Origin: Raillietiella orientalis
Lineage: Eukaryota
NCBI GenBank assembly: GCA_036172245.1
Contig: JAYWIR010000036.1
Coordinates: forward strand, 558,001-622,000
Direction: 5' to 3'
DNA: 64,000 nucleotides
Shown: positions 1 through 64,000 of the stretch, in pieces
Numbering within the stretch: position 1 is the first letter of the stretch
How the letters are laid out: each line of letters begins with the position of its first letter
Made by a program: the position numbers and the translations under genes
Notes under the pieces: generated by a model
Database searches by the model: none
What the model was told of the DNA's origin: nothing
Seen by the model: the letters and a program-made list of their open reading frames with translations, nothing else

Positions 1-1968
1 ACCTATACCCCGTTCACGACTCGCTCTTTGACAAGCAGAGCTGCTTCCAGCTGGTAGAGCGTGCTCTGCCCTGCATGGCCACCGTCACCTACTTGAGTGT
101 AGCATCCCCAGATGAGCTGCAGGTACAAACACAACCTGCCGCTTCTTGATAACAGAATTTCTCTCTCCTTTTTTCTCCACAGACATGGCTGACCACCCTG
201 AAGTCATTCTGTGCCACCAGACTGAGTTTTGCCCCAAAGTTGCCCTCTGTGCGTGAGGTGCGCACTTTGACTCTCTCTGTGCTTAAGGCTCACAAGTAGG
301 GAAAGGGTTGGCAGGGAAGGGTTGGTGTTTTCAGCAGCATTTTTTCTCCCCTCCTCTTCCTTCTTTTTCCCTTCTCCTTTCTCCTTCCCTTATTTCCCAT
401 CCCCTCTTCTGCTGTGTACCACTGGAAGGCTGCCTGCCAAATGGGTGCCCACCCCATTCTGCCTGGTGCAGTTCAACCAAGTGAAGGTGGCGCGGACACG
501 GACTGAGAGTGGAGCTGACCCTGTCTGGGATGAGGAGTTTGCCATGGAGTGCGTATGCTTTGAGCACGCCGGTTGCAGGAACGCAGCACGCTCTGGCGTC
601 CCAGTGATCTTCCTGCAGATGTATCCACAATCACCATCACTGTCATGAACCAGGGGCGGAGGTCAAAGGATACGGAGGTGGCTGAGGTCGTCATTGACCT
701 GCAGGACCTGAACGTCGGCAGGGCAGTGGAGGACTGGTACACACTCATGGGGGTCACACCTGTGGGAGAATGGGGGATGCTGCGGCTGCGGCTGCTCTAC
801 ATGCATGACCTGGTCATGCCCCTGGAGGAGTACTCAGCCCTGAGGGAGCTTATTGTGGATTCACAGCTGGAGGTGGTTCGCACACTGGCAGATCTCTGCC
901 ATAATGACTACAACCCCCTGGCACAGGCATTGCTCCCCATCTTCAGGTTTCTTTTAATCCACCCCACCTCAACAAGTGAAAGCAGACATCCCAAAACTTC
1001 TTTTGCAGGCAGGAAAAGAAGGAGGTGATGTTGCTACAGACACTTAATGATCTGGAGATCAGTAAAGAAGAAGAGACGAGCACACTTTTTCGCTCCACGT
1101 CTCTGGCCACTAGGATCATGGATCTGTACATGAAGGCCGAGTGTCATGGCTTCCTTAGTGCCACCATTGGAGGTGTCATCCAGCGCATACTGGAGTCCCG
1201 CCAGTCCTGCGAGGTATGTGGCCAGTGTGTATATGGTCTGTGTACTGATGGACACAAACCTACCAGTTAAACCCTAATAAGGTGGACAGCAGTCTTGCAT
1301 GTGCCAATGCAGAGTTTCTGCTGCAAGTGCTAGACCAGCTAAGTGAAAACATCTTCTCCTCCTGCAACCAGTGCCCAGCCACCCTACGTCACATCTTCAG
1401 TTGCCTACAGGCAACAGTGACAGCAAAGTGGCCCAATGAACGGTTTGTCCGCACAAGGGTCGTTAGTGGTTTCGTTTTCCTGCGTCTTCTCTGTCCTGCC
1501 CTGCTGAATCCCCGATGCTTTCGGCTAGTGGCTGACTCCCCCCCACAGCAGGCTGCTCGCTCCCTTGTTATGATAGCCAAGTGCCTGCAGAACCTTGCAA
1601 ACTTGGTTGAATTCGGATGCAAAGAATCCTACATGGAAGTGGTCAATCCATTTATTTTGAAAAACAAAGAAAGGATGATTGTCTTCCTGGACCAACTTGG
1701 GGTGCGTTTTTTTTTTTTCTTGCAAATTGTGATCCTCATGCTTTTTTGTTTTTGGGTCTTGCAGAGCATCAAGGATAAACCAGATGTAGATTACTCCCAG
1801 TGGAAAGAGGATGTTGCTAAAGATCTTGGCAGCATCCACGATATCTGCATAGCACACCTGAGAGAGCTGCAGACACTGAGTCGGACACGTCCTGTCATTC
1901 GAAAACTGGTTACTGTCACTGAGATGCTAACAAAGCACAAACAAAAGTATTTTGAGATGTTAAGATAA
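1..1968 (+). CDS. RASA1: Ras GTPase-activating protein 1 (p120 RasGAP / vap), 3' part: end of PH, C2 and RasGAP domains; 5' end lies outside the window
   Basis: GT-AG exon chain <1-122, 183-295, 429-548, 605-946, 1009-1213, 1267-1701, 1765-1968 keeps frame. Translation has VHDSLF (PH), PVWDEEFAMDDLPAD (C2), TLFRSTSLAT, RTRVVSGFVFLRLLCPALLNP, AKCLQNLANLVEFGCKESYM, collinear with p120GAP. Confidence 0.95.
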
Positions 1969-2087
1969 AAATTGGAAGCATACTTCTTCTTTTTTTTTTT
2001 TTTTTTTTCTGATCTGCAATGCATGGGTACCTTGGGTAGCTGAACACAAATGGGACCATTGTCATAAAGGGATGGGTTAGGGACAAG

Positions 2088-2093
2088 TTTATT
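2088..2093 (-). terminator. Candidate polyadenylation signal AATAAA overlapping the PHAX stop codon
   Basis: + strand tttatt at 2088-2093 reads GAA-TAA-A on the minus strand. Confidence 0.5.
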
Positions 2094-3535
2094 CAAATTC
2101 GATGTCCACAACTCCACACTGTTCAGCTGTCATGTCTTCCAGCACACCTGCTTCTTGGAGTGCTAGTTCTGCTCTTGTAGGTAAGTTTGGCAGTAATAGT
2201 TTTTCATATTGGCTCTTCTTCTCAAGGTTCCGTTTTCGTTTGAGTTGCTTCCTCAGCTTATCGTTCTTCTTCATATCTTCAAAGAAGACCTGCCGTTTTT
2301 GTGCTTTTGTTATTCTGGAATCAGTTTTCAGCAAGTGGAAAAATACTCCTCCTGGAGTGCGCCTTCTAGTGCCATCCTAACAACACATCTGACACACTCT
2401 TCTGCATTCTGACTTCTTACCAGAGTCATCAAGCCACCACTGTTTTCACATTTTTGTGTTCTTCGCAATAGCTCTACTGCTTTCTCCTTGCCCAGCACGG
2501 AAACCACCTTTGCTACATTCATGAGAGGAACATAAAAGGTCAAGGCTACTGGTGGAAGTACTCACTCAGAACATCAGATTTTGGTTCCTTCAAGTGCTCA
2601 GCTATTGCTGAAGCTATTTCCGTATCGTGTTCCAAAAACAATATCTGATCAAAGACTTTCTGTGCTGGATCTGTAACTGTCTTCCTACAGAATGGTCGAG
2701 CAGTTTGATCCACCAAAGGCACATTCATTCTACAAAGTGGCTCTTCAACATAATAGCTCTCCACATCTCTGTTATTGAACTTTTTTTGATCAAGGCAGTT
2801 CATGCTACTGCATACAGTATTCAGGTTTTCTTCATAAATCACAGATGCCCAGATATTTCTGGAGGCCCTTTTGGTGCTTATGGAATGGTTGCTTTCCATC
2901 TTAACTTTTTTCGTGGACACATCCTCAGCAGAATCATCATCTGACTCATCATCATCAGACTTCACATGAGAATCAGGTTCCTTAAAATTGTCTACAGCAG
3001 CTGGTCGTGGGAGAGGTTCATAAGTTGTCTGCAAGAACATAGGCAATGTCACATGCAAGGTAATGGCAGAAATAGGAAGCATTCTTGGTGGATCTTTACA
3101 GAACGTTTGCTGCTAATGTTGATGCAAGTGGAAGATGGGGGTGTATTTTTCCCATCACTTCCTTACCATGCTACTAAAGTATGCTGGGATTGCAGGAATG
3201 CTTTCATGTTAACAAAGCAGTGCTTTATGTTAACCTGGTTTGTATGCTGGTTGCTTTGTTATGAAACCGACTGAACCTGTCACGTAATGGGGTTTCTGCT
3301 ATCAATTCTACATTTGTAGCGCGGAGTTATCGTGGATACACGAAACATGAGAATGACACATCCTGAATAGGTACAAATTTAGTCTGCTTGTATGCTACAT
3401 GGCAATCCCAAATTTACATTTTGATAACCAATGCCGTAAACAAACAACGATAATTGAGAAAATCGCAAGGGACCCCACCCCCTCCTTTTCTCTTTGTTTT
3501 TTGCTTAATACCTCAATGAAATCGGTATCTGCCAT
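2089..3535 (-). CDS. PHAX: Phosphorylated adapter RNA export protein (PHAX)
   Basis: Exons 3535-3512 (putative first exon MADTDFIE, phase-0 GT donor), 3028-2566, 2512-2421, 2376-2089 sum to 867 nt. Contains NIWASV, RDVESY, IAEHLKEPK and the PHAX RNA-binding signature GGLMTLDGTRRRTPGGVFFHLLK. First exon is inferred. Confidence 0.88.
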
Positions 3536-4679
3536 GCAGCCACTTCGTCAAGACCACCAGCACACCAAAAATGAGTTTAGATAACTTCACACGAACTTTT
3601 CCCCTGAAAATGATACATTGAAAGTGATGTGTAAAACTGCATAGGTTCACTACGCTCTACTTTTGCAGCGAAGCGCAGCCTGCAGCATAGTTGTCTCTTT
3701 TAAACTGCCTCACGCGCATGGAACATAGCAGTGCCAACAACATCGGTCGTTCCAATTAATTAATTAAAATAATACGAATTTTAGGAATACATCTAGTTAA
3801 TTCAGCGTGCATCACCGAAACAATAGTTTTCCTATGTCTGCAACAAATTTCAAAGCGTTTTATTTTAGTTGTGCCCATGAATGCCGAGTTCATCAAAAAG
3901 TTTCGACCAGAAACTTTTTTACAGGTGAAAACCAATACATCAGCAACTGTTGTCCTAACAAATTTTGTTAGCATGGATTCGAATATTTCTGTTTGATAAA
4001 CTGAAATACGAATTGGGAAATGCAACTGAAACATAGTAACTAACAAAAGATTGGTATCAATAATGATCAGTGATTGGGAATCAAATTCATAATGTACCCA
4101 CAGTGTGAATGATCGTTCATAACTACCACATGGAGGAAGTGTAGTATAGGAAAAGGCAAAGAAACCTCCCTTGTGAAACCGTGAGGGTCTTTAAGTGCCA
4201 TGGGAGGAGTAGTGCAACCAGACGCGTGGAAACGGGCCCTTGGTCGGGGCTGGAAGAAGTGCGAGGCACTTGGCTAGTGCGAGGCACGAGTATTTGATTT
4301 TCCTTGAATCCCATTCTCTTTATGAGTGGATGAGAATCACTTTCGGAAGAAAGGAAAGCAACCCTGGAACAAGCTTGTTGATCTCTTTCTCCTGAATGAA
4401 CATTGCGCAGGTCCTTGCAGCACCCTAATGTAGAGGATACATCCTCTAACTACATTCTGAAAACTCCTTTGGGGACACCAAATGCTTGAGTCTCCCACCA
4501 GAAGCTACAGCTGCAGCAAAAGAAGAACCCACTCCCCACTCGGATTCTCTACGTATAGTGCCAAACAGATGAACCTGCTGGAACAACTGAAAGCAGCAAG
4601 TGTTCGCCTTAACTCTTTCTCTGCTTCAGATCACCATGGAGTGCTGGCCGGTGTGGATCAGGACTCCAGCTCATGCCGG

Positions 4680-5410
4680 TCGGAGGCTTTGTGGTTAAGG
4701 CTTCCGCGCGTGGCACCATGCGTCGCGGGTTCGAATACTTCGGCAGATAACTTGACGCCATTGCGTCGTTTGGGTTCCGAGTTTCTCCTGCAACGGCGCT
4801 GGTTGGCCGAGACATTCGGGCGTGGCCCCGGCGGTGGATAAAGCCGGCGGCCTCCCGATGAAGGCCGGAACAATGGGAGTCGACTTTCGGGTCCTCCCAG
4901 GAATAAAGGAGTGGGGAGTTCCCCCTCCTGTGTGCAAAGGAGAGTGGACCCCCGTCACCAGGGGGACCGCCTCCGGTTTCAAGATGGAGCAGGAGCCCTC
5001 ACGGGCACCTCTCCAGTCGTTCAAAGGAACGGACCCCCCTGTTGGGGGGTCCCTCCGAGTCGTCGCCTCTTCACAGAGTGTGTACAAAGGAAAGAAGCTA
5101 AGCGAGAGCGATTCCCTGCGGGAAGCTGCAGCGCCCCTTCTGAGTTTCGGAAGCACCCCTGTGGGGGTTGTCTTCAGAGGAGTGAATAAAGGAGCGGTTC
5201 CCTTGCGGGTTCCCTCCGGAGAAGAAATTCCTAGAAGCGGATCCTTTCCGGGTTCCCTTCGGAGAAGTTGAAATGGAGAGGACCACCACCCCGCAAGGGG
5301 AGGTGTCCCTCCGGAGAGAATGAGGAAGGAGAGATTCCTTTCGGGGTTCCCCTTCGGAGACAACCAGGGTGGGAGGTCTCCTGGACGTCTTTCCGGACGT
5401 CCAGGAGAGT
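4680..5410 (+). mobile_element. tRNA-headed SINE-like repeat, copy 1 (longest)
   Basis: A-box-like GGAGGCTTTGTGGTTAAGGC and B-box GGTTCGAAT (4728-4736), then a hairpin-rich body. Collinear with 6847-7110 (+) and 61049-60470 (-). Confidence 0.7.
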
Positions 5411-5899
5411 GCACGAGGCAGAAGACCGACAGCCGCCTACGCACTGGAAAAAAGGTATTCGAGAACGATGGGGAGTTGGCAAGCAGAAGGGATCCTGCCC
5501 ACGGAGCGGTGACCCCACCTGGGCGCAGCTGTCCCCGTCAGACTTCTTTGGATCCCTGCCGAGGATATCATTCTGCGTTTTCGTGCCCACCCACTTCCTG
5601 CTGGCAGCAAGAGGCATGACTCTTCCTTCCGGGAAGTATGCGTAGCCCCTGACGGGGCAGCTTGGACGACTGGTGAATCATCGAAGACCAAGCGAACGAA
5701 GAGAAGAGGCAAGGACTCTCGGAAGAAGAACAGGACAGGACAATCACTACATCCAGGGTTTCCGAGGAGCTGCCCGTTTAGGGTGGTCCAGCAGTAAGGG
5801 AATTCCATGCAGGGTCGGATCCAGCCGAAGGCAGGTCCTTGGGGCAAGCCCCTCTTAGAGAAAAGACCAGGACTGTGCAGGAATAGAGGGATGCAAACT

Positions 5900-6560
5900 C
5901 ACGGGTAGGAGAGGGGACCCGGTCGACCTGCCATTGGATCCTTGCGAGATGAAGGGGATTTCTTTCCCTTTCGCGACCCTTCTCAGAAGAGATCAGTTCC
6001 ATATCCCGGCGCCGGGGAAACGGCCAGAGGAACAGCTGCAACCACCTGGTGCCTCCGACCAAGGTCCCGAAGGCTGCTTCCGCGTCCCTGGAAGCTGGTC
6101 GGAAACCACGCAGCCACCGTACCTTGCTGACCTCACCTAACCTACCCGAAGAAACACTTGCTCGACCCGACCTGCACGAGCCTGCGTGCCGACCGAGTCT
6201 ACCTAGGGAATGACCCATTCATACAGTGCTATCCATGCTAGCATGGATAGCACCTGAATCGCGGATCCGCACGTTGCTCCTGTGTGGCTCCCGATGGAGC
6301 ACCGCCTCAGAAGCCAGAGAGCTCACTGCTGCCCAGGGGCCTCTCTTACAGCGCACACCGACATCACTGTACCCGGAGGGAAGAACCCGGAGAGAGGGAA
6401 TCACCCTGTTGCCCTCTGACCCCTACAAGAACTTTCCGCCGCGATCCCGCACGTCCCGGTTGGCAACCCTAGGGAGGTTTCCAGACTCTGCACGGGAAGC
6501 GGCGAGCCTGGTCGCCTTCGAGGCGGTCTGAAGCGACGCCGGAAGACGACAGGGAGGAGG
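5900..6560 (+). mobile_element. Decayed CR1/L2-like LINE ORF2 3' portion
   Basis: Relic peptides RVPGSWSETTQPPYLADL (like GVPQGS..P..Y..DL), IRTLLLCGSRWSTASEARELTAAQ and C-terminal RFPDSAREAASLVAFEAV* (like LP..V.A.SL..FK). Frameshifted. Confidence 0.4.
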
Positions 6561-6846
6561 GGACGGCATGCGCCTTCCGCAGACGACCCCGCCTGGGAAG
6601 CTTGCAGAAGGAATCTACCGGAGTCCTGGGAGGGATGCAGCAAGTGCCCCTGAGCAAGCTGAGATCCCATTCCGTATCCTCCACCCCTCAGAGGTTTTTT
6701 TTTCTTTCAATTCCATCTTTTTGTTTCTCCTCCCTCCTCCGCGCTGTCGAGGTGACCTCGCTGGTCTGCCTCCCTTCATCTGAACAGTTTCCTTGCATGA
6801 ACGGGAGTGGTAGGACAACCCGGCGCTACCACCACGGCGGCCCGCT

Positions 6847-7110
6847 CTGGCGGCTGTACGGCTGCGGCCTCTGTGCATGGCATCGCGGGTTCGAATCCCG
6901 TCCGGGGAAGCATCGACGCCGACAAAGTGGGATGCGACGTGGGTTTCGAGTCCCCACCCCCACCCTCTACCTCGCAGCATGACACTGGTTGGCCGATTCG
7001 GCTGCGACACCGGTGGAAACCGGAAACTCCTGGGTGCCCCTGTTAACTGGCCTCCGGGATTGGAAGTCGAGCCCCGGGGTCCTCCCTGGACATCAAGGAG
7101 CCCTTCGGGG
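6847..7110 (+). mobile_element. tRNA-headed SINE-like repeat, copy 2 (5' part)
   Basis: B-box GGTTCGAATCC at 6888-6898. Shares CTGGTTGGCCGA, TGCG.CGT..GGGTT.CGAGT and AGTCGA...GGGTCCTCCC.GGA blocks with copy 1 in the same order. Confidence 0.65.
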
Positions 7111-7779
7111 TCTACCTGTCTGCTCAGAAGCATCCATACTTTCGGCTTCACCCAGCTAGGGAGTCGACCCTCCCTCTCTGCTCCCTCCTTTGACTTCTCC
7201 ATCATACCCCCCCTTTGTGTAGGGAGCATCGCCCCCCGGGGACCAGGAGGAGGAGGAAGCGACCTGCAGGTGCGCCTTCCGCTCGATCCGATCCCTCCCC
7301 GGAAGCCTCTCCGCGGGTCGTCCCCTGCCCCAAAAGGTCCCGGACTCTCAACGGAGAGAATGGGCATGGGTTGGCGCCCCCGAGCTGCGCGGGTTCTTCC
7401 TTTCCTGACCATCAATACCGAAGGGTCTTTCCCATCCCACCGGACGCACGGGCTGGCCATTTGCCCAAGGCAGATGAGCGCGCGCTCTCCCCCAAGGAGG
7501 ACACGGTCAGCCAGGGGCGTGAGGAGGAAGGGCGCGAACCTCTTCCTCGGGCAACTCTGACCCTGCCTCGTCCTTCCCTCGTGCCCGCTCCCGTTCCGCG
7601 TCCTACTCGCCCATTTTGTACCTGAAATTCAACGAGTCTTGTGTGTGAGGTCATCGTTGCCATGGGCACCTTCCTCTTCCTCCTCCTCCTCCCTTACTCT
7701 TCCTCCTCCCTTCTGCTCCTCCTTTCCCCACGCACGCGTGCACACCTTCTGGCTCTTCCCTTTCCTGCTAGTTCCTCTC

Positions 7780-9700
7780 CGAGAGCACCTTCGAAGATCC
7801 CGGAGGATCCCGTATGCCCTCGTTCCTCCACCGCGAGCAGCACAGAACCCTTCCTGAAGCTGCTCCAGACGTTCATGAAGAGCTGCTTGCCCGACCACTT
7901 CCCACTCAGCCCCCCTACCCCGGATTACCGGGCCATCTCTTCCACGTGGACTCACAAGGATTCGTGCAGCGAGGGAACGAAGGTCCAGGAGTGCCCGGCT
8001 GGGAAGGACGGAAGGGGCCGCCTCCGCTGAGGGTAGGACAAAGGAAAGGAGTCAACGAGGGAGCGGGAAATGGGACCGAGAGGCCTCATCGTGACGGGCG
8101 CGCGGGCCTGCGTAGGCAGTCACTCTAGCTGGTCGTCCCTCAGCGTTCTCGAGGACCCTATGCCCCGGGTGGAAGTCCTCTCTCACGGCTTCTGGCTCGC
8201 AGCTGCGCGCTCTTCCTACGCCCCGGCTGTCACTGCCACCGACTCTCAAGAGATTAACCGTGCCGCTTCTCTTCTGAGACCTCCGGTGCCTTGTTCTCTC
8301 CCACACACACCAGCGCGCGCCTCCCTTCCGTCTTCCCCCCGCGGCGGCGGTTCTGGCCACTCCCCGCTAGTCCTCGAACGACGACGCATCTGTCACAAGC
8401 TGGTTTCGGGCACGAGGGCCGACCTCATGGGGCGGCTTTGGACGTCTGACCCGCACTCTCGCCGACCTACGATCCGGGTCAGAGCAGCTGTGCATTTCGG
8501 CGCCTTCCACGAGCTGCGTCTTCTCTCCTCCACCTTCTGCTGCGGCTTCCCGGAGGCAGGTAGAGGGAGGAAGGCATGACCAGCATTAGGAGGGTGCTCT
8601 GGCCCTGCCCGAATCCAGCCGACCCCTCCGCGATCTCCGCATGGTCACCGCGCTCCTCCTCCCCAGCGCTCCACTCGCCGGTCACCATGGAGGCGGCCCC
8701 GTCGGCACTTCCGCTTTCAGTCTGACATGGTGCGGCGCCCTCTCCGACTTTCTCGGTCGTCGGCCTTGGGGCGGCCGTTCCCTCCGTCACGAAGCCGTCG
8801 CGAAGGACGCTGCCGTTGTGCAGGGCGCGTCCGCTTGCCTTCGCCGCGGTCCGGTGGACGGGACGGAGGCGCTTTTGCCGGGCAATCCTGCGATCCTCTC
8901 CTGGGTGAGGTCCTGCTGGGTCACCATTCGCCGCTTCCAGGAGAAGTGGGGGAGCGGTGTGTCGGAGGTCGCCGTTGCCTCGGCGCCATCACCCTTGCTC
9001 ACGCGTTCCCCGTCGGCAGTGCCAGGATCTGGGCAACGATGCCGCCTCGAAGCGACGGAGGGAGGGGTCGGTAGGCAAGCGAGGTGTGGGGCGACCCCCA
9101 TCCCCGAGACCACGCTCCGTACGCGAAGGGGGAAGGAAATGGGGGGTGGCCCACGGTCCCAACTCGTCGGCAAACGCCCTGAGGCGACCCTCCTCTTCGC
9201 CCGATGGCTCTGCTGCAGGTGGTGGGAGGCTCCCGGCAAGCTGTGAGTCCGGAAGAGGGCACCTCTCCCAGGCTCATCGTCAGGGGACTCGGAGCATCCC
9301 GGGGACGCTGTGGGCCTGGAGAGCTCGAAGAGCTGCTGCACCACTGGCGAAGGAGCGGAGGCGCCTCCGGGTGTGCCTTCGGGTGCGCCTCCGCTTTGCT
9401 CTACTCTTCCTACTCCTCTTTGCCCGACCACCCTGCTTCGCCCATACTGCTGCGATCCCGGTGGGCACCCTCAGGCGGTCGAGCACGCGGAAGGAGTGCC
9501 ATTCCCGAATGCCGCCATCTTGCTCCGCCTCTTGCGCCGAAGAGTGCCCTCGGCGGTCTTTCTCCGCCCCCTCGTTGACCTGGAGTCACTCCGAACCGTC
9601 TCCTCTCGGCGGCGCCCGCTCAGCCCCGCGGATCGAGCGTGCGCGGCAGGGTGCTTGAGCCTCCCGCGATGGCCGCCAGGGCTGCTACCATTGCTGCTGA
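7780..9700 (-). mobile_element. Decayed CRE-clade-like (restriction-like endonuclease) non-LTR retrotransposon: RT, zinc finger and RLE relics
   Basis: Minus-strand relics in the expected order: GRRKTAEGTLRRKRRSKMAA (like RPIAVG..LRRL.SK), SPGCSESP (QG.P.P), RLRAFADELG (9160-9190, RT motif), SLYLPP..EGGG, SGEW, RH/VN..EP..DFHPG..GRPA, WTFVPSLHESL, LHERL..LQEG. Many frameshifts. Confidence 0.5.
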
Positions 9701-9719
9701 GACTTCTGCGCGACCTGCG

Positions 9720-10340
9720 CTGCTGCTGACGCTACGCAGCCTGGCACGCTGTCGTCGCTACGACTGCAAGCGTGCGACAGTGATAACTCTATCGTTACCA
9801 TGGCCGTTGTCAGCGGTGCTCCCTCTTATCATTATCGCTGCCACGACTGTTGCTAGCATCGTTATTATGCGGCTATTATCCGTCGCACCGCTGTCGTCAT
9901 TACTATTGCTGTGTTTTTCGCCATTTCAGCACTATTCGGTAAATAATGGCTGCCACGTTTACTAGTGAGTTCCTTACTACGATTAGTGGCTATTACTCCG
10001 TTATTATGCTTTTCTCTATTACTGTTGGGATTATCCTTTCGGATGCCACGACCATTACGATTATGACGACCACTTTTGGAAACAGCAGTCGACCACTCCA
10101 CCACGATCGCTAGCGTCGTCACGAAGACTATCGTTGGCGCTTTCTTTTCGTCGCTATCATTATTATTGTTTCGACCTTATTTTAGCTTACGGTGTCACAT
10201 TATCATCTTAGCAGTGCCACTGCCATTATTGCTGCTGCTATGACGACCGCTATCATGGACAGCGCCTCCATTCTCGCTTACCATCACCGTCGGTGCTGCT
10301 TTCGCCCGTCACCATGTTGGCGGCTACCACTGCGGAAGCG
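9720..10340. repeat. Degenerate trinucleotide low-complexity tract (GCT/TTA/TCG/CCA-type)
   Basis: Period-3 mosaic such as attattgctgctgcta, tcgttattatgc and accaccacgatcg. Confidence 0.6.
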
Positions 10341-10499
10341 GTTGCGATGACCCTCAATGGCTGCTCTTCCTAGAGCCGCCGCCCCACCCGCCCATCCAGG
10401 AGCATCACGGGTGGCCTCCCCGCTTCTTCACCTCCATCCTCGAACCATGCCTCCCACCTCCCTCGCTGCAGTGCTGCCCTCCCTCAGGGAACACCTAGC

Positions 10500-11120
10500 A
10501 GTAGCATCGCCGTGAAATGGGTGGTTACAGCGACAATCTCCGGAAGGGCTAAAGGACTGGGAGAGTGGAAGACGGGCCATCTCACAGACGCTGTGACCCC
10601 GAGTAGACCACTCCATAGACTCGTGCGCTGGGGCGAGCTACTGGATGTTCTTTTGGAACAACTAAAGTGGCCCCCAGTGTTGATGGACAACCACACCAAC
10701 AGCGCTGATTTCCCCCTTGAAGTGGCAGGAATCGGCGCTGTTGGTGCTGCACTGGGGTCTCCCGTGCAACGCCCGCCGTCATCACTGGACGCAGGTGTGT
10801 GGACCCCAGCTGTGTCAGGTGGAGGGAATGTGAATCTCTCCCCCACCTGCTAGTGGACTGTGTTGCCCTCCTGCCCCTCTGGGAACGCTTTGCTGTGGCC
10901 CTGAACAAAGCAACAGGAGGGCCCAGCCATAGGGATGCCATCCACTTCGCCATCTTTTTCATCAGGATATCAACGCGATGGCCCCACCTGGAAAACAACA
11001 TGCGGCAAGACCTTGTCGACATCCTAGAGAAGATGGACAGGACAGCCACCAGCAGAACGTGATCCCTTCCCGCATCCCCCAAAGTGTATTTATTTTTATG
11101 TTTTGCTTCTTTTTTTTCTT
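10500..11120 (+). mobile_element. 5'-truncated L1/Tx1-like LINE 3' end (zf-RVT zinc-binding region)
   Basis: ISPLKWQESALLVLHWGLPCNARRHHW, frameshift, then DPSCVRWRECESLPHLLVDCVALLPLWERF, matching P.K...W..LH..LP.......C..C..E+..H...C.....W. Stop at 11062, then a T-rich 3' tract. Confidence 0.65.
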
Positions 11121-11319
11121 TTTGTTTGTCTTCTCCCCTCTGCTGTCGTGGTGGACCTCATCGGTCTGCGAACCGGTTATCCGGCAGGTCTCCATTAAAT
11201 TGTGCGTGGTTAGACTGCTGGTTCAGCCACAGTTCTCATGAGATGTTTATTTTTGAAATGAAGGCATCCGGATGAGAATCGAACCATTCCTCCCTGGAGC
11301 CATCCCCCACCCCTATCCT

Positions 11320-11760
11320 TCGGGCGCAGACGCGGACGGATGTACCTCGTCTGGCCGCGAAGTAGCCTTCGATAATCCACTTCCCCCTTCATCCTGACCA
11401 CAGGTCATCGCCGTCGCGATTCCATCCCCTTCCATCCCAAACCACGCTTTCCTGTTCCCCCCCCTCCTCTGCGAAGGCCATCGTCGCTCTCGCCACCACC
11501 ATGGCAAAGTTGCATTTTCCCAGTGCCTCTCATCCGGCTGTCCCCCCTGGAGCGTAACGCTCTTGAGCGCCATGCTCCATCTCCCTCTCCTCCTTGTTCC
11601 CACCCCTCGAGGTGGAACGGTGGGGTTCGCACCCAGCGTCTCCGCGTCGTCTCGGAGGTCCTGCAATCTTCCCTGTCTTCAGGGGGTACCTGAAGGCGAG
11701 GACCAGCAGGTCCGGTCCATCCCTCGAACTGGAGGTTCTTCCTCCTTCTCGCAAGATGCC
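11320..11760 (-). mobile_element. Possible APE-type endonuclease relic of a LINE
   Basis: Minus frame GPDLLVL...FAMVVAR...GKWIIEGYFAARRG resembles PD++.LQE / A++V / I+GDFNAR. Interrupted by stops. Confidence 0.3.
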
Positions 11761-14048
11761 TCCTCCCTCCCTGCCCATTCGCCGTCCGGGGGGGGGAGCA
11801 ACGACACAGCAGGTGCCTCTTCCCCCTCCGATGGACGGGACTCGGATCCCCAAAGTCCCCCAGCTTGTTCTTCTCTGCGCCCCCGAATGCTTCCACTATC
11901 CAGGAGGCTCTGCCCCTCCCCGTTCCTGCAGGAAGCCACCCTTCACAACCAGAAGCGGTGGCGTCCCTGCCGTTCGCGCTGCCTTTTCCTGGTGACCCTG
12001 ATTCAAGGACGCAAGTACCTTTCCCCTTTCGTACTCATCTCGGCAACACGGATCAGGTCAATTGTCACCTTCACGGATCCAGAAGGAATTCCTTTTTCCT
12101 CCTTTTCTTTACCCTGAGACCGGAAAGTCCACCAACAAGTCCGCAAGTGACCTCCGGCTCATGTGAGCCAAGTGGGGACCAGGTGCGAACAGCACTCTGG
12201 ATGCTCGCTTCACAGATATGGTCTCTTGGACCGCAGCTAGCGCGCTGCCCGATCCTTTTCCTTCATCACCCTCGTGTTAAGCGTCCTGGGGTAGGAGGGA
12301 GGAGATCGCTTCGTCGGTTCAGACCATGGACTCCATGAAAACCACAGGGTTCAGTCAAGGATTGTGTCATCTCAAACGAAGTGTCATGCAGTGATGATGG
12401 TCTTATTGCCTCTTCAAGCACGAACAGTGGTGGTTTTGGAAATTGACCTTCCCAAAGTGTACCCTCGACCGGCGACATCTCTATTTTCTAGTAAGCGCTC
12501 TTTCGTATCATGAGCGGAATTCATTCCTCCTGGTCTTCTAGCGCGTGCACTGATTAATGCTGATGAGTGCTCTGGAACTCCTTTACGTTTATGTTCATCC
12601 AAGATGAACGAAACATGGAAACCAACTAGAATCAATGCATGAAATGCGGAGATTGACTCCTTTCGCTCAAAACATCAGGTTCTGATGCAAAGCATGCTCT
12701 GACGATGCAGGAGCACACATTCTGAAGAACACGAGGATTTTTTTTGTTGCTAATCGCCAATCAGGAATCCATCAGTCTATTGAGTTCATTTCAATTGCTC
12801 ACTCTCTGTATCGTAAATACCTTCTTCATACTCTTTTTCGAATATTACTGATCCTTATCCCTGATTTTGGACACGAACTTTTTCGAAAAGCGCGTTACTA
12901 AATATTCATTATAACTATCTCCTGTAGGTATCTGTGGAAGACACGTGAAGCACGATAGCTATCAACTAACACTTGACTCTTCAAACAAATGGATTTAGAA
13001 TTCTTATTTGTCCTCCTAAGATGAGCCCTAAGATTAATTCTTTAGATTCTAATGAAGCCATATAATGGCTGTAAATTTGAAATGGAAAAAATTACAATGG
13101 AGATTTAAGAATTAGATTCAAAGTTCTGTTTACGTTTTAATGCAATGAAGACAAATGTATAAATAAAAAACAGGAAGCTCTGTCAAATTTTCATACTCTT
13201 GGCATATCTTAAGCTCAAATCGTCAGTAGAAAAATAAATATGCAGTTGTTTAACCAATTATGTCTTTCCTTCTGTATGCACAAAAAATAAAGATTTTAGA
13301 TTGAAAAGGCAATAGAAAAGGAAAAAAAAAAGGCGTACATTCAATGATTAATGTTATTCGAACAAATGAAAACAATGCGCTGAAGAACGAAAAGTCTGAA
13401 TTTTATAATGAATTTTAACTTCTTTCAACCATCATGTTCGTCTTTAAGAAGTTATTAGGAAATTTGCTGTAAAGTGAAATAACTTCCGTTGCATGTGTTT
13501 TGTGTTCATGTTATTCATGTCTTTCTAGAAGATTAATGATCTGATAACCCTGCAATTTTGATGCTAACGCGCTATGGGTTTCGTTTTCTTTGAAATGATA
13601 TAGTTACACTGTTGTGTGTTGTGTGCAGTTATTGCTTTAAAGATGTACGCATTGTTTACTTTTTTTTTTTTTTTTAAATGACGTGAATATTATGATGTTA
13701 AATGGGGAACGCACTTAATGTAAATTGGTAGTTAGACCTGATTGCAACCAGAAATTTTAAGCAATGCTGTTTTATTTGGTTTGTTTGAAAAGAATACGCT
13801 TTTATAATTCTGTACTGTATGTTTTGATTAGAGTGCTAATTGGATTATTAGGGGCTCATCAGTATTTGTAGCATAGTTCGATGCAATCGTTTGAGATTCA
13901 GTTTTGTTTTGAAAGTCTTTTCATGTACGATTGATGAGTGCTAAAATTTTGTATCCAGATTTCAGGAAATGCTGGCATAATAAGTATTGTGCACTTACAT
14001 TTTTCAGTGATTAAGTTGAATTATTAAAGAAGTACTTCAATCACAATA

Positions 14049-14330
14049 ATGAGCGAGAACAAACAAGATGCAGGAGACACCTCAAACTCAGAATACATAA
14101 AGTTGAAAGTTGTGGGTCAAGACAGCAATGAAATTCATTTTCGAGTGAAAATGACAACTCAGATGGGGAAGTTAAAAAAATCTTACAGTGAAAGAGTTGG
14201 AGTCCCAGTGACCTCTTTGCGATTTCTATTCGATGGAAGGAGAATAAATGATGAAGAAACACCCAAACAGTTAGAAATGGAAAATGACGATGTGATAGAA
14301 GTTTATCAAGAACAGACAGGAGGGAACTGA
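14049..14330 (+). CDS. SUMO1: Small ubiquitin-related modifier (SUMO1/Smt3-type), 93 aa, single coding exon
   Basis: [32 protein letters not shown]...[10 protein letters not shown]...[12 protein letters not shown]-terminal di-Gly plus one residue; AATAAA about 100 nt downstream. Confidence 0.96.
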
Positions 14331-17099
14331 TGTGACGAAGAAAACAAAGTTGCACAAATAGATCTTTAAAATTATACATTTTTCAAAAAATGTTACTTGT
14401 CATCCTATGTTACTCCTGTATTTGAGAATAAATCTCTGAATTGTACCATCATGTTTTTACTCTATAAAATAGATGACAGCTAATGGTTCTCAGGAATAAG
14501 ATGCAATGTCCCAAGAAATGAATTTTTTTTACAGGTATGCATTTAACTTACAGACAAATCATTGAAAAGTGGATGCAGAGTTTTGTTTGTGATTATACTA
14601 AAAGAACCAAGAATTTTGACTTCGAAATTCCATGCACTAATCTGATCTTAACCTCCATTTGGGAAGGATTGTGTTATTGTAATTAGCTTGGTTTTTAAAT
14701 GATCACAAGGTTGAATTCCCAGGATTGTAGACTATTCATGCAATGGCTTTTTCTTGCTTTTTTGTTTTGTTTTGAATACCTCCTTATTTATTTTGTTCCC
14801 CGTATTGATAACTTTACTTACTAACATTTATTGTGTGAATTTTGAAATGTGAATCAATCCCTTATAAAGTTGGCAATTTTCAAATAACATGACTTTCCAT
14901 GTATTGAAGTTTTGTTTATTGCTTCAAATTTGCATGTGTTCTACTTAGTCAGACATGCATATTCATGAATAGTAAATGTTTTCTTCTTACCTCATTACTG
15001 CAAAAACTCCAGTTTTCAGACAATTTCAATAAAACAGATTCAAGAGTTCATGCTTGTCCTTGTAAATAAAGGTTTCCGGTCATGAAATAGAAGACAGAAA
15101 TTCCTTATTCCTTATATTAAATAAGATTTAATACAAAGTGTTCTCGAAGAGACACGTCAATGAAAAAATAAATAAATCTGTGGGGTGCTAAATTGTTAGG
15201 CACTAACAATGCTAAATGCTGCTCTTGTGATTTCATGCCCGAATTTTTCAAATTAATCAAACCAGCCAACTGTTACCTTAGTCCACTCAGTGGTTATATT
15301 GAAAGTAGTTCACATCCTTTCCAAGTGGTTTAATTAAGTACATGTTGCTTGTTAGGGATTTGGAACAAATGGAATTCATCCAGTGTGGCATTAATAGAGT
15401 TGTGGATCCTGACTTAGATGAAAAAATAAGCGAGGAGAGCATAAATGTAAATATGTGCATCTGTATGAGGGTCTTTTACCTTTAAAGAATCTTGGTACCA
15501 TCAATTTTTAACTCATGGTTCATGTGATTACATGAGCCCATAAGAAAAACTACTTTGTACTGCCAAACCAACAAAATCTGCAGCAAGACTCAAATACATT
15601 TCTCCCGAAAAAATTTGTAAGCTTGAAGAAAATTCCATTCACAATTCAGAAATCACAGATTAAAGAACCAGTCAGAAATACAGCATGAACTAAAATGAAC
15701 AGAAAATGTACAGCATGAAAAATGAACTAAAGTGCAAGTAAATAAAACCTTTTGTCGTGCAAGATTTTTTATATGCTAGCATTCAGTGCACATTTATTGG
15801 AGTATGTAACGTCTTTATATACAGATTTTCGATACAGATCTCTCATAATATCTTAAAATCTTAGTCCTGGAATTGTATTTTTCATCATTAAAGAATAAGA
15901 TGCCTTCTGACTGCCTAAACTCGTCATTCAGTAAAGCACTCTTTTGTCGAGTAATGTTTTATTAGTGACAGTTATTATTCATATTTCACTTATTGTGATG
16001 TATTAAATCAATGCAATGCTTGTGATGTTAAAGAGATTGAGAATATCATAAAAAAAATGAACTCACACACCATGTGCTCGTCACCTAATATTCATTATTG
16101 TTCTCTAACTCTATTTGTCTGTTTCAAAAAGAAAATTTAGAACAAATAGTGATAAAATCGGCCAAACGAAGTCTTTCGCGCAAGAGACGGTACTGTGACC
16201 GTCAAGTTATTAATACACCTCCCTTATGTTGATACTTCAACCCCTTTCTAGTAGCAAGCCCGAGCAGAACTGGCATTCTTTGAACATCTTCCACTACATC
16301 ATCTGGTGCATTAGGGTACTGTCCTAAGGACTCAGGATTCATTTACGAGTTCACATGGGTGTAAATGCCCAAGCTTAGTTCCGTTGAAAAGCACATGAAC
16401 GTCCACTCAACTCTTGAACAATCATGCTTGCCTTGTTAGAACTTACATTGCCTAATCTGAAACCAGAATTGAATCAACATTTTCCAGAGAAGCCTTTGTT
16501 ATTTCTAGAAGAGCAACTGCAAAAGTTTCTGTCAGCAATAATAACAGAAATGTTAGCTCTTTGGTGAAATTATGTAGAATGAATGCTTCGTTTGTTTAAA
16601 TACTCAAAGACAGAAAGTGATTCTTTTTGATTGCCTTGCTCAGTATTCTAAAAATGCGAGCAAAATATAATAGTGATTCTTTATATTATTTCTTTTGCAC
16701 TTCTAGCTGCCGAAAGTGTATAGGAACTGTAGGCTTGAAGAGGCGAATCTACTTTATCTGCTTTTCGGTAGATAAATTGAGAGCTTTTTCAGCACTACAC
16801 GCAAAATTCACACTTTCTTTGGCTTTTCAGAGTAGTATCTAAGAGATAGAACGATACTACATTTCAAGTTTTCAGAGAAGTCTTCCATGGAATAAGTATA
16901 CTTGCTTATCTATCTAGCTTAAGATTTCATGGTAATATCTCAGATTCCATTACCTCAACTGTAAATATCTGGACCGTAAGCCTCACTTGCGTATGTATTG
17001 CAATTTACAACTAAAACAACCATGTTGGATTCTTCCTTTTCTTAAGAAAGAAACTTTATTATTCATTTTAGGTTATTACAAAGCTCTTGTTGGAATGGC

Positions 17100-18830
17100 T
17101 CTGGATAGTCTTCCGCGATTGTTGTTTTCTCCGTGTCTTTCACGGTTCTTCGGTGCATTGCTCCATTTCTTCCGGAGGGAGAGCATTATCCAGATCATCG
17201 GGTTGGGCTGCGTTTTTCCTTCTTACATGGGTTGCATATATGCTACTTGAGTACCGGATGCAAGTGGCTACCATCCGTTGTCTTAACTTCACAAGCTTTT
17301 TTTTTGGAATTCCAAGGTATTGTAGTAACTCTTCGTTCGTCGGAGTTTGTTTCGATTCCTTTCCACTAGTAAACCAACACCCTTGACAATCGTAGTTGCA
17401 GAATCATCGGGACAGAATATTCCCATTGCCCTCACTTGTGATGCATTTTCTCTTATATCTGCATCCTTCTGGCCTCAGCATTTAGAACTTATTTCACTTC
17501 GGGTGAATGTATCCAATTTTTTGCATAGTGATCTGAAACCAAGATATGATTTAAAAGTACTCTTTGAAATAATCGAGTGCCAATAACAAGTGATCTCCAA
17601 GAAAGATAGTTCGTGAACGGTTTCTTTCAGGATGATTGCTCTTGGTTTTCCTTATAAGGGGAACTCTTTACCTAAAGTGTGCTGAATGCTTTTTGATTAC
17701 AGTGTGTTTAAAGTAGAATCTCTCTTTATGTAAGTACAATGTTTTTAAGTACAATGATTCTTTATGATTTTTAAGACAACCCTTTATGAAAGGATTTCTC
17801 ACATATTATAACATCAGAACTTCGTCTTCAGACGCTAATCAATGGTCCCTCAAGAAAGCTTATTCTATCCTTGTTGATGACTATTTTTACATGCTCTTTC
17901 ACTTTTTTACATGTTCAAAATTCAAGAAATACATAGGAAATTTTTCTGTGAAACAGATATGGAATGAAAACTAATAAATACTCTTGATTCTGATCTCATA
18001 ATCTACTGGGAATATAAAGCAGCGGTGACGACTTCTTAAAAATTCCGCTCCAAACTCACGAACTTCGCCTTATTTGAAAGTATTCGTGCTATTGTTATCT
18101 GGCTGCACTGATACACTGATACATTTCATCTCCAAAATAGCGCAACTATCTTGCATTGGCTAACTGGCTTGGTTTGAATTAAAATTCCATCCAAGTTCCA
18201 CAACTTCAAGTATTCTCAATGCTTTGGGAGTAGGTTTCTGATGTTTCTTCTTTTGTGCTCAGCTAGCTTGTCTGATCATTGATGCCGCAACATAAGGACT
18301 CAGTTCGGTGGTCACCGATCGTGATTTAATCCCTATTTTAGCCATCTTATAAAAGTTAATAGTTCTTAACGCAATAGCTTAATTTTCTAGCCATTCTTTG
18401 TAGTAGTTTCTCTCTCTTTCATCTTTCTGGAGCATTTCCAAGTTTTCTCCTAGAACTCTTGGAAATTTTTTGGGTACTACTAGGTATGTGCGAGATGGAT
18501 CCGATGTTCTTCTGTTGCTGATAGCTATTAAAAGATTCTAAACTTATTTCCTTCTCTGAAATCTTTCTTTATAGTCGAATATGCTTTAATTGGGTTTCAT
18601 GATATCTTGCTGGTCAATCTATTTTTCCATGCATCTCATGTACCTAAGCTCCTGTCAATCCAGTATTACCAAACTTGTAGAACGTGATAAACACACATTC
18701 AAGCTTACGAGTTTCTTCCTATCAAAGACCAGAAATCGTTATCCTAGCTCCGAAAGATTGCGGATGCACTCCCGTGTCACCCAGAGCTAGAAATCCCACT
18801 TTGGGTGACGTAATAAAATTTCCCAGTTTA
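17100..18830 (-). mobile_element. AT-rich decayed APE-type LINE (Jockey/I-like) relic
   Basis: Minus-strand relics in order: FLALGDTGVHPQSFGAR (endonuclease, like GD.NAH), SFLEITCYWHSIISK (like FLD..AFD.VWH), KSYLGFRSLC, GIFCPDD, LQYLGIP. Riddled with stops. Confidence 0.4.
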
Positions 18831-19949
18831 TTTTCCAAAGTGACTCCGATCTAACCTAATATTCCAAGTCACAAAATCCCCCTTTGATAAGGTAAGTGAA
18901 GTTGGACTAGAATTAAACGTTGGATGCTTTGCTGAGCCGTTCTTGCTAGTTTATGTGTGCATTACCAACCGGGAAGGAAACATCGCTAAGAAACGTCTTC
19001 CACATTCAAGTACTCAACTAACAAGGCAAACGTGTTGGCTCTTCTATCAACCAACAAGGTTTTAAATGTAAACTACGTGATTTGTTTGTGATAGTTTCAG
19101 CACTGTATTAATTTATGTATACCTTTTACTTTGCTTAAACGCTTGCAAGGTTACACACACACATTACAAAAAAAATGGAATGCACTTACGCGCAACAGAT
19201 CGTATCAAGACACTTCATAGAAATTATTCAGAGTAATGGTATTTAAACAAAAACTAATTCAAAAAAGAATACAGAATCAGTAATCAACATTCATAAGCAG
19301 ATATGCTAATAAAGTCAAAAACCAAAAAAGAAACACCTTCAAATACGATACGACTAATAGAAAAAGGAGTTGCGTACAGGAATGTTGTGTTCCTTTCCTA
19401 TAGAAAAGGAACACAACATTCGGATACGTGCTGAAAAGTAAAGATATATTCTTCTTATGTCGGTATCTTCATGAAGCTTCATCATTTTTATTCTGTGACA
19501 AACTCGTAACAGGAGCTTTCAAAGAAAATGTAAACATGTTTACATCTAACTGACAAAAATGTAAACATCCAGGTACTCAGCTACATTAAGTGTCAAATGT
19601 CATCAAAAAACTAGACTCAATAAACTCATTATTAAATAATATATTATACTATTCACTAATGTTCTTGATTTTTAACTCAGTGATGTGGGGTATGCATACT
19701 TTAAAAAAGGGTTGGCTCTGACTTTCAAATAACACGAACTTTCCAATTTATTTATTGATTTAAAAATTGCATATGCAAAGTGACATTGTCTATTTGTACT
19801 CTCAATTATAAAAAATAGAGTACGACTGAATAAATTTTATATTTGAATTGCATACTAATAGCCATATCCTAAAACCCAATGAGTTTTGAACAAATAGTAG
19901 ATCTTGCTTAAACTTTCATAAAATCACATATGCAAAAGAGATGGTTAAA

Positions 19950-21900
<1,951 letters not shown>

Positions 21901-24900
21901 CACAGTATATGCAATTTAATACGTCTTGAAAATCGATAACAAATATGTGTCATTTATGCCATTTCAGATTTGATGATCAATTCATCTTGGAACTTTTTGG
22001 TAAAAAATAATGTCATTCATAGGCAGAACTGGAATGTTCGTACATCAGAAAGAGAGCATCTTTAAAAAAGGTTCATCAATAATTCTCAAAATAATTATAT
22101 TTATTTCTCATTGAGAACACTTCCAATTTATTTTAGCTGCAAATTACTCATACAATATGAAACTAATAAGCTTGCAAGGCAGCATTTGAAAACTCAAAGA
22201 CTACGCACTCACGATTCTCCACTAATAGCACGAAATCTTTAAATTTAAAAACACAAACAACCGAATCCACAGCTTACTGTATCATGGCTTGTAACAGTCG
22301 CACAGTGATGGCATTGCCAGCAACTACTTGTAGACATTTTTTTTTTTTAAAGCACATTACTATAATGGATGGAATCAGAATTAATTTCACTCTTCAAAAA
22401 GTTATGTTCTGTAGCAAGTGGAGTGAATAGTCTTGAAAAATCCGTGCACCCTTTGGAAACAGTGAAGAACGCATGCAGATATTAAGGCACAAAGCAACCG
22501 TTTTTATCTTACATAATCGATGCTTCTTCAGCATCCTAAAGTTAGAATAGACAGCAGTTTTCCTAATTTCAAGTTAGTGAAGCACGGACTTAAAGCCATT
22601 TTACTTGAGTAATATGTCTTAGAATTCAGCTTTATTATTTTTGTGAATTTTTTGCAGAAATAAATTTATCTTAACTTATTTGAAAATATTCCTCATTTTC
22701 ATGGATGAATTCCAAAAAAAAAAACCATAAAATTTCAAAATTTTCTTTACAAAAATTAGACTGCTTTCCTTTATTTTCTTAACTATAAAATTAAAATAAT
22801 AGGAATTTCGGCTCCATTCGATATTATGAAAAAGAATTCGATTAAAACAATTGAAAAATTTCAGAATAAAATTATATTCAGATTTTAGCAGTGGTATTTA
22901 ATGGATTGATCAATAATTCAAAAATGCTTTGATTATACGATTTGTTTTCTATTTTTTCTCCAAAACACCTCTCTTTTCTAATCACAAAATTTTCAAATGC
23001 TTTCCATTATGATAAATCTAAAAAAAAAAAAAACGAACAGTCCAGGACTCTCTGGCAAATTAGTCTTTGAGAATGCTGTATAGGCTCGATAGAAATTCTA
23101 TCATCTCTGCCGGGATTTTTGTTATCTTTCTACGAATATCTATTGGCAAGTTTGACAAAAAAAAGGATAACTTGTTTCAAATGAGATGATGATGAGAATT
23201 CATAGATATCAATTTCAAGAGACAAACAGATTAAAGGTATGTGCCATTATATTGAAAGATGAACAGATTAAAAAATTTCATTCATTCGGGTGAAGTCTAG
23301 TATTTGTTGGTCATGAAAATATTATCTATGCTGATGTGTTTGTGTTATCATAGTTCATAAAGATTTATGATTTCGTAATCTTATTTGTTAGTTCTGAATA
23401 CCATATTCCTTATTACATAGAGAAGCATTTACAATTTAATTTAGAAACATATTTAAGAAAGAAACTAGAAATCTGTTCTAAATATTAAAGCCATCGATAT
23501 GAGATACACAAATGGAAGTAAATGTTTTAATAACGAATGCTGAAAATGCTGAAATTCATTTCTGATCACGGACGGCTTTACTTCTGTAGTTTCCTTTTTC
23601 TATTCTTATCGATATTTGTACTTTTCTCTTAAGATTTTGAACTCATCATTCTTGTAGTGCGGCAACTCTGATTTCGGTTTCCCTCTATTGTAAAAATAGT
23701 AACGGTGCCGGAGAGGGTCTCGCGAATGATGTTGAAGTTCAAATTTTTTCCAGTTTTGTGAATGGTGTTTTGAATGCTAGAGTCTGCAGATTATTGTGTG
23801 GCCCTAACCGAGTATTTCCAATGGTGCAGATGGTGTTTTTGAGTTAGATATCTTGAATTTGTTTTTAGGAGTTGTATAGTCGGCTGCTTTTCCTTTATGC
23901 CTTTGTTAATGGAAGAAGTAGAAACACATTAGCCCTTGAAACTGAATACGCGGAAAGCGACTCGTAGTCCGTGTTTTTCACGTTATCGGTGCCAATGAAT
24001 GCGTTGGTGCCATTCCATTGCGAGTAATTGTGCCGTGTGGTATATTTGAACCTATTGGTTGTAGTGGTGTCGTGCGAATTGTAATATAGGGCTCGGAACA
24101 TACCGTGTGCCCAGGGTCAAGATCTTGTTCCATGACTTTGTTCCGAGTGTGACTCAATTTTTTTTATCTTTCCTTTGATTTTGAGGTTACGATGGACCTG
24201 ATGATAAAAATTAATTGAGAAGTGGCATGTGTTTATGAATATGCATTATTTTTTGAAAACAATATGGTAATTACATGGCTTCGAAATCCATACAGATCTT
24301 GTTTAGTGTATAATCCTAGGTATAGTGTACATGAATGATTGTGTGTTTGAAAAGAAAGTGAATGCTGTGAGTGCGGTTGAGAGAATTTTTTCAATTGCTA
24401 CGAAATAATAAAGCCGGCTTAAATTAGAATAGTCGTCAGATTGTTTGTGAACGGAATGCAGCTTTATACTGTTAAGGAGAAAAACTTTCTTGAAATGTTT
24501 GCCACATTGAATTGTGATCAGATCAATCTGCAGTCCCAAAAGAATTGTTCTTGATGGCAATGATAGTATGCTTTCATGTATTTGATATTGGTGCATTTAG
24601 TTTGTTAATTTAATGTCAGCTGTATGCAAGTAGCCTATTTTGTTAAACATCAAAAAAAGAGATTTGTCAATACTGAATATTAAGGCTTAAAGGAATTTAA
24701 AGATTAGTCGGAAATCTAAAACCAATGTCTTTATGTAGAGGTGCAAAGCATATAGATTGGTATTTTTGTGTTGTGACTTTTATTTTAAAATGGAATTTTC
24801 TTATTTGTACACAACTGGTATGAAGCTTTAATTTTCAGTATACAAAGATTAAGTCGAAAAAAAAAAAAAAATTCTGTTGTGCTTTTGAGGAAAGATTCAA

Positions 24901-25810
24901 ATTAATGTTACATGATGTGAAATTATTAACCAACATTTGTTTAATGTAATTGTTAGCATTATTGATGTAACTTCCTCTTCTAAAACAAAGTATGTCAACT
25001 AGTTAATGTATGTCATGTGAGTTTCTAAGTAGTCATAACAAGATTGAAACAAAGACAATGCATGCTTGATATGAAATTTTTTGATTTTTAAAGCTAAATC
25101 ACTTTGAAGAACGAATTTTTTTTTTTCATGTTCTTCAACTGCTTGATTTTTTTTCTTGAACTAATATTCAATTACTGATAAACTTATTGAAAATAGGACA
25201 TGAAAATTTAGCAATTTTTTGAACCTTATTGTATGTGATGTGGATTTTAAGTAAGATATTCTATGAATATCTTTAAAAATCTTTTGTTTCAGACATCATA
25301 ATTACTAATTTTGCCTGTTGAATACTATTGAATATTAGTTGAATGTTGGGTACTGTATTCTGTAACAGCCATCCCATTCCAACTCGGAGATTGAAATTCT
25401 AATGATTATTAATGTGAAGTATCGTAGTACATTAAAAGTTGTGATATAATGAAGCTTGAGTACATGAGACATCTCATTTGAATTAACAAATATATTCATT
25501 GTTAGATGGGTTTAATCGTATCATATTACATTTTGATTGAGTTGAAAATTGTGAATGAGTGAATGTAATTATGTGACTGAAGATGTAACGGTTTTAACGC
25601 AAATGAATTAACCTATTTAATTATAAATGTCAGTTTACTTTTTAATCATTTCCTTTTTTTTTGTATATGGTTTGATTCCGAGAAGTAATATTATCGCAAG
25701 CTTTTTAATTTCAGATATGAAGCCATGTTTTTAACTTTTCAGTATGATGGAAGACTTTGTTTCCCATTCCCAGTATGATCTGTGAATCTTCATAACTTTC
25801 ATCACAAAGC

Positions 25811-28800
25811 ATGGCTTCAGGAACAACACATACTTTCGCAACTGCCAAACTCATAGATCTTGGTAGTCAGACACCTTCAAAATTAGTCAATCACATTCGA
25901 CCCAGTTCAACTGAAAGAAACGTTGCAGGAAAGTCATTAATTCCTTCAAGCTCATTGTCCAATGCTGATATAAAAATAAAGTCATTAGTGAGTCCCTGTT
26001 TTACATTAATTTTATGTTAGTAATGATTTCTGAAATTGTATACTGCATGTGTTTGAAGGTTTCTAAACTGTCTTGCGGATGAATTGTTTTCTTCATGCAA
26101 TTTTGTTGCGTACAAACTGAAAGATCCCTGTGTATTTCCCCCTCCCCCTGATGACATGCTACCATTGTCTTCTGGTTTCTGTTATTGCTGAGGGTGCATT
26201 CAATTACTGTACCATAGTTTATTAACTCCATACCGCCGCCAGAATGTTGCTTACAGAAAGTGCTTGCCCGGTCGATTGTGTTGGCGCCCCGAGATTCGGA
26301 GTTCGCAAAAGCGCTGATGTATCGAAATATGAAACCGTGAGCCCATGAGCTTCAGAAGAGCCGAATATTTCAAAGACAAGTAAAAGTAGCCAAAAGCAGA
26401 TATTCCCCGGGAATTACAGTCGTTCGTGGTCGTTGCATCGTATACTGCGGTTGCCGGATCTGCAGCGAATGCTGTTGTTTCCTACCGGGCATGCAACACT
26501 TAGCATTTGTGTTCCCCGGTAGCGTCGAACCTCGTTCTGGAAGCGTGGTCCGCTCCGAAGTCACCAAAGAATATTAGTAGAGCCGTTCCTCAAAAGTGCC
26601 TCACCTTCGTAAGCTGTAAACCTGAAAGATGCCCGTTTTCCTCGCCAAACTTCGAATGTACAGGGGTCGTCCAGCGAACGGTGGGAACTCGTGTACGATC
26701 CGATCTGCTGGTAGTGTAAACGTATTCGCCACATGCAAGCAGAGCTTTTGTTATTGAGGTCGGATTCCGAATCAAAGGTCAGCATGGCATTAAAAGCAGC
26801 GGCTTCCTGCGTTGCATGTAAAAGCTCGAGTTCTTAAGCACATGGCGAATTTCGTACGTCGAATGTATCTGCACGTGAACGTGTCCTTCAAGACGGGTCA
26901 CCCGTCGGCAGTCCCAGTTCGTAGGCACAGAATAGGTTGACCACGTGCCACTTCAACGCTAACCGAAATGTAATTATGCCTGCAGATACTTCACCCTAGT
27001 TCCTGGAAATGGGTGGACCATGTTTATTTAAAAGTCAGCGAAAAACTCGAACTCGTGATAGCCCTTGCGTGTCTCAGAGTTTAGGCAAGAGGGTGTTGTT
27101 TCTTATGATAACTTTGCGAAAAATGGATGGCAACCGATGGGGAGGACAATAACGACCCCCTGTCGGAGTTTGTTAATTCTTCCGGACCAATGCGCCCCGC
27201 TTGTCATTCCGATGGCTCTTACTGGGCCGTTCGAGCAGGAATCATTGCATCAAATATGAAAGTCATCAGGAAGGTGGTATCATCAGATCGACTCCGAAAA
27301 AGTGTTTTTTCCGTGTTGGGACTCCACCAACCTTGCGATCAAGCATTGAGAAACTCCAGGGAAACAGAGGAAGCCAGCAATACGAAAGTCGCGGCCTAAC
27401 CTGGTCAGCTGCACGCGAGAATAGGCATTCCATCATTTCAAAGGGTGGGCAGAGAGATGCTTCAGTAAGGAAGTTTACTCAGAATGACACCTTTGCCGAG
27501 GACGGATATCGCAAAACAATCAGGTCGATAGAATGAATTTTTTATTTTTTTTGTTTTAACATAAAAAAGAACGGTAGGAGACTAAATTACGAAACGCACT
27601 CGATGAGGGAAACAACTTTTCGTTCCGTCCGATTGTGAAAAAAACCTGGGTTACAAAAAGAAACGAAACCAAAATTTGAAAAATTGTTATGTCCAAGGGC
27701 AGCCTCGTAATAGAACGAATTGCATGTTAAATGTCGATCTCAAGTGTTCATTTATGATAGTATTAGTAATCAGTAGTCAAAGTGGTTTGTAAGGCTTAAT
27801 CGATAGAATGATTTGCCACTTATTATGGGACTTTTGCAGGATTGAAATTTTTATTTTTTGCTTCAAGTGGTTTACTGTTTATTTTTGATCATGCTTAGCC
27901 ACCTGCAAAGAGAGATCTGTATTATCGAAATGAGCACGGTTTTCAATCGTCGTTAAGTAATGGGCCTTCCTCATTGCCTCCCAGCATCTCTGCAAATCCA
28001 TCACCAAGTATTTCATTAAGCTCAACACATTTGATATCTTCATCATGCACACCACTGAAAGAAAGCATAGGAAGTAAACCAGAAAGCATCAAATCGAAAG
28101 ATTTGACGGATCAATCCTGTACAAATGACTCATCAAGAAAATTGAAACAAACTGGTGGTTATGTTGGTTTTGCCAATCTTCCCAATCAGATCTACAGAAA
28201 AGCTGTAAAAAAAGGATTTGAGTTCACTATGATGGTAGTAGGTTAGTGCTGCAATTAAGCTCCGTTTTAAGTATAAACACTCCCATCATCTTAGGAGAAT
28301 CCGGATTAGGCAAATCTACTTTCATCAACTCCCTGTTTTTGGCAGAGATTTACCCACAAGAAGACTTAGGTACATCACACAAAATTAAACAAACTGTCGA
28401 GGTGAGTGTTTTGTTTTTTATGGATTCAGTTGAGGCTTTGTGTTCAGATTGAGGTGAAGAAGGTGCTTCTGGAAGAGAATGGAATAAAACTAACTTTAAC
28501 CATTGTTGATACACCAGGATTTGGAGATGCCATAAATAATACTGAGTGCTGGCAAGCGATAATAAATTATATTGAAAATCAGTATGAAGAGTATCTGAAC
28601 AATGAATGTCGTGTCAATAGAAAGCAGGAAAGTGATGGAAGAGTCCATTGCTGCTTGTACTTTATTGCTCCAACGGGCCATGGACTAAAGCCTCTAGATG
28701 TGGCATTCATGAAAAACCTCCATGATAAAGTCAATATAATCCCACTGATTGCCAAAGCAGATACCATGACTCCATCAGAATGCAGTAGTTTCAAAAAACA

Positions 28801-30378
28801 GATCTTAGCAGAAATGCAGAAACATGAAATTTGCATTTATAAATTTCCCAACTCCATAAATGAAGATGATGCCAAACTTCAGCAAGTACTGAAAGACAAA
28901 ATACCCTTTGCAGTAGTTGGTTCCAATACTATTATTGACGTAAACGGAAAGAAAGTACGAGCTCGTCAGTATCCTTGGGGAGCTGTAGAAGGTAATTGGG
29001 AATGAACTCACTCACTCACTCATTCTATTCAGTGGACAATATGGAACATTGTGATTTTATCCCACTGAGAGATATGCTCATCCGCACATACATGCAAGAT
29101 ATGAAGTTCGTCACCAACACAGTCCATTATGGAAACTATCGTCTGAAAGCTCAAGGTGGCACAGCAGCATTTAAAGATTCTAACAAGTAAGCAGTTTCTT
29201 GTGCAGTTTTTTATTTGGCAGTGCTGAGAACTAAACTGAATGTAGTTTGTGCCTTCAGACGATTATGAATGTTTTCATGGTAGTTTGGTGAGTATTGCTT
29301 GGTGTGCATGCTGGTCAGAATGTGCAAACACATAATAAATATCACTTGCTAAATGACTAGCCATCTCTATTTGCAGGAACCCATTAGCTCAAATGGAAGA
29401 AGAAATTAAGGAAAGGGAACTTAATCTGAGAAAGAAGGGACAGGACATGGAGCAGGTCTTTATTATGAAAGTTCGAGAAAAGAGTCAGAAACTTAAGGAC
29501 TCTGAAGCTGAGGTTGGTGCTGATTTTGAGTCACCAAAGTGAATAGCAGCTTCGCCAGTTAGTGCGTCAGCATGAACAGATGAAACAAAGGCTGGAGGAA
29601 CAGAGGAAAGAACTAGAAGAGAAGCAGCAACAATTCAGAGAAGAAGTAAGACAGTGGGAAGAGGCCAATGGTGTGAGTTTAGAGGAATTGCGACGCAAGA
29701 ATTTGGAATCCATCTCCAAAGAGTGAGCATTGCATCAGTTAGCCTGCCTCCTATCTTTTCCATCCTGTTTGCTTCAACTTTTGCTTTCCATATTAGTTTT
29801 GGTGATGGGGAGAAAGACTTCAGGCTGTCTCCTTCTCATATCTATAGGAAAACTTGGTCTTTGCATTGGGGTGGTAAGAAGCTTGTTTCCTGAAAGGTGA
29901 GCAACCAAGATTTTAGCTGCACTGTCATCTTCACTCAAGTGCACTTGCACTCCGCCATCATTCCTTTTATGTTTATTCTGTTGCCATGATTTTCAGGACC
30001 ACTAAACCTGTAAACCGTCTCTCCCGACGTGTTTCAGCTGTCCTTAGGGAAAGCCAACAGCGCTTCAATGCATTTAGCATGCGCAGATTCAATTCTGACA
30101 ATACTGGCTGCATAGACCATTAATCCCTCTCTGTCTGTTGACCTTCCCTGTCATCCAACTGTATGATCGACTATTCAATATGATTTATTTGTTTATCAAA
30201 CAGAATAAATGTGCTTTGTTGAGCATTATTTCCCCTCATGTTGCTGTCTGTTCCATAGTGAATGTTCTGCATGCTCAAATCATTGTGATTACTTTTGTGT
30301 ATCACACAGTGAGCTAGCTAGTACTTTTTCTTTTCTAGTTCAATGGACAGTAGAAAGAAGAAAAGGGGGTTGTTCTGA
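25811..30378 (+). CDS. SEPTIN7: Septin-7 (peanut-like), about 554 aa
   Basis: Exons 25811-25987 (inferred first coding exon), 27899-28241, 28295-28401, 28448-28991, 29033-29186, 29377-29512, 29559-29722, 30339-30378 sum to 1665 nt. [11 protein letters not shown]-loop [25 protein letters not shown], coiled coil, C-terminus [14 protein letters not shown] at 30664. Confidence 0.93.
29997..30123 (+). CDS. SEPTIN7: Putative alternative terminal coding exon of septin-7
   Basis: Acceptor ttttcag at 29990-29996 in the phase required by the donor after 29722. Stop-free 41-codon frame [41 protein letters not shown], with its own AATAAA at 30204. Confidence 0.55.
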
Positions 30379-33300
30379 AGCCTGTGCAGTCAAGCTCTAG
30401 TCCTGTATTTGTGGTGCCCTCATTGTTTCATGCTTCCTTTTGTAACTTTGGGGCACAACAAACCTTTCCGTGCATACTATCCACTGTTTACACAATTCAT
30501 CATGCATCTATTCGGTTGGTGGTACTCAACAGTGCAGCAGTAATTAATGACAGTTAATTAATGACATAGTACAAGTGCATACATGTTGGCTTTATGTATG
30601 TGGAATACTCAAGACTTTTTTTTATGTTTGTGGATTGTTCAACTTTCGACTATAGCAGTGTCTAATAAATATTTTGTAAGTTCATTACATAGTTCTATCA
30701 TTGTGCAGCACACTGCAAACGTAGAATTCCATGTTTGCCTTTCGATAGAATGAGACCGGAGTTGATACTGTATTGGCGCCATGCCAGTGGCTGCCCCTAA
30801 AATTGTTTTTCGTATCCTGCACGGGTTATTCCCACTAGATATCCTTGCCCTTGCTGCTGAGGAAATTTCTTCCCATGTAACGTAAAACCGCAGTCCATGC
30901 TCGGTCTGGATTCCAGCGACGATCGGGCCCGTCTAAAGTTGTTTTCCATAACGAATGACACCGAACCTGTGCGCGGCGCATTACGTGACCTCTTGCTTTG
31001 CCGTAAGCGTTCCCTGCCGATGAAAGACGAGAAATGCGTAACGCTATCCAGTCGAACGCATGCTTGGCCCCTGCCGTCCCTCGAAGTTTGGTTATGCTGA
31101 TGCCTATCTATAAGACGTTTTCTTGTATGAAGGTTACCATCGTCGTGGAACACTGCAAGTCGGTAAAGCAGCTCGTCTGGGCAAAACCAAGCAATGTGTG
31201 CGCCAAAACAGTTGAAAATAAAGCTGTTTTCCAGATATTTTTGACATGAAGCATTATTATTCCTCGCAGAGTGCTCATGACAGCATTTGGGAGTGGATGC
31301 CGTACCACATTATGGACCAAAAGGATCAGACGGTCTTCCTTCTCCGCTCCCAACTTCTGCATTCATTATCCGATAAATTGTAGCTCTCTGATTCCAAATC
31401 TTGCCAGCGAACCTCCGTGATGGAAGCCCGAAATTGCCTTGTTATTTTTGTATGGTTTTCGGAGAAGTGGTTTTTCTTGTTTATACCCTCTTTCCGTGGT
31501 CTTCACCTCCTCAAGTATGTTCTTGGTCGTCACGGACTGTTCATTATGCAGTTTTCGGTGCTATAGGCTGCCCGGCAGCACACGAAATCCAATATTGCAT
31601 ACCAGCTCGTGACAACACCGAAGGTTGCATTCCTTGCTCAGCCCCATTTTCGTCAAGTAAATGTAGTGTTTCACAATAATCCTTTTCCTTGCTGTTGCAC
31701 TGCCTCAAGTCAACAACTGTGAGCAAACTCTTTTGGGTAAAGCCACATTAATGCAGTTCTCTTCCCTCATTACCGAGTAGTGAGCTTTCCGGTGCAAAAC
31801 CGACGCAGTAACTTTTGACGGCTGCATTTCCCAGGCACAGTTTAATGAGGGCTTTCCATGTTTGCTTCGTCGCTACTTTTGTTTACAGGCTCCTGCTCTT
31901 TTTGTCGCAGTGGTAGTTCTCTTTGGGAAGCATCACCTGGATTCAAGTTAGGATTGGGGACATTCGTTTTCGTAGGACCCACGTCGCTTAGTGGTGTGTA
32001 CTGCGCGTGCCATTTGCTGAAAGCCTATGTTGATCTGGCCTGAGTTTTGGGACACTTGTGTCCTCGATAGTGATTTCTTTCCCTTATGTCGACAGCAGCT
32101 GTTTTCGGAGAAATGGTGACTTACGTTTCGCAACAGCGATCGCACCTCTTGTACCGAATACCAGGATCTTTAAACGTTTCTTGCTCACGAAGAGATTCCC
32201 ATTGCTAGTCACCCCCGAAACAAAATGGATCTAAAAATTCGACTTTTGCGGAAATCCTTGTCCGTAAGAACTTACTTAACGGTACTAATGATTCCTCGGA
32301 AGTTCAAGAAGCCATTCGAATCATTCCGAACTTGCAAAAATTTCAGCAGATGCTTCGAGCCTCAATTGTACCGTTGCAAACTGGGGCGCTACTGAAAAAT
32401 CTCCAAGGGACTAAGTCGTGCTAAACCATCAGAAAAAGGGTTGGTACATGGTTGGGCGAATGCAGCAAACGGAAAAATTCAGATTGTAAAAAAAGGAAAA
32501 GCGAAGAACCCAAACTGGAAATCAGATTCTATTCAGACTCTATTGGTGCTTGGATGTTGGGGATACACTTGAAATCAAGTTTGTGTTGCATACTCAGGCC
32601 TTCGAATCTTGAATACTGGTGTGGGCATGCTGTTCTCATGACCAGACAGTGGTTCATCTCATGATCAACCTCATCGTGCCACGGACGCAGCAGCGTGTTT
32701 CACACGAGCCGCTACTGTCTACTATAACGCTGGTGTTTAAAAGTGGGCACAGAAAAAATCGAAAACTTTATCGGACCTAAGTAGTTACTTGCCAAAGACT
32801 CTGGTTAACTTGAGTGTCAGCTGCCGAGCTTATTTCCGTAAGATCTGAACCATCCTTATCGAGTTGGATTCTGCACAGTGAATCAAACGTCCACTTTTGT
32901 AACTGGTGTTCAGTTTCACTCTAATGCTCGGTTGAATTCAGTTTCATTTGAATGAAATCGAACACGGGCCGCACTGTATATATGAGCCCTGCTAATCCGA
33001 TGACTTCAAAATTCCAGAGCGGATGTTGCTGGTTTTGAATGGAAACAACAAATGGTTCAGAAATTTACATGTAGTACATAATGCTTTTCGATATCTCCGT
33101 TGGCGCGAAAACATTTCCAGGATTCAAGATTTTTCGTTTAAAAAAATATTTTACCAAACAGTCTTGGTATCTTTCAAACGGACTAGTAGGCTGATATTCT
33201 ATGTGTATCTTTACAAAAAAACACAGGCACAAGCATCCAAGCAAGGCAAGTCCCTCAGACAGTTTCGTCAACGGCGTTTCCATGTGTTGCATCTCTTCTC

Positions 33301-34914
33301 GCGCACACCGCTTAAGCGAGCATAAGCAAACGCGTTTGTGGACGGCTGTGGCTTTTCTGCACCCAGCTGGAAATTACCTCTTTGGACAAGACGATAAGAA
33401 ATAGAAAATGAAAGGAAATTTTCCGTTTCGCAAAAAGTCATTCATTTAGTTTCTTCCTCAAAAACTTAAAAAGTAGCCATCTGCCGGAAAAAGAATTCTG
33501 AATATCCAAAGAGTGTTGCCATCTCCCAACGACATGGAGAGAATCGAAAACTTGAAATCTGGAAGACTGAAGAACAGCGACACTTAATTGCAGTTCAGAC
33601 ACAAAGGGTGTGTATTGTTAGTTCTTAATGATGAGCAACTACTACAACACATCCGTAAAAGACATGTTCCTAGTCATGTTCCTTCCTAGAAATCTTTTTT
33701 TTACATTTTCACCATTTGTGACTTAACGTTTAGAAAGGTACAATTCAACGCTTTAAGATTCTATTCCATCTTAACAGATAGCAAATAAATCTATGAATCG
33801 TCCAAACTGAGCTCTCGTATCTGAAGTAACTCCCACACTCCGTGAAAAACGTTTAAAAAAAAAACCTTTAAAATACAATGAAACCTCATGACAAATAAAA
33901 AGTTAATCTGCTCTACTAATGTTAAATGTGTTTTACGAACACCACAGAAACTACTAAATTCTAAACCACTTCAACAGTCTTCTTCATTATTTAAATTTTG
34001 ATCAAGCTTTAGCATTTCTTGCAAAACAAGGAGAGGAAAATAACTTATTGCTAAGGTAGCTTGAGAAACTTGCCGAATCCTGACGTTCTGAACCAGATAG
34101 TCATAATTTAATATTCTAATAATAGCTGTTATTCCCCACTTAAATCAATAGAAATGCTAGGAAACATAGGAACAAGAGAACAGAAGTGGGTGCATTGATT
34201 CTTTGGATGGACATTACAGTTTCTAATATCTATTACCACATGAAATTTCAATTCTTATAGGGGATTTTTACAAAATAAGATCCTTATAAGAGGTTTCATG
34301 AGCTGCAATCATTAATCACATTTCAGTAAAGCCATAAAAAAGCAAAAATGAAAAAAAAGACATTTCAATTCAGAATTGTTGTAAAATATGAACGCAAAAC
34401 ATAAATAAATTAATATGAAAAGGTAAAATATAAATAAAAATGGCAAAATTCACAATGCAAATTTTTAATGAATTTTTTTCCAGACAAATGTGTGGAATCC
34501 TATCAAAATATTCCTTTGTAGAGGCATGTGAAAAATTTGAAAAAAAAAAAACGGTCTTGAGACTGACTCTTAGTGAGATACAAAAACTCCACAAAAAAAT
34601 CTATACTTTCTGCAACTCTGTAGCGTTGCTTCCTACTTTGTGGAAACTTTCCAATAATATTGTTTCCTAAATGTGGTCCCAGTATGCAATACACACTGCG
34701 TCAAGTATGGATATATTCGATGATCCCTTGGAAGTCAAAATGATTCGATGAATCGATTCTCAAGTGCATGCATTGAAACATTGAAGAATTACTGGCAACA
34801 AATTTAGTAAAACTGTTATTGATCCCTAATTTTGATTTTATTCATTTTATGATGTTGCATTTTGCGCTTTTCAAATCCACGGATTGAAACACTGCTTTAT
34901 TCGAAACAGCAGAA

Positions 34915-35010
34915 ACATATTATAAGATTACATATATATAACAGATTACAGTTATATATAACATTACATTAACAGATTACAATGACAGATTACATATATT
35001 ACATATTAAC
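34915..35010. repeat. Imperfect AT-rich minisatellite (ACAGATTACA / ATATATAAC units)
   Basis: agattaca occurs four times, interleaved with tatatataac/ttacattaac. Confidence 0.6.
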
Positions 35011-35577
35011 GAAATAGATAGAAATAACATCTAGATAAAATCGGAACAGAAATTACTCTTCGAAAAAAATGAAAATATTTTAAAAATGTCACGAAAATGT
35101 CACGACTAAACAAACCAATAGCGGCGAGACTGAAAGGTATTCATCAGCAGGGAAACTAAAAATTGCCATTTCATTTTCAGAAATATATTGTATTATTCAA
35201 TATATGATGTCGAATCGTATTATGAATAATCCTTGTGATAGTTACGGAATTTGATCACTTAGATTACATTTCTTTCATCACTGAAATTCTTATGACGAAG
35301 AATTTCAATCATGAAAATTGCAACTTGAAATTTTGACTTATTTTTATTGTGAACGATGTAGATTAGAGAACGCAGTCCTGATTACCTCTAGTGAAATGGG
35401 TAGAAGGTTTTCATTCATAACTCCAAGTATGACATTCAGTTGAATTTTGCACACTCAAAGATACCATTGATAGAGCTTATGCTTTATTCTCTTTCTGAAT
35501 AAGAATACTGCAACTCCCACAAACAATGAGTTATTATGGTACGATGTTTTCGGTGTTGTATGGAGATCCTTTTTAAG

Positions 35578-35661
35578 AAAATAAACTATGCTGTTAAACT
35601 ATGCTGTTCTATGAAAATAAACTATGCTGTTAAACATTTTTATCAAAATAAACTATGCTGT
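35578..35661. repeat. Four copies of AAACTATGCTGT upstream of SNRPD1
   Basis: Exact 12-mer four times, three of them extended to AAAATAAACTATGCTGT. Confidence 0.8.
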
Positions 35662-36033
35662 GAAATAGTAAAATGCCAGTTGTACTGATAGAGGTTTTTT
35701 TTTGTTATTGCATTATCATGAGATTAACCTGGAATGAAGTTCTCATATGGCACAATCATCAATTAATTATCATTATTCATAAATTCAAATTATAAAGTTT
35801 AATGTTTTATTGATTTTAGTTTTACAAAATCTTTTGATTAATTGTTCTTGTTTACCTGTTTTATCCATGAGATTATTTAAGAAGTTGTAGATAAGAAATT
35901 AAGATAGATGCAATCTGATACCCCTGTTCATACTATTGTAAACTTCGCGGCATGTTTCTCCGGCGATGTTCGGTAATTGAAGTAGTAATAATTTAGAAGA
36001 TATATTAAGTATTCAAAAAGTAATAATCCGAAG

Positions 36034-38812
36034 ATGAAGCTAGTTAGGCAAGTAAACTTAAATACTTGGCTAAAATTATTGTTTAAGCTCCTCTTGGTGA
36101 TTAATTATTGTGTTAAATGTGTAGCCCTTTTCAAGTGTAAAATGCTTTAAAACAAAAAATTTGATTGTGAGGAATCTGTGTATCAAAAATAATTATTAGA
36201 ATTGTTTCTTAAAATTTATTTGAAAATATTTGATATCTTGAATGCTTTTGATTGTACATATGCACTTAATTCAAAGTTTCCAGATTCTTAATGAAGCTCA
36301 GTCATGAAACTGTAACAATAGAGTTGAAAAACGGCACACAGGTCCATGGAACCATAACAGGTTAGCTTGTTAAAACTATTCATGTATTGAAAATTACAAA
36401 TATTGTCAACTGGGCAAGTATTTCTTTGAAAAACCAATTTATCATGTTGGTTGTCCATTCAAGTGTAAAGTATATTGTAGAGATGTACCAAATTGACTTT
36501 GTGAAAGTATTAAAAGATGTGAAAATTGTTTAAATGAAGAATAATAAAGTAAGAAAGACATTAAAAATTATGTGAAAATATTAAAATTAGAAGAATGCAA
36601 AGTTGTGCAGATCAATTTTCTTTGGATCCATGTAAACATGGGATTAAAATCTGTTATTGAAACTTCAAAGTGGCAAATTCTCAATGTTCATTATTAAGAT
36701 TCATTGAATCAGTTACTCGCTCGATAGAATTTGGAGAATGGCATTACAATAATAATGTAATTAATCTTTCCGTTTAATGTATTTATATATGGTATTATAA
36801 AATGTAAATAAGTATACTTTTAATTCAATTAATCTCTAAGAATTCTTAAAGAACTGCTTTAAGTACTTCGAGGATAATTGAATTAAGGTCATATGGAATG
36901 GAAGTTTCTATAGGTACAGGACAATTGATGGAATGAAATAATCAAGCTTTGAAATGTATTTTGCAAAAATTGTACTGCTATAGTGGTGAGTTCATACTTT
37001 GGATTTGCCTTATGTTAGATTGCAACATGTAAAAACTAACAAATTTCATCTTCTTACCTATGTGTACGGTATACATATTTCTATATTCTTATATAAAAAT
37101 GTGATGCATGCAGCAAAATGATTATGGGGCAAATCATAGACCAAGATCACTTTGTGTCGAAAATTGAACTTTTATGAAAAATATGAAACTTTTAGGTGGA
37201 TTAAAGCATGTTTGTCTGCATTTCTCAGAATAGGAGATAGGATGCAAAGCAAACTCTAAACTTGTTCTACCAGTTGGAAGTTAGTTAGCTATACAGTTAT
37301 CTTTAACACTCTCGCTGCCTCTCTTTCATCCCAGTTCTCACTAGCTTGTATGCATCAAGTATTCACAAAATGGTAATCAGCAATTTCTACTCTGGCTTAA
37401 TTTTTCATGGACCAATCCAAGTCAGAATGGTGCCATAACTGAATTGGAACATCTTCTTCCATGCACTTCCATGCATCTTCTTCCATGTTTTTTGTCTCTC
37501 GTTCTTGTTTTTCATTTGGTTACTTTGTAAAAACCAGTTTATTACAAATATTTGAACTGAATCCATATGTGTGAATGTTACATACTTTTCAAGTAGTCAA
37601 AAATGCATTGTAAATAATTGGAAGGGAAAAAAACATTCGTTTTTTTCATATAATCTTTTGTGTAATTCTAAATCTAAGGTTTAGTTTATTGCCATTTGAT
37701 CCCAACCTGTTTGATAGTGAGCACATTATGATACCAATTGCTATAGGATTAGTATTCAGCATTTGCTCACTTTCTTAAGCTCTTCTGCAAGCTTGGAATG
37801 CTGCCTTGTACACCTGCAATGAACCATCTTGCAGGTGAACCACAGTTGCTTGATAAGTTTTTTAGGTTTATTTCATGGTCGCTGTTGTAGATTCTGGGGA
37901 AAAGTGAATAGGAAATAAAATTTAAAGTTGTTAAAGAAATAAAATTAAAACATATGTGAACAGAACATGGAAACCAGGCATATGTGATACCAGTAGCATT
38001 AAAAACAGATGGAAAAAGCTGTAAAGAAAGCAAATTGTGGATGTAATTAGATCAGCTTGTTAATTTTGTATTGTAGGATTTTTTTTTAAAGATTCATGTA
38101 CATAAGAAGGAAATCATGTCTTAACCAGTTTAATCATATGAGTTGATAATTTAGCATTCCTTGTACACATGTGCTGCCTTTTTTATTTATGTATTCTCTG
38201 AGAGTTCATGTAAATATTTATGACTGCTGTTTCTGCTATCAAATTAATGAAAGTTTTAATTTTGAGTCCATTGATCAACATGCTCCTGATACTGATTGTA
38301 ATCATAAGGTTAGAACATGTAAAAATAACTTGCATCATTGTTTTGTTGTTAAGAATCATATTATTTGAGACTCAGGCGCACTCACTAAAAAGATAAGTGT
38401 GATTGGTTAGTTGTTTTCAGAGTAAAGCTTTTATCAACAGTTTGCTTATTGTGTATTTTGTGTTCATCCTGTTTAGGAGTGGATGTTGCAATGAACACCC
38501 ATCTAAAAGCAGTAAAGATGACAGTGAAAAACAGAGACCCAGTGCAGCTGGATACACTCAGTATCCGTGGAAACAACATTCGCTACTACATTCTTCCCGA
38601 CTCTTTGCCCCTGGAAACTTTACTGATAGATGAAACACCTAAAGCCAGAGCAAAGAGAGCAAAAGAAAAAGGTAATGCGTAAGGCTTTCTATTGACAGCA
38701 TCAATTATGTATTCTAGTTGCTGTGAGAGGGCGAGGTAGAGGACGAGGAGGACCACGTGGACGAGGAGGACGTGGTGGAGGTGGTGGCAGAGGAAGAGGA
38801 GGACGTCGCTGA
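36034..38812 (+). CDS. SNRPD1: Small nuclear ribonucleoprotein Sm D1, 126 aa
   Basis: Exons 36034-36047, 36284-36360, 38477-38671, 38718-38812 sum to 381 nt. [65 protein letters not shown]-repeat tail. Intron 1 has a GC donor. Confidence 0.97.
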
Positions 38813-41800
38813 TAATTCATTCAGCTTTGATCGAATACATTGACGTCGAGATCAATTTGACATTTCCCTAATTTTTGCACATAATTGTTACATGTGAAGA
38901 CTGAAGCCATCCAGGAATGGGTGGAATTAAAAATTCAGTGTTGCTCTTTTTATAGCTTGCAGTTTACAGATTGCACATGCACCTCAACTGGATTTTCAAA
39001 AAGTGGTGTCTAAGTATTCTAGGGATGTCCCTTGAATTTTAAATCCTTTCAGTTGCAATATTTTGTAAAAGAGGAGCCTTGTTCTGTGTGAAAGTCTAAA
39101 AGTAGTGCATTTTATTAAGACAAGTTAAATAAGACAAGAACAAAAGTCACAAGGAGTTGACAACGAGATGTGCATAAGAAAGTAGGCAAGGATTTTTTCT
39201 TTGAATTCTTAAATTGAAAAAAACCCTTTAATTCTTCACAATTGCTTGGATTTGAATTGTATTTTCATGTTGGCATTCAGGGATTTCAGCGTAGGTAGCC
39301 CTTTATTATCTTATTAGTATGAGACGCAATGCAGTGAATGACTTTTTGCATCAGTTCTGCCCTAGAATGGTGTACATGGATTTTCATCCTTGCACGTAGA
39401 GTTTAGGCTGGCGATGAGTTGACACAGTTTGGAGGCGTTTAAAATTGCCTAGTTGATTTCTGCATTGGAGAAACGGTTTGAAGACTGCATAATAAGGAAC
39501 ATTTTGTGGCCGTTGAAATTACTCTTTATCGCGTTTTAATGCGAAATGGTTTGATCACAATTCAAAGATGAAGGTTTTTCTTTGTGCATTCATAAGCGCT
39601 GCAGAGTCTGATGGTTCCATTCTTTCACGTTTGAATTACTGATAATGATTGACCACAGCATTATTTCGAAGAAAGCAAGTACAAAGTTTCCCTGCGCCTG
39701 ATCTTAACACATTATGTACTGAATCAAGGAAACACAGATGCCTTGGAAGAATCCATTATGCAAGTTTCCTGCTTTGCCAGGGACTACACGAAACACCCAA
39801 GTTCACAAGTGTGACTACAAATATAAAGCTGTGCGGCAACATTGATGTGTTACTCAGGGCACTTCCACGTCAGGAACGAGGTACATCTCTGTGCTGACAT
39901 CAAGCAGCCCATGAAAATCAACTTGCAGACGTTGCTCTCCTGCTTCTAGGTCGAAAGGCTTGACCGGTAGTGGCTCTGGGAGGATGGTCTCCGCTCATGA
40001 TGCCCTGCTGCTTCCCACAGAATGTAGTGTGATCAATATTAACGTTACTTATTTGGGGTGCGTTGGAATCCGCACTGTGCCCCCCGAGGAAGCGTGAAGG
40101 TGCCTTCTCCCGGAAACCGTTAAAGAAAAATTGTTTGGAAGGTAGTTCAATGCTGAAAGTAAATCTTTCAATGCCACATGTCGATGAAACCAATAAGCGT
40201 GAGTGCTCGGCACCGATTTTGATTTTACGGCATCCAGCATCGTCATCGAAACTGGAACGGACGAAACGGCGGTTTTATCTATGCGAGTTTTCATAACGGC
40301 GGTGGTTATGAAAGTAAGCTTCTCTCTGTCTGCCACGAAAGCCTTTGCAAGCACAGATTCCATGTTGGAAATGTTCCCACTGGAATGGTTGGGCCCCAAA
40401 CGGATTCTGCTGCCACAAAGAGTTCAAGTTTCTGTTTGATTTCGTGTCTTCGCTTGTCCGGAGGAAACCTTAGTATTCTTCGAAAAGCAGGCATTCATCT
40501 GCAAGAGGGACTATTTCGAGGCGAACTGATGCGCCGCAGAGACATCACATACAACTGTTATTCCATTTCGCCAACTAGGTGAACGAAAACCTACGACTTT
40601 GGGGGGTGCGCCGCCAACGGAAAATCGTGGTGAATTTTCAGCCCCCCCCCGCGAAAGCAAAACTGCTTTTAGCTGAAATGCTGCTATCGAAACTGCTCTG
40701 GACATGAGGTTGTCGTCTGTTTGGTGATTTCCCATTGCAACGCTAAAACCTTCACCCATCACGATTGCCAGATGGTTCTACAAACGAGTGAGTGCATCAC
40801 ACTTTTTTTCCCCCATTTGCGATAATAGTTGGGCGATAAACGAAGTAATTTTAGTTCTCGTATAAATGGATACTTTCCCTATCAACGTGCAACCTCTTCT
40901 GAAGAGCCATCTAACTAACCACTTGGCGAGTTCAATCTAATTAACTTTTCAGAATAAGCTCTTCCATGGAGCTACGGAGTCCACTCAGGAGCAAGCAGAA
41001 ATCGGCACTCTTACATATCCGATCCAGCTCTTTTTATGCACAGTTTTGTTTGTTGGTGCTGGGGAATGCAGATTTGAGGTTTCGCAAGGCGCTCCGAAGA
41101 GGAGGACACAAACGAAATGCCGTAATTTGTGATTTTATATGAGGTCATGATGAAGTTTTACCTAACTCTGTGCACTTGTTTGATTTCTTTATGTGGAATG
41201 CAATTCAAAGGAACATCATTACGAAATAGGGGCCACGCTAAAATGTTCCCTAAGCCAATCAGAAATCGGAAAGCAGGTTGTGACTTCTTAGGTGAATAGC
41301 TTAGGTGGCACAGTTTTTTTTTTTTTAAATAAAACACACACACACACACACACACTAGCTCGAAATTCACGTGTACCTCTCGCCGCATGTAGCGTGGACG
41401 CTGCATCTTCTTGCACGCACACAAGCATTTCAGCACAACAGTCTCTTCTGCGGAAGAATTTAAAAATTTGTTACCGCATCCAACAGGGGACGGAAGCTCA
41501 GATGGAAATAACTTGAGGATCCTTGGAAGATGAGAAGAATCCTCATCACTCCTCTCGTCAAGCAGGTGGTGGTTGCCGTGACGGCTTTCAAGACGTGAAG
41601 ACACTCGTAGAGCAGCATCAGTCAGAATTCAACAGCGTACGGGGACCGCCATGGGGCGAATGAGATCCTACGATCGCTCTGCAACGAAATCGAGTTATAC
41701 GGGTTGCTTTTGCGTTCCGTGTTTACTTTGCCAATTTACCCATTGATTCTCCGTGCATCCCAAATATCAATTCCGCATGTCGATGTGACTACCTCTTGCA

Positions 41801-42719
41801 AGACCGTAATAAAATTATGATGGATGATTTCGAAGATGGAGTTGCACGAACAGCGTACTTAGGGATAATGGTATTTTTTTTTTTTTTTACAAAAGGTACG
41901 TTGTTTATACAACTCCATCCAAAAAGTGGAAAGGATACCTTCCAGCATGACCTTTTGAAAAGGTCATGACCTTTGAATTCAAATGGTTCTTTTCAAAACA
42001 ATCATTTTGTGAATTCAAAGGATTTTATGTTATAAATACATTTTCTTTTATATTTCCTGCAAAAACAAAAACACACACACAAAGAAGACAAAATTCTGTA
42101 CATCAGTGTACAGTTTTCGCTCTTATAATGTTTAGAGGGCTGAATCACGTCTTGGCTGTGAAATGCCATGCCCTAGGCACAGGTTCACGATCCTGGTGAG
42201 CCGTCACGTTCGACCTGCGACTCAAAATGCTGAACGAGAGATTTTCTGTCCGCGGGCACCTGTGGGCATACTCCAGTAAAGCACCAGAGTGGACTTTGTC
42301 GGCGAAACGCCTGCCGATTTTCCACAGGCAGGCGACAGAAACTTCGTAGGATTCTTCGCCTGAGCAGGCCTGACCAGATTTTGTCGTTATGGGAACATCA
42401 TGCAAGCGGCGTACTAGAACGACCGCGTCTCTTGGACTTTGAGGTCTTTGGAACAACCCGTTCCGTCCCGTCTTTTGTGATCTTCACAATTTGTGATCTT
42501 TCTCCGTGCACCAATGGAACTTGGCAGATGTCGCGAGTTCCAAAAGTCTCTCCCCTCCCTTCAGCTAACCGTGCACTTGCAGAGGCAGAGCGAAGCAGAA
42601 CGAAGGGGAAAAACCGAACTGAGGTCTTCTAAGGCCTCGTCCTGTAGCTGCAAGTCCAGGAGGGTTGCTGAGGCCGAATTCTTGCCGAGCTTTCCAACAG
42701 GTCGGTAGTCCGAAGATTT

Positions 42720-45700
42720 TTTATCACACTCGCGTTCTTTGCAAGGGACGTCCCTGAAGCCACAGCCAAGGACCAGAGGGATTACCCGTTATCTTCGCCG
42801 TTCATCTGCCCTCCCTACTTCGTCCTCTGCTCGTGTCTGCGAGGGCTTCTTCGTCTCATCTGGTGGCCCGCCCTGAGCTTCTGTTCGATTGCCCCCGAGG
42901 AGCGAGTGCTGGAGCGCCACATTCCGTTCCCAATGCGCCATCTCTCAGACCACCTTCGGTTCTCTTGGCGCGTCGTCCTTTGCAGCACGCTACGATCCCA
43001 AAGGCTCCTGCAGCGACGGTCTCCTTGATGGATGCTGGTGCTCCCTTGCCCGAGAAGGGGAGGGTCCAGCCTCCACCTTGCCGTCCCCGGTGCTTCAGAA
43101 GATCCGTGGACGCCGGTGACGCCCACTGCTGCCACCTTCCTGACACCCGTGTCAGGTCGCAGCTCTGAGTCTGCTCCGGGAACGAATCTGCTGGAGGTCG
43201 CCGGCTCCCATCCGTCTTGCTCCTGGTCCGAGCTGTCAGTTCTTCGTGCCCTCCTGATGACCTCCTTCTCGTTCCCAGTGCACCGGCTGAGGTGCGCACA
43301 CGTGATCCTCACCGGTTGTCGTCGGTGAGCGCTGCCTTCAACGCGCTCTCCCCCTCGTTGTCGGCCCTCTCCTCCCGAAGGCCTACCGATGAAACTCAGC
43401 ATCACCTCCGGACAGGAAGGGCGCAAGGCGCGGCCTTTTCTTGGTCAGGGGTTTTTTGGGGTGGCGGAAGGCCGCGCTCCCTTGCGCCGGACCGTGCGCG
43501 GACTAGTGCTGCAGACGGGGGCCGTTCGCCTGGGGCGCTCCTCCCTCTTCGGAACCGGCGATGGCGACGCCTCTGGGATCTTCCTGCAGCTGGGGCCACT
43601 CCGCAGACGTCCTCGTGAAGGCGGCCGCCATGCGGGTGGCGCCCGGGACTTCAGCGTGGTGTGGCGCGCTGCGACGATGGCGCGGTCACTTGGCGGTCTC
43701 GTCCCAGGCCAGGGTGCCTTCCGGGTGCCCGCCTCGCGCGAAAGAATCACCACAGGTGGTCAACTGGGGGTGTCCTCAGGGAGTCAACCTCCTCCACAGT
43801 CCCTGGAGGGCGCGCTGGTCCACCAGGAGGCGCACCTGACCACCGCCGCAGCAGAGGGTAAGCTCCGCGGCGCCCCCACGACTCCACCGGAGCACAGCCA
43901 GGAAGAGCTTCCGTTTCCAAAGGAACGTCGCTCTCCGGCAGGAAGCTCTCCTCCGTGGTTGGCGCGAGCAGCGAGGTGGTGGTCTCTTCCCCCCCTCCCC
44001 GGGGACGAGATGGCCCGGGGGAATCGCCGTGTCCGGTCGCCGGGAAGCCGTGGTCCGCTTCCCGGCATGTCCCGCGTCCTTCCCAGGAGATCGTCGGGAA
44101 TCGTCGATGACTTCGTTTCCAGCTGCCCGGCAGAGGGGCGGGATTGTGTGCTGCCGCAGACCATCGACCGGAAGAACCTCCGTTTGACCTTTCCTTCTCC
44201 TGCCCGCGGGCGGCAGTGGCAAGCGGCTTTTTTTTCCGGCCTCCGCTTCGCTGCTAAGAGGGTGAGCTGGGTTGGCAAGGGGTGGCGGCGGTCCTTCCCC
44301 CTCCCTTTCCCACCGACAGGAGCTCTCGCTCCCGCCCCTAGTCCGGTGAAGGGCCGCTTCCCCCCGACTGCGTGCCATCTCGGAAAGGTCCGCCCTCGCC
44401 TTGGCGGTTGCGTTTGTGTGGAGGAACGGCGGACGAGCAGGAAGAATTGCGGAGGGGGGGGGGATTTCCCGTTGACACCTCCGCCGCCGCCCTCTCGGCG
44501 CGCCTGCGCTCCTCGGCACGGAGAGATTCCTTCGTCATAGGCGTCGTCGTCTCTTACCCCTTTTCTGAAGTGGGCCGGCCCAGTGCTTGGCACACCCACG
44601 GGCTGATTTGGCGGACACGACAGCTGGTCGAATCCGAAAGCGGCGGACACTCGGAAATGGAGGCGCGGTGGTCGGCGGTGCAGCGCTCGGCGACAATGAG
44701 GAATCGACAACAATGCAACAGGGAGAGGGGGACGGCGAAAGTGCGCGGCATGACCGGAAGAGGGGAGAAGCGTCGCCTCGCTCAGGAACATTCCGTCCGC
44801 TCTCCTCCCACTCGCGCGGGCCGGTAGGGCGACCGCCGAGATAGGGGGAGGGGGGGACCTTTGACTGCCCGAAGGCGCCGGGGGGAGAGCACGGCAAAAC
44901 TCGCGGGATGGGCGCCTCTTTGGGAATCCTCGAGGGAAGACACGCGGAGGCGTCGATCCGCATCCGTAGGTTCGTCGGTCGCGTCTCCCAAAACGGAGGC
45001 CGCCGCCCTCCCTGCCTCGAACTCTCCCAGCGGGCCAGCTCGGATTTGCAGGCTGCTCAGTGATGGCTTCCCCAGTTGCCGCGAGGATCTCTCAACTCGA
45101 AAACAAGCAGGAAACGGGAGATGCGAGCGCGGACGCTCGCTTTTCTCTCCAGGGGAACAGCGCACCTGCCTTCCGCAGCACAACTTCCAGAATTCCCTCC
45201 GAGCTTTCCGTGGATTCCGCTAGGGAGTACCGTTCTCGGTGGCCTGGCGCTTTACCCTGCGGAAGTCGACGAAAGGGAGAGACAGGGAGGATGGGGGAGA
45301 AAAGGCGGATGGAAAGCAGACGGAAATGATCCCCCCTCGCCTCTATCCCCCTGCTCCTCCTATACCCGGTGGCCATCGACGTGCCTGCGTTTGTCCACGA
45401 GCGCCGCCGCTCATCGGCGGGGACCCTCCGCATTGCCCGAGCGTCCGCGAGCGAGCGAGACGCACCTTCCAATGCATTCCCCAGAGACCGCCCCAGGCTG
45501 GGAGACGCACTGCTGCCGACTTTCCCCCTCACCAAGAGGCTCGCAGGTCTTCTGCGGGTCGCCGGACTTCCCCGGACGCCTCAGGGGGCACAGCTCGAGG
45601 GTCCACGTGCCGAAGAGGGGTCGCCGCGCTCTTCCGCCTGACTCCCGCCGGTCACCTGAAGAAGTCCACTCCCCCCCGGAACCTCCTCACCCCGCGTGAC

Positions 45701-46900
45701 GGCGGCCTCCTCGGAGCGGCCGCGCTTCGAGCGGAAGGCGTAAACTGACCTACCCCGGAGGGCAACGAGGGGAGTAGAGGGTCTAAAGAAGCCGCAGAGG
45801 AGGAGGAGGATTCCGAGGGCGAGGGGTATCGTCCGCACCCCTCGGAGCGTCGGGACTGGTTGGCAGGTGGCGCTTCCGCAGCACGACCAAAGATAGTCAG
45901 CAACGGTGGGCACCCATCCAGTGCTTTGTAACGGGCGAGCATCTCGTGGAACGTTTCCCCCATCTCACTGTAGGGCGCTCCGAGTGGCAGGCCTGGTCAG
46001 TGCAGCGAGGCGGCCCGGTCGAGCCGGACCCGTGGGTCCCTTGCGCAGGAACACGTCGGGGACGCCGCCCCTTGCGCGGCCTTCCTCCTGCCACGCTGCG
46101 CACTAGAAAGCAGCGCCACCCGATGCGCTATGTCGCGAGATATCCTTCTCTCCCCTGTCGGTCCAGCCCGCGACGGCACGGGTTGGTCCCGCGGAACGAA
46201 CACGGCCGTGGACGCTGTCCGCGCTCTGCCGCTGCCTGCCCTCTAGGTGGTTCTTCGCGAACGAGCGACGCCTTCACGAGCGCGCGCGCTGCGTAGGCAG
46301 AGGTCGAGGGCGGCTGCACCCCAGGGACGGACGAACCGGCCTCCGCGCGTTGGCGGCGGGAGCGGGAAGAACGGGGCGGTACGGAAGGAGGGGGGACAAG
46401 GGCAGACGAAAGAGCCCATCATGGTAGTCAAGGCGACGGCGGGGTGCGGAAACGCTCATCAAGGTCGACCGCGCTCGTCGCTCCCTCCGGATGCTGGGGC
46501 GAGGCTTGCAGGGCTTCCTGTCCCCCTTTTGGTGAAGCGCCTCGAGGGGACGTCCTCCCGGGGGCGCCTCCGAGGTCACCACCCTGCCTTCCCCGCGCCT
46601 GGAGGCGCAACGGTGTTGTCCTTCGGTCGCAACCGGGTCGAGTGGACCGTTGGTCAGTTGCCAAGGCGACCGGGAGACCCGCTGACCTCCAGACCCGCTC
46701 CGCCTCGCCCCTTTCCCTCCAGGTCTCCTGGCAACCTGAGCGCGCTACCCTCTCTCCGACGGCGTCCCCCGTTGTCGGATGCCCAGCGCGAGTGCCTTCG
46801 CTTCCGGCGGATTCCGCTCGAGCACCCGAGACCGAAGGTTGCTGAGGCGACAGCTCATCCATCGAGGATCCGTCCGCTCCTCTTCCAGATGCTGACAGGC
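42720..46900 (-). mobile_element. Decayed RLE-type (NeSL/Utopia/R2-like) non-LTR retrotransposon
   Basis: Minus-strand C-terminus (43400-42815): RITCAHLSRCTGNEKEVIRR (CCHC finger, ET..H.L..C......RH), FVPGADSELRPD..KVAAVGVT (PD-D/ExK nuclease), TVAAGAFG. Weaker RT relics upstream (PFRDGTQSGGSGPSP, HTIPPL, GGGQVRLLVD). Short A-run at the 3' end near 42717-42722. 5' boundary uncertain. Confidence 0.55.
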
Positions 46901-47673
46901 AAATTAGGAGGGACGCGGGAGTTCGTTTCCACGGCGCCTGAAGGCAACATGCTGACGAATTTTGCAGCTGTTGAATTCACGCACTGTCGCCAGGGAACCG
47001 TCGCCATCTTTATTCAATCCATTTTTTCTTCTCCGTTTCCTTGATGCTTACCATCCTGGGCAGCATCTTTACAGCAGAGGTCTCGTGGCCGCTTTGGCCT
47101 GGACGCGAGAAGTCCGTGCTCTGCGCCTGCAAAAGGGAGTCTCCTGGATTTTCTTTTGCCGGCCCGTTCCGCTGCTTGCCGATTACTCCGGACGCTCCCC
47201 GAACGATTTTCCCCTCTGTTGGCCATCGCGGTCCAAGATGAAGCTGGAGCCAGCTCGCTCACTCCCGAACCTGCGTTGTTCCCTCATCCCCTCGTTCCTA
47301 CGCGACCCTTCTCGTCCCAAGAGTGCGAAGTGCATTTCTACTCTACTTTGCGTTGGCTTGCAAGAAAGCGGTAACACTGCTGATACCTTGACGGGAACGA
47401 AACTGCTCCAAGGGCGTCGTTCCCTATCTTCCAGAGATGATGCAACCAGAGTCTCAGATGTAATGCATGTCACGAATGCGAAAAGGGGGAAAGTGCCGAA
47501 AAGCCATGAAGAGCTTTCGAAATTTTTGAGACCTACAAAATGCGCGATTTCAGGGCCTCTCCTTCGGCTGTAATCAAACTGAAGAGATGAATTTCTTGAA
47601 CCATCAGCGTCCTCTCGAGCGCTCTTTTTTCTCTACTGATGAACAAATGACTGGAATCTAACATAATATGAGT

Positions 47674-48038
47674 TCAGGAAGTATTGATTTCATTTAAAGG
47701 ATGTTCTAAGAAAAGTGCTAATGCTTCAGCCTTCCGAAGGCCAAAACCAGCTTCTGGAAGTCCATACACAAATAGAAGCAAGTCAGCTACTTTGATAATA
47801 ACTGCTTTTCCATTCTCTAATTCAATAAACGTTATGTGTGAAGTGTCTTCTGTTAAAAATGTCTGTCCATTTTTTTCATATGCATTCCAAACAGTGCTTA
47901 TGGCTGCCTTAATGCAAGAATCCTTAGCATCTTTTTCTTGGAAACCACTATTTGCTAAGATAACCCCTTCGGTATTCACTCAATTCCTGAAGTGGTTGCC
48001 TGTGTCAAAATTGAAGTAAGCGCCTTCTGTCTTACTAT
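47674..48038 (-). pseudogene. LAMTOR2: Intronless, disabled LAMTOR2 (Ragulator p14, roadblock domain) copy
   Basis: ATA replaces the start codon (IVRQKALTSILTQATTSGIE, like MLRPKALTQVLSQANTGGVQ). A frameshifting deletion gives TGA at 47978-47976. The second frame continues NTEGVILANSG..AAISTVWNAYEKNG..KVADLLL..GFGLRKAEALALFLEHPL. Confidence 0.85.
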
Positions 48039-50099
48039 TTTATCTTAATGCAAATGCTAAACATTATTCTAAAGCAGATGAATTTCTTAAAAAAATGAAT
48101 GAGGTTTTGCGTCACATTTATAAGTATCGTTCAGTTCCTAATCAAGTGAATAAACTTTATTCTATACCACCACTCCACTGAAACCGAACTTCCTTATAAA
48201 TAATCACTCACAAAGGCAGTCGCACTGCTAGTGCCAATCCTAAAAATGCGCTCTTTGCTTTCTTCACACAAATACAAATGCATAAAATAATTAAACTAGT
48301 TCTCGCATCACTATCGAATCCGACATTTTGCTTCAGTAAGATGCATCAGCAACATCATCGCGCGGAACTGCAACAGAATCTTTCGTGTGCAGAGCATTGG
48401 TCCTGACGGAAGAACGGTTCGAAACAGGCGTTGCTTCGAAACGTATGTGTCCGCGCACGAGGCATGGCAACCCTGCGTGCGAGTTCCTGCCTTGTCGAGC
48501 AGAATGGAAAAAATGCTACTGAAGTACCGATAAGAGGAAGCAGATGAGTTCCTTTCCATTCACAAAAATTCATCTACTTAAATCGGTTTGCTTGTTCCCA
48601 CTGCTGCTTGTTCTCATTTTTGTTTCACAGGAAGCAGCAAAAAAACGAAAAGAAAAAAAATAAAAATGCTGCACAGCGACCCGTCGGGGCTCGAGCCCTG
48701 TCCTGCGATCCGCGTAACCCAAGCTTGGAGCTCCTGAGAGAGACTGACGCAAGGAAGGAGAATGGAAAGAGGAAGAATCAAGGCTGGAAAAAAGGAAAAA
48801 AATAAGCGGAGGAGGGGAACGAAAGCAGAATTCAACGGTGCTTCGTTGCCTGCGTCGAAAGAAAAGTCCATGTAATTGAAGTCCTAGCAGCGTGAAGACC
48901 GATTCATCCCGCGTGCCACAGTTCTTGTTGCGCTTCCCAGAGTGGGGGTGCTGTCCAGGCAGCATCAGGATCCATTGGACCAAGCTCACGGAAGAGTGTG
49001 TTGTTGCACGAGTTTGCTGTTCCGCCAACGTCAGCACTTTCGAAGAGTGACCGAGTGGCAGCGGAAGCGGATTCCCAGGAAAGTGAGCTGCGCTACCGAC
49101 AAAACTTGACTTCGGTCCACTGACCTCGAGAGGCGAGAGGGGACGCTACTGCGCATGCAGCGAAATGGGCCGAAGCATAAGAGCGGGCTTCGAATGGTGC
49201 TGTCCTCAAATCTTGGCGCGCGTGCGATCTTGCGAACTGCGCAGGAGATAGAAAAATGACCGAAAGGCCAGATCGTAGGCGAAGGAGCAGAGGCAAGAAA
49301 GTGAAAATCGAAAGCAACCCATCCTTTTGCTCCGTCAGCCCCCGAAACTGGGGAATTCTTCCCGTTTCCAGGTGCAAACGTCACGGCAGTTGGCACGGAT
49401 GTCACCGCCACAACGGCGCGTAAGTCACGGCCGTCAATCAAACGGTTTCACACCATCGGTCGCTCGGCCAGCAAGGAGTCTTCCCGGACCGTGCCCTGCA
49501 CACCAAGCGTATCGGAGCACGCACGGGTCACCAAAGTGGAGTCAGCGTACCGATCGTGCTGTCCGCGAGGCGGCAGGGCTAGCCGTTGGGCGGCTCGTTG
49601 GTGCGATGGGTTTTTTGTTGATTCCGTTGCCAAGGCATTCCGAGCCTCGCTGTTCGAAACGAATTGTAATTGGTCGATTTGAATTTCTAGGCTAGCGGAT
49701 AGCGAGCGGTGCTCGGCCGCCTGTCGGAAGCGCTCGTAGGAGCGCCACGTGGTTTCCTCCGTTTGCGGGAAAGCAAGGGATGGTCCCCAGTGGCGAGACC
49801 GTGCGGGAATCCCGGAATTTTCGGCGGGAGCTCCAATGGAACGAGGCGCGTCGGGAGGATCTTTGTGGTTGACTTTTGACCTTTCCCTTCCTGTGCGCTC
49901 CCAGAGGGAAACACCCGAAGGCAAGCGTGATGTGCGTGCGTAAGTGGGAAAGCACCCTCTCGTTTTTCCCCTCACCCCTCGTTACCCCTCCTCCTTCCCC
50001 TCTTCTCACCCTTCGTTACCCTTCCCGTCTTACCCTCTTCACTGACGGAAGATGGGATTGTCCGAGAATCTCTGTCGCCGACCCTTCCCGCACGCCTCC

Positions 50100-51400
50100 G
50101 TAACGAACCGAGCGCCAGCGCAGGAGACCAGTGCAACTCGTCGTTCCGGAGGTAAGGTCACCAGCTGACACCCGCCGAGGGAACCAGCGCGTGCGAGGCG
50201 CTAGCCAGGCTTGACCCAACGTGATCAAGGACAAGCATCAGGGGAACAGTAGGTGACAGGCAACAAGGGAGAGGGACCGAGGGGTGGGTTGTGAGTGCAT
50301 AGTACGGGTGGGACGGCCGGGACGGAAAGAGGCAAGGAAAGTTCTTCAGAGGCCGACCCTCGCCCTCGCGTGGCAGTTCCGAGGAGCACAGACTCTTTGG
50401 TGACGGTAGCTGGAGGACCACAAGAGGGAGGTTGTCGCCACCATCCCTCGGGGTTTGCGAGAGGAAAGGGGGAGCGGATCCAGACAGCCCGGAACCCGCC
50501 TTCGGAAACAAACCGAAGACCGCAGAGCGGTGCTGCAGCTCTTTCGCGATGTTGTGCGGGCGATGATACACGAGCGGGTATCCTGTCCTGGCAGGCTGTG
50601 GTCGGGAGGTCTGCTCCTTCCTTGGACCGTCGCGCTCAGCCAATGAAAGCCTCCCCTCTTGCTTAGGGCCGATCGCCCGCCTCTCGTATTTCCTTGCACC
50701 TTAGGGCGCGCGGAGGAGTGGGAGCGTACAGGACAGTTGAGCTACGTGACTATTTGGATGGGCAGCGCCTCTGGATCCCTCCGATGACCCCGTGACAGCT
50801 TCGAGCAGCACACATTTTTCCAGGGTCTGCAACGCGAGCAGGGAAAGCGCGAAAGTCTTCCGTTTCTCCGCAGGGACCCGTTGCCAGCCACCCCTCCAGG
50901 TTCAGCACACGCGCAGTTCCGGGGGGATGCGGCAACAGAGATTGACCTTGCACAAGGCTAGCGTGGAAGCACGACCCTGAGGACTTTGCGTTTCCCTTTT
51001 CGGCGGACGCCGACGAGCTTGCCCCACTCCGAGACGAATCTCCGAACCCGCGGGTGAGGGTGGCACCGATGGGCGTGAAAGAGACGCGGACGTGCTGCTA
51101 CCGTACCCGAACGTTCGCCGGAACCATCGCCGCGCTTGGAATGCGGCCGGCCGGTTGCTTCGAGGCGCCTTGGAAATCCAAGGCCCCTCTTGAGATCAGC
51201 GCCGAGTTTCGACGCAGATTCCTCGATGTCCCACCCTTGGATGTCTTCGGGCAGCGCATCCGCTTCGCTTCCGCAGCGGCGGTGGAGAGCCGGCGGGCGA
51301 CCTCACCACCACCCGAACCCAGTGTGCCCTCCTTACTCCACACTCATTCAGCAAACGAACTCGGCAAGACTGAGTCGCTCGTGCCGACGCTGTCAAGTGG
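50100..51400 (+). mobile_element. Possible second CRE-like/non-LTR RT relic
   Basis: EGTSACEALAR, VAGGPQEGG..PSGF, CAGDDTRAG, RVAPMGVKE in the order expected for CRE RT motifs; very degenerate. Confidence 0.3.
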
Positions 51401-54400
51401 TTCCGTTTGAGGCTCCACCGTCTCCCATCTGGGTTCGGGCAGCCTGGCAGTTGCAGCAGGGAAACGAGGGAAGGAAGAAACTTTGAACTCCGCTGACAGC
51501 GTCGCCTCCCTAAGCGCCCCGAATGGAATGGAAAGTGCGCGTCTGACGTTGCGTTGCATCGCCAGCAGTTTACCGAGCATGGGTGTCCGTCGGCGAACCT
51601 CCAACTCTCTTCAGATCAGGGAAAGGTGTACATTGCAAGACATGGTTTTCTTGCTTCCTCCCATGGTTTTTTTTTTCTTTCGTTTGTTTGTTTGCTGTTT
51701 TTCCTCTTTTTTCGAGGGAGAGAGAGATTCACCAACCAAATAGCAAAATTCTTCTGCCAAAGATAGACCTTATAAGGAGGTCTGTATATGGAGACCCTTG
51801 CTTTACCCCTTAGGCCTCCGGAAGATGTTTGTGGAGGGAACAGCATCCTCCGCAATTTGCTTCGCTGCGAGCGTGCTCTGCGCGTCTTCCCAAACCCAAG
51901 TGCTGGATCAAGGGATGTCGGGGTGCTCACGCTCCGAGCTGTGCGATTTCGCCATGCGAAGTTCCAATACCGCGCAGTATCCCTCCTCTGATTGTCTAGG
52001 CTGCAGTCGCACAGTTTGCGTCATCGGCGGTAGCCTCCCAGCTCGATGATGACACCGAGGTCACGGACAAGCACTGTGGTTGTTTCATCATCGTTTCGGC
52101 GCAACTTCTGCGCGCATGCAGCAAGGCAAGCACGCGCATCCTCAAGGAGAGGTCCAGAGTTGCTTCCGGTGCCATGGAAACGTCCCGTGCTTCGAGTGGG
52201 TGATGCTCCTGAATCTTGAAGTGCTCCTGACCTAAAGCGTCATGCAGAAGATTTCGCAAAAAGTTTCAGAGGCCAGCGTTCGCCTTGTCTGCCCAGAAGA
52301 ACGAAACGGGGTCAGCTGGAAAATCCCCAGGAGAGTGAACGGCGTGGCGAACATCCTTCATCACTGTCGTCCAGAATCAGCATCAACAGTTCACATTTTT
52401 CAGACTCACAGTGCTCTGCACGATCTGCATTGAGTTCCTCGGCGGCAGCAGCGTCACAAGCATCGTCATTTGGCAACTGTAAGGCGCTACACAATGGACA
52501 CCTGAAGAACTTCGGCAGTCAGTTGCTTTCCGGCAGTGAATAGTGAATCATTGGATGCGCCCTTGTCAGAGAGCGATCATCAAAATCTTCCTGATCTCAG
52601 TTTTCTCCAGTCTCTTCTTGTAGCTGCATTCAGCACACCCTTTTACGCAGTTTCCACAGGCGGCGTCTTTCGTGGCAGACACAGATTCTCTTCGATAAAA
52701 GGAGGAAGGGGAAACCTCGAGATTTGGTACTCTTATGCTGAACATATCCCCATAGACTCTTTCCTTCAGTGACATCTCACGGTTTGGGCGGTTTTCCAGA
52801 CCTTATCTGTCAAGGTGGTGGGTGGTGGGCACGTCATCGGTCAACAGAGCGGCCAAAATCGTGCTTTGGGCAAAACGGCGCTCTTCCAAGGCCCAGTTCG
52901 AGTTGAAGCACGAAGCCTCCAAGGAACCGAAGGAATTGCCTTTCTCCCCATTCTGGATTCGTCTTCCGCCTTACTGGCGATTGAGGAACTCGGTATCAGG
53001 AAGCAGTGCTTCCCCATGCGGATATGCGCGATACCCCACTACATAGCCAACGCAGCGGGCAGTCGGCTCGGCTTCGCTGCTTTGAAGCTCTGCTCCTCCT
53101 GTGGGTTGCGCGCGCGATGCGGGAGAAAGTGAACGGCGCTGAGAGGCGAAGCAGTTGCGTCGGCATTACCCACTTTCTTCTTCATTCGGCAGCCTCGTGA
53201 TCTCTGTCGGCTCGAGCCCACCGGGTTTCCTTGTCCCGCGATCCCGTTTTGCATGGGTGACCATTTACGAAGGGAGGAAACATGCGAGGCCCGTTTGTGC
53301 GCGGTGCTCTTCCCTCGGTCAGCTAGCGCTGTACTGACGTTCGAACACCCTCGGGGTGTCTGCACTGCGGCATTTGGTGCTTGCTCGCGTTCCGGCAAGA
53401 CCTACGTTTTCCGGGATGAACGAAACGGGGGAAGTGGAAATTTCGCGTGATACAAATTGTCCGCGGTGCCACCATCTCATGCTTCGAGATTGCTGAGGTG
53501 TCACCGATTCTACATCTAGCGAACAGCTCACTCTTCTGAGCAAACCCCGTCAAGCTTCATTCCCCCTCGCTCAGTTTAGTGTACTCCTGCTGGGATATTT
53601 TGCAAATTCTCTTTCACTTGCTGGATACACTTCATTAAGCACATACCTCTACCGTCACCGTGGGCGATCGCTGCGGCTGCCGCCAGGAGAGGAACTGCTA
53701 GATAGAAGTTTCTGATGACAACAAAGTTTTGCTCTCGCTGAACCTCCGGCTCGCTACCTTTCCTTGTTTTACCTCGGTAATTCTGCTCCTAAGAGACGTG
53801 AGATTCTTCACGTCGTTACAGCTGCTAATCTCAGGAAAACTGACGTCGTTCGATTCCACTGAATGATTCAACAGCTGCTTTTGACATTTCATCTTCGCAA
53901 GAGGGGGGGGGGGGATAAAAGTGTCTTTGTCTCGGAAAGTTCTTGCCTTCGTGGCCGGCAGTGTACTTTCCTCCATTGGTGCACCCTCAGGAGGTCTCGT
54001 GGATCACATAATAATCCACATCGTGTTTTTTCTCTTTCTCTCTTTTCCAAGAGTGGGACACTTCGTCCCTCGTCTCTTAGAAATGCATCAGAAAGGGCGA
54101 TGGTGGCAACTGCTGGTTTCTGCGACGTGGAAAATTTTCACCCCACCGATGGGGATACCTCGAGAAGTGTGCAACGCATCTCCCTTCCGATTCCTCGGTG
54201 ACTGCATAACTTACAAACAGGAGTTTCTCCGAAGCAAGCACTAGGTAACAGTACAGAAAAAGACCAAAAAGATTTTTCTTGCTCCAGTTTTCTTTCTTTG
54301 CAAGCTATCCCTGCTTCCTTGTTCTGGCTCCTGGAGAAATCCTTTCATTTCGTGCTGTTCCTCAGATATATTACTCGCTCGTGGTAATTGAGAGAGAGAG

Positions 54401-56301
54401 AGAGAAAGCAAGAGTGAAAAAAAAAAAGCTTGTGAAGAACATGTGACGTAGTCCCCAACTGTATCTCGCAAAGCTCCTGCAGCTTTATAAGAGCCAAAAG
54501 GTCGTCCACGAGAAATAAACTTAAACTCGAAAAATCGAGAATCCTATACGCAGAAAAGATACGTGCATTTGGATACATGGATTAACATAAAAGGATGCAT
54601 TCCCAACAAAGGTGTTATGCATGAAGCTGCCTTGCATCTTTTCGCGCTCATGATGAGTAGAACGTCATAGATATGAGATACTCAAGAGCGATCAGAAGAT
54701 GCTCATAGACCAGACGATAATTCTATTATTAGGTCTTCGATGCGTCCTTTCCGCTTGTCGAGAAACCGCTACTTTTCAAGAGGTGCCACCTCCGCTTGGG
54801 GTCTCTTTGCTTGGATTCTTCCTTTCCGCTTTTGTATTGGAATCCTCTGTGCTCATTAAGTAATTTGACTTTCAGGTCCTGCTTTTGTCATCGTCATGCA
54901 TCCATGTATGTTTGTTTGTGTGTGTGTGTGTGTTTTGCAACGACGAACGTGCAGAAGACTACGACATAGTACGCTATACATTCATGTGTACAAACGCGTG
55001 CATCCATGAATTTTGGAAAGCATTTGAATTGATAGTGGAGGTGTATTTTTGTTCCATTCCTCATCGATGTTTCAGGGAGGCAGGTATTTATGTGTAGATG
55101 AAGAGTAGAGCTGTTTTGATGCCCCTGCGATCCGCTTCCAGCTGATAGCATTCTCGTTGCTCAAGCAGAGACACTGAAGTGGAGCGTGAAGGGGGTGGAG
55201 GAATTCCATTTCATCCCTCACACTGGGATGCTGCAGGTGAATCATCTGCAGCATCCACAAGTATGCGAGGACCATGGAGGAGTGGTTTTTCTGCCGCCCA
55301 CAACTTCAGCTTTCTGAAATCTGAAACTTGAGCTTTCTTTCGTTCTCCTGAAGGCATTCTTCGGCCACCAATTTCTGCATCGATAGTTCGCGGGTGGCGC
55401 TAGGTGCGTCCACCCGTGGTCATGGAGCGAACATCGCCTTTCCTTTCGAACGGGACGACTTATCGAATTCCTATCTACGCTTTCCCCCGTCGTGAGCGGG
55501 AGGTCTCAGCAACTTTCCACGTTCGCCAGGTGCGATCTCGCAGGGCACGCGAGTCGCCGGTGTGCGCGGGGAACGTCTGGAATGCGTCCGGTCAGCAGCA
55601 GGACGAGAGACCAACGGTGTTCTGGGTGAATTTCATTGCATCTCGATCTGGCTCGCTTGGAGTGCGCGTTTTCCCGAAGAGTTTTCCTGTCTCTGTTCTT
55701 TGCTATGGGGAGGGAAAGGCCAGCGCGCCAAACAGTCCAAGCAACCGACCCACGTGAAGGTTTCCAAGCCGCCAGCGGAGGGATGCGCGCAAGACGGCGG
55801 GTGCGCGTTCCGACGATACGCTCTGGCTCTCGCCGCGCGAAACAGCTCGGAGCCTTTGATTCCCCCGATGTTCGAAACGCTGGCGAGATGCACCTCCTCC
55901 CCTCACTTACGGAGCAGCCCCCACGGAGACCCCACGAGACACACTCACTCCCCCGTTTCCGCGCGAAGGTGAGCGCGGGCTCGCAAACGGCTTATCGAAT
56001 GCTCATCGGAAGAACGAACTGGTTTTATTTATAAAGTCCAAATGCCCTCAAGAAATTTTTATCACTACGTCTGCAGCGTCTCCGAAGAAGGGAAAAAAAG
56101 TGGAAGCGACATGACGGACCTCGCTGGAACTTGATTCGTTGGGTCCGACTCGCTAATATCTCTGCTCATTTGCTAATTTGTGAAATCTTCGACATTGGAG
56201 TTTTTTTTTTTTTTTTGCGTGTGTGTGTGTGTTTTTTTTGTCCTCCGGCCGATTCGAACAACTCAGAGTCCTACCCTTTCCGACTGCCCCGTTCACTGAT
56301 C

Positions 56302-59300
56302 ATGAAGAACCCAAAACAGTGGAGTGTACCTGCGTCAACCTTTGCCAGGAAAACGTTCAACCCCATCCGATCTCTGCTGGAGACGTTGGATCTGCACCCG
56401 AACCCGGAAAAGCCGCTGATATCTCTGAGCATAGGTAAGACAGACAGACAGACAGACATCCCCCTCATGAGCGTGGTGGTTGGTGCGCTCCGGTGTTCCC
56501 CTCGAGACTTTCGGGCCCGCCCGTGAACGGAACAACGCGTGCGCCGAAGCAGGGCTACCCTTTACTCAGCAACTCATTCCGGAGAGGCGCAGTGTCCGCG
56601 CAGCTTGTTGCCTGCCTGCACACCAAACCACCCGGGCTTCCTGTGAGCTCTGGCCAGGCCAGGTGCGATGGCAACGAGCCTCAAGACGGGATCGGGTGGC
56701 GTCGCGGCGGTCCTCTCTTGCTGCCTTCGTTTTTTTGGCTTTCCCTTGGGAATTTCCAACTGAGATACCCCCTACAATAAGAGTGCGTGTTCTCACGTGT
56801 CTTGTGTGTGCGAGTGCGCGCGTGCATGACACTGTACATTGTATTTATTGAACGGTACAGCACACCGGAGTCCGAGTCCTATTGCAAAAAGTTCAGATCC
56901 ACCCGGGGGATCGTGAGGTTCACTACTGAAGGCTACTCGTGAAGCTGTACCACACGGGGAGGTGTTCCACTGGGAAAAAAGGCCACTGCCACCGGCGCTT
57001 TTCGGAGCTCGTTCTTATCTTCGATCAAAATGGCACGCACGAAACCTCCTCCCATTATGCTTCTTGCACATCGAGAGGTGCAGTAAAAACGGAATGCGCA
57101 AAGACTCTTAGGTTTCCACTCTGAAGGTTCCTCTCTTTTTTTTTTGTTTTTTTTAAATCCCCAACCGCAGAATTTTTGTTGCATCGAATGGCCGACTTTC
57201 AGCGAGCTTTGGGTGACGATGGCGAGAAGCCGCTGCAATCTCATAAATTAATTCGAAACAAAAGACGCAGCAGCTCTTGGGTCAGCCGTGAAAGATTCAT
57301 TCCTGGGCAAGTTTTTTCTAAGTGAATTCCTCTGGAACGTAACCCGAGGCCCAGATCTTCGATGCCCTTGCAGTGACAGCAGCGATTTCCCACATGAGGA
57401 TCTCGCTTTTTCTAGACTTGCTCTTCGGAAGATGGGCGAAAGACGGAACGCCTGCTGTGCGCGAAATCCGGAAAAGCAGCTGCCGCAGGGGCGGCATTAC
57501 GCATTGGAAGAGGAGTGAAATGCCTTCGCAACGAAAGTCTGGTTGTTGCCAAGGCAGCGAGAAGAGCGTTCCTCTTCTGCCGTTTTGCTACCTGGGTAAG
57601 GCGACTGGGAATGTCTCCGAGGGGTGAGGGGGGACAGTCGCAAGATACCTTTTGGCGTTTGTTTTTGCACGGATCGGTCATTGGCTGCAGCTCTCCAGTT
57701 TCACCCTTACGTTCACTTTGTTCTCACGATATTGTTCGGAACGAAGAACACGTTCGCTTCCGGACTCGACGCGCGGCGAAGCGACTCTCCTCTCACCGTC
57801 ACGAGAACGACAATAAGTCGACAGCGGTCACGTGATGCGATTGTTGAGGGTACCTTCGATCATTGAGTTCTGAACCCCGCGCCGGAAGTAGGGTCAGCGT
57901 TGCCACCTTCGGTACGTTGTATTGCGCGAGTGTTTTCTGAATTCAGGGAGGGACACCTTCGATCCTTGAGAGATCCTTGGCTCTTGGAGCAGAGAGGGTC
58001 GTCCGGATTGGTATGCATTGGGAACTACTCCACCTCCTCTTTGTCCTTCGGCAGCGCTCTCTTTCCTCGGAAAACTTCTGAGGCTTGTCAGGATGTTCGG
58101 TCGCCGTTTAGCGGCCTCCCTTTCCCCGGTTTGAGCAACGCTTGGGAAGCGTTCCGAAGAGGAAAAAAAAAAAAAAAGAAGCCGCACATCGTCCTTGGGA
58201 GTTTCGGGATCGGCCCGGTTCGCTCTCGGTTCTTCGCCTTCAGAAAACTCAGCACGCGCGAGCTCCAGAAGGCCTCCAAAACCTGCAGAAGGCGCTGGTC
58301 ATCTCAAGTCTCTCCCCACTTTTCCTTGCAGGGAGCGTTTTAGTGGATCTGGAAGGGGAGGACCACCACCAGGAGGCAGCAGCGAATGCGGCGGGGCGTT
58401 CCTACGGACAGGCGCCCGAATCTGCATGCTCTCGCGCATTCCGCTTCCGGAGAGTAATCTCCCGACCGGAGGAAGGGTTACCACGACTCTGACCGCGAGG
58501 GAGTGGAAGGGAGGGGTCTGCCGAGGTCATCAGGTCACGAAACGTAGCTCGCCACTGAGCTGAGGGTCATCCTAGATCTGTACACTGGCACCCACTCGTT
58601 CTGTACTCCAGCACTTGCACGTAGCCTTGGTTTTGTCCTCGAGCTGCTAGACCCCTGGAGAAGGAGGCGGCTGCTGAGGCAGAGAGACGACGGGAGAGGA
58701 TTGGGGGCGCAGGAGGGCGAATGTCCAGCGGCGGCAGCAGCAACCCCGCCACCGCTGTTTTTGTCGGAGGAGACGGGAGTGGGGAACCGGAAGTAACGAC
58801 GGAAAGGGAAAGAGAAGGATCCGAACGTTTCTGGGGCAACCGAAAGAAGAGTCAGCCGCGCTCGTTGTACCTGCGGTATCTGCAGGATGCCTACATCTGC
58901 CTGAGCAGAGATTCGCGTGGATGGGCATGAGGAGTCGACGTGCTAGAGTTGCGATCCAGTGCTGCCGCGGTCCTGCAGACAGGATGTCTCTTTCCGTCTT
59001 CCTCGGGGGCCAGCGAAGGGGTTCCACGGAATGCGACCATGCAGCAGTGCTGCCACAGCTGCCAGGGTTTGAAGGGACGGACCCGCCACACCGCCGATGA
59101 GGCCTGTTGTTCCGTCGGTGGATGCGCGCTCTCTCCTCCAGAGATCCGGAGGGTCTGGAGGAAAGAGAGCCGACTCCTCTTTCCCTTCCGTCACCAGAAT
59201 TGGAAGGGACGAGGAGCGCATGCTGTTCCCCTCTCACATGCTAGTCACGGGAAGGCGACGGTCCTTCCGGGAAGCCGATCCCTGCGCAGTGTCGTGTCAC

Positions 59301-62300
59301 CTGCGCGGCTTGTCCTCCAGGAGACATCCACCTCCATTTTCATTCTTCGGGGAAACCCCAGCAGTCTTCATGCTTACTCGCAGCTCTGTCCATCGTCTCG
59401 AAGGTAGAAAAGGCGTCCTGGATCGCGCTCCACTCCTTTCTTCATTAGGGAAGGGAATGGTTCCACCCATGGGGCGCAACAGCATCACGCTCCCCAGGGA
59501 CTGCCTGACCGACGCGGACAGAGAGAGGGCGGGGAACCCCGCGTAGGAACACCCTCTGGAACCCGTGAAGAGGGAGCAGCTTCAGCAAACAGTTGCTATT
59601 GTGGCGGAGCAGCTGAAGGCTCGAGGAACCCACCGATCCTCAGAGCGAACAAGAACGGATCGTCAGTGGCTTTGCCGGAGAACTTCCAGAAGGACGGGTC
59701 ATTCAAGGCTCCGCATCTCCATAATTGGACGTGCATGCAGCAGCTGGAGTGGGGGAGAGGACAGCAGTGGCAGCAGTTCGCCTTTGAGTGAGGAGGAAAG
59801 GGGGTCCCCCCGGAGAGTTGCTGGAGGAAGGCGAAATCTGAAAGAAGACAGTCAGAGTTTCAGAGAAGGGTTGAGGAATTTTCCCGAGGGTGCGAATGCC
59901 GCCCCTTAGAGGAGGAAGAAAACTCTCCCTCTTAATGGAATAGATAAGATCCGATGGCAGAGCAGCCAGAAAGAGTCGGCCGACTCTTACCAAGAATTCC
60001 ACGGATCGAGAGACGTCGCACCGTAGGAGATGGAAATACCAGCGTCTCCCTTTCCTCCTTCCTAGTTCTTCTCTCAATCCGAAACGCCAATTCTTTCCGG
60101 CAGTCCTCGTCTTAGGTCGCGTAATCTCGTTCGGACTTTCTCCGAACCCTGGCGTCAAACGCGGCAACTGGCAGAATACTCGACGTGACACGGCGACATA
60201 AGCTAAGGCAAAAGGCGCGAATACGTACGTGCACGGCAAGGTGCATCCTTTTCTCCCTTCATTCTTCCTCTCTTTCCTTTGTTATTCCTTTTTGTGGTTC
60301 GCTAAGTACCTCAAGCACCGTCGCGCGTCTTGCGACTCACACTCTTTAACGCTGTTCCATGCCACCCGAGGGTGCGTATAATTCTTCAAGATAGGGGGCA
60401 CCCCGATAGGGGACTACTCTATGAATCCAGGAAGGGCTTCAGAGAAGGGAGTCCGTTCCTCTCATGCCTGGGAAGGAATCTCCTTCCTTATTCTCTCCAG
60501 AGGGATCCCTCGGAGGAAGGAGTACTCCTCGTTTCTTCTCCGGAGGGAACCCGGAAAGGATCCGCTATTGGAATTTTTCTCCGGAGGAATCCTCAAGGCA
60601 ACCGCTCCTTGTTACTCCTATGAAGAGAACTCCGAAGGAACGCTTCCCAGCTGCTCTGAAGGGAGCTCCCCGAAGGGAGTGCACGCTTCTTGCATACTGG
60701 AGAGCTGTCATCAATCCACGAGATCCATGGTACGCGATGGAGGGTCCCTCCTGAGGAAGAAGGGGACGTCTCCTTTGCACAACCAGAGGGAAACCCCGAA
60801 GAGAACCGGTCTCCTTGATTGTTTCCTGGATGGACTCCGGAAGGTCGACTCCGAATCTCGGCACTAATCGGGAGTATCCGGTTTCATCAGCTACCAGTGC
60901 CGCATCCGAATATAGGCCAACCAAGGTCATCTTGCATGAAGAACTCGAAACCCACGACGCACCCATTTCTCTGGCATCGATTCTTTCCGAATATTCGAAC
61001 TCGCGATGCTTAATGCTACGCGCGGAGACCGCAACCATATGGCCTCCGATGCGGACGCCTGGCAGCTCTCGCTTTTTAGTTTTCTCGAGAGTGTTGCTTT
61101 TTTGAACGCGTCTTGTCTTTGGAGAGGAAACGCCTTTCCTCAGCGACGCCTTCCCACGTGCTCCGGGTGGTTCACAGCGATGCCCTGAGAGGAAGCTGCA
61201 TGGACTCTTCGCACCGAATGCGCGTATCTCAGGAGAAGGCTGCGTGGATGTGGTGATAATCTCAGAATGAAGGGACCCCGCAGAGATCCGCTGCAGCACT
61301 ACCTCTCTGTGCCTGAACCTGTTTCTTCAGGCTTCCAAGAAGCTCGGGAATTCGTCAGATGCGCTCCCGAATTGGGAAGCAGCAGGTCCGGCTCCGGACG
61401 AATTGAACCGTCGAAGAGAGAAACGGAAGTGCCTCTCCGGATGAGTCTGCAACGGCGGCGGAGGCAGCTGCAGGAAGACGGGACGGCGCCGAGTCCACTA
61501 AGAGAAAGGCAGGAGAAGGGGAGAAGGCAGAAGGCAGAGGGGGGTCCCGGAGAAAGGGTAGAACCGAAAGCACGTTGTGAGAGGAGGAATGACCGCTCCT
61601 GGCCATCCTTCGTCTTGCTCCTGAAGAACAACTGGGCGCCCTAGCAGACCACCTCATAAAGGAAGGAGGGAGGAACAGGGGAGAGACCCGCGACATGCTT
61701 CCTCTACCTCAGCAGTAAAACAGGGGGACCCGTCTTTCTCCTCAAAGAGAAGCGGCCGCGAGGAGCACCTGCGAAGGACCCAACCGAGGAGGGCAACGGC
61801 AGCTGCCATCCCGCTGCTCCCTGAGGAACTGTCCCATCTCCGAGGGGCGCTTCGGCGGGAAGGTCAATGAGTCCGAGGAAGCCAAGAGGCAGTGCTGGAT
61901 CCCCCTTGAAATGACGTCACGGAAGTGGAGGGAGGCAGGCCAGTAGGATGCAAGGCGAGGAAAGGAGGAAGTCGAATCGGAAAGAGGGAGCGGAGGTCGC
62001 CGTCGCCATCGCCTTTGCTTTCGACAGAAGGGACACCGGGAGAAGAGGGAAGAGAGGACGCGTTCTACAGTGGTCATCCTTCCCTCCTCGCTCATCCTGC
62101 ACGCCACTCAGTAGCATACTCCCTCGATCAACAGGGGAAGAGCGGTTTCCGCTGCGGGGGGCCTTCTGGCTAGGTAGGCGGGTGGTGGGTTGAGGAGTCG
62201 GGGTGAAGGGTGGGGGAAGTCCGTGATATCCAGGACTCCTTAATGCGGTAAGGGTGAGGGTCGCCGACGACTCCCCGAGACTTCCGATGCCATCTGCCAG

Positions 62301-63515
62301 GAGCAAGTGCCACGGGGGCAGCGATCGCATGGGGTGCGAGAGAAGGCAGACATCGAAGTGTCCGCACGCGGTGCGATCTGGTCTGCTCCTCTGTCAGCCG
62401 GGGACGAGGGGACTGTGCGTCCGTCTGACTCGCGCTGCCGCCGCGATCACTTGCGCGCGAAGCCATGGGTCTGTTGCCTGCAAGGAGCGCTGACTCCCTC
62501 CCCCCCTCACACCCTGCTCGTGCGCGGATACCCCGTGAGCGTTTCCTTCCTTTTGGCTTAGAGGGTGGGAGCGACCAGCTGACGTCTGTGACGCCTCTTC
62601 CGTCTCCTAGGAGACCCCACGGTTTTCGGCAACCTGAAAGCGTGCGATGAGATCGTGGAAGCTGTCATGGAGGTGGTCCAGAGTGGGAAGCACAATGGCT
62701 ATGCCCCCAGCACAGGTAAGGAGGGTCGGTAGGCGAGAGGGGCCGGTGTCCTCGACCTTCCTGCCCTTCCCTCCAAGTCGCAGGCTCGTTTGCTCCTGCC
62801 GGGGGGGCCTTCGGGCACCAGCTACGTGAACCGGAGAGGGGGAGGCGGCGGCCCAGCCTGGAATGGACAGGGAAAGAGGAGGCGGGTCCCAACCGAAGAG
62901 AAGCGCAATTTGGTACTGTTTTCGCTCTTCTTGCAGGCATCCCGGAGGCAAAGGAGGCCGTGGCGAAGTACTACCGAGACAGCGGCCTAGTCAACGTGGA
63001 GAGTAAGGTGAGGGCGGCTTCCCCCTCGCGGCGCCCCCCGGGGACCGGGGAGCATCGCGCAGCCCAACTACCGGCCCAGCAGCACTGAATGCAGCATCTC
63101 TTTTTTCTTCTCCTGTCCAGGACGTTATCCTTTGCAGTGGTTGCTCCTGCGCGCTGGATCTCTGCATCATGACCCTGGCCAGCCCTGGGCAGAACATCCT
63201 AGTCCCGAGGCCGGGGTTCTCCATCTACAAGACGCTCGCCGAGGGGCTGGGGGTCAGGACCAAACCCTACCGCCTCTTTGTGAGTTTCGAGGTCGGGATC
63301 TCTTCATCCAAGGACCCTTTTAGCCGGAGAGAGACTGGGAAGTGGATGTGGACCACCTGCGGAGCCTCATCGACGAAGACACCGCGGCTATCGTTATCAA
63401 CAACCCGTCCAACCCCTGCGGATCGGTGTACTCCAAGGAGCACCTCCGCAGTCTGCTGCAGGTCGCCGATGAGCACAGGGTCCCGCTGATCGCGGACGAA
63501 ATCTACGAGTACATG
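56302..63515 (+). CDS. TAT: Tyrosine aminotransferase, 5' five coding exons; gene continues beyond the window
   Basis: Exons 56302-56434, 62611-62715, 62937-63007, 63121-63279, 63324-63515. [98 protein letters not shown]. Confidence 0.96.
58300..59650 (-). mobile_element. Decayed L1/Tx1-like RT relic, antisense in TAT intron 1
   Basis: Minus-strand [31 protein letters not shown] resemble RGV.QG.PLS and ..F...GL.+N..KT. Frameshifted. Confidence 0.4.
60470..61049 (-). mobile_element. tRNA-headed SINE-like repeat, copy 3 (in TAT intron 1)
   Basis: Minus strand TCGGAGGCCATATGGTTGCGGTCTCCGCGCGTAGCA..CGCGAGTTCGAATATTCGG aligns with copy 1 (4680-4744). Homology continues through TGTGCAAAGGAGA, CTCTCCAGT and GCGGATCCTTTCCGGGTTCCCT.CGGAGAAG. 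Confidence 0.75.
61700..62500 (-). mobile_element. Probable GC-rich LINE relic (endonuclease-adjacent region), possibly the 5' part of the 58.3-59.6 kb element
   Basis: GC-rich and coding-like, with weak APE/post-EN resemblance ([21 protein letters not shown]). Confidence 0.25.
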
Positions 63516-63589
63516 GTGAGTCCAGAAGGGAGGCCCGTGGGAAACGGTCCGCCGCTTGGCGTTTTCCTTCCACAAGAGCGTCCTGCCCC

Positions 63590-64000
63590 ACATTGCCGGC
63601 GCCGCTCCTGCGGCTGGCGTCAGCTCCTCCTCCTCACATCGCTACCGTTGCTGCTCCTCTCCCCGCTTCATCTTTGCTCGTTTCTTGACGCTGTGACGCG
63701 CTCGCTGCTTCTGCGTCCACCGCGAGCACGCGTCACCGCCACTCCTGTCAGTTTTGGCAACGTTGGTTCCAATCATCGTTGGCTGTTGCTCATATCGTTA
63801 CTCTCATCACGATCACGTTGTCATCCAGGATTAGCAATACTCTTATTATAATTATTTATTGTTATTATTATTAGCATGAAGCGTTTTGTTACTGCCTCCC
63901 TGTTGTTCCTGTACTCTACTTTCATCATGCCTTTTACTTACCTTTGTTACTGCCCTTCTTATCGTCACATCTGATACTGTTATCCTTGTCGTTACTACTA
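63590..64000. repeat. Degenerate trinucleotide low-complexity tract in TAT intron 5
   Basis: ctcctcctc, gctgctc, ttattattattag and gttactacta; period-3 mosaic like 9720-10340. Confidence 0.55.

Follow-up and report, generated by a model that had tools for sequence, protein, structure and literature searches.

A Dispersed, Non-coding Repeat Family with a Common 5' Boundary, a Partly tRNA-like Head, and a Hairpin-Rich Body in an Arthropod Genome

In the 64-kb stretch of DNA analyzed here (the window), we identified a multicopy, dispersed, non-coding repeat family, three copies of which (A, B, and C) have a common 5' boundary, and the predicted secondary structure of these copies is conserved between them and favors the + strand of copy A. 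Our preferred reading, to which we give about an even chance, is that they belong to a family of long, structured, SINE-like retroposons that would be transcribed in Pol III fashion from their head and then retroposed in trans. The copies and their parts are as follows (coordinates are those of the window; box motifs were judged against the general consensus).

4680-5410, + strand: copy A, 731 nt with 24 local hairpins (counted with a 45-nt span limit), the youngest and best-folded of the three
4671-4749, + strand: tRNA-like unit 1 of copy A, called by ARAGORN only at -ps80
4684-4694, + strand: box A-like motif AGGCTTTGTGG of copy A
4728-4736, + strand: box B-like motif GGTTCGAAT of copy A
4680-4900, + strand: conserved 5' domain of ~240 nt, common to A, B, and C, mean column identity 73%
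4900-5189, + strand: body part 1, GC-rich hairpins with purine-rich spacers (..CAAAGGAG / AATAAAGGAG)
5031-5052, + strand: hairpin GGACCCCCC-tgtt-GGGGGGTCC, in body part 1
5190-5376, + strand: body part 2, four degenerate 43-52-nt units, each a short hairpin followed by TCCCTYCGGAGA
5289-5300, + strand: hairpin CCCC-gcaa-GGGG
5377-5408, + strand: perfect 13-bp hairpin, in copy A only
~6831-7110, + strand: copy B, the most diverged, with the motif GGTTCGAATCC at 6888-6898 within a cloverleaf-like unit at 6831-6909
6939-6957, + strand: second T-arm-like motif of copy B, GTGGGTTTCGAGTCCCCAC
61058-60470, - strand: copy C, old, and collinear with A from the head and 5' domain to the hairpin modules

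The earlier note on this DNA had described three collinear copies at these positions, and all three were recovered by blastn and nhmmer. In a blastn comparison of 4000-7600 with the window, A matched C in two segments, with 76% identity across 192 nt (E 4.9e-28) and 68% across 237 nt (E 2.7e-12); the match of B to C had 69% identity across 160 nt (E 2.1e-7). With copy A alone as the nhmmer query, C was detected at E 1.2e-48 and B at E 6.6e-6, and everything else in the window scored at E 0.009 or above; A/C was also the single non-self pair at E<=1e-5 when the whole window was compared with itself by blast. The pairwise likeness of the three copies is 64-76%, and their flanks are unrelated. 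Globally aligned, A and C are 64% identical over 613 aligned columns (a divergence of 36% for C) and collinear from the head to the last hairpin modules, with 83 nt of A (about 5066-5148) absent from C. The common start lies at 4680 in A, 6847 in B, and 61049 in C, and the claim that the copies share this start without homology upstream of it holds, save for a weak likeness of B and C (about five of nine bases agree), beyond which nothing aligns. A covariance model of the 5' domain, which covers 163 positions of the first part of the element and was built from A, B, and C, so that these match it by construction (E<=1e-33), found no fourth copy in the 64-kb window (next best E 2.2). A seeming homology of 5624-5657 with 60435-60400, next to copy C, was discarded, its score of 21 being below the shuffle maximum of 26.

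The copies lie among exons of several protein-coding genes, all read from stop-to-stop ORFs:

271-1965, + strand: exons of RasGAP1 with C2
2092-2561, - strand: exons of PHAX
14028-14327, + strand: exons of SUMO
20090-21788, - strand: exons of a ubiquitin-conjugating enzyme
28222-29187, + strand: exons of a septin
38389-38679, + strand: exons of an LSm protein
63007-63848, + strand: exons of an aminotransferase

The best 120 matches of a RasGAP1 exon were all from arthropods, with 54-63% identity and Odonata first, and the best identity of a septin exon (septin-7) was 68%. With at most 63% for RasGAP1 and at most 68% for the septin, we concluded that the DNA comes from an arthropod that has only distant relatives in the protein collection. 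Three septin exons fall within 1 kb (28222-29187), separated by very short introns, and these short introns together with the close spacing of the genes suggest a compact genome. The GC content is a sharp mosaic of 55-65% at 4-12 kb, 50-66% at 42-64 kb, and 30-44% between them, and all three copies are situated in GC-rich parts. The GC-rich block at 4.6-12 kb has no Pfam domain in its ORFs of at least 60 aa and no internal repeats beyond the copies. Two further features of this block lie outside the element: a perfect 28-nt palindrome at 6226-6253, between A and B, which is its own reverse complement at 100%, and a T/CT-rich low-complexity stretch at 6685-6729, just 5' of B. Several contigs of one public sequencing run (the second of the two described below) cover this stretch and diverge on both sides of it, and it is probably a separate simple repeat.

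Evidence from public sequencing data indicated that the family extends beyond the three copies. Among the public runs listed, only two, from two studies and neither of them RNA, share words with 4300-7500, in small shares of 0.10 and 0.06, and we compared their contigs with 3000-9000 at a likeness of at least 80%. In the first run, one contig of 955 nt aligns to 4688-5377, differing there by 12 substitutions and 7 gaps; one end of it lies at 4688, and beyond 5377 it continues for at least 255 letters that are unlike the window. The second run yielded 90 pieces, of which 8 are at least 99% identical to the window, 14 are 95-99%, 29 are 90-95%, and 39 are below 90%, these contig counts and the corresponding depths being no measure of copy number. 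One 222-nt piece matches 4684-4826 and carries 61 unmatched letters beyond 4684, and 11 contigs with loose ends leave copy A at 5372 (seven) or 5377 (four), with at least two different continuations; position 6923 of copy B is covered by at least five contigs of the same run. Cover in 3000-9000 is almost confined to 4608-5411 and 6618-7220, and we did not count the blank elsewhere as evidence. The family is thus dispersed beyond the window, with contigs of 80-99% identity and unlike sequence at both ends of A. Since the runs could come from the source species or from a relative, the contigs show dispersal and the shared 5' edge, and nothing more.

The contigs are also informative about the consensus of the family. 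All or nearly all covering contigs of both runs differ from the window at the same four sites (4885 T>C, 5018 C>T, 5029 A>G, and 5339 T>C), which indicates that A carries a few private changes; we take A to be close to the family consensus, and the contig bases at 4885 and 5339 complete CTTCGG loops. The continuations of the contigs past 5377 are self-complementary around a TTCC-type loop, like 5377-5408 of copy A, and their stems differ. Such differing self-complementary stems at one and the same place fit either selection for a hairpin or the creation of hairpins by template switching. Searches of public collections with a 20-mer common to A and C gave no viral match, and the one metagenome match of this 20-mer was dismissed as chance because it lies inside a bacterial gene; a composite pattern of 25 bases drawn from the 5' domain had no match in viral contigs or in genome contigs.

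The head had been described as tRNA-like with an A box and a B box, a description that stood in part. Box B fits the consensus exactly in copy B (GGTTCGAATCC) and reads GGTTCGAATAC in A and GAGTTCGAATAT in C, and a box A-like motif lies ~44 nt upstream of box B. In copy B, GGTTCGAATCC sits in a 5-bp T-stem, and the second T-arm-like motif follows 50 nt on. At -ps90, ARAGORN made two calls in the whole window, namely the head of B (6831-6909), whose acceptor stem has 7 bp and whose T-arm around TTCGAAT is perfect, and a unit at 4925-4998 in the body of A; at -ps80 it made 46 calls in the window, which is the noise level. Thus, the box motifs, the T-arm, and the relaxed ARAGORN call in B agree with the description, but ARAGORN at default settings found no tRNA in the window, and Rfam at E<=10 found no tRNA, 5S, or 7SL RNA over 4500-7400, over 60200-61300, or in the 151 nt around the head of B. 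At the gathering score no Rfam family matched, and the best Rfam match in those 151 nt was the tRNA-like mascRNA model with 14.6 bits. A cloverleaf, by which a tRNA gene or pseudogene would be recognized, was returned neither by default ARAGORN nor by the Rfam tRNA model. A tRNA ancestry of the head is putative and is suggested by the T-arm with its box B, the box A-like motif, and the one relaxed ARAGORN call.

The second T-arm-like motif of B hints at a dimeric tRNA-related head, which would be further degraded in A and C. In the body of A, the unit at 4925-4998 has a CCCCC/GGGGG stem with the loop GTCACCA, like an anticodon arm, followed by a GGTTTCAAGAT loop; C has no counterpart of its T-arm. 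It could be another degenerate tRNA-like unit, the third, or a chance product of hairpin-rich DNA. Runs of four T are a stop signal for Pol III. On the + strand, the first TTTT comes 898 nt after the start in A, 767 nt in B, and 836 nt in C, and the fractions of dinucleotide shuffles with a first TTTT as late were 0.004, 0.30, and 0.036, respectively. This late first TTTT fits Pol III read-through, of which it is no proof.

Downstream of the head, the motifs TGGTTGGCC, ATTCGG, and AGTCGA of the 5' domain occur in all three copies, and GGAGTCGA occurs in A and C. The body, ~500 nt in length, is composed of short GC-rich hairpins, many of them UUCG-capped. Every one of the hairpins that had been named beforehand (5031-5052, CCCC-gcaa-GGGG, and 5377-5408) is present, and a reported internal repeat of roughly 40 nt was borne out as a degenerate 43-nt repeat: the units of body part 2 are spaced by 43, 52, and 43 nt, contain TCCCTYCGGAGA four times, and are collinear with C. 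We also considered whether the 43-nt modules are duplicated T-arms of the head and rejected this idea, the likeness being not significant (26 of 300 shuffles reach it).

Copy A is predicted to fold far better than chance. With a minimum free energy of -349.6 kcal/mol, its + strand lies at z -5.6 relative to dinucleotide shuffles (-303.5, sd 8.2), and its reverse strand has a z of -4.45. For C, z is only -2.0, and for the B region as a whole it is +0.64; the neighboring DNA gave values of +0.67 (5500-6230) and -0.57 (5411-5585) near A, and +0.88 after C. When perfect short hairpins were counted per 2-kb bin, the bin of A had 9 against 3.7 expected and that of C had 8 against 4.8, and the other GC-rich bins were near or below expectation (at most 1.6 times). 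The excess folding therefore belongs to the element itself and is no general feature of GC-rich DNA in this genome.

The fold is also kept between the diverged copies, with the reservation that the structure tests use three sequences only and that the alignments tested are also those used to predict the structures, a circumstance that favors the structures in the controls. With RNAalifold, the consensus of the head (first 240 columns, three copies) reached -43.4 kcal/mol, compared with -27.5 (sd 3.6, best -41.0) for 100 column shuffles and -27.6 for the reverse complement, that is, the - strand. In this consensus, standard pairs fill 152 of the 162 cells, and 32 of these 152 are G-U. In a 182-column alignment, 91.7% of 132 cells are paired, compared with 39-45% when the partners are slid by 1-3 columns. 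As to compensatory changes in the stems, which had been named as a check, 5 of 44 pairs in this alignment change on both sides, a value that 16 of 500 shuffles reach, and exchanges of G-U for G-C are seen between copies. The body consensus of A and C has -95.9 on the + strand and -86.7 on the - strand, and its shuffles have -64.6 (sd 5.0). The loops likewise read as UUCG on the strand set by the head, as had been proposed: in element orientation, the 1,645 nt of the three copies contain CTTCGG 7 times and CCGAAG 0 times, TTCG 20 times and CGAA 3 times, and AAGGAG 9 times and CTCCTT once. Together, the consensus energy, the G-U pairs, and the asymmetry of the loops suggest that the structure is that of an RNA with the sense of the + strand of A.

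Several hallmarks of transposition were looked for around the copies. LINE-mobilized retroposons are expected to have target-site duplications and a partner LINE. The earlier note had held the element to be mobilized by a neighboring LINE clade and had looked toward target-site duplications; no duplication of at least 8 nt was found around A, B, or C, and the window has no sign of a LINE, since none of its 494 stop-to-stop ORFs of at least 60 aa that were scanned (110 + 150 + 150 + 84) has a reverse transcriptase, endonuclease, integrase, or transposase domain. A retrozyme-like nature, also suggested there, found no support in Rfam, where no ribozyme family matched 4500-7400 or 60200-61300 at E<=10. 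No A-rich or simple-repeat tail was present at or after the end of homology, and TRF returned no row and hence no tandem array in the window. The sequences downstream of A, B, and C are not alike, and the DNA after A and C is not unusually folded; the 3' end is thus undefined, and the missing tail may reflect truncated copies. As for coding capacity, no ORF over the element matched a Pfam family, and two candidates for a coding reading were rejected, a 280-aa ORF on the - strand without relatives and a 171-aa ORF on the + strand with one weak match (E 5.8e-6) to an unrelated 891-aa repeat protein. With no relatives for the ORFs over it, we concluded that the element is non-coding.

We then compared the element with known systems. 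According to SINEBase (PMC3531059), a SINE is a non-tandem, interspersed repeat that is shorter than 700 bp by definition, or shorter than 1 kb as a working criterion, and that shares 60% or more identity with a tRNA, 5S, or 7SL RNA across a stretch of 60 nt or longer. Its architecture comprises a head, a body, and a tail, the last consisting of simple repeats or a LINE-derived 3' region, and boxes A and B are an indication only. The same source reports 175 SINE families with lengths of 75-662 nt (mean 253 nt) and notes that internal tandem duplication occurs in SINEs, for example in the CHR-2/CHRS variants (PMC3531059). The element resembles SINEs in having a head and a non-coding body, box A- and B-like motifs, a T-arm, and interspersed copies of graded divergence, and possibly also a dimeric head, judged from the second T-arm-like motif. 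It differs in length, copy A having 731 nt and the contig of the first run at least 955 nt, as opposed to 75-662 nt in SINEBase (PMC3531059). From this contig, the family consensus is at least 955 nt, at or over the length limit of SINEs. The element further differs in its body, an array of ~20 short GC-rich hairpins, and in that no tail of the SINE kind, no LINE-like 3' end, and no target-site duplication was found at A, B, and C. We therefore call the element SINE-like and not a SINE, its membership in the SINEs being not established. Among the matches listed in literature searches, none described a SINE with such features, which is no claim that none exists.

Other structured or composite elements were also compared. 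The SVA elements of hominids are transcribed by Pol II, end in a poly(A) tail, and combine Alu-like and SINE-R parts. The element may be likened to SVA-type composites in being non-autonomous, in being ~1 kb or more in length, and in having a conserved 5' part and a GC-rich tandem region of 35-50-nt units that varies between copies; none of the Pol II, poly(A), Alu-like, or SINE-R features was seen in it. Retrozymes and Sm-alpha-like SINEs are hammerhead-bearing, structured, non-coding, repeated RNA elements of invertebrates. The element is equally structured, non-coding, and repeated, but has no match to a hammerhead or any other self-cleaving ribozyme family in Rfam at E<=10.

In the preferred reading, the head would act as an internal Pol III promoter, and the resulting transcript of 0.7-0.9 kb, free of an internal T4 stop, would fold into the array of hairpins, which a reverse transcriptase provided in trans could turn back into DNA. 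The fold would be maintained by selection acting on the source genes, and inserted copies would decay, as A (z -5.6) and C (36% diverged, z -2.0) may illustrate. Several observations argue against such a SINE-like retroposon, namely the lack of a tail, of a target-site duplication, of a reverse transcriptase domain, and of an Rfam tRNA match. In addition, 5' truncation is usual in LINE-driven copying, and copy A keeps its 5' end but parts from the public contigs at 5372-5377, which is the opposite pattern and also counts against this reading.

This pattern is as expected if the copies are the 5' part of a longer element independent of Pol III, such as an SVA-like composite, a non-coding LARD- or LTR-type element, or a LINE UTR, and the likeness of the head to a tRNA is incidental. 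The contig of at least 955 nt, with at least 255 letters past the end of its match with A, the 5' end that is common to the copies where the 3' end is not, the Rfam tRNA model that never matches, and the GC-rich 43-52-nt tandem units that recall a VNTR region all agree with such an element. We nevertheless consider it rather unlikely: no coding remnant adjoins any copy, box B of copy B is placed in a proper T-stem with a second T-arm-like motif 50 nt later, the + strand avoids T4 runs, and the DNA just 3' of A and C does not recur in the window and lacks structure.

Two further explanations dispense with retroposition. The copies might represent a host gene family with its decayed members, not mobile as such, whose long and structured Pol III RNA has a function in the cell (e.g., as a protein-binding scaffold). 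The 90 pieces of the second run, ranging from below 90% to above 99% identity, have what looks like the age spread of a transposon family, the older copies mostly lack excess folding (z -2.0 for C, +0.64 for the B region), and no Rfam family matches, all of which makes host RNA genes quite improbable, despite a + strand fold that is kept at 64-76% likeness with G-U to G-C exchanges and five double-sided pair changes, the many C(UUCG)G loops, and the absence of insertion hallmarks among those looked for. The hairpins could instead be a product of DNA mechanics such as template switching, in a DNA-level repeat of the kind of a MITE, a Helitron fragment, or a palindrome-rich minisatellite. Both strands of A beat their shuffles (z -5.6 for + and -4.45 for -), and the terminal hairpin varies between copies yet stays self-complementary, as such a repeat would have it. 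It has against it the strand asymmetry of loops, G-U pairs, and consensus energy, which points to RNA, the absence of an array by TRF, and the absence of terminal inverted repeats, since in local alignments of the 5' end with the reverse-complemented 3' region the observed score was reached in 153 of the 300 shuffles made of A and in 273 of the 300 made of C; we hold it to be highly improbable, the least probable of the explanations weighed here.

More speculatively, the family could encode a Pol III-type RNA of 0.7-1 kb with more than 20 UUCG-capped mini-hairpins and purine-rich AAGGAG spacers, in which the stems turn over while each hairpin persists. Such an RNA might be selected as a scaffold or decoy for an RNA-binding protein or the RNAi machinery, or might represent a new class of long structured retroposons that is recognized by its hairpin array and not by a tail; we regard this proposal as very improbable.

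With the SINE-like retroposon as the preferred reading, the element stands out in its class by its length and its array of hairpins, and no new mechanism is in evidence. If it proves to be a SINE, it would rank with the longest known members of that class and would show that a Pol III-type element is able to carry a body of ~500 nt made of stable mini-hairpins; otherwise, it would be an ordinary lineage-specific repeat. The terminal hairpin offers a small natural test case for how hairpins arise and persist, whether through RNA-level selection or through template switching, and the family would supply a repeat marker for an arthropod lineage whose relatives in the protein databases are all distant.
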